From contig JBBTXG010000005.1 of assembly GCA_038062375.1 (NCBI GenBank), positions 51,273 to 115,272 of the forward strand: a stretch of 64,000 nt of DNA, given 5' to 3'. The position numbers and the translations under genes are program-made. Shown here one piece after another: positions 1 through 64,000 of this stretch. The stretch is from Patescibacteria group bacterium (lineage in GTDB: Bacteria > Patescibacteriota > Minisyncoccia > Minisyncoccales > UBA10102). The notes under the pieces were generated by a model. That model was not told the DNA's origin, ran no database searches, and saw only the letters and a program-made list of their open reading frames with translations. Numbering within the stretch: the first letter of the stretch is position 1; each line of letters begins with the position of its first letter.

Positions 1-225
1 GTAGAGCACTGTTTCGTTTTTGATTGGGAGATAGACGCCCACATGAATTGCTTCTGGGAGGTAGCGATAGCGTTCCATGAGCTCGACAACCAGGTGGGCT
101 TTCAACAGTTCTTTTTCATCTGGGAATCCAAGAAAGTCATCCCCATATGCGACCTTCGAACATTCTCGTACGAAGAAGGTTTTGCCCCGAGTGATTTGAA
201 AAATAATTTGGGTTGGTGTGTTCAT
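1..225 (-). CDS. hypothetical protein, N-terminal fragment (CDS continues past the left edge)
   Basis: ATG at 225 on the minus strand, with 75 codons open to position 1 (MNTPTQIIFQITRGK...EKELLKAHLVVELMERYRYLPEAIHVG). Weak resemblance to HsdR_N-type N-terminal domains. Absent from the ORF track because it is truncated. Confidence 0.4.
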   Translation of the reverse strand, partial: MNTPTQIIFQITRGKTFFVRECSKVAYGDDFLGFPDEKELLKAHLVVELMERYRYLPEAIHVGVYLPIKNETVLY

Positions 226-264
226 ATTATTTGTATATTCGTGCCTAATTCGTAATTTGTAGGA

Positions 265-993
265 TTATAAAAGTCCTTTTTCTTTAAAGCTCAAGAATCC
301 TATTTGGCTTATGATGACATGATCAATGAGTTCGATCCCCAAAATTTTTCCTGCTTGAGCTAAGCGTTTTGTAATTTCAAGATCATCCTCTGAAGGATCC
401 GTGTCATCAGATGGATGATTGTGCGCGACAATAATATGGGCTGCATGTCGGCGTATGGCAATATCGAACGTTTCCCGCGGATGCACAAGACTTGCGTTGA
501 GCGTGCCTATGGAAATCGTGTCAATGCCAAGCAATTTGTTGCGCGTGTCAAACGATAATACAAGAAAGTGCTCTTTTGCGTATCCACGGATCTTGGGACG
601 GACAAGCTCATACAAGGAACGAGGTGAGATAATGACTTTGCGCTTTTGTATTTTCTTCCCTCGCAGTGACTCTTGCGCTTGCCCCTGGCGCTTCACCACT
701 TCCATGCAGGCTTTCATCTGCGATGCTTTCGCAAGACCAATACCTTTAATGCTTTGGAGATCTTCGAGTGACGCCTGCATGATTCCTTCGAGTGAACCAA
801 AATGGGAAAGCAGTTTCTGTGCCGTCATCATTACCGGCTCCCCTGCCGTACCTCTTCCCAAGATAAGTGCAAGAAGTTCTTGGGCCGAGAGCGCTTCTGG
901 CCCGAATTTCTGTAGTCGTTCTCTCGGACGTTCTGACTGCGGAAGATCGCGAATAGTGAAAGATTGCTTTTCGATTGAATTATTGGGAGACAT
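265..993 (-). CDS. radC: RadC-family JAB/MPN domain protein
   Basis: 242 aa. HhH-like N-terminal region (SAQELLALILGRGTAG...LEDLQSIKGIGLAKA) and C-terminal HNHPSDDTDPSEDD JAMM-like motif. Confidence 0.9.
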   Translation of the reverse strand: MSPNNSIEKQSFTIRDLPQSERPRERLQKFGPEALSAQELLALILGRGTAGEPVMMTAQKLLSHFGSLEGIMQASLEDLQSIKGIGLAKASQMKACMEVVKRQGQAQESLRGKKIQKRKVIISPRSLYELVRPKIRGYAKEHFLVLSFDTRNKLLGIDTISIGTLNASLVHPRETFDIAIRRHAAHIIVAHNHPSDDTDPSEDDLEITKRLAQAGKILGIELIDHVIISQIGFLSFKEKGLL

Positions 994-1234
994 CTGGACG
1001 ATGACCTTTCTTAATAATAAGTATTACCACTTTTTCGTGCTCGATTCGATACACAATTCGAGATGGCCATACGCTACATGACCACTCCTCCCCTCTCTTT
1101 CCGTATAATTTCGTTCCTCGATAAGGATTTTCTTGGAGCCCTGCAAGTGCCGCTACAATCCGGTCGCGGTATACCCCATCAATCGTATCGAGTTTTTTTT
1201 GAACTTTTTTGGGAATGACGACGCGGTACCTCAT
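980..1234 (-). CDS. type II toxin, RelE/ParE family
   Basis: Internal ATG of ORF 980..1564. 84 aa, MRYRVVIPKKVQKKL...RIVYRIEHEKVVILIIKKGHR. Lies directly downstream of a Phd/YefM antitoxin. Confidence 0.75.
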   Translation of the reverse strand: MRYRVVIPKKVQKKLDTIDGVYRDRIVAALAGLQENPYRGTKLYGKRGEEWSCSVWPSRIVYRIEHEKVVILIIKKGHRPDVSQ

Positions 1235-1538
1235 ATTTTTGCTTTCCCTTATCAGCAAGCACATAGCCCTGTCGCGCAAGTATTTCTTGGAGCGCGACAT
1301 ACTCCCCTCTCTCATATTGTGTTTGTGCCTCTGCGATATCCTTTTCCAGATTCGGAAATTCCTGAATAACCTTGATTGTTTCAAGGAGTGACTCGAATTC
1401 TTCAATAGAAAGAATAACAGCTTTTGGTTTGCCGTTTTCTGTAAGAATATAATAGGTATCTGGCTGCTGCACTTCGTCGGCAATCTCGAAGATGCGTTTG
1501 CGCGCTTCTGAAATTGGAACGGTTCGTCGAACATCCAT
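1179..1538 (-). CDS. type II antitoxin, Phd/YefM family
   Basis: 119 aa. N-terminus RTVPISEARKRIFEIADEV...YYILTENGKPKAVILSIEEFESLLET matches the Phd/YefM signature. Confidence 0.8.
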   Translation of the reverse strand: MDVRRTVPISEARKRIFEIADEVQQPDTYYILTENGKPKAVILSIEEFESLLETIKVIQEFPNLEKDIAEAQTQYERGEYVALQEILARQGYVLADKGKQKYEVPRRHSQKSSKKTRYD

Positions 1539-1573
1539 ATTATGTACATATTAATGTACAACAAGCAACCTTG

Positions 1574-2158
1574 TCAACCCCGTCCCATGGAAGCCGCTTG
1601 GAGAGGAAAACTTTGAATGATGCCGTATTCTGAACCGGAGCTCTTGAGGTGACTCTCCATCACTTCGATGGAACGGACGGAAAGATTGAGGGTGATTTCT
1701 TCGTTGATGGCGGGGCGCTCTTCAATATTCATGTGACGGAATTTCCATTGGAGGAGCCGGCCGAGCGTGAGATGAACAGAAAATGGCCGGTTTTCGGGAT
1801 GGAAGTGAAGCTGCCCGGATTTCGCAAGCGAATCCTCCACATCTTTTTGGAGTTCCATAAGTTCCGGAGATTCTTTGCCTATCACCCATACCATTCGCGG
1901 AACTTGTTTGGGAGGTCCGTAGATGATCTTCGTGAATTCCATGGAAAAAGCTTGGTGCCGCTCCCCCACTTCTCCCATGAGCTCACCTATATGCGCTACT
2001 TCTTTGTCGGATGTATTGCCCAGAAACGCAAGCGTAAGGTGAAGATTTTTTTCTTCAGTCCATCTGACAGGGAGTTCAGGTAATTTTTTCTGCCAGTTAA
2101 GGAGTTCTTCCTTTATCTCTTTGGGCAAGTTAATTGCAATAAAAACGCGATGGAGCAT
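1574..2158 (-). CDS. thpR: RNA 2',3'-cyclic phosphodiesterase / 2'-5' RNA ligase (2H phosphoesterase)
   Basis: 194 aa with two HxTx motifs (HLTLAFLG and HLTLGRL). Confidence 0.85.
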   Translation of the reverse strand: MLHRVFIAINLPKEIKEELLNWQKKLPELPVRWTEEKNLHLTLAFLGNTSDKEVAHIGELMGEVGERHQAFSMEFTKIIYGPPKQVPRMVWVIGKESPELMELQKDVEDSLAKSGQLHFHPENRPFSVHLTLGRLLQWKFRHMNIEERPAINEEITLNLSVRSIEVMESHLKSSGSEYGIIQSFPLQAASMGRG

Positions 2159-2196
2159 AATTGAATTTTACTATACAGAAGGTTACAATTGAAGTG

Positions 2197-2652
2197 ATGA
2201 AACTCAAAAAGAAACAAAGAGCAAAGAAAAAAGAGTATGAAGAAACTGCCATTCAGCAGGTGGTGAATCATTATTTCTTCACGAAAGGGCTTTCGACCGA
2301 ACAAATTAAAAGGGACGCAAAGAAAAAGAAAATTATCTACTCTCGCTATGTGCGACCCGCCCGAGATCTTATCGCACTAGCAGGGTCGGTTGCTAAAGCG
2401 GAAAAGGCAATCACGAAAGTTGCTCAATGGGCGAGTTCGCGCGGATTGGATTATTCGATTGAGACCGTGTTTAAGAAATGGTTAGAATTAGATCGGTTAA
2501 AACCCAAGGAAATAGTGAAGAAACCGTTTTATGACGGGAATCCCATGGTTTGGTCTGAAGCGAAGAAAAACTGGTATGTAGTAACAGTAGACGGCGAGTG
2601 GCTCGAGTTTGCAGGAAAAGAATCAGAAGTCGAATGGAGAATCGTGAAATAA
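2197..2652 (+). CDS. hypothetical protein (Lys-rich N-terminus)
   Basis: First ATG inside ORF 2161..2652, which opens with TTG. No family recognised. Confidence 0.5.
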   Translation: MKLKKKQRAKKKEYEETAIQQVVNHYFFTKGLSTEQIKRDAKKKKIIYSRYVRPARDLIALAGSVAKAEKAITKVAQWASSRGLDYSIETVFKKWLELDRLKPKEIVKKPFYDGNPMVWSEAKKNWYVVTVDGEWLEFAGKESEVEWRIVK

Positions 2653-2681
2653 AAAGTGGATGAATAAACCCGCGTTCTTTA

Positions 2682-3638
2682 ATGACTCGTATCATCTTCT
2701 TTGGAACCTCGGAATTCGGCGCGATTATTTTAGAAAAACTTATACACGCTAAGATAAGGCCTCTTCTGGTTGTGACTGTTCCCGATAAACCAGTTGGCAG
2801 AAAACAACTACTAACGCCTCCTCCCGTGAAATCACATATCATGAAGCACAAATGGAATATCCCAATTCTGCAACCAGAGAACCTTTCAACAATCAGCAAT
2901 CAACTATCGGCAATCAGCCCCGATCTCATGGTGCTCGCGGCGTACGGGCAAGTTATTCCAAAAGAAATTCTGAAGATTCCTCGCTACGACGCTTTGAATG
3001 TTCATCCTTCCTTATTGCCAAAATACCGCGGCCCCTCCCCTATTCAGACGGCAATCTTAAACGGCGACGAAGAAACTGGGGTTACCATCATGCTCATGGA
3101 TGAACAGATCGATCATGGACCGATTGTTGCAAGTGAAAAATTTAAAATGAAAAATCAAAAGTTTACTTACCCAGAACTCCATGATACATTAGCGAAATTG
3201 GGAGGCGAGCTGCTTATAAAAACTATTCCAAAATGGGTTAAAGGAGAGATCATGCCGCAGCCGCAGAATCATGCAAAAGCAACCTCTACCAAACGGATCG
3301 CCAAACAACATGGACATATTGACTGGTCAAAGCCCGCGTTGTATATAGAAAGACAGACTCGAGCGTTGAATCCGTGGCCAGGAACCTATAGCTTTCTGAA
3401 AGTTGAAACTCAAGACTTGAATCCTCAAATTCTAAAGATTTTAAGGGCTCGTGTCCTGGAGGGCACCTATGAAAAAGCGCCCGGAAAGACATTCCTCACA
3501 ACGAGTGGGAAGCTTGCGGTACAAACACAAAAAGATGCGCTCCTCGTTGAAGAATTGCAGCTCCAGGGAGGAAAGCCGATGCCTGCACGAGAATTCCTTC
3601 TTGGCCATAAAGATTTTGTCGGCACTATCCTTGCGTAA
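2682..3638 (+). CDS. fmt: methionyl-tRNA formyltransferase
   Basis: 318 aa. IIFFGTSEFG N-terminus and NVHPSLLPKYRGPSPIQTAILNGDEETGVTIM core. Confidence 0.95.
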   Translation: MTRIIFFGTSEFGAIILEKLIHAKIRPLLVVTVPDKPVGRKQLLTPPPVKSHIMKHKWNIPILQPENLSTISNQLSAISPDLMVLAAYGQVIPKEILKIPRYDALNVHPSLLPKYRGPSPIQTAILNGDEETGVTIMLMDEQIDHGPIVASEKFKMKNQKFTYPELHDTLAKLGGELLIKTIPKWVKGEIMPQPQNHAKATSTKRIAKQHGHIDWSKPALYIERQTRALNPWPGTYSFLKVETQDLNPQILKILRARVLEGTYEKAPGKTFLTTSGKLAVQTQKDALLVEELQLQGGKPMPAREFLLGHKDFVGTILA

Positions 3639-3677
3639 CCTCCTCACGTTCCAACCACATAAATCTGTCAACAATCT

Positions 3678-4250
3678 ATGCTTTCCTACTTTGATCTCCG
3701 TAAAGGCATACAATTTATTTATGAGGACCAACCTTACGAGGTTTTAGATTTCAAACAAATGGGGAAATCCCAAGATGTGGTTGTTGCCCAGACAAAGATC
3801 CGCAATCTCATTGACGGACGCGTCTTGCAAAAGAACTTCCATCAAAAAGAGACTTTTCAGGAGGCGGATGTTTCAAAGTTTCAAACAAAGTTCATTTACA
3901 GTAATCGAGGGAAATATGTGTTCTGCGAAAAGGATAATCCATCCAAGCGCTTTGAACTCACCGCAGAACAGATTGGACAAGGAACCCAGTTCTTAAAGCC
4001 AAATGAGATGGTAGAGGGATTACTCTTTCAAGATAAGATTATCAATATCTCGCTTCCTATCAAGGTGCAACTTGCCGTGAAAGATGCTCCCCCAGGACTC
4101 AAAGGAGATAGCGCGAAAGGAGGCACCAAAATCGTAAGGCTTCAAACCGGCGCTGCGGTAAATGTTCCTCTGTTCATCGAGACCGGAGATATTATTGAGA
4201 TAAACACCGAGACCGGAGAATATGTGCGACGAATATTGGATGGCGCATAA
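3678..4250 (+). CDS. efp: elongation factor P
   Basis: 190 aa. DLRKGIQFIYEDQPYEVLDFKQMGKSQDVVVAQTKIRNL, typical EF-P. Confidence 0.95.
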   Translation: MLSYFDLRKGIQFIYEDQPYEVLDFKQMGKSQDVVVAQTKIRNLIDGRVLQKNFHQKETFQEADVSKFQTKFIYSNRGKYVFCEKDNPSKRFELTAEQIGQGTQFLKPNEMVEGLLFQDKIINISLPIKVQLAVKDAPPGLKGDSAKGGTKIVRLQTGAAVNVPLFIETGDIIEINTETGEYVRRILDGA

Positions 4251-4272
4251 TGCTACGCGAACAATCAAGAAA

Positions 4273-4300
4273 AGTTGTCGTCAGAGGTTTGACGACAACT
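4273..4300. terminator. perfect 11-bp stem hairpin between convergent efp and a small minus-strand ORF
   Basis: AGTTGTCGTCA-gaggtt-TGACGACAACT. No strong T-tract on either side. Confidence 0.45.
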
Positions 4301-4341
4301 CAAGACCTAACCCTTACCTCTTCCACGAATTTCTAATGCTT

Positions 4342-4566
4342 TCAAGCAGTACTATTCCCTTCCTCCGAGAAAGACATAGGGAAAAATCGGGAGTGGTATT
4401 TTGTCCGAACTCGCCCCCGTAGATGGGGATCTTTGTTGATAGCTTGAACGGTTACAAAAATCTGATGGAAAGGTCCTATGCCGCGGCAAAAGGGACACTC
4501 TTGCTCATCGCAATCGAATAGAAGACCACAACACTGATTCCATCGGTCTCCATTTGCATCGACCAT
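4342..4566 (-). CDS. small Cys-rich hypothetical protein (74 aa)
   Basis: Internal ATG of ORF 4342..4695, preceded by AAGGAGGgaggaagagATG. Candidate promoter TTGTCT-16-TATACT at 4618..4645. Hairpin 4273..4300 lies downstream. Sequence includes CCGLLFDCDEQECPFC. Confidence 0.45.
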   Translation of the reverse strand: MVDANGDRWNQCCGLLFDCDEQECPFCRGIGPFHQIFVTVQAINKDPHLRGRVRTKYHSRFFPMSFSEEGNSTA

Positions 4567-4617
4567 CTCTTCCTCCCTCCTTCCTAAGTCTCCGTACTTC
4601 TCGTACGACCTACTTTC

Positions 4618-4645
4618 AGTATAGACTGTTCTGCAAGAAAGACAA
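4618..4645 (-). promoter_or_regulatory. candidate sigma70 promoter for the small Cys-rich ORF
   Basis: Minus strand TTGTCT-16 nt-TATACT. Sits back-to-back with the plus-strand promoter at 4646..4674. Confidence 0.35.
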
Positions 4646-4674
4646 TTTACAGAAGCTCGCACTTCAGCTATACT
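4646..4674 (+). promoter_or_regulatory. candidate sigma70 promoter giving a leaderless CBS-HPF mRNA
   Basis: TTTACA-17 nt-TATACT, then 5 nt, then the ATG at 4680. No SD sequence. Confidence 0.45.
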
Positions 4675-4679
4675 GGAGT

Positions 4680-5828
4680 ATGGACCAAACTTCATTCGAT
4701 ATCGACATTCGTTCCATTCTCATACCGGCAACAAAGGTATTGCGCGCAAGCCCGGAAGACACTCTCGATCATGCCCTTGCGAAAACTCAAAGCAGTCACG
4801 ATGCAGTGTTTGTCTTTAACGAGGAGGACAAGTTCCTCGGCTTCGTCTCTCCTTCGTATGCATTCTTTCGAAAACGATATCCCTATACCACAAAGATTAA
4901 GTCGTGCCTGGTCAATCCTCCCCATATCACGGATAGTACTTCGATTTTCCAGATCGCAGAGTTTATGGTGGCCACGGGAATTTATACCCTTCCCGTATTC
5001 CAAGGAGAAAGAATTTCAGGCCTCATTACTGCAAAGAGTATCTTGAGGGTTCTCGAACAAAACCAAAGCTTCTTTTCGCAAGTTGCTCGAGTGCTCAAAC
5101 CAGAAAATCCGGTTACAACTCCTTCCACTTCTTCTGCCCAAACAATCTACACGCTCATGCGTGAAAAGAAAATATCTCGGGTTGTGTTAGTGGGGACAAG
5201 CGGAAGAGTCGACGGAATCGTATCTCGACGAGATCTCCAGTTTCTTCTGGCTAAACCCGGTCCACGCCAAAGAATAAAAACAGGCGGCAAGGGATTTTCG
5301 AGAAGTTATGTGTTTGGCATAGAGAAAGAATCCCGCCTGAATGTGCCTGTAGCGCCCTTTGCCCAACGAAATGTACTCCTTGAAGATATGAGTACGGGCA
5401 AAGAGAATATCCTTGAGCGGCTTATCAATTCAGAAAAAAACAGCATCGTTATTGTAGATAAAGATAATAGACCAACAGGAATCATTTCGATTCGCGTACT
5501 CCTTCAAGCACTTGTCTTCCTCAAACCAGAGTTGCAAATTCCGGTGATTATAAAGAACGCCGGGCATCTGCGACATCTGGAGGTACAATGGGTGAAAGAA
5601 CTTGCATATAAACTTGGAATAAAACTCTCCAAACGCTCTCCCATCGAACGCATCGAAATCGCAATCAAAGAATCAAAAGATCCGGTAGGAAGGCCCGATG
5701 AATTCGAACTTGCCTTTCACATTCTCTTTTTCTCGGGCAATACGCTCATCGCATCAGGGAAAGACCGAGATTTCAAAAAAGCAGTAAGGAAAACAATCCA
5801 ACGAATAAAACGACAACAGCCCTCCTAA
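4680..5828 (+). CDS. CBS-domain (two Bateman modules) protein with a C-terminal HPF/RaiA-like domain
   Basis: Internal ATG (MDQTSFD...) of ORF 4554..5828. Four CBS-like segments. The C-terminal ~95 aa (IPVIIKNAGHLRHLEVQWVKELAYKLG...ASGKDRDFKKAVRKTIQRIKRQ) follow the beta-alpha pattern of ribosome hibernation factors. Confidence 0.7.
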   Translation: MDQTSFDIDIRSILIPATKVLRASPEDTLDHALAKTQSSHDAVFVFNEEDKFLGFVSPSYAFFRKRYPYTTKIKSCLVNPPHITDSTSIFQIAEFMVATGIYTLPVFQGERISGLITAKSILRVLEQNQSFFSQVARVLKPENPVTTPSTSSAQTIYTLMREKKISRVVLVGTSGRVDGIVSRRDLQFLLAKPGPRQRIKTGGKGFSRSYVFGIEKESRLNVPVAPFAQRNVLLEDMSTGKENILERLINSEKNSIVIVDKDNRPTGIISIRVLLQALVFLKPELQIPVIIKNAGHLRHLEVQWVKELAYKLGIKLSKRSPIERIEIAIKESKDPVGRPDEFELAFHILFFSGNTLIASGKDRDFKKAVRKTIQRIKRQQPS

Positions 5829-5874
5829 CGGATCGCATCGCTCTCTTGGGTGCAAGCAGATCGATACTCTTTCT

Positions 5875-7272
5875 TTAGACAGAGTGATTCGTGGATCCTA
5901 CAAATCGAAAATCTTTGATTTTCATCGCAGGGACTACTACCCCGCCAGGAAAGGAAATGTTTAGAGGGTCGAACACGAGTCTCGAAGGAGACATTGCCTC
6001 TATGCGCTTGAAGGCTTCTGGAATACTTTCTTGAAAACGCACATTCTCAACCGGCCCTATCACTTTTCCGTTTTCGATCAAAAATACCCCGTGCGAGACT
6101 ACGCCAGTCATGGTTGCGGTTTGATAATGCTTCATTCCCGGATAATGGAGTTTCGTTACCCAGAGAGTCGGCCGAATTGCATTGGCAAGCATCTCTTCCA
6201 TAGAAGTATTACCTCCTTCGATTACCAAATTAAAAGGGACTGCTCCTTGAGATCTGAAAGATGGCGAAAGCGCGTTTCCGGTTGGGATATGATTGTACTT
6301 TTTTGCAAGCGTATTGTCGTATACTGCATTTCTTGCAACTCCCTTTTCAATAAGGTAAAGAGTCTTTCTCGGTCTTCCTTCAAAATCAAATGGAATTCCC
6401 ATTCCTTGGGTTCTCGGATCGAAAGGATCGTCTTTGATGCTCACGTTCGAGCCCGTTATGAGATTTCCTATGTTGCCCGAAATAAAACTTTCTCCTTTTT
6501 CGACAAACAGCCCATTGAATCCAAAGATGCCCATCCACTCAAATAAAGGAGCAAAAAAGTAAGGCTCGCCGATGAGATCAATCTTGAGTTCTTCTCCCTC
6601 TCTCATTTGAGCGAAAAGATCAATTTTTGCTTTCCCTCGAGCCAAATCGCATTTGTAGACAAGTTCGCGAAGGATGCGGTCCGTATCAAGTGAATCGAGC
6701 GATATGCCGCCAGAACTTGCATAGGCTGAAACAGAAGGATTATATCGATCGAATGCAAACAACCCCGCACAAGCGAGAGTAAAACGCATTGTTTGGGAAA
6801 CGCCAAGAGAATTTTCATAGGTCATCCGGCCTCTTGCCTGTGCGATTTTTCCAGAGAGGAAAAGACCGTGCTTTTCCAATACCTGAATAACTCGTTTTAT
6901 GGTTATCATGCGACCTTCTCCATCAAGTTCTGTAGTCTTCTCATTAAATAGTTCATTTCTCGGAGAAACAGAAGGAAAAGTATCTGTAGGAAGAATAATC
7001 TCTTGCTCTGGCAGAAGATCCATTTGAGCTACCATTTTTCCGATGAGCTCTTCCCCAAGGAAAGGGTTGTCGAACCGGACTGCTTTCCTTCGGTTTTTTC
7101 GCACAAGCGCAAGATCAATTCCCCACTGTTCTCCTGCGGGCGGCTGATCCACCTGTCCTTGTTTAATTCGCTTGAGGGAAATTTCGGTTTTGGTCGCCAC
7201 GACCTCGCAGAATTCAACCCCATACCTTTTTGCTATCGTAAGGATATCTTGTGCTACTTTTGTTGTATCCAT
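5875..7272 (-). CDS. pmbA: TldD/PmbA-family metalloprotease, PmbA(TldE)-like
   Basis: 465 aa. Family-typical length and C-terminal beta-rich region. Paired with a tldD-like gene. Confidence 0.8.
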   Translation of the reverse strand: MDTTKVAQDILTIAKRYGVEFCEVVATKTEISLKRIKQGQVDQPPAGEQWGIDLALVRKNRRKAVRFDNPFLGEELIGKMVAQMDLLPEQEIILPTDTFPSVSPRNELFNEKTTELDGEGRMITIKRVIQVLEKHGLFLSGKIAQARGRMTYENSLGVSQTMRFTLACAGLFAFDRYNPSVSAYASSGGISLDSLDTDRILRELVYKCDLARGKAKIDLFAQMREGEELKIDLIGEPYFFAPLFEWMGIFGFNGLFVEKGESFISGNIGNLITGSNVSIKDDPFDPRTQGMGIPFDFEGRPRKTLYLIEKGVARNAVYDNTLAKKYNHIPTGNALSPSFRSQGAVPFNLVIEGGNTSMEEMLANAIRPTLWVTKLHYPGMKHYQTATMTGVVSHGVFLIENGKVIGPVENVRFQESIPEAFKRIEAMSPSRLVFDPLNISFPGGVVVPAMKIKDFRFVGSTNHSV

Positions 7273-7295
7273 GTTTTGGTTGTCTCCATTGGCTT

Positions 7296-8801
7296 TTATC
7301 CAACTGCTCCTACCCGGATATTGCTAAAATATGCCGGCGACGCTCCATGTCCCGTGTGCACGACCTGCAGAGGATCTGCTTTCCCGCAGGATCCCACCCC
7401 TTGCAATTGAAAACTTTTCTCATCGCATACGATTTGGCAATTCCGCCAAAAGTTGAGGTTGTCTCCATAATACTTCGCGTTTTTTCTGATCTCCCATTTT
7501 CCATTCACCTTCTCGAATGCAATTTCTGTACCAAACGTAAAGTGCCGCCGTACGTCATCAATACTCCAGCTTTTATTCGTTCCAAATAGTATGGTTCCAT
7601 TGGGAACAGAGTCTTTCAGATCTTCAAAGTCTGTCTCTCCGGGTTCTACAATTATATTCGTCATACGGATTACCGGCCAATCTCCATAGCTTTCAGTTCG
7701 CACCGCTCCGCTCGGCTGTTTGAAATATTCCCGGCCGATTTTTTGATTCAAAAGCGGTACCGTTTCTCTTGAGGTGAGAAGTCCTACCCAAACTCCATTC
7801 GTTACGAGCGGCATTCGTTGGGCGGGCGTTCCTTCGTCGTCATAGCCAAATGTCCCTACGCCGCCTTCCAAAGTGCTATCAGCCCTGATGTTTACTTTCT
7901 CTGATCCGAATCGAAATTTCCCTATCTCCGAAAGAAGAGGAGTCAAAAAACTTCCTCCAGCTAACGTCCATTCGCTCCCCAATGTTCGATCTGCCTCAAA
8001 TCCATGAACTGTCTCATGGCTATGAAGATTGAGCATTGACTGCAGAAGAATGATACCACGATTCCCCGAAGGAGCACGCGGCGCTTCCAAAAGCTGTTCC
8101 GCTTCTTTTGCGATCTTTGCAGCATTCTCCACAAGTTCGAGTTTTTTAATGTATTCGTATCCTCCTTGCATATAATAGAAATGAGAATCTGGCCATGAGC
8201 GCCGCTGGATATCTCCACCTTGTTGCGCTATCGCATGTGCCTGCAAAGAGGCTCCGCATTCAATAATTGTTTGATCAGTCCGTACTCCTTCACTGCAAGC
8301 AAAAAGTTTGCGCGTTTTAAGGATTGCTATCTCCCCAATTCGCCAAAATACTTTCTTTGAAGTCTGAACTATTGCTTCATCGGCTGAAGTTAAGAGCTTT
8401 AATTTCTCATCGAGAGAAACTGCAAAAGGATCGATTTCTATTCGTGTTTGGTATATTCCGACTTTTTCTTTCTCCCAGAGTTCCGCCCGAGGAACAAGGA
8501 AAACCTTCTCTTTTTGAAAAGAAGAGTTGATGCTTGCACTATGAATTGCCCGTCTTACTACGGTTTCGATGTTTTCTTTTTTGAGAATGGGACTTCCATA
8601 AAACCCCCAACTTCCATTCATAAGTAAGCGCACCCCAAATCCAGCGCTCCTGGAAGAATTCAAAGCGGTAATCTGTCCATTTTCAAGTTTTATCTCCTCT
8701 GATTCTTGCTCGGGGCACAGCCTGCAATCCGCATATTCTGCGCCAAGCCTTTTTGCCTGCCAAAGTACTTCTTGTACGAATTGTTGATATTCTGATTCCA
8801 T
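7296..8801 (-). CDS. tldD: TldD-family metalloprotease
   Basis: 501 aa. GFGVRLLMNGSWGFYGS and HETVHGFEADR metal-site-like motif. Confidence 0.85.
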   Translation of the reverse strand: MESEYQQFVQEVLWQAKRLGAEYADCRLCPEQESEEIKLENGQITALNSSRSAGFGVRLLMNGSWGFYGSPILKKENIETVVRRAIHSASINSSFQKEKVFLVPRAELWEKEKVGIYQTRIEIDPFAVSLDEKLKLLTSADEAIVQTSKKVFWRIGEIAILKTRKLFACSEGVRTDQTIIECGASLQAHAIAQQGGDIQRRSWPDSHFYYMQGGYEYIKKLELVENAAKIAKEAEQLLEAPRAPSGNRGIILLQSMLNLHSHETVHGFEADRTLGSEWTLAGGSFLTPLLSEIGKFRFGSEKVNIRADSTLEGGVGTFGYDDEGTPAQRMPLVTNGVWVGLLTSRETVPLLNQKIGREYFKQPSGAVRTESYGDWPVIRMTNIIVEPGETDFEDLKDSVPNGTILFGTNKSWSIDDVRRHFTFGTEIAFEKVNGKWEIRKNAKYYGDNLNFWRNCQIVCDEKSFQLQGVGSCGKADPLQVVHTGHGASPAYFSNIRVGAVG

Positions 8802-8806
8802 ATGAA

Positions 8807-9286
8807 TTATTGCTCCAGAGAAACAAGATGGAAATGGAGATATCCTATCGTTTGATATCTTGGTCCATTGGTGACGATCTTATATTTTTTGAGATTTTTT
8901 TCTTTGATAAGGGAAGACATAACCGCGTAAGCGTCGAGAAGATACTCGCCATCTTCATCTGATATCTCGCCCGCATTTGGAATATCTTTCTTGGGGATAA
9001 TCACAAAATGAACATCTGCTCTGGGAAAGGGGTGGCGTATCGCTATCGTTTTTTCGGTTTCTTTCACCACAAAGGGAATCAAGTTGGAAAATCTTTGGAT
9101 ACCCACGGATGCTGCCAATCCAGTTAGCTCTTGGGGCTCCAGACATGTATTTTTACACTCGTGAAACGCCAAGAAGGAACGCGTTCTTGTATCAGAAAAA
9201 AGGTATCCACCGAGCAAAATACCCACGAAGAAAATCGCGAGAAACAGGAAAATCGTTTTTGTTTTCAGAGAGAATATGGTTGCCAT
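8807..9286 (-). CDS. membrane-anchored HIT (histidine triad) family protein
   Basis: ATG MATIFSLK... inside ORF 8807..9355, which opens with TTG. N-terminal TM helix, then C-terminal GYLHFHLVS histidine triad. Confidence 0.7.
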   Translation of the reverse strand: MATIFSLKTKTIFLFLAIFFVGILLGGYLFSDTRTRSFLAFHECKNTCLEPQELTGLAASVGIQRFSNLIPFVVKETEKTIAIRHPFPRADVHFVIIPKKDIPNAGEISDEDGEYLLDAYAVMSSLIKEKNLKKYKIVTNGPRYQTIGYLHFHLVSLEQ

Positions 9287-9348
9287 TGTAAGATATTGGA
9301 CTACTGTTGATTGTAACAGATATCTCGTTGCCGTGGAATTTTGCATGG

Positions 9349-9378
9349 AATACAAAGGAGGCGCCTTTGCGCGCCTCC
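9349..9378 (-). terminator. intrinsic terminator
   Basis: Minus strand GGAGGCGC-gcaaag-GCGCCTCC followed by TTTGTATT. Confidence 0.7.
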
Positions 9379-9536
9379 CCCCTCACGTAGGGTCTACTTG
9401 GGTTTATTTCCGTCCATTCGATATGCCAGCTTCGTTCATGCTTTTAGGATTTCCGTGGTCCTCCTCAAAGATTACGAAGCCAGATTGTTAGAAAGGCTAT
9501 ATGTGCAAAGGCGACGAACCCTTGCGTAGCCTTTCT
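9349..9536 (-). ncRNA. unclassified structured RNA or 5' leader of the HIT gene (~188 nt)
   Basis: Bounded by a perfect-consensus promoter and an intrinsic terminator. Nested helices GAAAGGCUA/UAGCCUUUC and GCAAGGG/CCUUUGC. A 10-bp helix CUGGCUUCGU/ACGAAGCUGG has G-U pairs that work only on the minus strand. No ORF. Confidence 0.5.
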
Positions 9537-9542
9537 ATTCCT

Positions 9543-9571
9543 ATTATATCCCCTCCCATCGTACTTGTCAA
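9543..9571 (-). promoter_or_regulatory. consensus sigma70 promoter
   Basis: Minus strand TTGACA-17 nt-TATAAT, an exact consensus. Confidence 0.65.
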
Positions 9572-9686
9572 GCGCCACGCACAACCCTTGACGAGTTTTC
9601 TCCATCAAAGTTCAGGAAGGAAGTAGCTACTACGAAATTATGCATATGCATAAAATTGCAGTACCAGGAAGCGGTTCGTGGATTTT

Positions 9687-9852
9687 GATGGGGGGAGTTC
9701 CACAAAATTATTTCTCTCTTCGCTGGATTACATCAACGAGCTGCTCGAGAGCATTTCGATGGGGAGTTAGACCAAGTGGAACCAAATTTTTCTTTGCTCT
9801 TCTGATATACATTTGCGCGAGCGCAAGCGCTCTTTCTTTCGCATGTATTTTC
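9687..9852. repeat. left copy of the direct repeat (duplicated 3' end of the polyprenyl synthase gene)
   Basis: 9700..9840 matches 13278..13418 with 3 mismatches in 141 nt. Weaker similarity continues on both flanks. Confidence 0.9.
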
Positions 9853-9857
9853 CCCAT
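9708..9857 (-). pseudogene. orphaned 3' remnant of the polyprenyl synthase gene
   Basis: Minus strand reads ...AKERALALAQMYIRRAKKNLVPLGLTPHRNALEQLVDVIQRREK*. This is nearly identical to the C-terminus of CDS 13286..14296, and no upstream gene body is attached. Confidence 0.85.
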
Positions 9858-9900
9858 CGGTCTCTTTCTTGTTTTCTTGATTGCGTTGCCATGTTCCTCC

Positions 9901-10115
9901 TTACTTTATTTCTAGAACCCATTTGCGCTTCATCACGTAGTTCCATCCATCGTCTGGAGAGAATACCGTACGAAGGCTTCCTACCTCGTCAAAGGCAAGA
10001 AAGACATTTTTATTGGTATCGTAGAAACCGAAGCGATCAAGTTCCGTTGATCCCTCTAAATGTATCCAATGAGTCTGACAGCCCCACCCTCGGTCTTCAT
10101 GATCTGGAGAGCGCC
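9901..10115 (-). pseudogene. decayed orphan toxin C-terminal cassette
   Basis: 10059..10115 is 53/57 identical to 10894..10950 inside the toxin gene and encodes ALQIMKTEGGAVRLIGYI followed by TAG. A shifted frame then reads ...LDRFGFYDTNKNVFLAFDEVGSLRTVFSPDDGWNYVMKRKWVLEIK*, which parallels the resident toxin tail. There is no start codon. Confidence 0.65.
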
Positions 10116-10135
10116 TTGTGGGCTAGGCTTGTACA

Positions 10136-10176
10136 GAAGAAAACAAAACAAAAGGGCCAGCGCGTTTGCACTGGCC
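10136..10176 (-). terminator. intrinsic terminator of the toxin-immunity operon
   Basis: Minus strand GGCCAG-tgcaaacgcg-CTGGCC followed by CTTTTGTTTTGTTTTCTTC. Confidence 0.6.
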
Positions 10177-10205
10177 TTAAGGATTAGCTGGATATTATAT
10201 CAACG

Positions 10206-10529
10206 CTACTCCTTTTGGTAGTCTTTCAGTTGTACTCCGATTGTACGGAGCTGTTCTTCGAGGTTCCAATTTTCGGGTTTCAAATCGAACTTATCCAATT
10301 TAATTCCCTTTTGAACCCATTCATCTGCATGCCATGGAGTTCCTTCCTGGAGCCATCTACGACGATTTATTTCTGCGCTTTCTGGTGTACAATCCTGATA
10401 CCCAGACTCTGCACCACAGCAAGGACAAATCTCGTACTCAGGATATCCTGATTCATCGTAGAATGCGTCTGAATTGCGATACCCACAGACACGGCAGATA
10501 TACTTTTTTTTATTGTTCACATTCTCCAT
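10206..10529 (-). CDS. Cys-rich CPCC-type zinc-ribbon protein, candidate immunity protein
   Basis: 107 aa, starting 4 nt after the toxin stop codon. CRVCGY...EICPCCGAESGYQD arrangement (CxxC + CPCC). Confidence 0.6.
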   Translation of the reverse strand: MENVNNKKKYICRVCGYRNSDAFYDESGYPEYEICPCCGAESGYQDCTPESAEINRRRWLQEGTPWHADEWVQKGIKLDKFDLKPENWNLEEQLRTIGVQLKDYQKE

Positions 10530-10533
10530 ACTC

Positions 10534-12969
10534 CTATTGCCCTAAGAAGTAGTCGTAGTTCGTGGGATAGCCATGGATGGCAGGATCTGGCTTGTAGAAT
10601 GTTTTAATTCTTCCATCTGCTGCTTTTATTCCGAAGTGTTCCGTTACGGTGTCAAACCGAATGATATCTCCATTGGCACGCGTTTTGGTCAGAAGCGTAC
10701 CACCAGCAGAACGGTTCATGAACATCTTTCCAAGCCATTCATATTCAACCTCGCTTTGAACTCCCAACCTTGCTCCATGGTCTTTGAAATGCTGACTCAA
10801 CCGTATAGGATCAAAGCCCTTGTGGTGTATGTACTGTAACACCTCCTCGCCATGTTTGTCTACTATTGTGAGTATCTTCGTGCCGTACTTGGCAATGTAT
10901 CCAACGAGTCTGACTGCCCCGCCCTCGGTCTTCATGATCTGGAGAGCACCTGCCGCGGCCTTGATGACCCGAGGCGCACTCTTGAGGGTTCGGATCGAGA
11001 TTCCACCTATGCCGCCAGTGCAACTGGTTTCCAAGCAGCCCCAGATTGCTTCAAGGAATTCCTGTCTGAAGCGCTCTTCCTCGGTAAGACACTCATTCGG
11101 GCCGCAGGGTCGTATCTCTCCTCCTGCGAAGCGTGGCTGGAGAGCTCGGGCAAGGCGGATGTTGGCTGTGAGTGAGTTGAGCTTGGTTCTGGTGCTTGAG
11201 CCCACAAAGCCAGTTCCTTGGGTGAGACCAAGAGGAGTCAGGATTTCCATGGTATACTTCTCTTGGAATCGGATAACGGCATTTTCGGTCAAGGGGCCAA
11301 AGTAGTCGGTCTCCTGTCCTGGAGAGCCTGGTCCTTCGATTGCTACTGCGGTATCCAAGTAGGTATTGAGAACGATCTGGAGGCACCGCACATCCTCTCC
11401 GCCCATTTCTCGCTTGAGATCAGTGTGGAATACGCAGTCTTCCGCAAGTGCGTAGTTGGACCATTGCGTCTTTGCGACAAGAGCTTGTTGATCTATTGGC
11501 TTGGGAGAACGGATAGGGTTGAGCCCCAGCGCTTTTGCTTCTTCTTGGCTAAGGTTTGTTTCTCTGCCTGCTGGTCCGAGTTCCGGATGAGAACTTAAGC
11601 CTCCTTTGTGCAGAGCTTCTTGAATGGCAATGAGAGTTCCGTCTCGAAGGGGAGATTGTGCAGAACCAAGATCTGCGATGTTGAATCTTGCTATACTTTC
11701 TTCCGAAACTCCAAAGATCTTTGCCAGCTCTGATCGGTAAACGGCAAACCCGCTTTTGTTGAGCAGCCAGTTCGTGTAGCTTGAAATGGATTGATTGTTG
11801 ATTTGGCCTGTCCCATCGGTGTGTCCGAGAAATACCGTACCTCCTGGATTGACTTCTACTCCACCTCCGATGATGCCAAAGCTCCTGGCGAGACTCGAGG
11901 TTTCCGCCCGTGCGTCGGAAAAGGCGATACCTTCATTGAATTTCTTGTGTACCACTCCGTTCACGAAGATTTCGCTTCCAGCTCCGCCGCTCGCATACTC
12001 ATAGCGGAGAATCACCACGTGGGTTGCTTTGCGGACAATGTAGTCGAACTGCCTTCCGAGACGGATAAACGTTTTTGCATTGGGTCCGCTATCAGATTCC
12101 GAGAATATCGCGCAATCCGCAGGAATGTCAAACTCGAACTTCTTGGCTGGAATACCGCCGTACGCTGGATTGTAATGAACGATGCGCTCGGGCTTCCCAG
12201 GCCTACATCCCTGTTTTGCAGCTTCGAGAGCCTGCTGTTCCTCTATTGCTTTCTGGATTTCTTCAACCAGTACCCAGATTTCGTTGATCTGCCGTTGAAT
12301 CTCTTGCTCAACAGGTATGGGCGTAGCAGTTGGTGTCGGAGCAGGCGTAGGAGTAGGAGTCAGAGGCACTGGTGTTGAGGTTGGAGTCTGTTGGTCTGCT
12401 GCTCCATACACCATAACCTCTACCCATGGGTTTCCTGGTTCGTCTATCCCAGCATCAGAGTTGCCATTGCTCCATACTCTGATATATCGATGGGATTGGC
12501 TAGGAGAGAGGATGATCTCCTTTCCTTCCAAGAAAGACTCAAGTTCGAGAGCTTGAACTATGGATGTCCAGGTCACGTTGTCTGAAGAACCCTCTACCTG
12601 TACTTGATGTAAGATCCTTTTCTTCCCTTGTTGGTACAAAGGATAGAGAACTATCTTGCAAGCAAGGTATGCCTTTCCTAGATCAATGGTAAATGATTGT
12701 TTGCCTGTTCCTACAAGGGTGTACTCTCCGGAGTCTTTGGGGATGAGTCCATTGGTGAGAATGGAGATCTCATTCGCTTCAATCTTTGCCTGTGTGGAGA
12801 CTGGTGCGTCTTTTGCGATGTTGGGTGTGGCTCCATCTCCGCATTGTTCTCCCTGCGCTGTTCCTTGAGAGAGCACAAGGGAAATGGCAAGGAGGCTCGC
12901 AAGGATGAGTATGCTTCCCAAGAGGATACAAGGTTTGCCTGCTTGAATGATCCTGCTGATCAAATACAT
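10534..12969 (-). CDS. Sec-exported multidomain polymorphic-toxin-like protein (discoidin-like + PT linker + PG_binding_1-like + variable C-terminal module)
   Basis: ATG at 12969 preceded by AAAGGAGtgcacaaa; the track ORF opens 9 nt upstream at a GTG. N-terminal hydrophobic signal or anchor. F5/8-type-C-like segment (SFTIDLGKAYL...VEGSSDNVTWTSIV...HRYIRVW...VEVMVYG). Linker TPTSTPVPLTPTPTPAPTPTATP. PG-binding-like GEDVRCLQIVLN...YFGPLTENAVIRFQEKY. Junction AAGALQIMKTEGGAVRLVGYI, then a ~110-aa tail. Confidence 0.75.
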   Translation of the reverse strand: MYLISRIIQAGKPCILLGSILILASLLAISLVLSQGTAQGEQCGDGATPNIAKDAPVSTQAKIEANEISILTNGLIPKDSGEYTLVGTGKQSFTIDLGKAYLACKIVLYPLYQQGKKRILHQVQVEGSSDNVTWTSIVQALELESFLEGKEIILSPSQSHRYIRVWSNGNSDAGIDEPGNPWVEVMVYGAADQQTPTSTPVPLTPTPTPAPTPTATPIPVEQEIQRQINEIWVLVEEIQKAIEEQQALEAAKQGCRPGKPERIVHYNPAYGGIPAKKFEFDIPADCAIFSESDSGPNAKTFIRLGRQFDYIVRKATHVVILRYEYASGGAGSEIFVNGVVHKKFNEGIAFSDARAETSSLARSFGIIGGGVEVNPGGTVFLGHTDGTGQINNQSISSYTNWLLNKSGFAVYRSELAKIFGVSEESIARFNIADLGSAQSPLRDGTLIAIQEALHKGGLSSHPELGPAGRETNLSQEEAKALGLNPIRSPKPIDQQALVAKTQWSNYALAEDCVFHTDLKREMGGEDVRCLQIVLNTYLDTAVAIEGPGSPGQETDYFGPLTENAVIRFQEKYTMEILTPLGLTQGTGFVGSSTRTKLNSLTANIRLARALQPRFAGGEIRPCGPNECLTEEERFRQEFLEAIWGCLETSCTGGIGGISIRTLKSAPRVIKAAAGALQIMKTEGGAVRLVGYIAKYGTKILTIVDKHGEEVLQYIHHKGFDPIRLSQHFKDHGARLGVQSEVEYEWLGKMFMNRSAGGTLLTKTRANGDIIRFDTVTEHFGIKAADGRIKTFYKPDPAIHGYPTNYDYFLGQ

Positions 12970-13267
12970 TTTGTGCACTCCTTTTTCTGGTTTTCTGTAT
13001 GTTGTCTTGCTTGTCTGTATATTCCTGTTTGCCTACTTCCCTCTTGATTCTCTATTCTCTATTCTTTTAATCCCTTCGCGCTTCTTTCCTCCTTATTCGA
13101 GATTCAATGAACTTTCCAATAAACCTTCCTTTGTCAGAGAGTTCTGAAATACTTGAGACTTCGATTCTCCATCAATCCTCCTTTCAACTCTGTCAGGTTT
13201 TACTGCCATTAATACTAACTTCACCCTAGAATAGGGCAAGACTTTTATCAAGATACACCAACGCCAC

Positions 13268-13430
13268 GATGGAGTTTCCACAAAATTACTTCTCTCTTCG
13301 CTGGATTACATCGGCGAGCTGCTCGAGAGCATTTCGATGGGGAGTTAGACCAAGTGGAACCAAATTTTTCTTTGCTCTTCTGATATACATTTGCGCGAGC
13401 GCAAGCGCTCTTTCTTTCCCATGAGTTTTC
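13268..13430. repeat. right copy of the direct repeat (functional 3' end of the polyprenyl synthase gene)
   Basis: See the left copy. Offset between copies is 3578 nt. Confidence 0.9.
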
Positions 13431-14296
13431 TGTATATATGAGCTGACCCTTTTTACATCTGAATTTGTTATAACCCTCTTGGTCAAAATTCTTCTCACCT
13501 CCGTCCGTTTTTCAAAAGGTAATTCTTGGAGCGCAAAAAATATCAGAATGTTTCCGAGTTTCCGTTCGCGAATATCTTGTCCTAATGGCTTTCCAAACTC
13601 TTGAGTGCCATAGATATCTAAGATGTCGTCGGTAATCTGAAATGCAATCCCTACATTTCTGCCGTATTGCTTTAACGCCAAAATTTTTCGCCTTGGCGCT
13701 TTTGGCATCAAAGCTCCAATCTCACAGGAAGATTCAAACAAAAACGCGGTTTTCTTTTCTGCCATACCCAGATAGTCTTGCAGGGTTATTTTTCCAAAAC
13801 GATGAGTTGTTGCATATGGCTCATCAACTCTCCCGCTTTGTTCAAAAAGAATATCCAAAATTTCTCCCTCTACAATTTTCTTGATGGTCCTGGCAAAGAT
13901 TCTCGCAATGAGCTGCGGCTTGGAAGTTCTCGCTGCAGCTTCCAATAAAGAGGCTCCGTAATCCATTCCCACGCATTCTGCAAACGATCTTCCAAACTTT
14001 CGCCATGTGGTAAGCTTTCCCCTTCGCTTGTCGCTATGGTCAATGATGTCATCAATGATCAAACTATACGTATGGAGAATCTCCAAGCCCGCGGCGGCCT
14101 CCAGTACATCTTGAACTTTTCCTCCACACGCAAAACAACAAAGTATTGCCAGGCAAGGCCGCAGGCGCTTTCCTCCTGTCTCAATCTGATAGAAGAGAAG
14201 TTTCCTTGTTTTGTTCTCTGCTCCGAGCGCGAGGAGTTTCTTTATTACGGGATCAACTTTTCTTGCAATATGTTGAAAGTTCGCATCGAGATCCAT
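13286..14296 (-). CDS. polyprenyl (geranylgeranyl/farnesyl-type) diphosphate synthase
   Basis: ATG MDLDANFQ... lies 7 nt after the uppS stop; the longer track ORF overlaps uppS. Two Asp-rich motifs, IIDDIIDHSDKRRG and FQITDDILD. Confidence 0.9.
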   Translation of the reverse strand: MDLDANFQHIARKVDPVIKKLLALGAENKTRKLLFYQIETGGKRLRPCLAILCCFACGGKVQDVLEAAAGLEILHTYSLIIDDIIDHSDKRRGKLTTWRKFGRSFAECVGMDYGASLLEAAARTSKPQLIARIFARTIKKIVEGEILDILFEQSGRVDEPYATTHRFGKITLQDYLGMAEKKTAFLFESSCEIGALMPKAPRRKILALKQYGRNVGIAFQITDDILDIYGTQEFGKPLGQDIRERKLGNILIFFALQELPFEKRTEVRRILTKRVITNSDVKRVSSYIQKTHGKERALALAQMYIRRAKKNLVPLGLTPHRNALEQLADVIQRREK

Positions 14297-14303
14297 AAAA
14301 AAG

Positions 14304-15014
14304 CTATTTCCCAAATCTTCGGTGTCTGGCGGCATATACCTCCAGCGCATCGTCGAGATCCTGTTTGGTAAAATCAGGCCAATATTTCGAACAGAAGTAG
14401 AGTTCCGCGTATGCTGCCTGCCACAGTACAAAATTAGAAAATCGTTTTTCTCCCCCTGCGCGGATGACCAGATCCGGGTCTGGAAGGCCAACAGTTGAGA
14501 GATACTGACTGAAAACTTCCTCGGTGACTTGTTCGGGAGAGATTCCAGCTTTGATAATTTTTTGAACAGCCTGCACAATATCCCACCTTCCGCCGTAGCT
14601 TACGGCAAGGTTCAAAAAAAGATTTGTATTCTTTTCCGTTCTCTCTTCTACTTGATGAATTACTTTCTGAAGAGATTCCGGCAGCCGTTCTCTTTGACCG
14701 ACTACTCGAATTTTCACGCCGAGGCCGTGGAGTTCAGACTCTCTCTTCACAAAACCTTCTTGAAGACCTTTTTCGAGCAGCGCCATAAGATATGACACCT
14801 CTTCTTGAGGCCTCTTCCAATTTTCCGTGGAAAATCCAAAAGCGGTAACTATTTTGATTCCTCGTTCCCTACACCACTCGCAAAATTGAATCATCTTTGT
14901 ATGCCCTGCCTTATGCCCTTGGAAAGTATCAATTCCTTTTTCTTTTGCCCATCTCCGGTTTCCATCTGGGAATAATACGATGTGGTTTGGAATAAAAGAC
15001 GATAATTCAGTCAT
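14304..15014 (-). CDS. uppS: undecaprenyl (isoprenyl) diphosphate synthase
   Basis: 236 aa. HIVLFPDGNRRWAKEKG and RAGGEKRFSNFVLWQAAYAELYF. Confidence 0.95.
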   Translation of the reverse strand: MTELSSFIPNHIVLFPDGNRRWAKEKGIDTFQGHKAGHTKMIQFCEWCRERGIKIVTAFGFSTENWKRPQEEVSYLMALLEKGLQEGFVKRESELHGLGVKIRVVGQRERLPESLQKVIHQVEERTEKNTNLFLNLAVSYGGRWDIVQAVQKIIKAGISPEQVTEEVFSQYLSTVGLPDPDLVIRAGGEKRFSNFVLWQAAYAELYFCSKYWPDFTKQDLDDALEVYAARHRRFGK

Positions 15015-15139
15015 AGTTCTCGATTCCTATTTGGATTGGTTCTTTGAATTGTTCTCGCGCAGTAAGGTAACCTACAGCGAAAGAAAGCAAAGAAATCAAC
15101 AAAACGCCAATTGCAAGCATTATATCAGATTGATGACGC

Positions 15140-15168
15140 TTTACAAATTCGATAAGTTTTGCTAGCAT
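15140..15168 (+). promoter_or_regulatory. candidate sigma70 promoter giving a leaderless rpmA mRNA
   Basis: TTTACA-17 nt-TAGCAT, then 6 nt, then the ATG at 15175. No SD sequence. Confidence 0.4.
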
Positions 15169-15174
15169 CAAAGT

Positions 15175-15480
15175 ATGGCTACCAGTAAATCAGGAGGCTC
15201 CACGAGTCTAGGGAGAGACTCCCAACCAAAATATCTTGGACTAAAGCTTTCCCCCGGCCAAACTGCGAAAGTAGGTCAGATTTTAATTCGGCAAAGAGGA
15301 ACAAGGTTCGTACCGGGGAAAAATGTCGCTATGGGAGGAGATAATACGCTCTATGCGCTCAAAGAAGGAGTTGTCCGCATCACCAAAAGAAGAAAAACGG
15401 GATTTAATCGCGTCCAAAGAACCATAGGACTTATCCATATACTTGACGAAAACAAAATCTCTATTTCAAGCAAGCCGTAA
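15175..15480 (+). CDS. rpmA: 50S ribosomal protein L27
   Basis: MATSKSGGSTSLGRDSQPKYLGLK...IRQRGTRFVPGKNVAMGGDNTLYA. Confidence 0.95.
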   Translation: MATSKSGGSTSLGRDSQPKYLGLKLSPGQTAKVGQILIRQRGTRFVPGKNVAMGGDNTLYALKEGVVRITKRRKTGFNRVQRTIGLIHILDENKISISSKP

Positions 15481-17077
15481 TGAATTCTCCGAACAAGGGG
15501 TGAGGATGCAAAGGCCTCGATTTGAATTCCGGATGAAACTGCGTTCCAAGGAAAAAAGGATGGTCTTTCAACTCAATGATCTCGACTAAGTCTCGCTCGG
15601 GATTTATTCCAGACATTACCATCCCTTTATTCTCGAGCAATTCCCGGTATTGATTGTTGAGTTCGTAGCGGTGTCGGTGACGTTCTGAAATATCTTGGAC
15701 CCCATATGCGCGCAAGGCAATCGTCTCTTTCTGGAGCTTACATGGATATGCTCCAAGGCGCATGGTGGCGCCATATCTTTTTTCTTTCAAAAGGAGTTTT
15801 TGCTCTGCCATTACATCAATCACGGGGTGTTTGGCGTCTTGCTCAAATTCGCTTGATGTCGCGTCTTGAAGACCGCATATATTTCTCGCAAATTCAATCA
15901 CCGCCAGCTGCATTCCAAAGCAAAGCCCAAAGTACGGAATCTTTTGTTCTCTGCAGAACTGAATCGCTCTGATCTTTCCTTCTACCCCTCGCGTGCCAAA
16001 ACCACCTGGCACAATAATGCCCTCAAAGCTTTTCAATTCTTGGAGCGCTGCTGGATCTTTCTCATACTTTTCTGCCGAAAGCCATACATTCTGGGCGTCT
16101 CGTTTGTTTGCCCAACTCGCATGCTTGATGGCTTCGATCACCGAGATATACGAATCCATCAGTGTGAACTCTCCAGTCTCGAAGTATTTCCCTACAATAC
16201 CAATACGCACTTTCGCTTTGGGAGCTTTGATCACTTCCACGAGTTTTCCCCACTCTTTCAAATCGAGCGAGCGATGGGTTTCATTGAATTTTTCTAATAT
16301 CCTCGCTCCAAGATTTTCGTTTTCAAAATTGACTGGAACCTCGTAAATAGATTCCACGTCAGGCGCAGAAATAACATCCTCGACATGCACATTGCAAGAT
16401 TGCGAGATTTTTTCTTTGCGGGGTTTATCCACTGGAACTTCTGCTCTCGCAATGATAACGTCTGGCTGAATGCCCGTGGCGTTCAAGGCACGCACCGCGT
16501 TTTGAGTCGGCTTTGTCTTCATTTCTCCGATCGAACGAGGAACCGGGAGATAAGAAACCAAAATGAAGAGAACCGATTGAGGCAGCGACAATCGAAGCAT
16601 CCTTGCTGCTTCGAGAAACAGCATATTCTGATATTCTCCCACTGTTCCTCCAATCTCTACAAGTACAAAATCTGCTTTTTCAGAATCGGCGAGTGCTTGA
16701 ATTCGAGAAATGACTTCCAAGGGAATATGAGGAACTACTTCCACGCATTTTCCATCGTATTCTAAATTTCTTTCGCGAGTAATCACTGCCTGGTATACTC
16801 TTCCGGTGGTCAGATAATTGAGTGTGGTGAAATTTCGATCGAGGAACCTTTCATAGTTTCCAATATCTTGATCGCATTCGGTGCCGTCATCAGTTACAAA
16901 AACTTCCCCGTGCTCGAGAGGATTCATCGTGCCTGCATCCACATTAATGTAGGGGTCGATTTTGAGAACAGTAACATGGAAACCCTTACTCTGAAGGATC
17001 TTTGCAAGGGAAGCTGTTGCGATCCCCTTCCCTACTCCAGACATGACTCCACCTGCAACAAAAATGTACCTTACCAT
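15461..17077 (-). CDS. pyrG: CTP synthase
   Basis: 538 aa. YIFVAGGVMSGVGKGIATASL N-terminus and GLCFGMQLAVIEFARN glutaminase site. Confidence 0.97.
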   Translation of the reverse strand: MVRYIFVAGGVMSGVGKGIATASLAKILQSKGFHVTVLKIDPYINVDAGTMNPLEHGEVFVTDDGTECDQDIGNYERFLDRNFTTLNYLTTGRVYQAVITRERNLEYDGKCVEVVPHIPLEVISRIQALADSEKADFVLVEIGGTVGEYQNMLFLEAARMLRLSLPQSVLFILVSYLPVPRSIGEMKTKPTQNAVRALNATGIQPDVIIARAEVPVDKPRKEKISQSCNVHVEDVISAPDVESIYEVPVNFENENLGARILEKFNETHRSLDLKEWGKLVEVIKAPKAKVRIGIVGKYFETGEFTLMDSYISVIEAIKHASWANKRDAQNVWLSAEKYEKDPAALQELKSFEGIIVPGGFGTRGVEGKIRAIQFCREQKIPYFGLCFGMQLAVIEFARNICGLQDATSSEFEQDAKHPVIDVMAEQKLLLKEKRYGATMRLGAYPCKLQKETIALRAYGVQDISERHRHRYELNNQYRELLENKGMVMSGINPERDLVEIIELKDHPFFLGTQFHPEFKSRPLHPHPLFGEFITACLK

Positions 17078-17523
17078 TATGTTTCTCCCGTCACGATTAC
17101 TCGTATTTCAACTTCGAGATTATGGTCCAAATTTATTTTGACAGGAAATTCTCCAACTTCTCGAATGGGCTGTTCAAGGGAGATATTATTCTTTTTCAGT
17201 TCAAAACCCATCTCTTTCAATCGCTCTGCAATTTTCTGCGATGTAATAGACTCAAAGAGCTGTCCCTCCTCTCCAATTTTTACAACAATAGACACCTCCA
17301 ACTCATCGAGGTTTGAAGCTAATGCCTGAACTTCTTTTAACCCTTCCTCTGCTTTTTGGGCCGCAATCTCACTTTGTGTTTCCAACCACTTGAGTGCTTC
17401 CGGACTTGCTTTTTTCACGAGTCCTCGAGGAATCAAAAAATTCCTGGCATATCCATCCGCCACTTCTTTCACCTCAAACTTTTTTCCGAGATTTTCCACC
17501 TCTCCAAGAAGAATAACCTTCAT
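17077..17523 (-). CDS. rplI: 50S ribosomal protein L9
   Basis: [35 protein letters not shown]. Confidence 0.95.
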
Positions 17524-17535
17524 ATGCTTAGTATT

Positions 17536-18750
17536 TCATAGATTTCTCAATACTTCAAGTGCTTTTTCCATCTGCGGATCCCGATTGTTGGAAAAATCTT
17601 CTTCGGTAATTTCCACTTCCTGATCAACGGTAAGTCCTTTTCCCGTAATAAGAATGCCCTTGGGCGTCAGCCAGTTTGCCACCGTCACCTTAATGGAAGA
17701 ATCATCTTTGAGCTTTTCTAACTCCTGAACAGAACCCTTGCCAAATGAATTCTTTCCCATGAGGAGAACCCCGTGGTGATCTCGAAGAGCACCCGCGAGA
17801 ATTTCCGAAGCAGAAGCAGAACCCTCATTGATCAACACCACCATTGTGTATTCACCAAAGCGGGCATTTCCCCTCGCCTTATATTCTTTTCGCGTTTGGT
17901 CAGTTCCAAAATCTTCAATAACCACCACTTCTCCATTCTTTATAAACCAGCCTGCAATATCAACCGCAATCTCGAGAAATCCGCCTGGATTATTCCGAAG
18001 GTCGAGGATAAGTTTTCTTGCGTTCGTCAAAAGGATCTCTCCAGCTACCTTTTGAAATTCTCGATTTGCTTTTTCTGAAAAATGGAAGAGTTTGAGATAC
18101 GCGATATTCCCCTCTTTGAGTTCCCAACGGAGAGCAGGAATCTTAATAACATCTCTTTCAATAACAAACTTTTGCGCCTTTGTCCAATCGTCTCGCAAAA
18201 TCTCGAGTTCAACCGTAGTTCCTTTGGGCCCTCGGATAAGAGAAACTGCTTCGTCAAGAGTCATGTCATTGGTAAAAGTATCTCCAATTTTCACCATATG
18301 ATCACCAGATCTAATTCCTGCTTTTTGAGCGGGGGTACCTTCTAAAGGAGCAATAACCTTGAGCTTTTTCTCTCGGATTCCAATCTCCATTCCAATTCCC
18401 TCAAAGGAACCCGATACATCCTCAAGAAATCGCTTGGTGTCTTGAGGATTTAAAAAGGCAGTATAAGGATCACCTAGACTCTCTACCATGCCCTTGATAG
18501 CTCCCTGCACCATTGCCTGATAATTAAGTTTTGCGGCGTCAACATATTTTTCCTGGATAACTCTCCACGCGTCCCAAAACAACGAAAAATCTACGTATTC
18601 TGGCTTTCCTGCCTCGAGATTCGTTACCCCTTCAATGGGAGGCGCGTATCCTTGAATCTTCCCAAATTCAAAACCAACAGCAAAAATAGCAATGATGCCC
18701 GCAGAAAGAAGAATCAGCAAGAACAATGTCTTTCCTCCTTTTGCATTCAT
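17536..18750 (-). CDS. ctpA: carboxy-terminal processing (S41) peptidase
   Basis: 404 aa. N-terminal TM helix, a PDZ segment, and VLINEGSASASEILAGAL...GKNSFGKGSVQ. Confidence 0.9.
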   Translation of the reverse strand: MNAKGGKTLFLLILLSAGIIAIFAVGFEFGKIQGYAPPIEGVTNLEAGKPEYVDFSLFWDAWRVIQEKYVDAAKLNYQAMVQGAIKGMVESLGDPYTAFLNPQDTKRFLEDVSGSFEGIGMEIGIREKKLKVIAPLEGTPAQKAGIRSGDHMVKIGDTFTNDMTLDEAVSLIRGPKGTTVELEILRDDWTKAQKFVIERDVIKIPALRWELKEGNIAYLKLFHFSEKANREFQKVAGEILLTNARKLILDLRNNPGGFLEIAVDIAGWFIKNGEVVVIEDFGTDQTRKEYKARGNARFGEYTMVVLINEGSASASEILAGALRDHHGVLLMGKNSFGKGSVQELEKLKDDSSIKVTVANWLTPKGILITGKGLTVDQEVEITEEDFSNNRDPQMEKALEVLRNL

Positions 18751-18922
18751 TAAAAAGTACTATAGCATAACAAAATAAAAGAGAAAAGACTTTCTCCCGA
18801 AGAACTTTCTTGGAGGAATAAAAAATACCAGCGAGGAAAAGAATTATATCTTTTTCTCTCGCTGGCTTCTTTGAAAAGTACCCCACCCTCTCCACTCTCT
18901 ACGTAATCTGCATCACTTCCCG

Positions 18923-18947
18923 TTGTGCGAGGCTTAGCCTAGCACAA
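18923..18947. repeat. palindromic terminator-like repeat, copy 1
   Basis: TTGTGCGAGGCTTAGCCTAGCACAA, immediately after the dinB stop codon. Related copies at 27305..27326 and 32622..32650. Confidence 0.6.
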
Positions 18948-18948
18948 T

Positions 18949-20016
18949 TCATTGTAAGCTCACTCGGATACCAATTAATCGAATAGGATTGGGATTTTCT
19001 GCAATAAACCGTAGGAAGAGTTTCATTGCCTCACGCCTCAATAAGGCAGGGGCTCTGAAAGCAGGAACAAGCGTTTTTGATTTGGTGTGAGTCTCAAAAC
19101 CACTAAAGCGGCACTTCACGATAATAGTAGAAAAGCAGTAGTGGTACTCTTGAGTTTCCATGAGGAGTTCTCCAAAGAGCTTATTGAATGTTTCTATGAG
19201 AACTTGAGGGTCTCTCGTATCATGCTCAAATGTATATTCTTTGCCGACTGATTTTATTTCTTTCTCTAAAATCACGGGATCCTCATCTATTCCTCTTGCT
19301 TTCTCGTAGATCTGGACGCCTCGAACACCAAACAACTTCTCGAGTCTTTCTTTTGAAACTTCTTTGAGATCTTGAACAGTTGCAATATGATAAGACTTGA
19401 GTATCTCGGCTGTCTTTGATCCTATTCCTGGAATTTCTTCAATGTCTAGAGGCTCCAGAAATTGTTCAATCCCTTCTGGTTTTACCACGAGGCAGCCATT
19501 TGGTTTTGCTTTTTCGCAAGCAATCTTTGCAATTATCTTATTTGGTCCAACCCCGCACGTACCCGTCAGCCTCTCTTGCGTAAAAATTTCTTGTCGAAGT
19601 AATCGTGCGAGCCTTTCTGCTTCTTTCCAGCGCTCCGTTTCATCACCACTTTCTACGATCACAGGAAGCTTGGTAACGTCCATGTACGCTTCATCGAGAG
19701 AAACTTGTTCGGTGACGGGAAAACGCACTCGAATGATCTGCATAATGCGCTCTGAAACCTCACCATAAAGCTTACTCTGCACGGGCAAAAATATCGCATG
19801 AGGACACAACTGATATGCCTTTGAGATTGGCATTGCAGAATGAATGCCATATTTCCTTGCTTGGTAGTTTGCAGTTGAAACTACTCCCCTCCCCTTTCCA
19901 CCTTTGGGATCAGCACCAACCACAACCGGCTTCCCCTTAAACTGCGGATTTTCCCGTTCCTCCACCTGCGCAAAGAAACAATCCATGTCGATATGCAAAA
20001 TGATTCGATCCTCCAT
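18949..20016 (-). CDS. dinB: DNA polymerase IV
   Basis: ATG MEDRIILHIDMDCFFAQVEERENPQFKGKPVVVG; the track ORF opens 36 nt upstream at a TTG. Confidence 0.93.
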   Translation of the reverse strand: MEDRIILHIDMDCFFAQVEERENPQFKGKPVVVGADPKGGKGRGVVSTANYQARKYGIHSAMPISKAYQLCPHAIFLPVQSKLYGEVSERIMQIIRVRFPVTEQVSLDEAYMDVTKLPVIVESGDETERWKEAERLARLLRQEIFTQERLTGTCGVGPNKIIAKIACEKAKPNGCLVVKPEGIEQFLEPLDIEEIPGIGSKTAEILKSYHIATVQDLKEVSKERLEKLFGVRGVQIYEKARGIDEDPVILEKEIKSVGKEYTFEHDTRDPQVLIETFNKLFGELLMETQEYHYCFSTIIVKCRFSGFETHTKSKTLVPAFRAPALLRREAMKLFLRFIAENPNPIRLIGIRVSLQ

Positions 20017-20074
20017 ACACAAACAACAGGAGCACCCGGTAAGGTGCTCCAAATTCTAATGTAAAAAAGAAGTT

Positions 20075-20347
20075 CTACCGGAGGGCATCCCTCAAACCCT
20101 TTCCCGCCTTGAATCGTGGCACTGTTCTTGCAGGAATTTGTACGGTTTCGCCTGTTCGAGGATTTCTTCCTTGACGAGCAGCTCTCCTGGAAGATCCAAA
20201 TGTGCCAAATCCGGTGAGGGTTACAGAGTCTCCACTTTTTAAGGAATTGGTAATGGAATTAAGCATTGTCTCAAGCGCATCGCTCGCTGCTTTCTTTGAA
20301 ATATTGGCCTTCGTCGCCATCGCCTCAATAAGTTGTTCTTTATTCAT
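20075..20347 (-). CDS. hup: HU-family DNA-binding protein
   Basis: 90 aa. MNKEQLIEAMA...GFGTFGSSRRAARQGRNPRTGETVQIPARTVPRFKAGK. Confidence 0.95.
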   Translation of the reverse strand: MNKEQLIEAMATKANISKKAASDALETMLNSITNSLKSGDSVTLTGFGTFGSSRRAARQGRNPRTGETVQIPARTVPRFKAGKGLRDALR

Positions 20348-20396
20348 GAGAATACCTCTGATTTATGAAATACGACCTTTCCCTGCAAAGAAAGAT

Positions 20397-22133
20397 TTAC
20401 CACGCAGTAACTTTTATGAGATCAACATTCGCATCTTCTTCAGCTCCAGACATTTTCCCACGGAATCGAAGCCGAAGGTTTGGTATGCTGTTTAACTCAA
20501 TACTTTTATTGTGCCATTTATTTTCTTGGTCCACATTTCCGCGCAAACGTCCTTTTTCGTTCCAAGTCGCTCCTCCATTTGTTGAAACATCGAAGGCAAT
20601 ATACTCTCCTTTATCAAGACTGCTCTCAATATACCACGAAAAAGTGATCTTCGCATTTGTTTTTCCCTGCAAATCAATCGGAGAAGAGATGAGTGCGGCA
20701 TTTGAGGCATATCCATCGACTTGCGCAGAATAGATTCCATCTACTGCCCGCTGCGTTGATTGAAACCAATCATTCTGTGCATCTTGGGTCCAATTCCCTA
20801 AACCGCCTTCAAAACTATCCATCCATACAACAGTTTCAGGCGGCGGGGGCGGACCAGGAGTCCACGCCAAAGCAGCTTGTGCATTCACGAGACCGTATCC
20901 ATAGATATCATCCCTGCCAGAAGCTCCCAGGTCTTCTGCGCTTTGTTCAAGAGCTTGACGGACTTGAGTTGGAGTTGTGGCATTGCCTTTGGAAATCACC
21001 ATTGCTGCCACTCCTGCCACATGAGGAGTTGCCATAGATGTTCCTTGGAAGAACCAATATCCAAGATCTGCTCTGTTTTTGGTATTGGGATTAAAAGTAT
21101 TCTGCAAAACTCCATCTGCGTATCCATCGCCATTCTGGTCAACATTGAGATCTCCTCCAGGGCCCATGATATCAAGATTTGTCCCGTAGTTTGAATAGAA
21201 AGCGCGCGTCTCGTCATAGCGAGTTGCTCCTACTGCAACTGCGTAGCTATCGTATGCCGCGGGATAAGAAATAGTATTTGTTCCATCATTTCCCGCCGCG
21301 GCGACAATGGTAACTCCTTTGCCATAGGCATACGCCAAAGCCTCCTCTAAATAGCTCGCAGGAGAAGGGCCACCAAGAGAAAGGTTTATAACCTTCGCTC
21401 CATTATCGGCAGCAAATCTGATTCCGTCTGCGACATTGGCGTATGTGCCGCTCCCATTTTTATCAAGTACTTTCACGGGCATAATGCAAGAACTAAATGC
21501 AACCCCTGCGACGCCTTTCCCATTATTTGTGCTTTGAGCAACAGTGCCTGCAACATGGGTTCCATGGGAGTTATCATCGTTCGCATGTGTATCATTTTCT
21601 ACAAAGTCATATCCTCCCACAAAACACGTATTTGCCAAATCCGGAGCCAAGTAATACTTTTGCAATCCATTTTGATAGTCTTCATAAGCCACACCCGTAT
21701 CAACAACCGCGACCACTACTCCTGTACCGCTCGATACATCCCACGCGGGCTCGGTATGAATGCCTCCATATACTCCATTGGAAAAATGCCATTGAAGACT
21801 ATAGTACGTATCATCTGGCACCAAGGAGGCTTTCGCAATATAATTCGGTTCCGCATATTCCACATCCGGACGGCTTCGATATTGCAAAAGTGTTGCTTGC
21901 ACATCTTGGAATCGGGGAATGCTCACTTTTTGAAACCAATTTTCTCCTTTGAACTTTACAATCATTTCGCCTTGCACATATCCATTTCCTCCATGAGTAC
22001 CATATCCATCGAGAAATTGATTTGCTTCATGTACTTCTCCCAATCCAAAAGCAGATCCAACCCCACTCGAAAACAGAAGACCAACACTCAAGATTACAAT
22101 ACGCAACATAGAGAATATACTATTTCTTCTCAT
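20397..22133 (-). CDS. secreted subtilisin-like (S8) serine protease with a C-terminal beta-sandwich-like domain
   Basis: Signal peptide. Catalytic D (VVDTGV), H (HGTHVAGT) and S (GTSMATPHVAG). PGPPPPP linker, then a ~150-aa extra domain. Confidence 0.9.
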   Translation of the reverse strand: MRRNSIFSMLRIVILSVGLLFSSGVGSAFGLGEVHEANQFLDGYGTHGGNGYVQGEMIVKFKGENWFQKVSIPRFQDVQATLLQYRSRPDVEYAEPNYIAKASLVPDDTYYSLQWHFSNGVYGGIHTEPAWDVSSGTGVVVAVVDTGVAYEDYQNGLQKYYLAPDLANTCFVGGYDFVENDTHANDDNSHGTHVAGTVAQSTNNGKGVAGVAFSSCIMPVKVLDKNGSGTYANVADGIRFAADNGAKVINLSLGGPSPASYLEEALAYAYGKGVTIVAAAGNDGTNTISYPAAYDSYAVAVGATRYDETRAFYSNYGTNLDIMGPGGDLNVDQNGDGYADGVLQNTFNPNTKNRADLGYWFFQGTSMATPHVAGVAAMVISKGNATTPTQVRQALEQSAEDLGASGRDDIYGYGLVNAQAALAWTPGPPPPPETVVWMDSFEGGLGNWTQDAQNDWFQSTQRAVDGIYSAQVDGYASNAALISSPIDLQGKTNAKITFSWYIESSLDKGEYIAFDVSTNGGATWNEKGRLRGNVDQENKWHNKSIELNSIPNLRLRFRGKMSGAEEDANVDLIKVTAW

Positions 22134-22231
22134 ACTTTTTTATGATATTACTTATATCCTTATCCTAGACTACCAAACACCAGCAGAGGAAGTCAAGAGG
22201 CAGAGCCGTAACTGCTCCATGGGGTTATCTG

Positions 22232-22365
22232 CTCGGAATATAATCTGAAGGACTACCCGCAGCGAATTTGCATGGTTCCCGAGGACTGTCGAGGGAAAAT
22301 TCGCGAGGAACTAAGCTTGCGCCTCGCTGGAGGCGCAGAGCGCGTCCTTCAGATTATATTCCGAG
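22232..22365. repeat. 134-nt element closed by a perfect 22-bp inverted repeat (candidate structured RNA or MITE-like element)
   Basis: CTCGGAATATAATCTGAAGGAC at 22232..22253 has its exact reverse complement at 22344..22365. The interior forms two further hairpins (CGAATTT/AAATTCG and GCGCCTC/GAGGCGC). Confidence 0.55.
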
Positions 22366-22381
22366 AGCAATTACTCGTAAA

Positions 22382-24799
22382 CTATCCTTCCTCGTTTTTT
22401 TCTTCCTTTTGCTGTGGTCTTACCACATTAATGCCGCTCGAAGCGATGTTTGATTCTACTTCGTACCCTCCATTCCATGTCCCTCCCATTCCCTTCACCT
22501 GTGCTCTGTTGATGTAGATGCCGGCCTTGGCATCTTTGCTGAACACCGTTGTATATTCTACGATAATTTCTTCGTGGGGAAAAATTTGGTCAAGCTCCCA
22601 TTTCTTTTGGTGCACCACTTCTCCTTTCTCGTTTTCTAAAGCATCGCTAAGTACGGCGTGATAAGCCGGCCAGTCGCTCTCGTTCATGATAACCACCCTA
22701 TAGTCAACAGTGCCTCCGGGAGGAATAAGGTGATAAGAAGTACGACTCTTTACAATGTGCAAATCAGGCTTTGGAGTAAAAGGACGAAACACACAGTCGA
22801 CACATGCGGAGCGCGACTCGAGATTCGAGGGAGGTAGAGGAGGCATTTCTCGAAAAACTGCAAAGCTTACGGTTTCAAAATTATCTTCGTTATTCTCATC
22901 GGTTTCAAAACTCTCCACAGCCACCTTGCTTGTAACTTGAGTAGAGCCATAGGGAATATCCTGATTCACGTTTGCTGCGAAAGAAATTTCTTTTGACCCT
23001 CCTGCCAGAATAGTTCCAAGATCCCAAGATATTTCATCTCCCTGAACGCTTGCCCCATCTTCTATTGAAGCTAAGGTGAGATAACTGTTCTCAAATGTAC
23101 CTTTGAGATTCACCTTCGTTGCATCAGCGTCTCCATTGTTGACTACCGTAAGATGATACATAACTTTCTCCCCAGGTCCGATGGGATCTCGAGGAACTTC
23201 AACGCGTTCTCCAACCCAAAGATCAGGCCTTCCAAAAGCAACATTCCCCTTCCAATCTCCGAGAATATTGATAAGAGCAAGTATCCAGTTCCTGCCGATC
23301 ACATTGGTGTTCACCACATTCACAAGATTTGCAACCGCATATGCATTTCCAGTTTCAATGATTCCTTCCCCATCGTTTTCAATCTTATTTTTTCCAGTGA
23401 GCGCAAATACCTGTATGTTATTCTTGAGGGAAGCATCATTCGCGTTTTCGATATTTCTCTCAAAACCTGACTGCGACTGGTCAACACACATTTGTTTTTG
23501 GAGATCAAGAGACGGATCGCTATAAAGGATGAGGCCATCTGAAGTTTCTTGCCACACAATGCCAGGGGGCAGACTAAACATATTTCCGGCCCAATCGCCT
23601 GCGATTCGAAAAAGAGCAAAAAAGGAGCTTCCGCCGAAAAGATTGGTATTTACCTGATTTACTGTATTCGCTGCGGCAAACGAGGAACCGGTGCGCACCG
23701 CACTTGTTCCTTGGGCGCTCAATGCTTCGTTGGCTCCAGTCTGTGCACGGACCTCTATGGTGTTTTCTACCTGGGCTTGGTTGTGGTTCTCAATTATGGT
23801 TTGCGAGGAATTATCTGTCGTCTGGCAAGCCTCGGGCAACCCTTCTTGCGTTCCATTTCGATCTCCGGGCGAAGAAAAGAATTGAGAGAAAAATGACGCC
23901 GCAGGGAACACCATATCACCTTGCAACGAACCAAAATTATTTGCAACAAAGAAGAGATAGTTGGAATCGACAATATTGGTATTTACGATATTTACCATAT
24001 TCGCAGCTCCATATGCTGCGCCCGTCTGGATAGAACCGCCTCCGTTGCTATTGGAAACTGCGTTCATTCCTGTAATGGATCGCACGATCATGGTGTTTGT
24101 GACGGCAGCGCTGCTTTGAGATTGCGCATCAAGATCAATCGTATCGCACCCTGCCAAAGGACACTTGGCTCCCTCCAGCCAATTCCCTTGGCTAAAAAGA
24201 TCAAGATTCCTCAAATCAATATCTCCGAGCAATCCTCGAAAATTGGAAAACAACAAAAACAATCCATTGGAATCGAGTATATTGGCATTGACCACATTCA
24301 CGACCGTAGCACTTGCTTGTGCTTGACCCGATTGAATTGCTGCATCTTCCCCATCTTCCGTAACCGTGTTTCCACCGGTTTGAGATTCTACTTCGGTCGT
24401 ATTGACTACCTTCGCCTCATTTTCCCCTTCAAGCTGAACTTCAGAATGCTCATTCGCTTCTGCTTGAGCATCACTCGTATCTCCACTCACTTGTTCTTGA
24501 ATGGCAGGGTCAGGAGAACGAGAACTGCCATCTTCTTGATCTTGAGGCTGTTCCGTAGAAATTTCCTGTTGTGAATCTTCTGTCGGTGAAGATGGAGTAG
24601 ATACTTGCTCTTGCTCTGAAGATTCCTCTGTGCTTTCTTGCGCGGTCTCTGTTTCTTGCGCGCTTGAAAAATTCAGTTCAAAAACAGAAACGGCTCCATA
24701 GAAAAAAAAGATCAATCCAAATCCAATCCCAAACAGAATTTTGGAGAATTTTGCCGGAAGATAATTGAAGAAAAATATGTTAAAAAATGGTGAGCCCAT
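22382..24799 (-). CDS. large membrane-anchored surface protein: acidic linker + 4 novel repeats + 2 DUF11-like domains
   Basis: Start taken at MGSPFFNIFFF... (an ATG at 24886 is also possible). There are four copies of V..[TQ]TG.N...(I/V).TG.A.A.AN.VN.VNTN. The C-terminal region has DUF11-like segments (GEKVMYHLTVVNNGDADATKVNL; GGTVDYRVVIMNESDWPA). Confidence 0.8.
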   Translation of the reverse strand: MGSPFFNIFFFNYLPAKFSKILFGIGFGLIFFFYGAVSVFELNFSSAQETETAQESTEESSEQEQVSTPSSPTEDSQQEISTEQPQDQEDGSSRSPDPAIQEQVSGDTSDAQAEANEHSEVQLEGENEAKVVNTTEVESQTGGNTVTEDGEDAAIQSGQAQASATVVNVVNANILDSNGLFLLFSNFRGLLGDIDLRNLDLFSQGNWLEGAKCPLAGCDTIDLDAQSQSSAAVTNTMIVRSITGMNAVSNSNGGGSIQTGAAYGAANMVNIVNTNIVDSNYLFFVANNFGSLQGDMVFPAASFFSQFFSSPGDRNGTQEGLPEACQTTDNSSQTIIENHNQAQVENTIEVRAQTGANEALSAQGTSAVRTGSSFAAANTVNQVNTNLFGGSSFFALFRIAGDWAGNMFSLPPGIVWQETSDGLILYSDPSLDLQKQMCVDQSQSGFERNIENANDASLKNNIQVFALTGKNKIENDGEGIIETGNAYAVANLVNVVNTNVIGRNWILALINILGDWKGNVAFGRPDLWVGERVEVPRDPIGPGEKVMYHLTVVNNGDADATKVNLKGTFENSYLTLASIEDGASVQGDEISWDLGTILAGGSKEISFAANVNQDIPYGSTQVTSKVAVESFETDENNEDNFETVSFAVFREMPPLPPSNLESRSACVDCVFRPFTPKPDLHIVKSRTSYHLIPPGGTVDYRVVIMNESDWPAYHAVLSDALENEKGEVVHQKKWELDQIFPHEEIIVEYTTVFSKDAKAGIYINRAQVKGMGGTWNGGYEVESNIASSGINVVRPQQKEEKNEEG

Positions 24800-25262
24800 G
24801 GAAAGGTTTCCTGAAAAGAGAAGAAAGAAAAAAGAACACTCTTTGCCGCCATGACCGATTCTCGCCTTTCTCGATGTTTGGAACATTCTCGGCTTGTAAA
24901 GCAGATGCTTTACTTCCTCTTGGTGGATCGGCTTTGAGATACGCTTTCGTCTGCACTTTTATCTTTTTTTCCTTATCCTCATAGAAAGACTCTTTCTTTA
25001 ATTCTGCTGGTTTCTTTTCTTGAGAAACAACTCTTTCATCAATTTGTTCAACAATCCTTCCCTCAACTTTCGTCTCAACGCGAATATGTCCTGAAGAATC
25101 GTGTGTGCGCACCTCTTCTCTTTTTGCCACATTCCCACCGCTCAAAGCAGAAACTGAAACGTCATTCGTTATCGAAACTGATTTTGCGGCCACAGCGAGC
25201 GGACTCCAATATCCAACTCCCACTCCAAGAGATATGAGGACTATGTAAAATTCTTTGTTCAT
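24780..25262 (-). CDS. secreted hypothetical protein carrying a partial copy of the cluster repeat
   Basis: ATG MNKEFYIVLISLGVGVGYWSPLAVAA signal peptide. SITNDVSVSALSGGNVAK resembles the first half of the repeat unit. The 3' end overlaps the next gene by 20 nt. Confidence 0.55.
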   Translation of the reverse strand: MNKEFYIVLISLGVGVGYWSPLAVAAKSVSITNDVSVSALSGGNVAKREEVRTHDSSGHIRVETKVEGRIVEQIDERVVSQEKKPAELKKESFYEDKEKKIKVQTKAYLKADPPRGSKASALQAENVPNIEKGENRSWRQRVFFFLSSLFRKPFHGLTIF

Positions 25263-25369
25263 TGGTTCTCCCTCGGGCAAGAGTTTGACCTCTGCTCTGT
25301 ACGAACAATCAAACTCTCGCTCGAAGGAGAAAGCAGTTTCTTTACTACTGCTTTCGCCCTTCGCTCCGA

Positions 25370-26020
25370 TTAGTGCAAAATACGAGTAATGTTGGTATTC
25401 ACCACATTCGTTATGCTTGCACCAGCTAACGCATTGCCCGTATGGACTACACCGCCAATGCTTCCATTCCCGCCAGAGCCGCCATTTCCGCTGTGATTTT
25501 CATCTCCAGACGCGATCACGTCACCAGCATCGCCGCCAGATCCGCCTGATCCGCCAGAAGAGCTGTTACCGCTACTTAATGCGGCAACACCCACTCCATT
25601 ACCTACCAAAGCGCCATTTCCATTCGCAACCAAAATGAAATCTTCATCATCGTCATCATCATCACACGCACAATCATCAACAAGGGTATCATTCGTATTC
25701 ACCAGATTCGTGACGCTTGCGACAGCAGTTGCGTTGCCCGTGTGGACGAGACCGCCCATGCCGCCATCTCCACCAGAACCGCCGTTTCCGCCTACGTTCT
25801 CGTCGTCGGAAAACAATATAGTTCCGCCTTCACCTCCAGAACCGCCCTCTCCGCCGTCTGCGCTGTTGAGGCCGGTATCTGCAACCACTACAACCTCGTT
25901 GAGAACATACGCACTATTGCTGTTGCTGACGACCACTGTATCAGCCAACGCAGGCATCGCATACAGGCCTAACGATAATGCGGGCAGCATACTTATCGTG
26001 AGAGAAATTTTCGATATCAT
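25370..26020 (-). CDS. secreted Gly/Asp-rich two-module repeat protein (twin A)
   Basis: 216 aa. Signal peptide ...AMPALA/D. Two modules end in HTGNA.A.AS.TN.VNTN, joined by DDCACDDDDDDED. C-terminus NTNITRILH. Confidence 0.8.
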   Translation of the reverse strand: MISKISLTISMLPALSLGLYAMPALADTVVVSNSNSAYVLNEVVVVADTGLNSADGGEGGSGGEGGTILFSDDENVGGNGGSGGDGGMGGLVHTGNATAVASVTNLVNTNDTLVDDCACDDDDDDEDFILVANGNGALVGNGVGVAALSSGNSSSGGSGGSGGDAGDVIASGDENHSGNGGSGGNGSIGGVVHTGNALAGASITNVVNTNITRILH

Positions 26021-26084
26021 GTTTTTTGTTTGAGAACTGTCAATTTTTTTATTCGACCTTTCTCCATGAAATACACTAAGTTGT

Positions 26085-26744
26085 TTAGTGCAAAATGCGT
26101 GTAACGTTTGTGTTCACCACGTTTGCAATGCTTGCGCCAGCAGTGGCATAACCAGTTGTTACTCCTCCACCCCAACCACCATTTCCGCCAGTCGATCCTC
26201 CATTTCCGCCCGTGTTGTCATCGTCAGAATCCACCACACTTCCGCCATCTCCGCCAGAACCGCCTGAACCGCCACCCGATCCATTCGCTCCCGTGTCGCC
26301 AGCCACAAGTACTCCATTACCTACGGATCCGCTGTTGCCATTCAGAACAAGAATCTCATCCCAAGCATCGTGGTGATGATTGTCATCGCAAGCGCAGTCG
26401 TCAATCTCGGTTTCATTGGTATTTACAACGTTCAGAACCCCTGCTCCTGCCGAGGCATTACCCGTAAGAATGTGGCCACCAAGTCCTCCATTCCCGCCAG
26501 AACCTCCATTTCCGCCCGTGTTGTCATCGTCAGAATCCACCACACTTCCGCCACTTCCTCCAGAGCCACCTGACCCCCCGTCTGCGCTATTGCCACCCGT
26601 GGACGCAACCACAAAAACACCGTTTCCTACCTCTGCCCAGTTCTCATTTATTACCGTAATATCATCTGCCAAAACGGGAAGGGCGTATGTTCCTGTCGCA
26701 ATCGCTGGCAACAAAGATGCGCTCAATAAAATCTTCTTGATCAT
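26085..26744 (-). CDS. secreted Gly/Asp-rich two-module repeat protein (twin B)
   Basis: 219 aa. Same architecture as twin A, with linker DDCACDDNHHHD and C-terminus NTNVTRILH. Confidence 0.8.
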   Translation of the reverse strand: MIKKILLSASLLPAIATGTYALPVLADDITVINENWAEVGNGVFVVASTGGNSADGGSGGSGGSGGSVVDSDDDNTGGNGGSGGNGGLGGHILTGNASAGAGVLNVVNTNETEIDDCACDDNHHHDAWDEILVLNGNSGSVGNGVLVAGDTGANGSGGGSGGSGGDGGSVVDSDDDNTGGNGGSTGGNGGWGGGVTTGYATAGASIANVVNTNVTRILH

Positions 26745-26849
26745 AGGAATTTTATTCTTCTGTGCTTATAAACCCCATAAGGGGTAACGACCTTTTGCTG
26801 CCTGAACTTTTCTTTGGTTTTTCTGGAACTTTTGCTTCAGAAAAAACCA

Positions 26850-26900
26850 ATAAAAAATCCAAGCAAAAAACTACTTTACCCGTAATTTTTTGCTTGGATT
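26850..26900 (-). terminator. strong intrinsic terminator-like hairpin in the leader of the Gly-rich genes
   Basis: Perfect 15-bp stem AATCCAAGCAAAAAA/TTTTTTGCTTGGATT (26856..26870 and 26886..26900), followed on the minus strand by a U-run. Confidence 0.6.
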
Positions 26901-26920
26901 CCAAATGAATAAAACCTTAC

Positions 26921-26953
26921 AACAAAAAAGGTAACGTCCATTGCACATTACCT
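26921..26953 (-). terminator. terminator-like hairpin in the same leader
   Basis: Minus strand AGGUAAU-gugcaauggac-GUUACCU followed by UUUUUUGUUG. Confidence 0.45.
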
Positions 26954-27010
26954 CTTCTATGTTTTCCCCGACTAGAGAGATTTGAGCTAAAAAAATAAAA
27001 AGATTATGAT

Positions 27011-27038
27011 ATTGTAACAAGACGAACAAGCGTGTCAA
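27011..27038 (-). promoter_or_regulatory. near-consensus sigma70 promoter facing the Gly-rich gene pair
   Basis: Minus strand TTGACA-16 nt-TACAAT, about 260 nt upstream of the 26744 start codon. Confidence 0.55.
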
Positions 27039-27077
27039 GAAACAAGTTTATCCACAGAGGGCATGAGCAAACAAAAA

Positions 27078-27148
27078 GTCCGCATATGGGCGCTGAATCA
27101 GGGAAAACGGCCCTTTGCAGGGCATGATCCAGCGCCCGTTATACGGAC
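27078..27148. other. long imperfect hairpin flanked by A/T runs (bidirectional terminator-like or structured RNA)
   Basis: GTCCGCATATGGGCGCTG...CAGCGCCCGTTATACGGAC with an inner GCCCT-ttgc-AGGGC hairpin. A T-run follows on both strands. Confidence 0.4.
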
Positions 27149-27179
27149 TTTTATCAAACATATATGTCCTATCATGGTG

Positions 27180-27208
27180 ATAAAAACTTGTCCATAGGGT
27201 AGGACAAG
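27180..27208 (-). terminator. intrinsic terminator downstream of the SH3-domain gene
   Basis: Minus strand CTTGTCC-taccctat-GGACAAG followed by TTTTTAT. Confidence 0.55.
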
Positions 27209-27304
27209 TCAAACAAAAAACATGGCGCTTTCACCTGCGCAATGTTTAGGAGCAATTTTTATAAGACGAGATTATCGGATTCTTGAAGATTCTGCTGTAT
27301 ACGA

Positions 27305-27326
27305 TTGAGGCTTAGCCTCGCACAAC
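27305..27326. repeat. palindromic terminator-like repeat, copy 2 (left arm shortened)
   Basis: TTGAGGCTTAGCCTCGCACAAC, abutting the stop codon at 27328. Confidence 0.5.
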
Positions 27327-27327
27327 C

Positions 27328-27789
27328 TTACATACCTCGGAAAAGATCTTTGCTTCGATCAATCTTTTGGACGTATTGACCAAAAACCCATCCCTGTTTT
27401 CCATCGGGGAAAAGAATATGAAACCAGCCATCTTTCTCCTCGGTATATTCATATACCTCTCCAGGACGCACTCGGTCAATGCGCGCGCTGGTGAGTGAGG
27501 GCGCTTCCCTCACGTTCAAATAGCCCACGGACGTATCAAGAATTTGCAATTTCACGGCTGGAGATATCTCCTTTGGAGATTCACGAGATGAATTCGGCTG
27601 TGCAGAAATCAGTTCTTCTGACGCTTGATAGGTTGGTTGATTCTCAACCACCGTCGTATCCTTCATGGAAAGTAGTACAAAAATACCCGTCCCGATGAAA
27701 ACAAGGACAAACAAAAAAATCAGCATATTTTTTTGTTTGCCAGACTGCATTCCTTTTTGATATAGTGAGGCTATCGTTTGCTCTTCCAT
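27328..27789 (-). CDS. membrane-anchored bacterial SH3-domain protein
   Basis: 153 aa. TM helix, then YLNVREAPSLTSARIDRVRPGEVYEYTEEKDGWFHILFPDGKQGWVFGQYV. Confidence 0.75.
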   Translation of the reverse strand: MEEQTIASLYQKGMQSGKQKNMLIFLFVLVFIGTGIFVLLSMKDTTVVENQPTYQASEELISAQPNSSRESPKEISPAVKLQILDTSVGYLNVREAPSLTSARIDRVRPGEVYEYTEEKDGWFHILFPDGKQGWVFGQYVQKIDRSKDLFRGM

Positions 27790-27840
27790 GTTTCGCGACT
27801 ATTATACCATGTATCCTCAAAAAATAGAACGACTCCATGT

Positions 27841-28143
27841 ATGAAGTTCATCATACCACTTTCGGGAAACACGATTTTCACAATCATGCGAAAGTGCGGC
27901 TATGCGCCAGAGTCTCCAGACCTCAAAACTACGGAGCTCCGATTTCATCGCTTGATTGGCGGACGCCGCTATCCAAAATTTCATCTCTATTGTAAAATTT
28001 CCCCTGAACACAAAACCGTTCTTCTTAATCTGCATTTGGACCAAAAGCAACCAAGTTACAAAGGAACGCACGCTCATAGCGGAGAATACGAAGGACCCTT
28101 GCTCGAGGCAGAGGTCGCCCGCATTCAGCACGCACTCCTTTGA
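27841..28143 (+). CDS. hypothetical protein
   Basis: ATG MKFIIPLSG... inside ORF 27778..28143. No family recognised. Confidence 0.45.
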   Translation: MKFIIPLSGNTIFTIMRKCGYAPESPDLKTTELRFHRLIGGRRYPKFHLYCKISPEHKTVLLNLHLDQKQPSYKGTHAHSGEYEGPLLEAEVARIQHALL

Positions 28144-28437
28144 ACCCTCCAAGAAGAGCTGGGGACTTCAAAGTGGCTATCTCGTTCTTTTACCAAACGG
28201 TTGAGAAGGTGTTGAAAAATCTTTGAGGTTTCCATATCCATGAGTATGCTTGGAACCAAAAAACATCTTCCAAGAGATGTCCTTTGGCGCCCTCCTTCCT
28301 TAGCCATAAGAATTCCGACATGAATCTACGTGAGGCCCGCAGGTATCTGCCACGGCAGATACATCATTTCCGGTCCTCTAAAAGAAAGTATGCAGAATCT
28401 TATGAGAGAGAAGGTCGGGCAATTTCATTATACCACA

Positions 28438-29043
28438 CTACTCAAGAATCCCGTCAAGATTGACGTCGTAGAGAATTTTTTCCTGCACAATTTTATACGA
28501 GATGATCTCTTCTTTGGAAAACCAATGGGGAATTTCCATCTCTGCCTCCTGCAGGGACCCGGAAGCATGGATAAGATTTCGCACTGCTCTTGCATCCGTA
28601 TCTGCCATTTGAAAAGAGTCGAGCACGTAATCGCCTCGAATGGTACCCATATCAGAACTTAAGGGCTCTGTGGTCCCAGTGATTTTCCGCACAATCTGCA
28701 CCACATGAGCTCCCTCCCATACCATTGCGATCACCGGCCCCGCGGTGAGGTATTTCTTGAGACCTTCGAGAACCCTATCTCCAACTGCAATGGGGTCTTG
28801 CGAAAACGGTTCTAGTCCCTTCTTTCGATAACTTTCAATTGCCTTCTCCCCTGCTTTTCTTTTCCATTCGGGATCTAGGGTATAATGCTGTTCTACCATT
28901 TCTATGCTTGGGACAAGCATTTTTATCCCAACGAGTTTCAAGCCGACTTTCTCGTATCGCCTTATAATTTCTCCCATCAAGGACCTCTGAATTCCATCCG
29001 GCTTAATAAGCACCAACGTGCGTTCTTTTTTCAGATGCGCCAT
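28438..29043 (-). CDS. ndk: nucleoside diphosphate kinase (long form)
   Basis: ERTLVLIKPDGIQRSLMGEIIRRYEKVGLKLVGIKM and NLIHASGS active-site His region. Confidence 0.9.
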   Translation of the reverse strand: MAHLKKERTLVLIKPDGIQRSLMGEIIRRYEKVGLKLVGIKMLVPSIEMVEQHYTLDPEWKRKAGEKAIESYRKKGLEPFSQDPIAVGDRVLEGLKKYLTAGPVIAMVWEGAHVVQIVRKITGTTEPLSSDMGTIRGDYVLDSFQMADTDARAVRNLIHASGSLQEAEMEIPHWFSKEEIISYKIVQEKILYDVNLDGILE

Positions 29044-29051
29044 AGAATTTG

Positions 29052-29936
29052 TTATTTATTGGCAGTTTGTATCTTCAAAGACTTTCCATCGCTTTTTACT
29101 ACTATATCTCCATTGAGATCCGTGCGCAAGATGGGAATTCCCAACGCACGGAATCTCGCTAACACCTCTTCTGTCGGGTGGCCATAGCGATTTTGTTTTC
29201 CTACCTGAATTACTGCGAGTTCGGGACTTGTCGCCAACAGAAATGCTTCGGTATTCGATGTCTTACTTCCGTGATGAGCAACCTTGAGAACATCCACATC
29301 GATATCAATTCCTTTTCCAATGAGCCTTGCCTCAATTTTCTTTGAAATATCTCCTGGAAACAAGAAAGAAGCCTCGTGAAATACCAATTTTGTAACCACG
29401 GAGGTATCGTTCACGGCGCCAAGCGCTCCAACCACATCATCCTCTCCTGGGTATACCACCTCAATGAATGCAGAGGAAGGATCTTTGAGCCATTTGATTC
29501 TCCGAGAAGTTTGCGCGCTCATCACTTCTGCGCCTTCTTGCTGTTCTTCTTGAAGCGCCCTTTTCCATGCCGCAAAGATTTTTGTATCTTTTTCAACCCC
29601 AGTCCACAAAATATGTTCGACCCTGTACTGCCTCAATACCTCCACGAGGCCAGTAATATGATCACTATCGGGGTGAGTAAGGATAACCAAATCAATGGAC
29701 TTGTCCCAAAACGGCATTGCTTTCCCGAGCTTCTCTGTCACCACATTATTCGGCCCTCCATCAATAAGTATTTGATTACCTTGGGGAGTTTCGATAAAAA
29801 TGCTGTCCCCTTGTCCCACGTCGAAGAAAAACACGGTGAGAAATTCGGGCTTTTCGACTTGCTGCCATGCAACAATACTCCCGATCACCAAAAAGGTGAT
29901 TACTGCCACTATCACATCTCTTTTCTGAATCTTCAT
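29052..29936 (-). CDS. ComEC/Rec2-related metallo-beta-lactamase-fold protein (MBL domain only)
   Basis: N-terminal TM helix. FFFDVGQGDSIFIE, LTHPDSDHITG and VAHHGSKTS motifs. Confidence 0.8.
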   Translation of the reverse strand: MKIQKRDVIVAVITFLVIGSIVAWQQVEKPEFLTVFFFDVGQGDSIFIETPQGNQILIDGGPNNVVTEKLGKAMPFWDKSIDLVILTHPDSDHITGLVEVLRQYRVEHILWTGVEKDTKIFAAWKRALQEEQQEGAEVMSAQTSRRIKWLKDPSSAFIEVVYPGEDDVVGALGAVNDTSVVTKLVFHEASFLFPGDISKKIEARLIGKGIDIDVDVLKVAHHGSKTSNTEAFLLATSPELAVIQVGKQNRYGHPTEEVLARFRALGIPILRTDLNGDIVVKSDGKSLKIQTANK

Positions 29937-29943
29937 GTACTTG

Positions 29944-30015
29944 AGCCAGCGGAGGGATTTGAACCCACGACCTCTGCTTTACGAAAGCATTGCTCTACCA
30001 CTGAGCTACGCTGGC
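29944..30015 (-). tRNA. tRNA-Thr (CGT)
   Basis: Manual cloverleaf: acceptor GCCAGCG/CGCTGGC, D arm GCTC-AGTGGTA-GAGC, anticodon loop TTCGTAA, T loop TTCAAAT (one U-U mismatch in the T stem). Confidence 0.85.
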
Positions 30016-30152
30016 AAATTGCGTTGGCACTCAGGCAAACATGCTGCACTAGGGACAATCCCCCCTCGCGCTGTTCCGTCGCAAAAAATCAAAAGTTAAT
30101 CCTGGAGCGGGCCGCCCTCTGGGCGAGCCTCGCTCAAATCTTGCAGAGATTG

Positions 30153-30223
30153 AGCGGGTGAGGGGAATCGAACCCCCGCCTCGACCTTGGGAAGGTCATG
30201 TACTACCATTGTACTACACCCGC
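30153..30223 (-). tRNA. tRNA-Gly (CCC)
   Basis: Acceptor GCGGGTG/CACCCGC, anticodon loop TTCCCAA, T arm GGGGG-TTCGATT-CCCCT. Confidence 0.85.
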
Positions 30224-30251
30224 GCTTTTATGTATTTTCAATTTTACTCCC

Positions 30252-30644
30252 TCACCAATTCAATGGATTCCACCATGTTCGTTTTTTCTCGCTTGACGGC
30301 GCCTCTTCTTTTACCTCTTTCTCTGGCGGCACAATGGTCACGACTTCTTCTTCTGGTTTTCTGTATAATCCGCGTTCGCGAAGAATCTTCTCCTGGTATT
30401 CTTCGGTCTGCGTCTGAAGAATCTTTACCTGGAGTTCTTCTTTTCTCGTAGATAATTCCTGCGCTTTTCCTTGAAGCTGCGATAACTCGGCAGAGAGCGC
30501 AGTCCTTCTCATGCCGATTTTGATGTTTTGAAAAATGAAAAAGCCCAATATGCCCCCAAAAACAAGGAAAAATACAACAGAAATGGCAACATGTTCAAAG
30601 ATGCTCGAGCGCTTTTTGCCAAATCGTGCATTTTTTGGTATCAT
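30252..30644 (-). CDS. septum formation initiator (FtsB/DivIC-like)
   Basis: 130 aa. One TM helix followed by a coiled coil (LSAELSQLQGKAQELSTRKEELQVKILQ). Confidence 0.6.
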   Translation of the reverse strand: MIPKNARFGKKRSSIFEHVAISVVFFLVFGGILGFFIFQNIKIGMRRTALSAELSQLQGKAQELSTRKEELQVKILQTQTEEYQEKILRERGLYRKPEEEVVTIVPPEKEVKEEAPSSEKKRTWWNPLNW

Positions 30645-30763
30645 CGTGATATGAAGTCAAAACAAATTATCCGAATCACCTGGATTTTCCTTGTCGGGCT
30701 CATTGCACTAAGTATGGTAGGATACCTTTTGGTACCCTTATTATAGCATACGGGGCTTTCCTT

Positions 30764-32578
30764 TCAACTTCGAAATACGTCAAGAAAGACCTTCGAAGGA
30801 ATATGGATTCTCCCTCTCTCTGCTAACTCCTTTTTGCCCTTCTTTTGCCTTTCTAAAAGTTTTCGCTTTCTCGTTACATCTCCCCCGTATAACGGGGCTG
30901 TTACATCGCGCCGTCTTGCCTTGATAGTTTCTCTCGCGATTACCTTCCCTTCTATGACTGCCTGAATAGGTACGGCAAAAAGCTGGGGCGGCAACAGCTT
31001 TTTTAACTTCTCTGTCAATGCCTTGCCTTGCGAATATGCTTTCTCCTCTGGAACAATCTGGGAGAACGCTTCTTCCTTCTGTCCTGCCACGAGGATCTCC
31101 AATTTCACAAGTTTTGCTTTCCGCCAGTCTGTAATCTGATAATCCATAGATGCCATCCCTTGGGTGGCGCTTTTCAGTTTGTCGTAAAAATCAACAACGA
31201 TTTCTCGCAAGGGAGTTTCGTAGATAAGGAGAAGTGTGTGTTCCGAGAGATTGTTGGTTTCCAGCTGCTGGCCCTCGAGCGTTTCTAAGAGTTTAAATGT
31301 TTGAGGGAAATAGCTCACCGGAGTTACGATCTCCAACCACACCCAGGGTTCTTTTATCTCTTGAACCTGATGAGGAGAAAACCATTCGGAAGCTGTTTTG
31401 ATTGAATACTCTTTTCCTTTTGTATCAACGATCTTAAACTCTACCGAGGGTCGAGATATCACTAACGGCACTTGAAATTCTCTTTGGATGCGCTCTGAAA
31501 TAATTTCAGAATGCAAGACTCCAAGGAATCCGCAACGAAATCCGCGGCCTAAAGCCTCATGCGATTCTGGCTCATACACAAACGCAGGATCAGTAAGCCT
31601 CAATTTGGCGAGAGCGTCTTTGAGAATATCGAAATCCCCTGGATCTTGAGGATAAAAACTCACAAATACCACAGGTTTTGGAGGCGCGTAACCCAAAAGC
31701 GCGGGCACCTCAATTGAAGTTCGAAGAGTAATGGTATCTCCAATGCGCACCATACCAGGATCTTTCAAGCCCGTTGCCACATATCCAATTTCTCCGGCAT
31801 AAAGCTCTTTGCCTGGGGTTTCTTTGGGAGCGAAATACCCCACTTCTTTCGCGACTGCCTCTGCTCTTGACGCCTTGAGAAAAAGCGAATCGTTTGTCTG
31901 CATCCTTCCTTCCATCACGCGAATATACGCCACCACTCCCTTAAAAATATCAAATCGGGAACCAAAAATGAGAACTCTCAAAGGAGCCTCCCTGTCGCCC
32001 CTTGGAGAAGGGACCTTCTCAATGACTGCCTCAAGAAGCTCTGGGACATGATAGCCCGTTTTCCCAGAAATCAAAAAAATCTCGTTTTCCGGAATCTTCA
32101 AAAGATCCTGAATGGACTTGGAAACCTCCTCGATCCTTGCAGTGGGAAGATCGACCTTATTGATTACAGGAATGATGAAAAGTCCTTGCTTTTTTGCCAC
32201 GGTGAAATGAGCTAATGTTTGGGCCTGAATTCCCTTGGTTGCGTCAACGAGTAAAATCGCACCCTCTACGGCAGCCATCGACCGAGAAACTTCATACGAA
32301 AAATCCACGTGCCCGGGAGTGTCGATCAGATTCAGAATGTATTCCGACGTTCGCCGTTGGACGTTCGTCGGCAACTCATAGTGCATTCTCACTGGCTGCA
32401 TTTTGATGGTAATACCCTTCTCTCGCTCTAACTCCATCTGATCTAAAAATTGCTCTTTCATGTCTCGCTTTGCTACGGCTCCTGTCAACTCCAAAAATCG
32501 ATCAGCCAATGTTGACTTCCCATGATCGATGTGCGCGATAATACAAAAATTTCGAATATGCTCTTGCATACCTCTCAT
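30764..32578 (-). CDS. lepA: elongation factor 4
   Basis: IRNFCIIAHIDHGKSTLADR G-domain. The start is ambiguous: ATG at 32578 or 32569, and the track ORF opens at a TTG at 32587. Confidence 0.95.
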   Translation of the reverse strand: MRGMQEHIRNFCIIAHIDHGKSTLADRFLELTGAVAKRDMKEQFLDQMELEREKGITIKMQPVRMHYELPTNVQRRTSEYILNLIDTPGHVDFSYEVSRSMAAVEGAILLVDATKGIQAQTLAHFTVAKKQGLFIIPVINKVDLPTARIEEVSKSIQDLLKIPENEIFLISGKTGYHVPELLEAVIEKVPSPRGDREAPLRVLIFGSRFDIFKGVVAYIRVMEGRMQTNDSLFLKASRAEAVAKEVGYFAPKETPGKELYAGEIGYVATGLKDPGMVRIGDTITLRTSIEVPALLGYAPPKPVVFVSFYPQDPGDFDILKDALAKLRLTDPAFVYEPESHEALGRGFRCGFLGVLHSEIISERIQREFQVPLVISRPSVEFKIVDTKGKEYSIKTASEWFSPHQVQEIKEPWVWLEIVTPVSYFPQTFKLLETLEGQQLETNNLSEHTLLLIYETPLREIVVDFYDKLKSATQGMASMDYQITDWRKAKLVKLEILVAGQKEEAFSQIVPEEKAYSQGKALTEKLKKLLPPQLFAVPIQAVIEGKVIARETIKARRRDVTAPLYGGDVTRKRKLLERQKKGKKELAERGRIHIPSKVFLDVFRS

Positions 32579-32621
32579 CTTAATCAATCGAGCTCCAAAA
32601 GAAAAGAAAAGTTGGGTAAGG

Positions 32622-32650
32622 CCTTGTGCTAGGCTTAGCCTCGCACAGGG
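32622..32650. repeat. palindromic terminator-like repeat, copy 3
   Basis: CCTTGTGCTAGGCTTAGCCTCGCACAGGG, downstream of the stop codon at 32738. Confidence 0.55.
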
Positions 32651-32737
32651 TTAGTCTCGCCAGACTCATTATTTGAAAAATAAGAAGGTCCCGGGTGGTG
32701 TTTCCCACTGGGACCTGAATTTTTTGTAATCTCCTAC

Positions 32738-33166
32738 TCATTCCTCCGGCAGCAAAGGCGGACCTCGATCAGGCTCAATGACAACTGTAGACGTAGACAC
32801 ATCTTTCTTCTTATTCTGGGTAAAATAGATCGTGTCCCCGCCTTTCACTGGAATCCGCATCGCTCTCTTCGTTCCATCAAACGATATGACGAGTTCTACC
32901 TCGCCCTTGCCCTCAGCTGCATCCACAAGTGCTGTCTCGGCTTTCGAGTTAATAGGACGACCAAGGAACATTGTAACCAAGTCTGTAAGAACTTCCTGTT
33001 TTACAGCTTTCTCCTTAAGAGCTTCAACTTCCTCCTCGAGCCTTAACACCTCTAAAGCTCGAGCTTCAGCACTACTCGAAGCGTCCTTCCATGAAACCCC
33101 AAAATAAATCATGCCTCCCACGCCTATTACGAACGCAAGAGTAAACGCTACTGGGAGAAATCTCAT
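32738..33166 (-). CDS. membrane-anchored hypothetical protein
   Basis: 142 aa. N-terminal TM helix and a short coiled coil. No family recognised. Confidence 0.5.
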   Translation of the reverse strand: MRFLPVAFTLAFVIGVGGMIYFGVSWKDASSSAEARALEVLRLEEEVEALKEKAVKQEVLTDLVTMFLGRPINSKAETALVDAAEGKGEVELVISFDGTKRAMRIPVKGGDTIYFTQNKKKDVSTSTVVIEPDRGPPLLPEE

Positions 33167-33205
33167 TTTGAACCTCCTCCTCTTTTCTTTGCCTACACAC
33201 CACGG

Positions 33206-33273
33206 CTAGTGCCGTTATAAGTTACATTTCCATCTGTAAACGCAAGTGGAAAATTAACTTATAACGGCACTAG
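33206..33273 (-). terminator. long hairpin overlapping the rpsP stop codon
   Basis: Perfect 19-bp arms CTAGTGCCGTTATAAGTTA / TAACTTATAACGGCACTAG with a 30-nt loop. Confidence 0.45.
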
Positions 33274-33593
33274 GCAGATTGTACTTGCTGCTGAGAACTT
33301 TGCTGCGGAGTTGATTCTTTCGCTTGCGGTATCTTATGTTTTGGAATTTTCACTCCTTCGATAATCTTGGCCGAAACAAGCATGTTATGCACCGTGGCTG
33401 TGGGCTTCACTCCAACTCCGAGCCAATATCTTATTCGCTCTTCCTTTAGATTTCGTTGCTTAGTCAGAGGGTCATAAAAACCCACCTCCTCCACGAAACG
33501 GCCCTTGTGGGCCCCTTTTCGTTTATCAATTATTACAATCTTAAACGATGGCTGATTTCTTCTCCCTATTCGAAACAAACGTATGGTAAGCAT
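33270..33593 (-). CDS. rpsP: 30S ribosomal protein S16
   Basis: MLTIRLFRIGRRNQPSFKIVIIDKR...VGFYDPLTK. Confidence 0.95.
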   Translation of the reverse strand: MLTIRLFRIGRRNQPSFKIVIIDKRKGAHKGRFVEEVGFYDPLTKQRNLKEERIRYWLGVGVKPTATVHNMLVSAKIIEGVKIPKHKIPQAKESTPQQSSQQQVQSA

Positions 33594-33615
33594 ATGCCTT
33601 CTTGGATCTTGTTTG

Positions 33616-34362
33616 TTATTTCCATCTCTTTACCTCAAGCGCTCGTCGAGCGGCTTCCTGTTCTCCTTCTTGCTTGGAAGAACCATCTCCTTGAGCAATC
33701 AGCTCTTTCTCCAGAAACACTCCGATGCGAAAGTGCTTTGCATGATCAGGACCCCATTCTTTGAGTGCCGCGTAACTCGGAGTAATGCCGACTTTCTCTT
33801 GAGCGATTTCCTGAAATCTCGATTTTGCATCTTGAAAGAGTTTTTCCTTCAATATCTGCGGAAGTTCCTTCAGTATGTATGTTGTAATAAACTTTCTGGT
33901 ATTTTTCAAGCCCTGATCAAGATAGAGGGCGCCAAGAAAAGCTTCCATGGTATTTGCCAAAATATATTCTCTTGCCTTTCCACTTTCTTTCGCTTCTCCT
34001 CGAGAAAGCAACAAAAAATCATTAAATCCCAAGTCTCGCGCAAGAACAGACAGCATCTTCGCGTTCACCAAGGCTGCTCTCCAACTCGTTAATTCTCCTT
34101 CGGGCTCTTCTGGATATGCATCATACAGATATTCGGTCACTACAAGTTCCAGAACTGCGTCTCCGAGAAACTCCAACCTTTCATTATGCGAAACACGGAA
34201 ATCCGGATTTTCGTTCATATAGGAACGATGAACAAATGCCTGAATCAACAAATCACTATGTTTGAATTCGACACCTACATGCTTCTCGAGCTCCGAAAAA
34301 TCTTTTCCTACGGGGGTGACAGAACCTTCCTCTCTATTTTTCATTATCATTGTTCTTTTCAT
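33616..34362 (-). CDS. rnc: ribonuclease III
   Basis: [21 protein letters not shown] signature plus a C-terminal dsRBD. Confidence 0.95.
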
Positions 34363-34786
34363 TTTCTAGTTCACGGTACACAGTACCCAGTACTCCATTG
34401 ACAAATCGTCCGGAAGATTCCCCGCTAAAGTTCTTTGCCAATTCAATCGCCTCATTGATTGCGACTTTGGGAGGAACCTCCACTTTATTTCCGTAGATTA
34501 ACTCATAAAGGCCGAGGCGCAGCACATTTCGGTCAACAATCGTGATTTGCTCTAAGGGCCATTCAGGGGCCGCCTTCTCAATAATCTTGTCTAAATGCAA
34601 AAGGTGCTCCACCACTCCGTCTGCAAGGCGTTTTGTAAATTCCTTGTTTGCATCGGCCAATCCTGGACCGAATTCTTTCAGATTTCGTTGGAGAATTCCC
34701 TCCAGAACTCCCTCCGGCTTTCTCCAAAAATCCCACTCATAGAGGGATTGCATTGCGATTGATCTTGCAAGGTGCCGTGAAGCCAT
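34334..34786 (-). CDS. nusB: transcription antitermination factor NusB
   Basis: 150 aa. [18 protein letters not shown]...[13 protein letters not shown]. Confidence 0.9.
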
Positions 34787-34843
34787 AATAAAAGTAAATG
34801 TGGCCGAGTTTGGCCCAGGTCTGCAACCTTGGCCAATGTATCC

Positions 34844-35131
34844 TTATCGTTTTGACAATTCTTCCATGTTCAACTCTTTCTGCTTTGTTCTTTGCTCCTT
34901 TTCCTGAACTGCCAGTTCTTTCTCTTTTCGTTTTTTCTCGCGCTTATCAAGCTTTGCCAGCACATTGGTCACCTCCCTTCCTTGATAGTATCCGCAATTC
35001 CTGCACATGATGTGCGGCAAAACCTCCTTGCCGCATTTCGGGCAAACTCTGAATTTGGGCTCCTTGAGATAAATATGCATTCTTCGCTGTCCCTGCCTTG
35101 GTTTTGGCCTATGCCACTTGGGAACTGCCAT
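34844..35131 (-). CDS. rpmF: 50S ribosomal protein L32 with a Lys/Glu-rich C-terminal extension
   Basis: MAVPKWHRPKPRQGQRRMH...CPKCGKEVLPHIMCRNCGYY. Confidence 0.93.
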   Translation of the reverse strand: MAVPKWHRPKPRQGQRRMHIYLKEPKFRVCPKCGKEVLPHIMCRNCGYYQGREVTNVLAKLDKREKKRKEKELAVQEKEQRTKQKELNMEELSKR

Positions 35132-35177
35132 AAGATAGGTATACCAAAAACAAAGAAAATCTGCAAGGGCAAAGACT

Positions 35178-35395
35178 GTAAGTGCTCGCTGACTTTCTCT
35201 GGCGAGGCAGGAACCTCTGAAGGGAGCCCTTCACAGCCAAGCGCGAGCACCAAGTATTGTATAGCAGAGAACAGAGGTAAAGCTTGGCGAGAATGAGCAG
35301 CGGCCGACGCCATGCTTTCCTTTCCCCCGAAGGCCGACTGCGTGCTCCCTGAAGAGGTTTCTGACGAGCAAATCCGTGTTCAGGGGAGCAGTTAC
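35178..35395 (-). ncRNA. GC-rich structured spacer between rnhB and rpmF (candidate RNA; class and strand uncertain)
   Basis: No credible ORF. Visibly more GC-rich than its surroundings. Closing helix GTAAGTGCTC/GAGCAGTTAC (9 of 10 bp), inner helices GTGCTCGC/GCGAGCAC and GCCAAGC/GCTTGGC, and a CUUCGGGGG hairpin. Confidence 0.3.
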
Positions 35396-35422
35396 CAAAG
35401 ACTTAAACCTACATACAAAATA

Positions 35423-36082
35423 CTACATACCAGATACTATTCCCATGGAAGAAACGGGCTGAAAGCTCTTCCGGTGGATTTCACAAGGTCCATATCTTTC
35501 AAGCATCGCCACATGCAGCTTTGTCCCGTAGCCCTTGTGCCTGTCGAATCCATATTCGGGGTATTCGCGATGATATTTCCGCATGATTCGATCGCGTGTT
35601 ACCTTCGCAATAATTGACGAAGCCATGCAGGAAAAGATTTTCGTATCTGCCTTTATCACTGCTTTCTGCGCAAGTGCCAAGTCAAGAAGGAAATTCCCAT
35701 CGAGAATCAAAAAGTCTGGTTTGAGATTTTTTTTCTGGAGCTTTCGCCCCAAACTCGCTACCGCTCTATTCATTGCAAGTTTTGTGGCTTCAAATATGTT
35801 GATGGTATCTATGACGTGTTCTGAAACCTTGCCTATCCCCCATTGAATTTCCGGGTGATTCGTCAAAATCTCATACAGCTCGTCTCGCATTTGGGGCGTC
35901 AACTTCTTTGAATCGAAATCGCCCTGCGCACGGAATTTTGGATATTGCGATATGAAAACTGCGCCAGCTACCACTGGGCCTGCCAAAGGCCCTCTTCCGG
36001 CCTCATCAAGTCCCACAACAACTTTATAACCCTGCTTCCACAACTCTCGTTCATAGCTCAATAAGCGATCTTGCATAGCCAT
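35423..36082 (-). CDS. rnhB: ribonuclease HII
   Basis: VVGLDEAGRGPLAGPVVAGAV and LILDGN motifs. Confidence 0.93.
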   Translation of the reverse strand: MAMQDRLLSYERELWKQGYKVVVGLDEAGRGPLAGPVVAGAVFISQYPKFRAQGDFDSKKLTPQMRDELYEILTNHPEIQWGIGKVSEHVIDTINIFEATKLAMNRAVASLGRKLQKKNLKPDFLILDGNFLLDLALAQKAVIKADTKIFSCMASSIIAKVTRDRIMRKYHREYPEYGFDRHKGYGTKLHVAMLERYGPCEIHRKSFQPVSSMGIVSGM

Positions 36083-36138
36083 ATTTTAAGCAGACAACCC
36101 TCCTTCTCATAAACCTCAAAATCATATACAATTTGGTA

Positions 36139-39100
36139 ATGCCGAAGTTTACCCATTTACACGTGCATTCCCACTACTCCCTCTTGGATGGTTTGCCGAA
36201 AATAGACCAGCTTGTAGATCGCGTACAAGAGTTGGGAATGGATTCGGTTGCGCTCACCGATCACGGGAACATCTACGGAGCTATTGAGTTCTACAAAAAA
36301 GCAAAGGCAAAAGGGATTAAACCCATCGTAGGCTGCGAGATTTATCTTGCTTTTGAGAGCATGCACCAAGAACGTCCGAATATCGATGATACCATTTACC
36401 ATCTGGTCGTGCTTGTCAAAAACGAAGAAGGATATCGAAACTTGGTAAAAATTCTCACCAAAGCGCACTTGGAAGGTTTCTATTACAAGCCGAGGGTAGA
36501 TGAAGAATTTCTGGCAACGCACGCAAAAGGACTTATCGCGCTATCGGCGTGTCTCGCTGGAAAAGTCCCTTCTTTGATTATGGCAAAGAACATCGAGGGT
36601 GCAAAGAAGACTGCGCTCACATACCAAGAGATTTTCGGCTCGGAAAATTTCTATCTCGAACTTCAGCATCACCCCCATATCAAAGAACAAGAAACGGTAA
36701 ATCAAAGTCTGCGGGCAATTGCCAAGGAAACGGGAATTCCTTTAGTGGCTACGGCAGACTCTCACTACTTAAGTCCTGAAGATGCGCAAGCCCAAGATAT
36801 CCTAATGCTCATCAACACCAACTCCAAGCCAGACGATCCTGAACGTCTCACCATGAAATCAGATGATTTTTCGCTCAAATCAACAGCGCAAATGGCTGAA
36901 ATCTTTGCAGAAAATCCAGAAGCTATCGAAAACACACAACGGGTAGCCCAGGCATGCAACCTCGAATTGCAATTGGGTAAAAATCTTTTGCCGCGATTCC
37001 CCTTGCCAGAAGGCAAAACCGCAGATGAATACCTTGAAGAGTTGTGCTTGAAGGGCTTGGAAGAAAAACCCCAATATGCAAACTCCCTGGAAGCGCAAGA
37101 ACGCCTCGAATACGAACTTGGGATAATCAAACAGACTGGCTTTGGCCCTTATTTCCTCATTGTGCAAGATTTTGTGAATTGGGCAAAAGATCACCACATC
37201 GTGGTGGGCCCCGGACGCGGTTCTGCCGCAGGGTCTATTGTCTCTTATCTCTTAAAAATTACCAATGTAGATCCCCTTACCTATGATCTTCTCTTTGAAC
37301 GATTTTTGAATCCCGAACGTATCTCCCTGCCTGATATTGATCTCGATTTTACCGATACGCGCCGAGATGAAGTAATCGAATATGTGGCAGACAAATACGG
37401 CAGAGACAAAGTTGCGCAAATCATCACGTTTGGAACCATGGCTTCCAGAGCAGTGATTCGCGATGTGGGCAGGGCGCTTAGCTACGAATATAGTTACTGC
37501 GACCGAATGGCAAAAATGATCCCTTTTGGATATTCGCTCCAAAAAACTCTCACTCAAGTTACAGAATTTCGGGAGTTGTACGAGAGCGACGAAAACGCCA
37601 AGCGCTTAATTGACCTGGCAAAAAAACTCGAAGGCGTAGCGCGGCACGCTTCCACCCATGCCTGCGGCGTGGTGATTTCCGCAGAACCGCTCGAGAACCT
37701 CGTACCCCTGCAGCATCCCACCCAGAACGACACTGCGATCGTTACCCAATACGAAATGCATAGCATTGAAGATATAGGACTTTTAAAAATGGATTTTCTT
37801 GGATTGAAAAACCTCACCATCATTGAAGATACCTTAAAACGAATCTATGCAATCACCAAACAAAACATTGATATTGATATGATCCCCCGGGACGATCGGA
37901 GGGTGTATGCACTTCTCCAAGAAGGAAACACCACTGGTATTTTTCAGCTCGAATCTGGCGGAATGCGCAGGTACTTAAAGGAATTAAGGCCAACTGAATT
38001 CGAGGATATCGTCGCAATGGTAGCGCTCTATCGCCCGGGCCCCATGGAACTCATCCCTGAATATATCGCGCGCAAACACGGAAAGAAACGCATCGAATAC
38101 CTCCATCCCAAACTAGAACCAATCCTCAAAACCACCCAAGGAATTTGCATCTACCAAGAGCAGTTAATGCAAATTGCGCGCGACCTCGCCGGATTTACGT
38201 TGGGCGAAGCAGACGTGCTGCGCAAGGCAGTCGGAAAGAAAATCGAATCTCTGTTGCTCGAACAAAAACAAAAAATCGTTGAAGGAATGAAGAATAATGA
38301 TATTGAAGAGAAGATCGCCAAACAGTTGTGGGAATGGGTGTTGCCCTTCGCGCATTATGGGTTCAATCGGAGTCATTCGGCCTGTTACGCCACGATCGCC
38401 TACCAAACCGCTTGGTTAAAAGCCCATTATCCAACGGAATTCATGGCAGCGCTTCTTACTTCCGAACGCAACGATGTGGAACGGATCGCCTTTCTCATTG
38501 ATGAAACACGAAAGATGAGAATTGAAGTGCTCCCTCCTGATATCAATGAGAGCTTTAGTTTCTTTAGCGTAGTTCCAAGGAAAAATCAGATTCGATTCGG
38601 ACTCTTGGCGATCAAGAACGTCGGGGAAGGAATTGTTGCCACGATTATTCAAGAAAGAAAAGAAAGGGGAGCCTATCAATCGATGCAAGATTTTATTTCT
38701 CGAATTGCGAGCAAAGATTTGAACAAGAAATCAATGGAAAGCTTGATCAAGGGTGGGGTATTTGACCGATTTGGGGAACGAAATCAGTTCTTAACCAATA
38801 TGGATCGCCTCCTCACAATCGCGAGAGAAAATCAAAGAGTGCGCCAAAACGGTCAAAAAGGGCTTTTTGATCTCCTCGGAACTCAACAAAGTTCACCCTC
38901 CATCATCTTTAACCCTGCGCCTCCTGCAAAAGAACAAGAAATGCTTATCTGGGAGAAAGAACTCCTCGGCTTATATGTGAGTTCTCATCCCTTGAAAGGA
39001 ATAAAGAATATTTTAGAGAGTAGGGCGTACGCCATTCGGAATCTTGAGGAACTCGTCATGAACAGGGAACAAGCGACCTCTAAATTTCACTTTACGAAAC

Positions 39101-39357
39101 AACGTGAACGTGTACGCATCGGAGGAATCATTTCCTCCATCAAAAAAATTATTACCAAAACTGGCAAGCCAATGCTCTTCATCGGGTTAGAGGACCTCAC
39201 CGATAGAATTGAAGTGGTAGTCTTCCCTTCTGTCTTGGGAGAAAACCCTACTGCTTTTCAAGAAAATAAAATCGTATTCGTCACGGGGCGGCTTGATAGC
39301 CGCAACGGAGAGCGAAAATTTATCGCAGAAGAAGTAGAAGAGATTACAGAGTTATGA
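36139..39357 (+). CDS. dnaE: DNA polymerase III alpha subunit
   Basis: ATG MPKFTHLHVHSHYSLLDG (PHP domain); the track ORF opens 6 nt upstream at a TTG. About 1070 aa. Confidence 0.97.
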   Translation: MPKFTHLHVHSHYSLLDGLPKIDQLVDRVQELGMDSVALTDHGNIYGAIEFYKKAKAKGIKPIVGCEIYLAFESMHQERPNIDDTIYHLVVLVKNEEGYRNLVKILTKAHLEGFYYKPRVDEEFLATHAKGLIALSACLAGKVPSLIMAKNIEGAKKTALTYQEIFGSENFYLELQHHPHIKEQETVNQSLRAIAKETGIPLVATADSHYLSPEDAQAQDILMLINTNSKPDDPERLTMKSDDFSLKSTAQMAEIFAENPEAIENTQRVAQACNLELQLGKNLLPRFPLPEGKTADEYLEELCLKGLEEKPQYANSLEAQERLEYELGIIKQTGFGPYFLIVQDFVNWAKDHHIVVGPGRGSAAGSIVSYLLKITNVDPLTYDLLFERFLNPERISLPDIDLDFTDTRRDEVIEYVADKYGRDKVAQIITFGTMASRAVIRDVGRALSYEYSYCDRMAKMIPFGYSLQKTLTQVTEFRELYESDENAKRLIDLAKKLEGVARHASTHACGVVISAEPLENLVPLQHPTQNDTAIVTQYEMHSIEDIGLLKMDFLGLKNLTIIEDTLKRIYAITKQNIDIDMIPRDDRRVYALLQEGNTTGIFQLESGGMRRYLKELRPTEFEDIVAMVALYRPGPMELIPEYIARKHGKKRIEYLHPKLEPILKTTQGICIYQEQLMQIARDLAGFTLGEADVLRKAVGKKIESLLLEQKQKIVEGMKNNDIEEKIAKQLWEWVLPFAHYGFNRSHSACYATIAYQTAWLKAHYPTEFMAALLTSERNDVERIAFLIDETRKMRIEVLPPDINESFSFFSVVPRKNQIRFGLLAIKNVGEGIVATIIQERKERGAYQSMQDFISRIASKDLNKKSMESLIKGGVFDRFGERNQFLTNMDRLLTIARENQRVRQNGQKGLFDLLGTQQSSPSIIFNPAPPAKEQEMLIWEKELLGLYVSSHPLKGIKNILESRAYAIRNLEELVMNREQATSKFHFTKQRERVRIGGIISSIKKIITKTGKPMLFIGLEDLTDRIEVVVFPSVLGENPTAFQENKIVFVTGRLDSRNGERKFIAEEVEEITEL

Positions 39358-39383
39358 TATACAGTAAGATAATCTGAAGAACC

Positions 39384-41225
39384 ATGAAAATACCAAAAAA
39401 TATGTCCACTGACACCGAATCCCCCCCGATCGAATATACTCGTCATTCCTTTGCCCATCTCTTGGCTGCGGCGGTGAAAAAGTTTTATCCGAAAGCGCAG
39501 TTGGCTATAGGACCGGTTATTGAAAACGGGTTTTATTATGACTTTGGAAACATAAAAATTACCGAAGAGGACCTGCCGAAAATCGAGGCGGAAATGCGAA
39601 AAATCGCTTCCCAAAACCTAACCTTTATCAAAAAATTATGGCCGGCAAGTAAGGCTTCTATGCATTTTAAAAAAGAAGGAGAACCATTCAAGGTTGAACT
39701 CATAGAAGATCTCGGCAGAGAGAAGGGAAAGAAAAGAGATAGCAAGCAATCGGCAATGGGCAAACCATTGAAGGTTGGCATGGTCTCCACTGGAGACATT
39801 TTTTTGGATCTTTGCCGCGGTGGTCACGTAAAAAATACGCGCGAACTTCCATCGGACGCTTTCAAACTTACCAGAGTGGCAGGAGCTTACTGGCGAGGAG
39901 ATGAGAAAAACCCCATGCTTACCCGTATTTACGGAGTTGCTTTTCAGACAAAAAAAGAACTTGATCAATATCTCTGCCAGCAGGAAGAAGCAAAGAAGAG
40001 AGATCACCGAATGTTGGGAGAAAAATTAAAACTTTTTACGTTTGCCCCCCAAGTAGGCCCCGGCCTGCCCCTTTGGCTTCCCAATGGCACCATTGTAAGA
40101 GAGGAAATCGAAAGGTATGCAAAAAAGATAGAACAAGAATGGGGATACGAACGGGTGATCACTCCCCACATTGCGAAAGAAGAACTTTATAAAATCTCCG
40201 GCCATCTTCCCTACTATGCAGACAGTATGTTTCCTGCCATGAAATTAGATGACGGAAACTACTATCTGAAAGCGATGAATTGCCCCCATACCCACATGAT
40301 TTACAAATCGAGTCCTCACAGCTACCGTGAACTTCCGATTCGTTACGCAGAGTTTGGGACCGTATATCGCTATGAACGATCAGGCACCTTGGCTGGACTT
40401 TTGAGGGTACGTGGTTTTACTCAAAATGATGCACATATCTATTGTCGAGAAGATCAAGCAGAGGACGAATTTCTCCAAGTTATGAAATTGCACGAGTTTT
40501 GGTATCGCGAGGTATTTGGGATCAAAGATTTTTATATGCGCCTTTCTTTGCCCTCCGAAGATAAGAAAAAATATGCGGATGCTCCCGAGGCATGGAGAAA
40601 ATCGCTGCGCATCTTGAAAAGGGCAATCAAGCGCTCCGAACTTCCTGTTGTAGAAGTCCAAGACGAGGCAGCATTTTATGGTCCTAAAATAGACTTTCAA
40701 ATCAGAAGCGTTATAGGACGAGAAGAATCGGCTTCCACGAATCAGCTTGATTTTTTGGCTACCCAGCGATTTGACCTTACCTATCGAGATACGGATGGAA
40801 AAGAAAGGCCAATATATGTTATTCATCGAGCGCCGCTCGGATCGCACGAACGATTTATTGCCTTTTTAATTGAGCATTATGCGGGTGCCTTTCCCCTGTG
40901 GTTAGCTCCCGAACAAATTTGGATAGTACCGCTATCTGAACGATTTCTTTCTTTTGCTCAAACCATCCGGAACGAAATGCTCAACCATAACGGAGAGCTT
41001 CGCATAAAAATAAAAGATGAGACAGAGACTCTTGGAAAGAAGATCCGGGAAGGAGAACTCCAGAAAATTCCCTACCTTCTGATTGCCGGGGAACGAGAAA
41101 AAAGGGATAATACGGTAAGCGTGAGGATGAGACGAAAAGGGGACTTGGGCAGCATGAAACTGGAACAATTTCTCCAAAAGGTAACGCAAGAACTGAATCC
41201 TCTCAACTCGGAACATTCCATCTGA
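39384..41225 (+). CDS. thrS: threonyl-tRNA synthetase (no N-terminal TGS domain)
   Basis: Starts in the editing domain (HSFAHLLAAAV...GPVIENGFYYDF). Class II core follows (FRDE-type YRYERSGTLAGLLRVRGFTQNDAHI). Confidence 0.95.
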   Translation: MKIPKNMSTDTESPPIEYTRHSFAHLLAAAVKKFYPKAQLAIGPVIENGFYYDFGNIKITEEDLPKIEAEMRKIASQNLTFIKKLWPASKASMHFKKEGEPFKVELIEDLGREKGKKRDSKQSAMGKPLKVGMVSTGDIFLDLCRGGHVKNTRELPSDAFKLTRVAGAYWRGDEKNPMLTRIYGVAFQTKKELDQYLCQQEEAKKRDHRMLGEKLKLFTFAPQVGPGLPLWLPNGTIVREEIERYAKKIEQEWGYERVITPHIAKEELYKISGHLPYYADSMFPAMKLDDGNYYLKAMNCPHTHMIYKSSPHSYRELPIRYAEFGTVYRYERSGTLAGLLRVRGFTQNDAHIYCREDQAEDEFLQVMKLHEFWYREVFGIKDFYMRLSLPSEDKKKYADAPEAWRKSLRILKRAIKRSELPVVEVQDEAAFYGPKIDFQIRSVIGREESASTNQLDFLATQRFDLTYRDTDGKERPIYVIHRAPLGSHERFIAFLIEHYAGAFPLWLAPEQIWIVPLSERFLSFAQTIRNEMLNHNGELRIKIKDETETLGKKIREGELQKIPYLLIAGEREKRDNTVSVRMRRKGDLGSMKLEQFLQKVTQELNPLNSEHSI

Positions 41226-41248
41226 TTTTAACATCTAACCATCTCTTT

Positions 41249-42859
41249 ATGGAACTCTCACCAAAAGTTCACACATTAATCAAGGAATATCAATTGTGGG
41301 AAAAGGAGAAAATGCATGAAAGAGACGAGGGAAACGCAATCTCGGTGGATGAGGTTGCAGCCACCGTCGCGTCGTTTTATGAAAAGATTCGAGGCATTGT
41401 GGATTGGCGCGAAGAACACCTCCTGCGCAAAACCGCCATTGAGCGAATTCTGAAGCGCCGAATTATCACAAACAAACGCAGTGAAGAATTCGCGGAGGGT
41501 TTTCTCCAAGAATTAGTGCGAGGAGGTCATTTTCCAAACAACAGTCTCCCTCTCAAAAAAATAGATGAGATTCAACGAATCGTTGAGAAATACGTATTTA
41601 TCAGCGAACACGGCCGTTCTACGCAATCAGTCTCTCTCGGAAAAATCGAAGACTGGCTCTGGTCAATTGCAACGTGTGAGATCGAAGAAGCGCTCTCGCT
41701 TCCTCGAAGAGAAAAAGCTCTCATTGAATTTATGTATGAAGAGCTTCAAACCCGTATTCAGATAGAGGACAAAAAGGGGCCTCGTGGGGTGCCGATTTCC
41801 AATGACGAGCGATCTCTTCAGGTCTATATTGCCGTCCAGAGAACACTCTTCAAACTAGATAGCGCTACTATTACCTATCACATCATCGAGAAATTCTATG
41901 CCGATTGGTCAAACCCATCGCAAGAAACTCTCTTGAACGTTTCTCAAGACCTCGCACGCCTCTATGAAAAGATTCGATATGCGCTTTCCCATCCGTATGC
42001 GGAAAAATTTTACCAGGTAGCGGAAAAATACGACACCCCCTATCTCATCTTGGGAGATATCATCGCAGAGAATCCCGAAACATTTTTGCAATTAACCGAT
42101 AACTTCTCTGAATTTGAAGAAACAATAAAAAGTATCTACGAGCAAAGACTTTTAAGACTCAAGGGAAGGATTCGAAGAGCTGCATTCTATAGCACCCTCT
42201 CTGTATTCCTCACCAAGATCTTACTTGCATTGTCCATTGAAATCCCGGTAGATCAATATCTCGCACACGGCTTGAATTACACTGCTCTCGGGACCAGCGT
42301 AGCGATTCCACCTCTCCTCATGCTCTTTCTTGTGATAAGCGTACAAACCTCGTCTCAACAGAATGTCAATCGAGTAGTCACCGAAGTAATACGACTAACC
42401 TTTCTAACCCAAGAACAGAAGGAACCATACAAAATTCGTGCTCTTGGAAAACCAAGAAGTTCTTCTGTGATGGCAATCGTATATGGAATGTACTTTTCGA
42501 GTTTCCTCCTCACATTCGGCGGAATTGCCTTCATCCTCTACAGCCTCGAATTCAGCACGCTCTCTATCCTTATCCTTGTCACATTCCTCTCGCTTGTATC
42601 ATTTGCAGGCACCAGAATACGCAAACGAGCGCGCGAACTCATGATGGAGGTGGAAAAAGAAGGGCTATTCTTTGGAATCTTTGATTTTTTTGCGCTCCCC
42701 ATGATCCAATTCGGAAAATGGCTTTCCAATCAACTCGTGAGGTACAACCTTATCGTGCTGCTCCTCAATTTTCTTATTGAAATCCCGCTCCAAGTGTTTG
42801 TGGAATTCCTCGAGCAATGGAGAATGTTTCTGAAAGAGAAGAAGGAAGAAATACATTAA
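41249..42859 (+). CDS. hypothetical integral membrane protein
   Basis: 536 aa. Soluble N-terminal ~300 aa followed by several TM helices. No family recognised. Confidence 0.6.
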   Translation: MELSPKVHTLIKEYQLWEKEKMHERDEGNAISVDEVAATVASFYEKIRGIVDWREEHLLRKTAIERILKRRIITNKRSEEFAEGFLQELVRGGHFPNNSLPLKKIDEIQRIVEKYVFISEHGRSTQSVSLGKIEDWLWSIATCEIEEALSLPRREKALIEFMYEELQTRIQIEDKKGPRGVPISNDERSLQVYIAVQRTLFKLDSATITYHIIEKFYADWSNPSQETLLNVSQDLARLYEKIRYALSHPYAEKFYQVAEKYDTPYLILGDIIAENPETFLQLTDNFSEFEETIKSIYEQRLLRLKGRIRRAAFYSTLSVFLTKILLALSIEIPVDQYLAHGLNYTALGTSVAIPPLLMLFLVISVQTSSQQNVNRVVTEVIRLTFLTQEQKEPYKIRALGKPRSSSVMAIVYGMYFSSFLLTFGGIAFILYSLEFSTLSILILVTFLSLVSFAGTRIRKRARELMMEVEKEGLFFGIFDFFALPMIQFGKWLSNQLVRYNLIVLLLNFLIEIPLQVFVEFLEQWRMFLKEKKEEIH

Positions 42860-42873
42860 AGAAACTGTATGGT

Positions 42874-43758
42874 ATGTATCCACTTATTGTCATCGTGGGG
42901 CCTACAGCGTCAGGGAAAAGCAGCCTCGCGGTAAGGCTTGCGAGGGAATCCAATGGGGAAATCATCTCTGCTGATTCAAGACAGGTGTATCAAGGGATGG
43001 ATGTTGGGTCAGGAAAGATACCGAAACAACAGAGGATGGGTATCCCCCATCATCTGTTGGATGTTGCTTCTCCAAAACGGAGATTTACGGTTGCTCAATA
43101 TCAAAAACTCGCATTGCAGATAATCCGCCAAGTCCACAAGAGAGGAAAATTGCCTTTGCTTGTTGGCGGCAGTCCGTTTTATGTCTATTCGGTGGTAGAC
43201 GGAATTCAAATCCCTGAAGTCAAACCAAATCTCAAGTTACGAGCCAGACTCGAAAGGTTGAGGAGTGACGAGCTTTACCGAAAACTTCAACAACTCGATC
43301 CTCAAAGAGCAAAAACAATTGAACAAAAAAATCCAAGGCGACTCATCCGAGCTTTAGAAATCGTGCTTGGAACTAAAAAACCGGTTCCCTCTTTGCGAAA
43401 AAATCCACTCCCCTACCCTGCTTTGCTGCTTGGTATTTATAAATCCAACGAGGAACTCAAAAAGTTAATCGCAAAAAGATTGGAACTTCGTCTTCACAAA
43501 GGAATGATAGCCGAAGTAAAAAAATTGAAAGAGTCGGGCCTCTCGTGGAAGCGGCTTGAAGAATTCGGGTTAGAGTATCGTTTTGTCGCGCAATATCTCC
43601 AAAGGAAAATTTCGCGGCAAGAAATGCTAAACTCTATTCAGAGAGAAACTGAACATTTTGCTCGCCGCCAAATGGCCTGGTTCAAAAAAGACCAACGAAT
43701 CTGCTGGATCAAAAACGATGATGAAGCACGTATACTTGTAAAAAAATTTCTCAAATAA
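42874..43758 (+). CDS. miaA: tRNA dimethylallyltransferase
   Basis: ATG MYPLIVIVGPTASGKSSLAV (P-loop), located after the upstream stop codon at 42859. Confidence 0.93.
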   Translation: MYPLIVIVGPTASGKSSLAVRLARESNGEIISADSRQVYQGMDVGSGKIPKQQRMGIPHHLLDVASPKRRFTVAQYQKLALQIIRQVHKRGKLPLLVGGSPFYVYSVVDGIQIPEVKPNLKLRARLERLRSDELYRKLQQLDPQRAKTIEQKNPRRLIRALEIVLGTKKPVPSLRKNPLPYPALLLGIYKSNEELKKLIAKRLELRLHKGMIAEVKKLKESGLSWKRLEEFGLEYRFVAQYLQRKISRQEMLNSIQRETEHFARRQMAWFKKDQRICWIKNDDEARILVKKFLK

Positions 43759-43775
43759 AAAAGGGGAACCGAACA

Positions 43776-44153
43776 TCACATAGATTCTTTCCCCTTTATC
43801 TCTTCACCTGAAATCATAACTTTGTAATACTCAAGAAAGGCATCTACCGACTTCTCCCCAAGAGGAGTTATTTCGTAGGTGTAAAAAGGATCTGTACTTT
43901 GCTTTTTCGGATAGGGCGTCCGGACAATCAAGCCCTTTTGTTGCAAGACTAGGGTTGTCCTTGATATGGACTGGTTCGTGATCTCCAGTCTAACAAATTG
44001 AACTACCTTTTTCTTAAGTTCAGCAAATATTATCCCTCCTTTTTGCTCCCTTAAGACAATCAAAATTGCCAAATACAGGGGTTCCCCTTGGAGCAACTTG
44101 CTCTGAATGGACATAATCCAGAGTACCTGTTCAAGACCCTTCATATCCTTCAT
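43776..44153 (-). CDS. winged-helix transcriptional regulator (PadR-like)
   Basis: 125 aa. LYLAILIVLREQKGGIIFAEL...ISRTTLVLQQKGLIV...YEITPLGEK. Confidence 0.5.
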   Translation of the reverse strand: MKDMKGLEQVLWIMSIQSKLLQGEPLYLAILIVLREQKGGIIFAELKKKVVQFVRLEITNQSISRTTLVLQQKGLIVRTPYPKKQSTDPFYTYEITPLGEKSVDAFLEYYKVMISGEEIKGKESM

Positions 44154-44254
44154 CGCTATTGCCTCCTCTAACTTTCTGCCTTCTATTAAACTACATTTTA
44201 CACTCTTTGCAAATTCTTTTCCGCAGCCGATTTTTTTATTAAGTCGTAATTATT

Positions 44255-44308
44255 AAAAAAACGAGGGAGAGAGGCGATGGCGCATTCGCGCTGCCGCCTT
44301 TCTCCCCC
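44255..44308 (-). terminator. intrinsic terminator
   Basis: Minus strand GGGGGAGAAAGGCGGCAGCGCGAATGCGCCATCGCCTCTCTCCCTCG followed by TTTTTTT. Confidence 0.75.
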
Positions 44309-44437
44309 TTTACCAGTGTCACTCCTTCATGGTGGCAGTCACCAATCCGGAGGTTTGGAACGGAGGGAAGTGAACCCACCCTTCGTCCCAATTCAGGGAT
44401 GGAATTTCGATGTTGTGGAGCGAGTGTCCCGCCCCAC
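44255..44437 (-). ncRNA. unclassified small RNA (~180 nt) with its own promoter and terminator
   Basis: Promoter TTGACA-17-TAGTAT lies upstream. GC-rich body with hairpins GGGACGAAGGG...CCCUCCGUUCC and GGUG-acugc-CACC, then a long terminator hairpin. The only ORF (71 aa) has no SD and an implausible sequence. Confidence 0.55.
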
Positions 44438-44444
44438 AAACAAT

Positions 44445-44473
44445 ATACTATCATATTCTTTTTATTTTGTCAA
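44445..44473 (-). promoter_or_regulatory. near-consensus sigma70 promoter overlapping the last codons of gatB
   Basis: Minus strand TTGACA-17 nt-TAGTAT. Confidence 0.6.
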
Positions 44474-45916
44474 GATTGAGGTGAGGAGCATGCGGGAGGT
44501 TTCGGGATTGGCCTTTCCGCGGCTGCGAGCCATCATTTGACCGACTAAAAACTGAAGGGCGTTTTGTCTGCCTTTTTTGTAGTCCTCTACTGCTTTGGGG
44601 TTTTGAGCAATCACCTCGCGAGCGATGCGGCCGAGCTCGTCTTCATCTATCACTTGGGCAAGATTCTTTTCTTCAATGATGTGAGAGGGATCACTTCCTT
44701 TGCCAAACATTTCTTTGAGAACAGTTTTTGCAACAGGGCTTGAAATCCTCTGCTCGTGGAGTAAAATAATGAGTTCTGCGAAGTTCTCTGGAGTAATAAG
44801 AAAATCTTCGCCTTCCACCGAAGCTCCTCGCAAAAGACCCAGAAGATCAGAAATGATGTAGTTTGCAGAGAGCCTGGTAAGTTTCTGGAGTCGCTCGGGA
44901 GAAAGACTGGGGCCAAGCTCGCTTATCACCTTCTCAAAATACTCCCCCAGATCTTTGTTTTGCACAAAAACCTCGATCTCTTTTTCGGAAAGATTGTACT
45001 CTTCCCGAAAGCGCTTTCTTTTTGGTCGAGGTAATTCGGGAATTTCAGCTCTCATTTCTTCAATCGATTCTTTAGAAAAATGGAGCGGCGGAATGTCTGG
45101 CTCGGGAAAATAGCGATATTCATGAGCAGATTCTTTTTCTCGTTGAGAAAAGGTCTCTCCCTTATTGTCATTCCATCCACGTGTTTCCTGTACTACTTTC
45201 TCTCCTGATTCCAACGCTTTTGTTTGCCGTTTGATTTCAAACTCGATTGCTCGTTCCACTGATCGAAAAGAGTTTAGGTTTTTCACTTCAACTTTTGTGC
45301 CTAGTTGTTCTTGTCCCTCTGGTTTCACCGATATATTTGCTTCCACGCGCATTTGCCCTTTTTCCATATCGGCATCTGACGCTCTGACATAACGCAGTAG
45401 AAGCTGAAGCTCTCTCGCAAACGCGCTCGCCTCTTTTGCAGAGGTGATGTCCGGTTCCGTTACTAACTCCATCAAAGGTATCCCCGCCCGATTAAAGTCC
45501 ACAAGCGAATAGTCCACACCTGGCGGATGAATGAGTTTGCCTGTATCTTCTTCCAGATGCACCCTCGTTATTCGAATGTCTCTTTCTCCAATCTTCAGTT
45601 TTCCCCCTTCGCATAAGGGCATATCATATTGGCTTATCTGATATCCTTTGGGAAGGTCGGGGTAAAAATAGTTTTTGCGGTCGAACTTTGATTTTTCAGG
45701 AATAGTGCAATCCAAAGCAAGCCCAACCTTAATTACCTTATGAATCGCCTCTTTGTTTGCGACAGGGAGTGTCCCCGGATGCCCCATACAAATGGGACAA
45801 ATGTTGACATTGGGATGCTTTTCTAAAGGATCGTTCACGCAAGAGCAAAACATCTTACTCTTCGTTTTGAGCTCCGCGTGGATCTCTAAACCTATGGTTG
45901 GGATATAATTTGCCAT
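44462..45916 (-). CDS. gatB: Asp/Glu-tRNA amidotransferase subunit B
   Basis: 484 aa. IGLEIHAELKTKSKMFCSC...NICPICMGHPGTLP. Confidence 0.96.
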   Translation of the reverse strand: MANYIPTIGLEIHAELKTKSKMFCSCVNDPLEKHPNVNICPICMGHPGTLPVANKEAIHKVIKVGLALDCTIPEKSKFDRKNYFYPDLPKGYQISQYDMPLCEGGKLKIGERDIRITRVHLEEDTGKLIHPPGVDYSLVDFNRAGIPLMELVTEPDITSAKEASAFARELQLLLRYVRASDADMEKGQMRVEANISVKPEGQEQLGTKVEVKNLNSFRSVERAIEFEIKRQTKALESGEKVVQETRGWNDNKGETFSQREKESAHEYRYFPEPDIPPLHFSKESIEEMRAEIPELPRPKRKRFREEYNLSEKEIEVFVQNKDLGEYFEKVISELGPSLSPERLQKLTRLSANYIISDLLGLLRGASVEGEDFLITPENFAELIILLHEQRISSPVAKTVLKEMFGKGSDPSHIIEEKNLAQVIDEDELGRIAREVIAQNPKAVEDYKKGRQNALQFLVGQMMARSRGKANPETSRMLLTSILTK

Positions 45917-46500
45917 ATTGTTTTTGCGACCTCTTCGATAGGTTGTTGACCGTCTATTACGTGTATATGTTGGAATTTTTTAGGAAGCGTTTCATACGCT
46001 TGCCAGATCTTTTCCATCTTTTGCTCCTCTTCGAAAAGCGTAAAGGGCTTTCCTCGCTTTCTAATGCGTTGAACGCATACCGCAGGCTTCACTCCAAGCA
46101 AAAACGTGACATCGGGAAGCAGGAAATCATTTTGGAGGACAATGAGGTCTTGAGGGCGAGCGCCTGCCACGCTCCCAAAAGCAAGGCTCGAAAATACATA
46201 ACGGTCGCACACCACCCATACTCCTTTTTGGAGCGCCGGGACAATGGTTTTTTCAAGATGCTCCTTGCGGTCTTGAGCGAAAAGGCGCTGCAGTTCAAGG
46301 GAATCGAGAACTTCTTTCTTGTCTAACACATTCCGAATGTGTTTTCCAGCTTCAGATTCGAGAGTCGGCTCTTTGGTAATGACGACTTCCCTTCCTGCTT
46401 TTTGAAGCGCGGCCGCGAGTATGCTTGCCTGCGTGGTCTGGCCCGAACCATCCAACCCCTCCAGCACAATAAATTTTCCTGGATACGGATTTTTTTGCAT
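45892..46500 (-). CDS. tmk: thymidylate kinase
   Basis: ATG MQKNPYPGKFIVLEGLDGSGQTTQ (P-loop). Its start overlaps the upstream stop codon as TAATG. Confidence 0.9.
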   Translation of the reverse strand: MQKNPYPGKFIVLEGLDGSGQTTQASILAAALQKAGREVVITKEPTLESEAGKHIRNVLDKKEVLDSLELQRLFAQDRKEHLEKTIVPALQKGVWVVCDRYVFSSLAFGSVAGARPQDLIVLQNDFLLPDVTFLLGVKPAVCVQRIRKRGKPFTLFEEEQKMEKIWQAYETLPKKFQHIHVIDGQQPIEEVAKTIWQIISQP

Positions 46501-47039
46501 TATACTTGGGTTTCTTTTTGGTTGGTGGTAACGCGGCCGCCTTGCCATTGGCCGCGATAAAGATTGCTCTCGCCCTTCACCTCAAAAAACATGATGTGCA
46601 CGACGCGAGCTCCCATTTCCAAGCGAAAGTTGGTATCGCGGAAGTTATACACGCCCATATTCAATCCTCCTTGGTATCCCGGAGGCACTTGCCCGCCGAA
46701 AACATACACGCCAGAACGAAAAAGCGTGGAACGCGGAGTCATGAGTGCCAGCAGATTCTCTGGCATATTCACGTCTTCCACGGTCTTGAGCAGATAATAG
46801 GTTTGCGGCTGAAGCTGAACCTCTACGGTTTTGTTCTCATCGTACTTTGCCAGGAGTTTCATGTCAGGGGTTTGCCGTTCGCTCACGCCAAGAAACCCTT
46901 GGCCTGAAATTTCATATAACTCCCCTATTCTCAAATCAAATCCTGCGCCTTCGGGATTTTCCAGCTCTCGTTGAGAGAGATTCGTTACGAGATTCTTTTC
47001 TCGCACCAATTGATGAAGTTCTTTTATACCGAGAACCAT
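46500..47039 (-). CDS. dCTP deaminase/dUTPase-superfamily protein (second paralogue)
   Basis: 179 aa. GAGFDLRIGELYE and GGQVPPGYQGGLNMGVYNF...VVHIMFFEV resemble Dcd/Dut beta-barrel motifs. Confidence 0.6.
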   Translation of the reverse strand: MVLGIKELHQLVREKNLVTNLSQRELENPEGAGFDLRIGELYEISGQGFLGVSERQTPDMKLLAKYDENKTVEVQLQPQTYYLLKTVEDVNMPENLLALMTPRSTLFRSGVYVFGGQVPPGYQGGLNMGVYNFRDTNFRLEMGARVVHIMFFEVKGESNLYRGQWQGGRVTTNQKETQV

Positions 47040-47040
47040 G

Positions 47041-47538
47041 CTAAGAATTTATTACTTTGTATTCCAATAAAACCGCATGTTCTCCCAACTTTTCCATCGA
47101 TACAAGCTGAAGTTTCGCATCAAGCTCTTTATTGAACAATGTCATGCCCTTGCCAAACAAGACTGGCTCTATGGTGAGATACAGGGTATCCACCACCCCT
47201 GCTTGCATAAACATGGTGTAAATGGTGGCGCCTCCGCAAATCGCAACCTCATGATAGCCACGCGTCTCGAGATCTTGTAAAAGTTCTCTAGGTTCTTTCT
47301 GCGTAACCTCCACTCCTTCGTATGTCTTATCCCTAGAGTATACGATATTGAGTCTTTCTGGCAATGGTTTTCCAATGGTTTCATAGGTATTCTGCCCAAA
47401 TACTACGACTCCTGCCTGTTTAGTCCTCTGGCTAAAAAACAACTTATCTGCCTTGCTCGTCCATTCCATGGGAGTATGTGCAGCATTCTTTGCGATAAAC
47501 CCGTCTGCTGTAAGGGCCGCTATGATGAAAATTTTCAT
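47041..47538 (-). CDS. folA: dihydrofolate reductase
   Basis: 165 aa. [16 protein letters not shown]...[25 protein letters not shown]. Confidence 0.75.
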
Positions 47539-47540
47539 TG

Positions 47541-47549
47541 TGGTATAGT
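47541..47549 (+). promoter_or_regulatory. extended -10 promoter giving a leaderless thyA mRNA
   Basis: TGgTATAGT, then 6 nt, then the ATG at 47556. No SD sequence. Confidence 0.4.
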
Positions 47550-47555
47550 ATCATA

Positions 47556-48524
47556 ATGCATCCCGAATACCAATATCTTAATCTCCTTCAGGATATCCTT
47601 GAAAACGGCGCTATCAAGCACGAATATAACACCGGCATTGAAGAAAAAAGCGTGTTTGGACGTCAGATTCGTTTTGACTTATCGCAAGGCTTCCCCTTAC
47701 TAACAACCAAAAAAGTTTTTACACGCGGCATTATAGTAGAACTGCTCTGGTTTTTGCAGGGGAATTCAAATATAAAGTATTTGGTTGATAACAATGTTCA
47801 TATCTGGGATGAATGGGCGTTCCGCATTTTTACCGATGCAAAAAACGGTAAATGGTACGGAAAAGAGCGACCATTAACAGAAGAAGAAAAATCAATACAG
47901 GACCAAGCTGTCTTTATTCAAAAGATAAAAGAAGATGATGCGTTTGCAAAAGAATGGGGTGATATTTTAACGGTGTATGGGCGCATGTGGCGAAAGTGGC
48001 CGGGCAAAGACCACACCATTGACCAAATTGCCTGGGTCATTGAAAAATTGAAAAAATCCCCGGACAGGAGGCATGCAGTGGTCTCTGCATGGAACCCCGA
48101 CTTTATTTATGAAATGGCAAGCAAAGAGCATGCAAGGCCGGTACCCCCTTTCTGCCACACCATGTTTCACTTCAACGTTCTTGATGGTAGGCTTTCGTGC
48201 TTACTCTATCAACGTTCTGCCGACATGTTCTTGGGCGTACCTTTCAACATCGCGAGCTACGCCCTCCTGACTTCGATGGTTGCCCAGGTCACCGGATATC
48301 CTCCGGGAGAATTCATCCATGTCTTCGGAGATACCCATATTTACAGCAATCATTATGAACAAGTGAAAGAACAGTTGAAACGAGAGCCGCGGCCATTTCC
48401 AAAACTGGTGCTCAATCCTGCAATACAAAACATCGACGCATTCACGTTCGACGATATCAACATCGAAGGGTACAATCCACATCCTCCCATTAAAGGAGAG
48501 GTTACCGTTGTAGGAGGATTTTAA
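47556..48524 (+). CDS. thyA: thymidylate synthase (ThyA, long form with insert)
   Basis: [18 protein letters not shown]...FGRQIRFDL...[12 protein letters not shown] (catalytic Cys)...DTHIYSNH. Confidence 0.95.
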
Positions 48525-49096
48525 CGGAGTTCTTGGTTTATCTTGCTTGCTTGAGGTTTTTCTTGACCGGCGTATTTTCTCTTTTCGCTTTTACTGTAGG
48601 ATTCTTGAGCAGGGCTTGAGAGCGTCTCAAAAGTGAGCGCGCAAATCCTCATTCCGGTGTAGAGCACCACGGGCATAATTCCCAAGTTCCCCAGCTCCAT
48701 CACTGCTTTTCCCGACCAACCAGGGTCAAATCGTGCTGCAGTGGAGTGCACCACAACTCCTAACCGCCCCAACGAGCTTCTTCCGTCAAGACGCGCCATG
48801 AGATCAAGGGGAAGAATAAAACTCTCTTTCGTGACCGCGAGAGCGAAGTCTTTTGGTTGTAAAATAAAAGGACTGTTTTCTTCTCCCGTAGTAATTTCTT
48901 CCATAATGTCCTCCATATTGACTGACCGCTTGAGATCGAGGTATGGATACTGCGACGGCTTGAATACCTTAAACACATTCCCGAGATGAAGATCAAGAGA
49001 ACAAGGACCGAGCTGTTCCTCAAGATTTGGACTCGGGAAGACCTGGATTTTTCCTTCTGTAATGTGCGAGATGATGTCTCGATCTGAAAGAATCAT
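48521..49096 (-). CDS. dcd: dCTP deaminase
   Basis: [15 protein letters not shown]... and [25 protein letters not shown]. Confidence 0.88.
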
Positions 49097-49106
49097 AAAT
49101 GGAAAG

Positions 49107-49529
49107 TTATTCCACGGTAATGCCCAAACTTTTTGCTGTCCCCTCAATTGTTTTCATGGCTTTTTCGATGTCCCCGGTATTTAGATCTTCGATCTTTTTT
49201 TCTGCGATCTCTTTCAGTTGAGCCCTCGTGATTGCTCCCACCCTCTTTTCGTTTGGAGTTCCCGATCCCTTTTCGATGCCAGCAGCTTTCTTGAGCAGTT
49301 CCGATGCTGGCGGCTCATGAAGTTTGAACGCATACGTTCGGTCCTCGTACACCGTAATATCTACGGGGATCTTAAACCCTCGTTTTTCCTTCGTTGCTTC
49401 GTTAAACTTTTGACAGAACTCTCCGATATTTACTCCGTGCTGCGCCAGAGCCGGCCCTACGGGAGGAGCAGGCGTTGCCTCTCCTGCCTTAATATGTAAT
49501 TTTATGAGTGTCTTGATCTTCTTTGCCAT
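49107..49529 (-). CDS. rplK: 50S ribosomal protein L11
   Basis: [35 protein letters not shown]. Confidence 0.96.
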
Positions 49530-49531
49530 GG

Positions 49532-50077
49532 TTATACTTTCTTTATTTGCAAGGAATCTAACTCTACGGGCGTGTCGCGGCCAAACATATTCACAAGCAC
49601 TTTCACCTTGCCTCGAGCTTCATCGACTTCTGATACCTTTCCATCAAAATCCTTGAATGGGCCATCGATAATCTTTACTGAATCTCCTGGTTCTGCTTCA
49701 ATCTGGTACTGGGGAACTTCCATGCCCATTCGCTTCTGAAGACTCTCAATTTCTTCTCGAGATATCGCCACTGGAATGGTCCCCGATCCTACGAATCCAG
49801 TAACGTTAGGAGTATTCCTTACCACGTACCACGAATCATCCGTTACAATCATTTCCACCAGCACATACCCAGGATAAATTTTCTCTTCTATGATCTTTCG
49901 TTTGCCATTCTTAATTTTAATCTTTTTTTCTTTCGGTACAATAACCTGAAAAATCTTGTCTCCCACATCCAAAGACTCAATCCTCTGCCGAAGATTCCTT
50001 GCAACCGCATCTTCGTATCCTGAATAGGTATGAATGACATACCAACTCCGCTCTTGTACTGATTGCTGTTTTGCCAT
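49532..50077 (-). CDS. nusG: transcription termination/antitermination factor NusG
   Basis: [14 protein letters not shown]... NGN domain and C-terminal KOW domain ([18 protein letters not shown]). Confidence 0.95.
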
Positions 50078-50094
50078 GGATACGCTTTGATTTT

Positions 50095-50307
50095 TTATGT
50101 TGCTATAAATTTCTCTAGCAATAACTGAAAAATAAAGTCAAAGATGCTCAAGAAAATTGCTACTGCAACAGAAAAAACAACGACAATGAGAGTATCCTTG
50201 ATCGTTTGCTCTTTTGTGGGCCAGTTTACCTTCTTTGTTTCGAGTCTCACCTCTTTTAAAAAGCTCAATAATCTTGAAAAGAGATTGATTGGATTTATAA
50301 CTTTCAT
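50095..50307 (-). CDS. secE: preprotein translocase subunit SecE
   Basis: ATG MKVINPINLFSRLLSFLKEVRLETKKVNWPTKEQT plus one TM helix. secE-nusG-rplK gene order. Confidence 0.85.
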   Translation of the reverse strand: MKVINPINLFSRLLSFLKEVRLETKKVNWPTKEQTIKDTLIVVVFSVAVAIFLSIFDFIFQLLLEKFIAT

Positions 50308-50400
50308 AAGTTCCTCAGAGCTTAAAAAGGCCTCTCGGGCCACTCTGCATATCCCACTATAGAATTTTGCGAAAAATAAGTCAACCCTGCTTGGGAAATC

Positions 50401-52434
50401 CTAAATGTCAAGGTTCTTGACGGATTTGGCGTAGGTTTGGATGAATTTCTTGCGCGGCAACACCTCGTCGCCCATGAGAATGTCAAAGGTTCGATCTGCC
50501 TCTTTAACATTTTGAATCGTAACTTGCAAAAGAATTCTGTTTTGAGGATTCATCGTGGTCTCCCAGAGCTGATCGGGATTCATTTCTCCCAATCCTTTGT
50601 ATCGCTGGATATTTAATCCAGAAATTTTCTGCTCCTTTTCTTCTTGCATCTCCTCTCCTTCTTCCTCGGGTGCATGTTTCTTTGCCGACTCTTTTTTTGT
50701 TGGCTGTTGTTTTTGCTTCTTGACCTCCTGGAGAATTTGATTTTTTTCTCCTTCGTTATACGCATACCGTACTTCTTTTCCTATTTGCATTCGGTATAAG
50801 GGCGGCTGGGCAATATAGAGGTAACCTCCTTCGATCAGCGGTTTGAAGTATCGATAAAAAAGGGTAAGAACGAGGGTACGAATGTGGTTCCCGTCCGAAT
50901 CAGCATCGGCCATTATAATAATTCGATGATATCTCAATTTTCCCATATCAAAATCTTCTGCGATAGCAGTTCCCAGGGCAATCACGAGCGAACGGATTTC
51001 TTTGGAGGCAAGAATTTTGTCGAGTCGAGCCCTTTCGACGTTTAAGATTTTTCCGCGTAAAGGCAAAATCGCTTGGAACCTCCGATCGCGACCCATCTTA
51101 CTCGATCCACCGGCACTCTCCCCTTCGACGATGTAAAGCTCTGATTCTGCGGGATCTCGAGAGTTGCAATCCGCAAGCTTTCCAGGGAGAGCCAATCCTT
51201 CTAAAATGCCTTTTCGCAAAACTGTCTGGCGTGCCGCTTTCGCTGCTTTTCTTGCCTTTGATGCCAAAAAACATTTTTCGATAATTGCTCTTGCATCTTG
51301 AGGATTTCGTTCCAGAAAATCGGTTAATGCTTCTGACACGACCGCCTCTACTGCTGATTTTGCTTCTGGATTTCCCAACTTCGCTTTCGTCTGTCCTTCA
51401 AACTGCGGATCTCGCAGTTTCACGGAAACCACCGCGGTCAATCCTTCGCGTACATCATCGCCGGTCAAGGAATCCTCATCGCCCTTCAGAAAATTATTTT
51501 TCTTAGCGTATTCATTCAGCATGCGAGTTAACGCGGAGCGAAAACCAGTAATGTGAGTGCCTCCTTGGGCGTTGTGGATATTGTTCGCAAATCCTTCCTC
51601 ATAGATCTCAAATTCCTCGGTATATCTCATTGCGACTTCTACAAGAATTCCATCTCTTTCTCCTTTCGCGTAAAAAATATTCTCGTGCTTGGCAGGAGAG
51701 CCATGCGTAAGATACTTCACATACGAAGCAACTCCACCTTCAAAATAGAATCCATAGGCATGCTTCTCTTTTTCTCTTGCATCAACAAACATGATATGCA
51801 CCCCCGAGGTAAGATATGCTTGCTGGCGTAAATGCTGAAGAATTATCTTTTCCTCGAACGCAATTTCCTTGAAAACTTCGGGGTCAGGTTCAAACACCAC
51901 GGTAGTTCCCGTGCCCCTGCAAGAACCAACTCTCTTTACTTGAGATTTCGGTTTGCCTCTCATATATTCTTGCTGATATTTCGCGCCATCCCTGCACACC
52001 TCTACTCGTAAGTATCGAGACAAAGCGTTTACCACCGAAACTCCTACTCCATGAAGTCCGCCTGAAACCTTGTACGCTCCGCTTCCAAATTTTGCACCCG
52101 CGTGCAGCATCGTCATGACGGTCTCCAATGTTGATTTTTTTGTCTGGGGGTGTTTTTCTACGGGGATTCCCCGGCCATCATCGACAACTTTCACTTGATT
52201 ATTTGGCAACAACGAAATTTCGATATTCTTTGCATACCCTATCATCGCCTCGTCTATCGAGTTATCAAGAACCTCCCAAACAAGATGATGTAATCCGTCA
52301 GGACCCGTAGAGCCAATATACATGCCAGGGCGCTTGCGCACCGGTTCTAACCCTTCCAGCACCTGGATATCTTTTGCGCCATAATCTGAAGATAGGGTTT
52401 GTTTTTTTCTTTGGGGCATAATGTTATGCAACAT
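50401..52434 (-). CDS. gyrB: DNA gyrase subunit B
   Basis: ATG at 52434 preceded by AGGAGctcgt. YGAKDIQVLEGLEPVRKRPGMYIG...QRYKGLGEM. Confidence 0.96.
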   Translation of the reverse strand: MLHNIMPQRKKQTLSSDYGAKDIQVLEGLEPVRKRPGMYIGSTGPDGLHHLVWEVLDNSIDEAMIGYAKNIEISLLPNNQVKVVDDGRGIPVEKHPQTKKSTLETVMTMLHAGAKFGSGAYKVSGGLHGVGVSVVNALSRYLRVEVCRDGAKYQQEYMRGKPKSQVKRVGSCRGTGTTVVFEPDPEVFKEIAFEEKIILQHLRQQAYLTSGVHIMFVDAREKEKHAYGFYFEGGVASYVKYLTHGSPAKHENIFYAKGERDGILVEVAMRYTEEFEIYEEGFANNIHNAQGGTHITGFRSALTRMLNEYAKKNNFLKGDEDSLTGDDVREGLTAVVSVKLRDPQFEGQTKAKLGNPEAKSAVEAVVSEALTDFLERNPQDARAIIEKCFLASKARKAAKAARQTVLRKGILEGLALPGKLADCNSRDPAESELYIVEGESAGGSSKMGRDRRFQAILPLRGKILNVERARLDKILASKEIRSLVIALGTAIAEDFDMGKLRYHRIIIMADADSDGNHIRTLVLTLFYRYFKPLIEGGYLYIAQPPLYRMQIGKEVRYAYNEGEKNQILQEVKKQKQQPTKKESAKKHAPEEEGEEMQEEKEQKISGLNIQRYKGLGEMNPDQLWETTMNPQNRILLQVTIQNVKEADRTFDILMGDEVLPRKKFIQTYAKSVKNLDI

Positions 52435-52442
52435 ACGAGCTC

Positions 52443-54515
52443 CTATGTACGGACTTCCCACTCGACGTTTTCTTCGATCGCCTGAATTATTTTATCGTGC
52501 AATGCATCAACCTCTTTTAATGTGAGTGTTCGATCTTCTGCCTGATATACAATATGAAATGCGAGGTTTTTCTTTCCTTCTGGAATCCCCTCTCCTTCAT
52601 ACATATCAAATAAGTCGGTGTCTTTTACCAAAGATCCTCCCGCAATCTCCACGACGTTCAAAACTTCGGCAATTCGCGTGTGCGTCGGAACCAACAAGGC
52701 AATATCTCTCCTCACCGGAGGAAATTTCAAGGGAGATTCGTACTCCTTTCCTTCCAATGCGAGCCCAACGAGCTTTGCAAGATCAATGTGAAAAGCCGCA
52801 ACCCGCCGGAAAATCTTGAGACCAGAAAGGATGGAAGGGGAAATCTCCCCGAGAAAGCCGATTTCTTCATCTCCTGATTTGATTTCCGCCGTTTTCCCTT
52901 TATGCCATAAAACATTCCTGCTCTCTTCTGGGGTAGGCAGATATTCATCATACCACACATCTCCAATCCCTAATCGTTCAAAGAGAAAATCGATAATCCC
53001 TTTAAGTTCATAAAACTCTCTGTTGGCATCCTTCTCTCTTCTTTCACCGCCAACGATCACTCCGCCTACCATGTAGTTTTCGTATATTTCCTTGAATGAT
53101 CGCTGGAACACTTTTCCAATCTCAAACATCCGCATCTCCTCGAATCTCCGTGCATTTGTCTGAACGTTCTTCAAAAGATTCTCTACCAAAGAATCTCGAA
53201 GATACTTGAATTCTTCGCTCACCGGATTTGCCAACTCCACGAGTTTCTTTTTTTCTTTCTCGGAGTATTGAAATCCAAGAAGGTCGTGCTCACCCATAAA
53301 GGAATAATTATACACCTCCGTCATTCCCGCTTCTTTTAACGTATCCTGCAGCATCTCTCGCCAGAAAAGCTCTGCATTGCGTTCTGGCAGAGTAAGAGCT
53401 GCTGTTGGAAGCGTGTCTGGAATTTTTTCATATCCATAGATCCTGCCGATTTCCTCGATAAGGTCTTGGGAAGTTTCCAAATCCATCCTACGGGTGGCAA
53501 TCTCTACTTCCATCGTATTCCTCGTGTTTGAAAAGTCTCGAATGGTGCACCCAAGCGCGGCAAACATCCTTCGTATTTCTTTCAAAGAGATCGAAACACC
53601 CAACAACGATTCTGCCTCCTTTACGTCAAACACGATGCGTTTGGCGAAAATCTTCCTCGGATAGATATCAATAAACTGCACCACCCTTCCTTGTACCCCA
53701 AGCTCTTCAAACAACGCAAGAGCTCGCTGCAATGCTTCTTTGGCGAGATTTGGATCAATGCCATGGCTATAGATATCAGCTGCTTGGCTGGTATATCCTA
53801 ACTGTTTTTTTGCTTTATAGATTGCTTGGGCTTCAAAATTTGCGGCTTGAAGCACAATGTTTTTCGTCGCAGAGGAAATCGCGCTTGCCTTCCCTCCTTT
53901 CATGCCTGCCAAATCGATCAACCCCTCGGAGTCCTCGATCACGAGTACTCCTTGGGGCAATGCAAGTATTTGATCGTCTAGCGTCTCAATCTTTTCTTCC
54001 TCCTTTGATACTCGTATCTCCATCTCATGGTCTTTGATTGTATCATAATCAAATGCGTGCAAGGGTTGCCCAAGTTCGAGCATCACATAGTTCGTAACAT
54101 CTACCACATTATTGATGGAATTCACCCCAAGAGCTCCGAGTCTTTTCTTCATCCAATCAGGAGATTTTCCTATGCGGACGTTTTCAATGAGAAACGCGGC
54201 GTAGCGAGGCACCAACCGCGCATTTTCAATGGAGATCTTCAGAGGAGTCAATGTCTCTTTTTGTAATTTGATTGCTTGCATTTTCAACGGGGTTAATCTC
54301 ATGGGCGTGATTGCCGCGATTTCTCTGGCAATCCCAACATGACTCAAGCAGTCAGCTCGATTGGGCAATACTGCAATATCAAAAACCCAATCATTTTTTA
54401 CTTTTCTAACACCCTCCACCTCAAAGGCGTGCATCGTCAAAAGTTCTGCCAATCTATCTGGTTTGGGTAATCTCTCTTTGAAAAATTGTTGGAGCCAGTT
54501 GTAGGAAAATAACAT
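52443..54515 (-). CDS. pheT: phenylalanyl-tRNA synthetase beta subunit
   Basis: 690 aa. MLFSYNWLQQF start, B3/4 and B5 regions, C-terminal FDX-ACB-like end. Confidence 0.93.
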   Translation of the reverse strand: MLFSYNWLQQFFKERLPKPDRLAELLTMHAFEVEGVRKVKNDWVFDIAVLPNRADCLSHVGIAREIAAITPMRLTPLKMQAIKLQKETLTPLKISIENARLVPRYAAFLIENVRIGKSPDWMKKRLGALGVNSINNVVDVTNYVMLELGQPLHAFDYDTIKDHEMEIRVSKEEEKIETLDDQILALPQGVLVIEDSEGLIDLAGMKGGKASAISSATKNIVLQAANFEAQAIYKAKKQLGYTSQAADIYSHGIDPNLAKEALQRALALFEELGVQGRVVQFIDIYPRKIFAKRIVFDVKEAESLLGVSISLKEIRRMFAALGCTIRDFSNTRNTMEVEIATRRMDLETSQDLIEEIGRIYGYEKIPDTLPTAALTLPERNAELFWREMLQDTLKEAGMTEVYNYSFMGEHDLLGFQYSEKEKKKLVELANPVSEEFKYLRDSLVENLLKNVQTNARRFEEMRMFEIGKVFQRSFKEIYENYMVGGVIVGGERREKDANREFYELKGIIDFLFERLGIGDVWYDEYLPTPEESRNVLWHKGKTAEIKSGDEEIGFLGEISPSILSGLKIFRRVAAFHIDLAKLVGLALEGKEYESPLKFPPVRRDIALLVPTHTRIAEVLNVVEIAGGSLVKDTDLFDMYEGEGIPEGKKNLAFHIVYQAEDRTLTLKEVDALHDKIIQAIEENVEWEVRT

Positions 54516-54530
54516 ACGAGATGTACAGCT

Positions 54531-55580
54531 TTAGAACTGATGAAGAAACCGCAGATCTCCATTATAAAGAAGTCGAATATCGTTGATCTTATATTTCATC
54601 ATCGCCAAGCGGTCGAGTCCCATTCCAAATGCGAACCCCTGCCATTCTCCGGGAACATACCCCACTGCTCCAAACACATTTTGGTGCACCATTCCCGCTC
54701 CCATAATCTCAATCCATCCTGCATTCCCGCATCCCGAACAACCTTTCCCGCTGCAAAGCAAACAGGTCATATCAACCTCAAAGGAAGGTTCTGTAAACGG
54801 GAAATAGCTCGGCCGCAAACGAATCTTTACCAATGTTCCAAAAAACCTTCCAAAGAACTCTTGAATAATCGCCTTAAAGTTCCCCGCAGATACCGTTTTC
54901 CCCACCATCAGACCCTCCAGTTGATAAAAGTTAATCTCGTGTCGCGCGTCGGTTGCTTCATATCGAAAAATCCTGCCTGGCGCAATAATCCGCAAGGGCG
55001 GACTATGTTTTTCCATATATCGAATCTGCACCGGACTCGTATGGGTTCTCAATAACAATCTTTCTACTTTTCCGTCTTCTTTTGGAATTTTCTGGTTTCC
55101 TTTCAGCCAGAACGTATCCCACATATCCCTCGCGGGATGGTTCGGAGGAATATTCAAGGCATCGAAATTGTACCATTCCGATTCGATTTCTGGACCCTCT
55201 GCAACCTCAAATCCCATGGATTGAAAAATCTCTCGAGCGGTTCTCTGAACTTGAGTTAAAGGATGTAAATGCCCAACTGCTATTCTCTTGCCAGGAGCCG
55301 TCACATCAATCCATTCTTCTTTTCCTCCTCTCTCTGTTTCTGCTCTTTGGATTTCTCTTTTTCTTGCCTCGCATCTCTCCTCGAACCACGTTCGCAGCTC
55401 GTTTGCTTCCTGCCCGAGCCTTCGTCTCTCCTCCCCACTTCGCGTTCCAAGCGACCTTAAAATCGTTGTGAGCTCTCCTTTTCTTCCCAAGTATGTGCGA
55501 AAAATTACATCTATTTCTTTGCGGCTTGGAGCCGATTCAATCGCTTTTTTTGCTTTTTCCTTGAGTAAGTTAAGATCCAT
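54531..55580 (-). CDS. pheS: phenylalanyl-tRNA synthetase alpha subunit
   Basis: 349 aa. HPLTQV..., PARDMWDTFW and FRYEATDARHEINFYQLEG class II motifs. Confidence 0.96.
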   Translation of the reverse strand: MDLNLLKEKAKKAIESAPSRKEIDVIFRTYLGRKGELTTILRSLGTRSGEERRRLGQEANELRTWFEERCEARKREIQRAETERGGKEEWIDVTAPGKRIAVGHLHPLTQVQRTAREIFQSMGFEVAEGPEIESEWYNFDALNIPPNHPARDMWDTFWLKGNQKIPKEDGKVERLLLRTHTSPVQIRYMEKHSPPLRIIAPGRIFRYEATDARHEINFYQLEGLMVGKTVSAGNFKAIIQEFFGRFFGTLVKIRLRPSYFPFTEPSFEVDMTCLLCSGKGCSGCGNAGWIEIMGAGMVHQNVFGAVGYVPGEWQGFAFGMGLDRLAMMKYKINDIRLLYNGDLRFLHQF

Positions 55581-55689
55581 GATATTCCTTTATTCTATCT
55601 TACTTCCATCCCCAAATCAACCCGTGCATGCAAAAGAAATATGCGGTAGCGAAACCGCAGAAGTTTATGAGGTCCGATTCTTATAGCCC

Positions 55690-56412
55690 TTAGGCTAGTT
55701 GAGAGGTGAGTTTCAGAGCTACTCTTTTTATATTTTCTACCCCTTCTTCCTTGTAAAGAGCACTTCCCACAATAGCATGCCACCTATCGCCTGCTACTTT
55801 GCCCGTTGCGGAAATATCTCCCCCTTGAGATATAAACCCCGGAGCGTAGAGTGTGAAATTTCCTGCTCCAAGATTTTCTTGAAACATTTGCGAATAACGC
55901 TTAACTGACTCGGGCTTGTTTCCTGGTACCACGAAATCTCTTACTCCCGACTCCATCGCTATTCTGTATATCTGTTCTGGCGCTGAATGAGCGATAAAAC
56001 CTCCATCGCTCTCCAAGAATCCCTCTTGAGTCATCTCGCCCCCTACCAAGACGACGAGTCCTTCATCCTGTAGGTAAGAAATCCATTCTCTTTCTGTGAC
56101 CCTTCCGCCAAATGGAAAAAGAATCGCTGCATCAACCTTTGCCCGTCTTAATACCTGCGCAAAGTTTTTGCCAAAGGCCGGAATATCAGTACCTCCTTTC
56201 TGGTGATCATAGATTATGGGAAGATCTGTTACGCTCCTTATGGTATCTACTACCTTTCGGAGACCGAACTCAAGCCCAAGTTCAGCTCCAATCTTCAAAG
56301 CACCCACACCCGGAACTTCGCATGTGCCACGAACAAGTTCTTCTAACTTATCTAATGTAGATACATCGCATGAAGGAATGAGGCTTTTTTGCAGAGAAAT
56401 CAGAGTTTTCAT
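55690..56412 (-). CDS. pyrF: orotidine 5'-phosphate decarboxylase (short/archaeal-like type), native GC content
   Basis: 240 aa. By eye it aligns to short OMPDCs: LIPSCDV, LKIGAEL, IIYDHQKGGTDIP (D-x-K-x-x-D), LYAPGFISQGGD, AIVGSALY. Confidence 0.7.
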   Translation of the reverse strand: MKTLISLQKSLIPSCDVSTLDKLEELVRGTCEVPGVGALKIGAELGLEFGLRKVVDTIRSVTDLPIIYDHQKGGTDIPAFGKNFAQVLRRAKVDAAILFPFGGRVTEREWISYLQDEGLVVLVGGEMTQEGFLESDGGFIAHSAPEQIYRIAMESGVRDFVVPGNKPESVKRYSQMFQENLGAGNFTLYAPGFISQGGDISATGKVAGDRWHAIVGSALYKEEGVENIKRVALKLTSQLA

Positions 56413-56419
56413 TGTTCAG

Positions 56420-56494
56420 CGGGCCCGAAGGGACTTGAACCCTCGATCTTCTCCGTGACAGGGAGACGACCACTCCAGACTGGTCCGCGGGCCC
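56420..56494 (-). tRNA. tRNA-Asp (GTC)
   Basis: Acceptor GGGCCCG/CGGGCCC, anticodon loop CTGTCAC, T arm GAGGG-TTCAAGT-CCCTT. Confidence 0.85.
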
Positions 56495-56573
56495 ATCCAA
56501 TACACTGTACCTTTATGTATTTATTATACAACTCCGCTCGAACGCATTTATGGTGAGCGAAGTCGAATCCACT

Positions 56574-57311
56574 TTACCAAAAATTCAGGCAGTTGAGAAG
56601 TGGCACGTCACATTTCTCCACGTAGCCGCCCTGCGCGCCGATGCCAGGAATGAGAATCGGCATGTCGCCGACGAGTCCGCGAACTTTGTGGAGTTCATCG
56701 GGATACGTTGCGCCGACGACGAGCGCGCAGTTGCCGTTCTTGTTCCACTCACTTGCCACGCGGCGCGCGACGAAGCGATAGAGCGGCTCACCGTTCACGG
56801 ACAAGTCCTGAAACTCGCCCGCGCCTGGATTGGAAGTGCGGCAGAGTACGATGACGCCTTTCTCCGCTCGCGCGAGGAACGGTTGAAGCGCTTCGGCTCC
56901 GAGATACGGGTGAACCGTGATTGCGTCCGCTCGCAGGAAGTCGAACGCCGCATCCACGTAACCCGTATTGGTGTTGCCGATGTCGGCGCGCTTGGCGTCG
57001 AGAATCACCGGAACATCCGGCGCAATGGCGTGAATGTCCGCGATGGTGCGTTGCAGAGCCACGATGCCTTCCGCGCCGTGCGCCTCGTAAAACGCGGCGT
57101 TCGGCTTGTAGGCGCACACGAGGTCCTTCGTCGCTTCCACGATTGCGCGATTGAACGCGACGATGGTGTTGCCTTCGTGAACCGCACACTCATTGCCGCC
57201 TACGCGCGCGGACTCGGGAATTTTGCCGAACTCGCTGTCGAGTCCGACGCAGACGAAGTTACCGCGAGACCATTGGGCCTCCAGCATTTGCCTGAAGTTT
57301 CGATCATTCAT
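56574..57311 (-). CDS. pyrF: orotidine 5'-phosphate decarboxylase, type 2 (GC-rich, likely horizontally acquired)
   Basis: 245 aa. VCVGLDSE, AYKPNAAFYEAHG, ILDAKRADIGNT, TVHPYLG, LCRTSNPGAGEFQDL, PGIGAQGG. SD GGAGGAcagcgaaATG. A GC-rich sequence that produces long shadow ORFs on the opposite strand. Confidence 0.88.
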   Translation of the reverse strand: MNDRNFRQMLEAQWSRGNFVCVGLDSEFGKIPESARVGGNECAVHEGNTIVAFNRAIVEATKDLVCAYKPNAAFYEAHGAEGIVALQRTIADIHAIAPDVPVILDAKRADIGNTNTGYVDAAFDFLRADAITVHPYLGAEALQPFLARAEKGVIVLCRTSNPGAGEFQDLSVNGEPLYRFVARRVASEWNKNGNCALVVGATYPDELHKVRGLVGDMPILIPGIGAQGGYVEKCDVPLLNCLNFW

Positions 57312-57420
57312 TTCGCTGTCCTCCTATCCTTTTCGGTTGGGAATGTACGATTTAAGCCCAACAATCGAGCTTAATACCAAAATCACATTAGCTCAAATGT
57401 CAAGAATAATCAAGCCAAAA

Positions 57421-57447
57421 CGAAAAAAGAAACTCGCAGAGTTTCTT
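57421..57447 (-). terminator. intrinsic terminator downstream of the tRNA pair
   Basis: Minus strand AAGAAACTC-tgc-GAGTTTCTT followed by TTTTTCGTTTT. Confidence 0.55.
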
Positions 57448-57533
57448 TCAAATTTCTTATCAGTTTTTCTTTTTGATGTCGGCGCTCCGCGCGTCCACGG
57501 AAAAAATTGGCGTTGTTGCGAAAAGTCAGATTC

Positions 57534-57609
57534 TGGTGCCGACGGCAGGATTCGAACCTGCGGCCTTGGCCTTATGAAGGCCCTGCTCTAACCACTGAGC
57601 TACGCCGGC
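57534..57609 (-). tRNA. tRNA-Met (CAT), elongator-like (Ile2/lysidine not excluded); CCA encoded
   Basis: Acceptor GCCGGCG/CGTCGGC with a G1-C72 pair, anticodon loop TTCATAA, T arm GCAGG-TTCGAAT-CCTGC, 3' ACCA. Confidence 0.85.
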
Positions 57610-57628
57610 TTTCTGAAGATTTAATATG

Positions 57629-57699
57629 ATGCGGGGGCCCGATTCGCACGGGCGCCTCAAGGTTATGGGCCTCGTATGGTACTACTCCACCACCCCGCA
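57629..57699 (-). tRNA. non-canonical CAT-anticodon tRNA or tRNA-like gene
   Basis: The cloverleaf folds: acceptor TGCGGGG/CCCCGCA, D stem GTGG/CCAT, anticodon stem CGAGG/CCTTG, T stem GCCCG/CGGGC. However, the anticodon loop is CCCATAA (C33) and the T loop is TGCGAAT (G55). Confidence 0.55.
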
Positions 57700-57752
57700 C
57701 GTCTTGCGGTCGCAAGAAATGCTTCCTTTCCATCTTATTCCTATCACGGAAC

Positions 57753-58274
57753 TTATATCAAATCAAGCGCTCGAAATGCAATTTCATAGCGTTCTAACAA
57801 TTTTTTTGCTTCAAGCAGGCTAAGCCTATAGGAAGGATCGTATACAATGTTGTTGCGAATTCGCTGCACTTCTTGAAGATCTGCAAGATTAGGAACCATC
57901 ATCGGGCTCAAATTACCCAGACGGTCATCTAACGTTTCCCCCCGGATATTCAATTTCTTCAACGCATCATCAAGAAGCGTATTTGCCTCCATGACGGCAA
58001 GCTTGTATTGGGTTTCGTTCCCTGTTTCCACGCGCCTGACGATCTCTCTCCATCTTTTTTTTCCAATCTTTCGGAATCCATACGGCCGAAACGAAACAAA
58101 CTCTCCGATATCTACAAAAAAGCTAAAATGGCGCCAGCTTGTTCCGAACATTCCAAAGATAATCATCGCGGCAAAGAGCACACCCACAAGAATGAAAGGG
58201 ATTTTAACGAAAATCAATTTGTCTTGGATTGCAGGAGAGTTGATTTGAGAAACAAGTTGAAGAATGGTGTCCAT
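57753..58274 (-). CDS. hypothetical membrane protein
   Basis: 173 aa. One TM helix near the N-terminus. No family recognised. Confidence 0.55.
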   Translation of the reverse strand: MDTILQLVSQINSPAIQDKLIFVKIPFILVGVLFAAMIIFGMFGTSWRHFSFFVDIGEFVSFRPYGFRKIGKKRWREIVRRVETGNETQYKLAVMEANTLLDDALKKLNIRGETLDDRLGNLSPMMVPNLADLQEVQRIRNNIVYDPSYRLSLLEAKKLLERYEIAFRALDLI

Positions 58275-58277
58275 ACC

Positions 58278-59717
58278 TTATGAAATCTTCTCAAACATCT
58301 TTCCTACTTGAAAAAGGAGGTGTTCAGAAAATGCAGGGGCGATCAGTTGCAGGCCTACCGGAAGATTCTGCACATTTCCTGCCGGTATCGAAAGCCCAGG
58401 AATTCCTGCCAAGTTCACTGGCACGGTATACATATCAACCAAATACATTGATAAAGGATTTTCAATCTTTTCCCCGATCTTAAATGGAAGAACTGGGCTT
58501 ACCGGCCCTACAATCACATCCACTTTCTGGAATGCTTGCTCGAAGTCTTGCTTGAGAAGTGTTCGAATCTTTTGCGCCTTTGTGTAATAGGCGTCATAAT
58601 ATCCGGCAGACAATGCGTAGGCACCAAACACAATTCGCCGTTTTACTTCAGGGCCAAACCCTTCTCCTCTCCTCTCAAGATAGATATCAAGCAAACTGAC
58701 ATTTGGCATTTGATGCTTCGTGCCTGCTGTTCCATATCTCATACCATCATATCGTGCGAGATTCGCAGATGCTTCAGAGCTATTAATAATATAATACACC
58801 GCTAATGCGTAAGGCGCATGGGGAAGAGTTATTTCCTCCACTTTTGCGCCCGCGGCCTCAAATTTCGCGATGGCATTCTTTATCACTTGTTCTACTTGGG
58901 GCATCAATCCTTCCTTAAAGTATTCCCGGGGAACACCAATGCGTAAATCTTGCGGGTCACAGTTTCTCGATTGAAGGTTGGAGGGAAAATCGACCGATGT
59001 TGAGTCAAACGGATCTCTCCCCTTCAAAGCATTAAATAAAATCTCGCAATCTTCTACTGTTTTTGCAAGGGGACCGATTTGATCTAATGAAGATGCCAAT
59101 GCAATGAGGCCATATCTTGAAACTGCGCCATACGTGGGTTTTAATCCCACAATCCCGCAAAAGGAAGCGGGAAGCCGAATGGAACCCCCCGTGTCTCCTC
59201 CGAGCGCAACAACAACCTCATCTGCCGCAACACTCGCTGCCGAACCCCCGGAACTTCCTCCTGCCACCCTGCTCAAATCATGAGGATTTCTGGTGGGCCC
59301 GAATGCGGAATTTTCCGTCGAAGAACCCATACTAAACTCATCGGTATTGGTCTTGCCCATCAGAAGTACTCCCTGTTCGCGGAGCCTTTGAACCACTGTT
59401 GCGTTATAGGGAGCCACATAATCTTCGAGCATATGAGACCCCGCGGTGCATCTCGCTCCTTTTACCAATATCGAATCTTTGATCGCACAGGGAATTCCAG
59501 CCAACAAAGGGAGCGACTGCCCTTCTTTCACTTTCTTGTCGATTTCTTTTGCCTGCTGGAAAGCAAGTTCGGGCATAATGGTTATAAACGCATGGAGATC
59601 TTTTTCACGTTCTTGGATATGGCTAAGAAAAAGTTGCGCGAGTTCCAGCGCAGAAATTTCTCTTTGCTCAAGTTTTTCATGAATCTGTTTGATTGAGACT
59701 CCAAATAAAGAATCCAT
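58278..59717 (-). CDS. gatA: Glu-tRNA(Gln) amidotransferase subunit A
   Basis: 479 aa amidase signature: GGSSGGSAASVAADEVVVALGGDTGGSIRLPASFCG. Confidence 0.96.
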   Translation of the reverse strand: MDSLFGVSIKQIHEKLEQREISALELAQLFLSHIQEREKDLHAFITIMPELAFQQAKEIDKKVKEGQSLPLLAGIPCAIKDSILVKGARCTAGSHMLEDYVAPYNATVVQRLREQGVLLMGKTNTDEFSMGSSTENSAFGPTRNPHDLSRVAGGSSGGSAASVAADEVVVALGGDTGGSIRLPASFCGIVGLKPTYGAVSRYGLIALASSLDQIGPLAKTVEDCEILFNALKGRDPFDSTSVDFPSNLQSRNCDPQDLRIGVPREYFKEGLMPQVEQVIKNAIAKFEAAGAKVEEITLPHAPYALAVYYIINSSEASANLARYDGMRYGTAGTKHQMPNVSLLDIYLERRGEGFGPEVKRRIVFGAYALSAGYYDAYYTKAQKIRTLLKQDFEQAFQKVDVIVGPVSPVLPFKIGEKIENPLSMYLVDMYTVPVNLAGIPGLSIPAGNVQNLPVGLQLIAPAFSEHLLFQVGKMFEKIS

Positions 59718-59718
59718 G

Positions 59719-60006
59719 TTAGAATACCGACTTTACTTTGAGAAATCCATCTTTCTGTTCAGGAGCCATTCCAAGAAGTTTCTGCACAACTTCTGGGTCT
59801 GCTTTTCTTGGTTCATCTTCCCGAAGCACATTTTTCACTTCGATCGAATGGGTCAAAGGTTCTACGCTTAAAACATCCACTTCTTGCAAGATCGTAAAAT
59901 AGTCTAAAACTTGGGAAAGTTCTTTCTGAAATTTCTCAACTTGCTCTCGGCTTAATTGAATCCTCGCAAGCTTTGCAATGTGTTGGACCTCTTCCTTTGT
60001 AATCAT
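59719..60006 (-). CDS. gatC: Asp/Glu-tRNA amidotransferase subunit C
   Basis: ATG MITKEEVQHIAKLARIQLSREQVEKFQKELSQVLDYF, immediately upstream of gatA. Confidence 0.9.
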   Translation of the reverse strand: MITKEEVQHIAKLARIQLSREQVEKFQKELSQVLDYFTILQEVDVLSVEPLTHSIEVKNVLREDEPRKADPEVVQKLLGMAPEQKDGFLKVKSVF

Positions 60007-60047
60007 GGTATGTGCCACTATACCATACATTTTCCCATGTGAAAACT

Positions 60048-60073
60048 GAAAGCCCCCCACGTGGGGGGCTTTC
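60048..60073 (-). terminator. perfect 26-nt palindrome terminator
   Basis: GAAAGCCCCCCACGTGGGGGGCTTTC, followed on the minus strand by AGTTTTC. Lies downstream of the small zinc-ribbon gene. Confidence 0.65.
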
Positions 60074-60093
60074 ACCGCTCTCTTAAGGTGTAC

Positions 60094-60261
60094 TTACTTG
60101 GCTTCCATAGACAGAATCCTAAACATGCCTGTCCCGCATACCGGACACGATCCCTTCATAGCAGGTCTTGTGCCTCCCCCTTTTTTCTTTATTTCAGTCT
60201 TCTCTTCGTTTCTCATCTCCCTTTTTGTCTTGCATTTGACGCAATAAGCTTCTGTTGCCAT
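60094..60261 (-). CDS. small zinc-ribbon protein (DUF5679-like)
   Basis: ATG MATEAYCVKCKTKREMRNEE...GSCPVCGTGMFRIL (CxxC...CxxC). 55 aa. Confidence 0.55.
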   Translation of the reverse strand: MATEAYCVKCKTKREMRNEEKTEIKKKGGGTRPAMKGSCPVCGTGMFRILSMEAK

Positions 60262-60397
60262 AGAGAAAAAGTTAATAAAATATCCCGTGACCTTTAGAAA
60301 CTGTATCCTCCGTAGGATTTGAGTTATCTTGGTATAGCTTAAAAGAACCAAAAGGAATAGTCAATCTTATCACGTTTCCTCTAAAAATCAAGGGGAT

Positions 60398-61210
60398 TTA
60401 TACAAACGCAGAAAGAATGGTGAAAAACGCGAATAGGAGCACAAAGTAGCCAAAGTTGAACTTTCGAGCGAGCGTAAGCAAAACGTGGATTGCCAGCAAA
60501 CCAAAAAAGAAAGAGAAGAGAACTCCCCACAGAGCTGTTGGGGTGAACGCAAGAGCGGTATTATGGAACAGAATGTTTGCGCCCAACACCGCCGGAAGGC
60601 TCATGAGAAAACTCAAACGCAAAGCTGTCTCATCGTCGAATTTTCGCAGCAAGAGCGCGGAAACCGTCAAACCAGATCGAGAGAGACCCGGCAACGCCGA
60701 AAATCCCTGGAGCACGCCCAACAACACTCCGTCTCCATCGTTCAGATCCTTTGCGCTCTTTACCTTTACCCCTCCTTTTTTTGCTTTGATTTGAACAAAC
60801 GCGGTTCCAAGAAGCAAAATGCCTATCCCGAATGTAAGAATTTCTGTAATGTTCAACGATTGGGCATCGACCGCTCGAATAAATCCCTCAAGCACAAAAA
60901 ATCCGATAATGCCAGTCAGAAGCGTTGACACAAAAAGAAACCGAAAAATCTTCTTTGTCTCCGGATTTGCTTTGTGGAAAGCAAACAGCGCTTTCGCTAA
61001 CAAAAGCACATCCTTCCTCAAATAAAGGAGTGCAGCCGCAAACGTCCCCAGGTGCAAGAAAAAGGCAAACTCAATCATCGCTCGCGCGCTTTCTCCTTGC
61101 GAGAAAAAGTTGGTCTTCACCAATACCAAAATTCCTTCCGAACTTATCGGCAGCCATTCGGTTACTCCCTGGATAATTCCCAAAACGATTCCTTCGAACA
61201 TACCTTCCAA
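60398..61210 (-). CDS. uppP: undecaprenyl-diphosphate phosphatase
   Basis: 270 aa polytopic membrane protein. GIIQGVTEWLPISSEGILVL and PGLSRSGLTVSALL motifs. Confidence 0.93.
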   Translation of the reverse strand: MEGMFEGIVLGIIQGVTEWLPISSEGILVLVKTNFFSQGESARAMIEFAFFLHLGTFAAALLYLRKDVLLLAKALFAFHKANPETKKIFRFLFVSTLLTGIIGFFVLEGFIRAVDAQSLNITEILTFGIGILLLGTAFVQIKAKKGGVKVKSAKDLNDGDGVLLGVLQGFSALPGLSRSGLTVSALLLRKFDDETALRLSFLMSLPAVLGANILFHNTALAFTPTALWGVLFSFFFGLLAIHVLLTLARKFNFGYFVLLFAFFTILSAFV

Positions 61211-61337
61211 CTCATTCTACTCCAAAAGCTCTTGGAGCACTTTTATACGTCTCTCGCCTTGAATTCTTTTATGAAGAGTGTTATAAAGAATATAGGTCGA
61301 TGCCAGCTTGATAAAAATAATCATGTATGCCACAAAT

Positions 61338-61517
61338 ATGAAACAAATAGCGTGCCGCGATTTAGGAATGGATTGTAATTTTGTCGTCACCGGAGAGACC
61401 ATCGAAGAAATCATGCAAAAAGGAATGGAACACGGGAAAGAAGTGCATGCAATGACTGATGAGGACTTTACCCCTGAAATGGCAGAAAAGATGAAAGCCG
61501 TAGTGAAAGACGTATAA
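61338..61517 (+). CDS. DUF1059-family small metal-binding protein
   Basis: MKQIACRDLGMDCNFVVTGETIEEIMQKGMEHGKEVH. 59 aa. Confidence 0.7.
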   Translation: MKQIACRDLGMDCNFVVTGETIEEIMQKGMEHGKEVHAMTDEDFTPEMAEKMKAVVKDV

Positions 61518-61528
61518 GAATCTCTCCG

Positions 61529-61566
61529 AAAGCCAACCCTTCTTAACTGGGTTGGCTTTATTTTTG
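61529..61566 (+). terminator. intrinsic terminator between convergent genes
   Basis: AAAGCCAACCC-ttcttaact-GGGTTGGCTTT followed by ATTTTTG. Confidence 0.7.
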
Positions 61567-61569
61567 CGT

Positions 61570-62553
61570 TCATACTTTCCAAATCCTCTCCCGGCGCCCT
61601 TCCACTTCTTTCTTTTGAATTTCTACTTTGTATCTTTCGAAATTCCACTTCTCAAAAAATTCTTTTGCCGCATTTACTCCGCTTTGGTACAATGCCTCTT
61701 TTCTTTCTTTGGTAATCTCAAACTCTGTTGTTTGGATTCCCAGCGTGGGAATGGGAATAGTCCGCATGAAATTTGCATCTTTAATGTACCTTGCGTCGTG
61801 CGCCTCCATCATTGTTGAAAAGAGAGCAGCGAAAAGGGTTACGGGACCCCTTATCGCGTGAGGTCGAGCTTCAGGTTCTACAAGTTTATATCCCAATGTA
61901 GGCCAGGGAGAACCATACTCGTCATCATCATAAATCCATACCGGGAAATTGCTTAAAATACCTCCATCTACGATGTAATGCGGTGTTCCTTTCCTGTCCT
62001 TCAGCACAACTGGTCTGTAGAAAAAAGGAAGGCTCATGCTCATGCGCACTGCACGAGCGACATTAAGCTCGTCGGGATCCCAGCCATAGTCTGCGATATC
62101 TTCTGGCAATATTACTAAGTTGCCCTTTGTAATATCAGATACAATGACGGAAAGCTTGTAGCGATACCGAAGATCTCCCTGATGCTCCGGGATCACCAGG
62201 TCAGAAAATGTATGGATGTTCTTTGCTTCCAGAAGCTTTCGTATCCATTGCTCGAAAAAATCTCCTTCATAAATTCCTTTCGTTAAGAACAAACTCACGA
62301 GGGACCCCACCATGGGAATATAATCCTCTGGTCCCTTATCTTTGAACTTGAGATAATCAAGCCCGTCGAGAATTTCTTTCATTTCCTTTGCCTTGTACCC
62401 TGCGGCGACAAACGCGGCAACAATTGCTCCGGCCGAAGTTCCTGCGACATGTACAAATTCGTACCCGAGTTCTTCTCCAACTGCAATTGCTCCCACCAAA
62501 CCCGTCCCCTTCACTCCCCCGCCCTCAAACACGCCATTGAGTTTTTTCTTCAT
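61570..62553 (-). CDS. patatin-like phospholipase
   Basis: GVFEGGGVKGTGLVGA (oxyanion), GTSAG (GxSxG) and a DGG motif. Confidence 0.9.
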   Translation of the reverse strand: MKKKLNGVFEGGGVKGTGLVGAIAVGEELGYEFVHVAGTSAGAIVAAFVAAGYKAKEMKEILDGLDYLKFKDKGPEDYIPMVGSLVSLFLTKGIYEGDFFEQWIRKLLEAKNIHTFSDLVIPEHQGDLRYRYKLSVIVSDITKGNLVILPEDIADYGWDPDELNVARAVRMSMSLPFFYRPVVLKDRKGTPHYIVDGGILSNFPVWIYDDDEYGSPWPTLGYKLVEPEARPHAIRGPVTLFAALFSTMMEAHDARYIKDANFMRTIPIPTLGIQTTEFEITKERKEALYQSGVNAAKEFFEKWNFERYKVEIQKKEVEGRRERIWKV

Positions 62554-63275
62554 TCGATATCTTTGAGCCGATCTTGATTTTCAAAGACTGCGTCTGCAAA
62601 TTCCCAAAAACCTTCATTTCCCTTCTGCTCTGCTATACATTCTGAAGCCTCGGCGGCAGGCGTTGCTTGCGGGTGAATCTGATCAAGCGGAAAATGCTTG
62701 TACACCCATCTCACCTTATCTCCGTATTCTTGGAGGGCCTGCTGAACCGTAGGATGAAATCTTGCGCAAAATGGGCATTGAAAATCTGAAAATTCTACAA
62801 GAGTAACAGGAGCATTGAAACTTCCTCGAATGTGATCATTCTCGGTAACCGTCACTCCCGCGGGAAGGCCACCATTTTTCTTCTGTAACGCAGACTCGAT
62901 CAACGCTTTGAGCTGTTCATAAGGAATCGCTCCCTGCAGAGGAGTACTATTCACAAAACCTCCGGGCGTTCCTCCAATTCCTAATTCTAAACCTTCCTTC
63001 TGATCTTTTTCTACTCTCTCTTTGTACTTTCGCTCCGCGACACAGGCATTGAACTGATCAAGATTAAGTCCCATGCGCTTGGCAGTTTCCTCGTAGAAAT
63101 TCTTCCCCTGCTGACCAGTCTGAATCCCTGACTGCTTTAACGAAACTCCCTTCCCCTTGATCCCTCCATTCGCGTATAAAATAGTTCCCGCAATAATCAC
63201 TGCTCCTATAAGAATCGCGGCTGGAATATAAAGTTTTGATGGATTCGTTTGAGATTGGGGTTTATTTTCTTCCAT
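62550..63275 (-). CDS. membrane-anchored DsbA/thioredoxin-fold thiol:disulfide oxidoreductase
   Basis: 241 aa. TM helix, then FSDFQCPFCARFHP (CPFC active site). Confidence 0.8.
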   Translation of the reverse strand: MEENKPQSQTNPSKLYIPAAILIGAVIIAGTILYANGGIKGKGVSLKQSGIQTGQQGKNFYEETAKRMGLNLDQFNACVAERKYKERVEKDQKEGLELGIGGTPGGFVNSTPLQGAIPYEQLKALIESALQKKNGGLPAGVTVTENDHIRGSFNAPVTLVEFSDFQCPFCARFHPTVQQALQEYGDKVRWVYKHFPLDQIHPQATPAAEASECIAEQKGNEGFWEFADAVFENQDRLKDIE

Positions 63276-63340
63276 AAAGATACATACAAGTGAGTTATTA
63301 GTTATGCTTTATATATTGTAAAACTCGTTCCCCATTTCAG

Positions 63341-64000
63341 TCAAGGGACAGCTTGATGGTATTCATATGCGGAGGTTGCAGCAACCGCGCCCATCGCAGC
63401 AGCCGTGATATCTTGCTTAAAACTCCCAAAATGCGTTGTAGCATCGCCCGCGGCAAAGATACCCGGAATCTTTGTCTTCATGGCATTATCCACCTTCATA
63501 TATCCCTTCTCGTCGAGTTCGAGTCCGAGTTGCTCAGCAAATGTTTTATCAGGGTCAAACCCAATTTCGATAAAAAGCCCATCAAGCACGAGTTCATCTG
63601 GTTCATGAGAAGGACTCGAAAGAATGATCTTCTCGAGCTTCTTTACACCAACCAACTCCTTTACTTCGTGTTCTAAAAGTACCTCCACTTTATCGCCCAA
63701 TCCTTGCATATACTCATAGTTAATCGGCTCTGCGTGGACTTCTTTCCCTCTTACAATAAGATAAATCTTTTTTGCGTACTCGGCCAAAAAATTTACTCCT
63801 TTTACTGAAGAATCCCCTCCTCCTACCATTGCCACTACTCTCCCTGTAAAGAGCGGCCCGTCGCATGTCCAGCAATAGTGCACTCCCCTTCCAGTCAACT
63901 CTTTTTCTTTCGGAAGGCCCAGGTGCCTCCGCCGAGATCCAATCGCTAAAATAACAGTTTTTGCTTGAAAACTCTCATCCTTGGTTGACACGATAAAACA
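63341..64000 (-). CDS. trxB: thioredoxin reductase, C-terminal ~220 aa (N-terminus lies beyond the right edge)
   Basis: The frame stays open to position 64000. GVHYCWTCDGPLF redox site, VAMVGGGDS NADPH-binding fold, GIFAAGD. Confidence 0.88.
   Translation of the reverse strand, partial: CFIVSTKDESFQAKTVILAIGSRRRHLGLPKEKELTGRGVHYCWTCDGPLFTGRVVAMVGGGDSSVKGVNFLAEYAKKIYLIVRGKEVHAEPINYEYMQGLGDKVEVLLEHEVKELVGVKKLEKIILSSPSHEPDELVLDGLFIEIGFDPDKTFAEQLGLELDEKGYMKVDNAMKTKIPGIFAAGDATTHFGSFKQDITAAAMGAVAATSAYEYHQAVP

Follow-up and report, generated by a model that had tools for sequence, protein, structure and literature searches.

A Patescibacteria gene cassette combining a predicted long-hairpin module with CLIPPER-type stalk domains, a candidate surface structure

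Five adjacent open reading frames on the minus strand lie where the sequence-only reading had placed them in the 64-kb window (the whole stretch of contig JBBTXG010000005.1 that was analysed, derived from a 0.1-μm groundwater fraction), and the hydrophobic N-termini claimed for their products can be read from the sequence in all five proteins. The features of the locus, listed from the 5′ end of the minus strand, are as follows.

26745..27038, minus strand: promoter-like site and structured leader of ~260 nt, 5′ of the first twin gene (consensus scan and folding)
26085..26744, minus strand: small secreted two-unit protein A, 219 aa (HMM E 1.4e-18 and 2e-15)
26400-26669, minus strand: protein A unit 1 (translation-checked coordinates)
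26088-26369, minus strand: protein A unit 2 (translation-checked coordinates)
25370..26020, minus strand: small secreted two-unit protein B, 216 aa (HMM E 4.6e-18 and 1.1e-16)
25676-25945, minus strand: protein B unit 1 (translation-checked coordinates)
25373-25651, minus strand: protein B unit 2 (translation-checked coordinates)
24780..25262, minus strand: mid protein, 160 aa (82 bits, E 2.3e-27 against the mid HMM)
25059-25193, minus strand: single diverged unit of the mid protein (hhalign)
24783-24854, minus strand: conserved hydrophobic/amphipathic C-terminal tail of the mid protein, ...VFFFLSSLFRKPFHGLTIF (family comparison)
22382..24799, minus strand: big protein, 805 aa (start at Met30 of an 834-aa ORF)
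24686-24754, minus strand: N-terminal hydrophobic helix of the big protein (AlphaFold helix at residues 16-38)
24455-24685, minus strand: acidic spacer of the big protein (sequence and AlphaFold)
24266-24454, minus strand: big protein unit U1 (HMM E ~1e-23)
23957-24148, minus strand: big protein unit U2 (HMM E ~1e-23)
23630-23815, minus strand: big protein unit U3 (HMM E ~1e-23)
23285-23473, minus strand: big protein unit U4 (HMM E ~1e-23)
22865-23194, minus strand: CLIPPER/DUF11 domain 1 of the big protein (Pfam)
22487-22771, minus strand: CLIPPER-like domain 2 of the big protein, carrying Lys684/Asp719/Asn764
20397..22133, minus strand: secreted S8 subtilase, 578 aa (Pfam Peptidase_S8)

The 805-aa gene call for the big protein is already recorded in public assemblies. 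The small proteins A and B are paralogues with 64% identity. Protein A has a predicted Sec-type signal peptide ending in PVLA, a GGX-rich insert in each unit, a Cys-x-Cys linker between the units and the conserved C-terminus VNTNVTRILH; the CxC motif and an ...NITRIRR end are conserved in the family alignment of 32 sequences. In both twins, the insert of ~30 aa separates the unit halves and consists of GGX triplets in two runs, each four or five triplets long (GGSGGSGGSGG ... GGNGGSGGNGGLGG), flanking a conserved SDDDNT loop. The mid protein, recognised by an HMM derived from 37 counterparts in other loci, comprises a predicted signal peptide, one unit, a Lys/Glu-rich linker and the C-terminal tail, and has no obvious binding domain beyond its unit and hydrophobic tail. 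By the coordinates, the last 20 nt of its gene are shared with the beginning of the big gene.

The repeat unit described in the sequence-only reading exists, but its proposed length of ~35 residues does not hold: the core spans ~55-63 aa (N.N.A.V.N.V.V.A.TG.N ... G.I.TG.A.A.A.V.N.VNTN), giving a module of ~60 residues, or ~90 with the Gly-rich insert. A unit HMM made from eight clear copies, with the Gly inserts left out of the profile, recovered the four units claimed for the 805-aa protein (independent E 1e-23 to 1e-24) and the two in each ~217-aa twin (E 1e-15 to 1e-18), and found no further copy in any six-frame ORF of the 64-kb window. The copy claimed for the 160-aa protein was missed by this HMM but appears at the profile level, where the mid family aligns to the unit profile with an hhalign probability of 96.4% (E 1.3e-9, 45 columns). 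After every unit, the big protein has one more strand and a loop (NY.L...N.FG...G.W.GN..FGRPDLW); this predicted covering strand would be missing from the small proteins. Searches of Pfam, NCBIfam, PHROGs and PDB sequences with the window proteins and their homologues were empty for the repeat region, in line with the claim that the repeat lies outside described families. One profile search returned low-complexity artefacts (designed armadillo repeats). With the unit profile, the module was detected in 3,579 clusters at 50% identity, each with 4-6 ordered copies. All named matches are from Patescibacteria, as are 80/80 of the genome loci listed, and, in a collection covering 185,579 species, a strict motif found the family in at least 174. 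Judged by these sequence searches, the module is widespread, restricted to Patescibacteria and so far unannotated.

AlphaFold and residue co-variation agree and indicate that the module is a long antiparallel beta-hairpin. In the model of the big protein (mean pLDDT 81.4, units mostly >85-90), the hairpin strands are 17-20 residues long with pLDDT >90, and 10 of the 28 top couplings in the unit alignment fall on one antidiagonal, compared with 7% expected. A beta-solenoid had been raised earlier as a query; strands of 17-20 residues do not fit the short-strand form of that fold. The conserved positions alternate along each strand and hold either small residues or Asn, as tight sheet packing requires, and the conserved strand faces are rich in Ala, Asn and Val and not strongly hydrophobic. 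The hairpin tip is an insertion hot spot, with long GGX inserts in the small proteins, short ones in the mid protein and mostly none in the big protein. The twin protein was modelled poorly (pLDDT 57.7), and structure searches gave matches to Ig domains only, leaving the hairpin body without precedent. The Gly-rich twins and the artefacts of the one profile search could also be taken as signs that no true module exists, only a low-complexity composition of Gly, Asn and Ala; we give this practically no credence, as it is refuted by the per-copy E values of 1e-15 to 1e-24 obtained with Gly inserts excluded, by the 3,579 clusters and by the co-variation.

Two DUF11-type domains had been read in the big protein, and this is confirmed in part. 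PF01345 scores above its cut-off with two stretches (48.5 bits against 24.6, the best stretch at residues 565-674 of the 834-aa ORF), and TIGR01451 also exceeds its threshold (28.5 against 24), but DUF7507/CLIPPER_2 (E 0.001) falls below its cut-off. The C-terminal region is predicted to form CnaA-like Ig beta-sandwiches, based on a pLDDT of ~90 and Foldseek Ig matches, which comprise tandem Ig-like domains and a DUF11 protein (E 3.8e-9 in PDB, 6.5e-10 in BFVD). CLIPPER domains are stalk domains of fibrillar adhesins with a stabilising isopeptide (Protein Sci 2025, PMC12617251). In domain 2, Lys684, Asp719 and Asn764 lie at the expected isopeptide places as mapped by motif, not by superposition, with a similar spacing, 35 and 80 residues compared with 33 and 91 in the crystallised CLIPPER domain (PMC12617251). 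Among 236 family sequences, the Lys and Asn co-vary (137 with both, 80 with neither, and 19 with one alone, 6 and 13). The second Ig domain is thus predicted to hold an intramolecular isopeptide triad; in domain 1, Gly-Glu-Arg replaces the isopeptide Lys.

The description of the big protein as an anchor is uncertain: its N-terminal hydrophobic segment may be a signal peptide that is removed by cleavage. The acidic Glu/Gln/Ser-rich spacer noted in the same reading follows it and is predicted to be disordered (pLDDT <50 at residues 37-89). About half of the big homologues have a C-terminal TM helix with a basic tail, which the window protein lacks, and spacer length among relatives is uncorrelated with the presence of this C-terminal anchor. 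As for sortase anchoring, 16 residues, none of them in a hydrophobic segment, follow the final Ig domain of the big protein, which has no NCBIfam sorting-signal match, and the homologues with a C-terminal TM helix and basic tail carry no LPXTG. No match to SLH, another known wall-binding domain or an S-layer family was found in Pfam or NCBIfam.

The small, mid and big gene types are co-conserved on one strand and in one order in essentially all of 85 related loci, as would be expected of the proposed cluster, with the mid gene recognised in 54/85 by a simple screen. These loci are distinct and come from many Patescibacteria lineages. The conserved order runs from small (2 units) to mid (1 unit and a hydrophobic C-terminal tail) to big (4-5 units and two CLIPPER/DUF11 Ig domains). 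The mid gene runs into the big one both in this genome and at the majority of loci, with intergenic distances of -6 to -130 nt. Each locus has one to three small genes with products of 179-535 aa, up to three occurring in L039 and L050. Beyond the three core types, the only recurring neighbours in the 85 loci are an S8 gene and a CAP-domain gene; no outer-membrane secretion channel gene lies in the cassette. As the neighbouring genes are housekeeping genes, the cassette appears to belong to the chromosome proper rather than to a mobile element. We propose a family, the Patescibacteria long-hairpin module cassette, defined by a unit profile match in small (2), mid (1 with a hydrophobic C-tail) and big (4-5 with CLIPPER) genes in that order on one strand; on its predicted proteins, the window holds a member, and the 85 related loci fit the definition too. 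The conservation of three module-bearing types as a cassette in hundreds of related species makes it a candidate surface or attachment structure.

The subtilase with an extra C-terminal domain reported downstream was confirmed with Pfam. PF00082 matches at 197.6 bits against a cut-off of 21.8 over the full profile (1-288 of 288), and the catalytic motifs for Asp (VVAVVDTG), His (HGTHVAG) and Ser (GTSMATPHVAG) are present in the translation. The protein consists of a predicted signal peptide, an N-terminal prodomain (Fervidolysin_NPro-like, 28.1 bits), the catalytic domain, a Pro-rich linker and a C-terminal beta domain of ~140 aa that resembles MAM weakly, below the cut-off (E 0.009); a LAETG-motif match in NCBIfam is also sub-threshold (E 0.081, 12.7 bits against 30). 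The protease had been counted as part of the cluster, but it is not a conserved member: it occurs in 10/85 loci and is absent from ~88%, which makes it a recurrent accessory gene and not a core one. Where present, in several lineages, it is always within 1.5 kb, on either side, and orthologues with the same C-terminal domain adjoin the module in 9 other loci. Its best NCBIfam match is to the mycosins of T7SS (TIGR03921), which, like other S8 subtilases that process surface proteins, resemble it as secreted subtilases beside likely substrates. Assignment as a mycosin was rejected because the score of 215.9 bits is below the equivalog cut-off of 278.75; the window protease also differs in having no T7SS genes nearby and in its extra C-terminal beta domain, conserved in the cassette-linked orthologues.

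Our tentative interpretation, to which we give slightly less than even confidence, is that the cassette encodes a Patescibacteria-specific multi-component surface structure built on one hairpin module, with a fibre or a fibrillar adhesin as its likeliest form. It draws on the module common to the small, mid and big proteins, the gene order kept in 85 loci, the mid/big overlap in most of them, the CLIPPER domains known from fibrillar adhesin stalks together with the triad predicted here, the insertion hot spot at the hairpin tip, the constant proximity of the S8 gene where it occurs, and a hairpin seen independently by AlphaFold and co-variation. The fibre, sheath or adhesin assembly first suggested for the locus stays conjectural, as do its abundant-looking subunits. 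The same proteins could instead be independent secreted binders with no joint structure: the big protein would work alone as a fibrillar adhesin, and the small and mid ones would be paralogous binders, either soluble or associated with the wall. Clustering would then reflect duplication and co-regulation, the shared module would be a product of tandem duplication or domain shuffling, and the wide variation in size (179-535 aa) and copy number (one to three) of the small proteins, as well as variable tip inserts resembling ligand-binding loops, would fit. We find this improbable, as a fixed order across very divergent lineages with overlapping mid and big genes is hard to explain without joint function, and the mid protein offers no obvious domain for binding.

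The region upstream of the first twin gene bears on another alternative. A consensus scan found the promoter-like site TTGACA-16-TACAAT with TG (27038 to 27011), and in the leader a T-run comes directly after a stem of 20 bp (26901-26855), the leader having a fold energy of -83.8 kcal/mol (z = -6.6 against shuffles) and no Rfam family at gathering score. S-layer genes typically have long, stable leaders, and a strong promoter-like site before a long, very stable 5′ leader could point to an S-layer-like lattice or sheath, a two-dimensional array with the small proteins as abundant subunits tied to the membrane by the big and mid proteins. The secreted, beta-rich and modular proteins, the duplicated small gene and the chromosomal setting among housekeeping genes are also compatible with a lattice. 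However, the leader, a putative part of the cassette, is partly matched at the same position in only one other locus (L029); there is no SLH, wall-binding or S-layer family match; the 174 of 185,579 species found by the strict motif suggest a subset of Patescibacteria and not a universal envelope layer; and CLIPPER domains were described from fibrillar adhesin stalks, not lattices (PMC12617251). We regard a lattice as unlikely.

An antagonistic or host-attacking system, in which amphipathic hairpins insert in or bind the host envelope (pore-forming or wall-binding) and the subtilase degrades, would make use of long hairpins with an alternating residue pattern and of the secreted protease that adjoins in some loci and the CAP/SCP-domain protein in others. 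The lineage consists of episymbionts or parasites, as described for related Paceibacteria, which would suit such a system. Nevertheless, this seems very unlikely to us, because the strand faces are not strongly hydrophobic, no toxin or pore-former family or fold was matched, no immunity-like gene recurs near the cassette in the 85 loci, and the CLIPPER stalk domains, together with the membrane anchors of half the family, suggest a cell-bound structure.

Under the preferred surface-fibre reading, the big protein may be held at the cell here by the N-terminal hydrophobic helix followed by the acidic spacer, and in about half of the relatives by the C-terminal TM helix, and its four hairpin units would give it a rigid body rich in beta structure. 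Translational coupling would tie synthesis of the mid protein to that of the big one, and the mid protein may dock by its single unit and hydrophobic C-terminal tail. The small proteins would add to the big scaffold by pairing modules sheet to sheet or edge to edge, the tips of the hairpins, with their Gly-rich GGX inserts, would provide an exposed, variable surface, and the S8 protease, where present, may carry out extracellular trimming or maturation of cassette proteins.

Among known systems, CLIPPER fibrillar adhesins are similar in being secreted, elongated surface proteins with CnaA-like Ig domains and a DUF11 match, and in the terminal membrane anchor found in half of the cassette family. 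In contrast, the big protein has only two Ig domains, the first without the lysine, and no long tandem stalk; it consists mostly of four or five hairpin units of an undescribed module and is always encoded with two further proteins of the same module. In Streptomyces, long chaplins are anchors and short chaplins are subunits of a surface fibre layer, all sharing one small domain. The cassette would follow the same logic, as the larger protein has more copies and a putative anchor and the small ones would assemble on it. However, its proteins have no Pfam match to chaplins at E up to 1 and no sortase signal, and the module is a polar Asn/Ala/Val hairpin of ~60 aa, unlike the hydrophobic chaplin domain of ~40 aa.

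Curli (CsgA/CsgB) and Fap (FapB/FapC) are comparable in that nucleator or anchor and major subunit share imperfect Asn/Gln, Gly and Ala repeats, and the turn motif 'x-G-x-N-x-A' is similar. The Fap operon also includes a protease gene, FapD. Homology to curli was rejected, as hhalign of the unit against curlin repeats (S-x5-Q-x-G-x-G-N-x-A-x3-Q) gave 0.3% and no Curlin_rpt was found at E up to 1. The likeness to FapC was also rejected (Foldseek E 0.045, probability 0.03, TM 0.09-0.11, with a query model of pLDDT 57.7), and the strands of 17-20 residues are unlike a short-strand beta-solenoid. Polyglycine-II proteins (snow flea antifreeze protein 2PNE and the phage S16 gp38 tip) resemble the inserts of both twins in composition and GGX tripeptide periodicity only; the Foldseek match of the twin model to 2PNE is not significant (E 8.6), the insert region having low pLDDT. 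A bolder version of the surface-fibre reading, which we hold to be distinctly improbable, is a new self-assembling fibre of Patescibacteria in which the membrane-held four-unit protein templates the stacking of two-unit subunits by way of their long Asn/Ala-rich hairpins, in a cross-beta-like assembly in the style of a functional amyloid, with polyglycine-II tips as contact surface, serving Paceibacteria-type ultrasmall bacteria as an attachment or contact organelle besides type IV pili.

A large part of bacterial diversity, and of the communities found in groundwater, belongs to Patescibacteria. To our knowledge, essentially no surface molecules for host contact have been identified in them apart from type IV pili. 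The three-gene cassette, which joins the module to isopeptide-type stalk domains, provides concrete candidates for an envelope or attachment structure, and the unit profile allows thousands of ‘hypothetical proteins’ to be annotated. The compact protein set (160, ~217 and 805 aa) is suited to structure determination, to multimer prediction and to antibody or proteome work on enrichment cultures. If the templated fibre is true, it would be the long-sought attachment organelle of Paceibacteria-type bacteria, in addition to type IV pili.

The repeat proteins of the window are encoded in a cluster of five genes read in one direction, and the N-termini of all five products are hydrophobic as judged by eye from the sequence. 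The features, in 5' to 3' order on the minus strand, are as follows.

26745-27340, minus: intergenic stretch before the first twin gene, about 580 nt and unusually long
20397-26744, minus: five genes in one direction (ORF calls)
26085-26744, minus: twin A, 219 aa, first gene of the cluster, 64% identical to its paralogue twin B (family alignment)
25370-26020, minus: twin B, 216 aa
24780-25262, minus: mid gene, 160 aa, next after the twins, its 3' end overlapping the big gene by 20 nt
22382-24799, minus: big gene, 805 aa, starting at Met30 of an 834-aa ORF, with the identical gene call in public assemblies
20397-22133, minus: S8 subtilase, 578 aa, behind a 248-nt gap after the big gene

The contig derives from the 0.1-um filter fraction of Hainich groundwater, sampled at well H51. 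The neighbouring genes encode DinB, HU, CTP synthase, LepA, DNA polymerase III alpha, GyrB, and tRNA synthetases, which are housekeeping functions, and the repeat genes therefore belong to the chromosome core. A 153-aa membrane-anchored protein with an SH3_3 bacterial SH3 domain (E 5e-14) is encoded directly upstream (27328-27789, minus); bacterial SH3 domains frequently serve cell-wall binding. An 814-aa protein ~7 kb away (10534-12978, minus), which combines F5/8 type C (discoidin) and PG_binding_1 peptidoglycan-binding domains, is likely another surface or wall protein. The window also contains a 536-aa ORF (41249-42859, plus), between ThrRS and the next gene, that has no Pfam match at E up to 1e-4.

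An alignment of eight clear copies places the core of the repeat unit at ~55-63 residues, with the pattern I.V.N.N.A.V.N.V.V.A.TG.N.A ... G.I.TG.A.A.A.V.N.VNTN. In the twins, this core is interrupted by an insert of ~30 residues, in which two runs of Gly-Gly-X triplets flank a conserved SDDDNT loop. A unit HMM matched four times in the big protein (E ~1e-23 each) and twice in each twin (1e-15 to 1e-18), and found no further copies in any frame of the 64-kb window. The repeat recognized by the sequence-only reading is real (HMM E 1e-15 to 1e-24), although the length of ~35 residues given there was too short, and the alternative of no true module, with the similarity merely a compositional artefact, is excluded. 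Although not picked up by the unit HMM, the 160-aa protein matched a profile built on 37 mid proteins of other loci, with a score of 82 bits (E 2e-27). The mid family in turn aligns to the unit profile over 45 columns (hhalign probability 96.4%), so the 160-aa protein has one diverged unit, as had been proposed from a partial copy.

In an AlphaFold2 model of the big protein (41-sequence alignment; mean pLDDT 81.4, repeat region mostly above 85-90), each unit consists of a strand of 17-20 residues, a TG.N turn, a return strand interrupted where the second TG lies, an NTN turn, and a 9-residue strand (NY.L...N.FG). Mean-field direct-coupling analysis of 944 non-identical units from all fetched proteins is independent of AlphaFold2 and agrees on the hairpin: the antidiagonal i+j = 68-71 holds 10 of the 28 strongest couplings, compared to 7% expected, and this pattern is that of an antiparallel hairpin pairing profile positions 12-27 with 39-57. 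Conserved residues (Asn, Ala, Val, Thr, and Gly) occupy alternating positions, as closely packed sheets would require. The twin model is poor (pLDDT 57.7), so for the Gly-rich inserts a firm statement is limited to the GGX periodicity. The small proteins, to which the twins belong, lack the covering strand that comes after each unit of the big protein, and its absence would leave one face free for pairing. A Cys pair (C-x0-4-C) lies ahead of the third-from-last unit in 93 of 133 big proteins with four units and in 79 of 133 with five, and Cys otherwise makes up just 0.7% of these proteins. The pair is CPLAGC in the window protein, before unit 2 (23957-24148), and in the twins a Cys-x-Cys (DDCACDD, window 26369-26400) links the two units. 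The conserved pair may form a disulfide staple or bind a metal.

Pfam-A, NCBIfam, and PHROGs gave no match on the repeat region of the five window proteins or their homologues, and all family-library matches were confined to the C-terminal Ig part or the protease. PDB sequence searches with unit, big-protein, and twin profiles returned nothing meaningful, and the repeat thus stands outside any described family, as the sequence-only reading had supposed. A PDB profile match to designed armadillo proteins covered only a low-complexity linker. With Foldseek, the whole big-protein model retrieved from PDB and BFVD just tandem Ig-like domains and one DUF11 protein, corresponding to its C-terminal part. 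All matches of the twin model were non-significant, including those to FapC (E 0.045, probability 0.03) and the snow flea antifreeze protein (E 8.6). The turn motif of the unit superficially resembles that of the curlin repeat, but direct profile comparison rejected curli homology (hhalign probability 0.3%). Literature searches on Hainich metaproteomes, on surface layers of CPR bacteria, and on TIGR01451 in this group turned up nothing naming the unit family.

The module is abundant within one lineage. When an 89-sequence unit profile was run by hmmsearch exhaustively over 1.84 billion cluster representatives, 3,579 proteins matched at E up to 1e-3, of which 882 reached E up to 1e-30. Most of the top 150 of the 3,579 are 800-1,100 aa long with five units, and the named matches among those listed are from Parcubacteria, Patescibacteria, or Microgenomates and titled "hypothetical" or "DUF11". 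Scanning GTDB at one genome per species, with a 52-column query block and a strict last-unit motif (..FGRPDLW), confirmed 174 species, and among the loci listed 80 of 80 are Patescibacteria MAGs. Every named homologue is from Patescibacteria, e.g., Sungbacteria, Vogelbacteria, Daviesbacteria, Minisyncoccia, and Parcubacteria.

Gene order was surveyed by calling ORFs in 85 distinct loci and scoring them with profiles. Where the upstream DNA extends far enough, virtually all loci have a small gene with the repeat, sometimes as two or three genes (about 180-535 aa), immediately upstream of the big gene and on its strand, and a simple screen found a mid protein of 120-250 aa between them in 54 of the 85. 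The mid proteins share a signal peptide, the motifs V.N.VS.SA.TGGN and V.I.T.VNGE.V.D, an acidic or Ser-rich linker, and a conserved C-terminal tail, which at its extreme end is hydrophobic or amphipathic (..F..VFSIF..). The mid gene overlaps the big gene in most cases, which suggests that the two are translationally coupled. The survey bears out the co-conservation of the three repeat gene types, and the module is a lineage-specific one from which three secreted protein types are built in a fixed gene order.

All-against-all clustering of the neighbouring ORFs revealed just two other recurrent families, the S8 protease in 10 loci and a CAP/SCP-domain protein in 11. The window S8 is a secreted subtilase complete in its prodomain and catalytic motifs, followed by a Pro-rich linker and a beta domain of ~140 aa that gives a weak MAM-like match; its score was below the family cut-off for mycosin. 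Orthologues with the same C-terminal domain adjoin the cassette in nine other loci, including Sungbacteria and MAGs labelled Ryan-, Kaiser-, and Zambryskibacteria. Six of the genes, counting the window, are directly downstream and four upstream, two of the latter on the opposite strand. Whenever present, the gene is within 1.5 kb of the cassette and never elsewhere in the 8-9-kb flanks. Since it occurs in only ~12% of loci (10/85), the protease is a recurrent accessory gene and not the core component that its earlier inclusion in the cluster had implied. A tie between S8 adjacency and a missing C-terminal anchor was unsupported (Fisher p 0.51). The CAP/SCP gene is often directly downstream of the big gene, the slot taken by S8 in the window, and so may be an alternative accessory gene. 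Loci with this protein include the following.

L003, 10026-10967: CAP/SCP (PF00188) protein
L050, 10471-11058: CAP/SCP (PF00188) protein
L058, 10459-11196: CAP/SCP (PF00188) protein
L062, 9799-10221: CAP/SCP (PF00188) protein
L068, 10212-10709: CAP/SCP (PF00188) protein
L078, 8484-9023: CAP/SCP (PF00188) protein

Seven related loci have tandem TasA/camelysin-like paralogues at a distance of a few kb from the cassette: L010, L016, L020, L050, L062 (10443-13867), L063, and L068. The paralogues have a SipW-type signal peptide (..GATGAFFSDTE.S..N.F.AG..DL), and none were seen in the window. These genes are a putative second, distinct fibre system.

The long stretch upstream of the first twin gene has a promoter-like site near consensus (TTGACA-16-TACAAT with TG) and a 260-nt leader with several long predicted hairpins (fold z = -6.6), including a 20-bp stem with a T-run behind it. 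The leader RNA fits no Rfam family. L029, a locus labelled Wildermuthbacteria, shares with the window the -35 box, a GGGGAAAAC box, and the stem base AAUCCAAGC...GCUUGGAUUUUUUAUUG, all at the corresponding position; these elements occur in no other surveyed locus, and the exact stem match in just one locus besides the window. The leader could be a stabilizing 5' UTR, an attenuator, or a small RNA.

The C-terminal part of the big protein carries Ig stalk domains with a candidate isopeptide triad. PF01345 (DUF11), now named CLIPPER, is typical of fibrillar-adhesin stalks and has a CnaA-like fold in which Lys and Asn form an intramolecular isopeptide (PMC12617251). Ig domain 2 of the window protein has the triad Lys684 (PDLHIVK), Asp719 (LSDAL), and Asn764 (YINRAQV), with a spacing close to that of the crystallized CLIPPER domain, and domain 1 lacks the lysine. 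Among 236 distinct family sequences, whose relatedness inflates the statistics, Lys and Asn are both present in 137, both absent in 80, and single in 19, a pattern that fits a real isopeptide bond in a subset including the window protein.

Of 175 homologues that appear complete, about 80 have a C-terminal TM helix with basic residues after it (e.g., P0009, P0014, P0097, P0098, P0107, P0108, P0115, and P0127). In many anchored homologues a (V/I)LG(A/E) motif precedes the TM by 15-30 residues (..EILGAVSE....ILPYVLLFLLSS.W...K.RK); it is absent from the window protein and may be a lineage-specific sorting signal. The window big protein stops 16 residues past the last Ig domain and has no C-terminal TM, and therefore its sole candidate anchor is the N-terminal hydrophobic helix with a ~75-residue acidic spacer. 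This helix could be either an anchor or a cleaved signal peptide. A longer N-terminal spacer where the C-terminal anchor is missing was unsupported (p 0.87).

We infer that the small, mid, and big proteins jointly form one cell-surface structure. In chaplins, curli, and pili, a large protein with more copies of a domain is accompanied by small secreted ones that have fewer. A fibre or fibrillar adhesin is tentatively favoured because CLIPPER domains are stalk domains, because half of the family is membrane-anchored, and because the copy-number arrangement follows this chaplin, curli, and pili logic. An S-layer-like lattice of the same proteins is unlikely, as is their action as independent binders, and a host-attacking effector is less likely than either and distinctly improbable. 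The surface assembly proposed from the sequence is partly supported: it keeps its three co-conserved gene types and loses the protease to accessory status, and its function is putative. On this verdict, the system would be of the multi-component surface fibre or adhesin kind, built on a module without described relatives.
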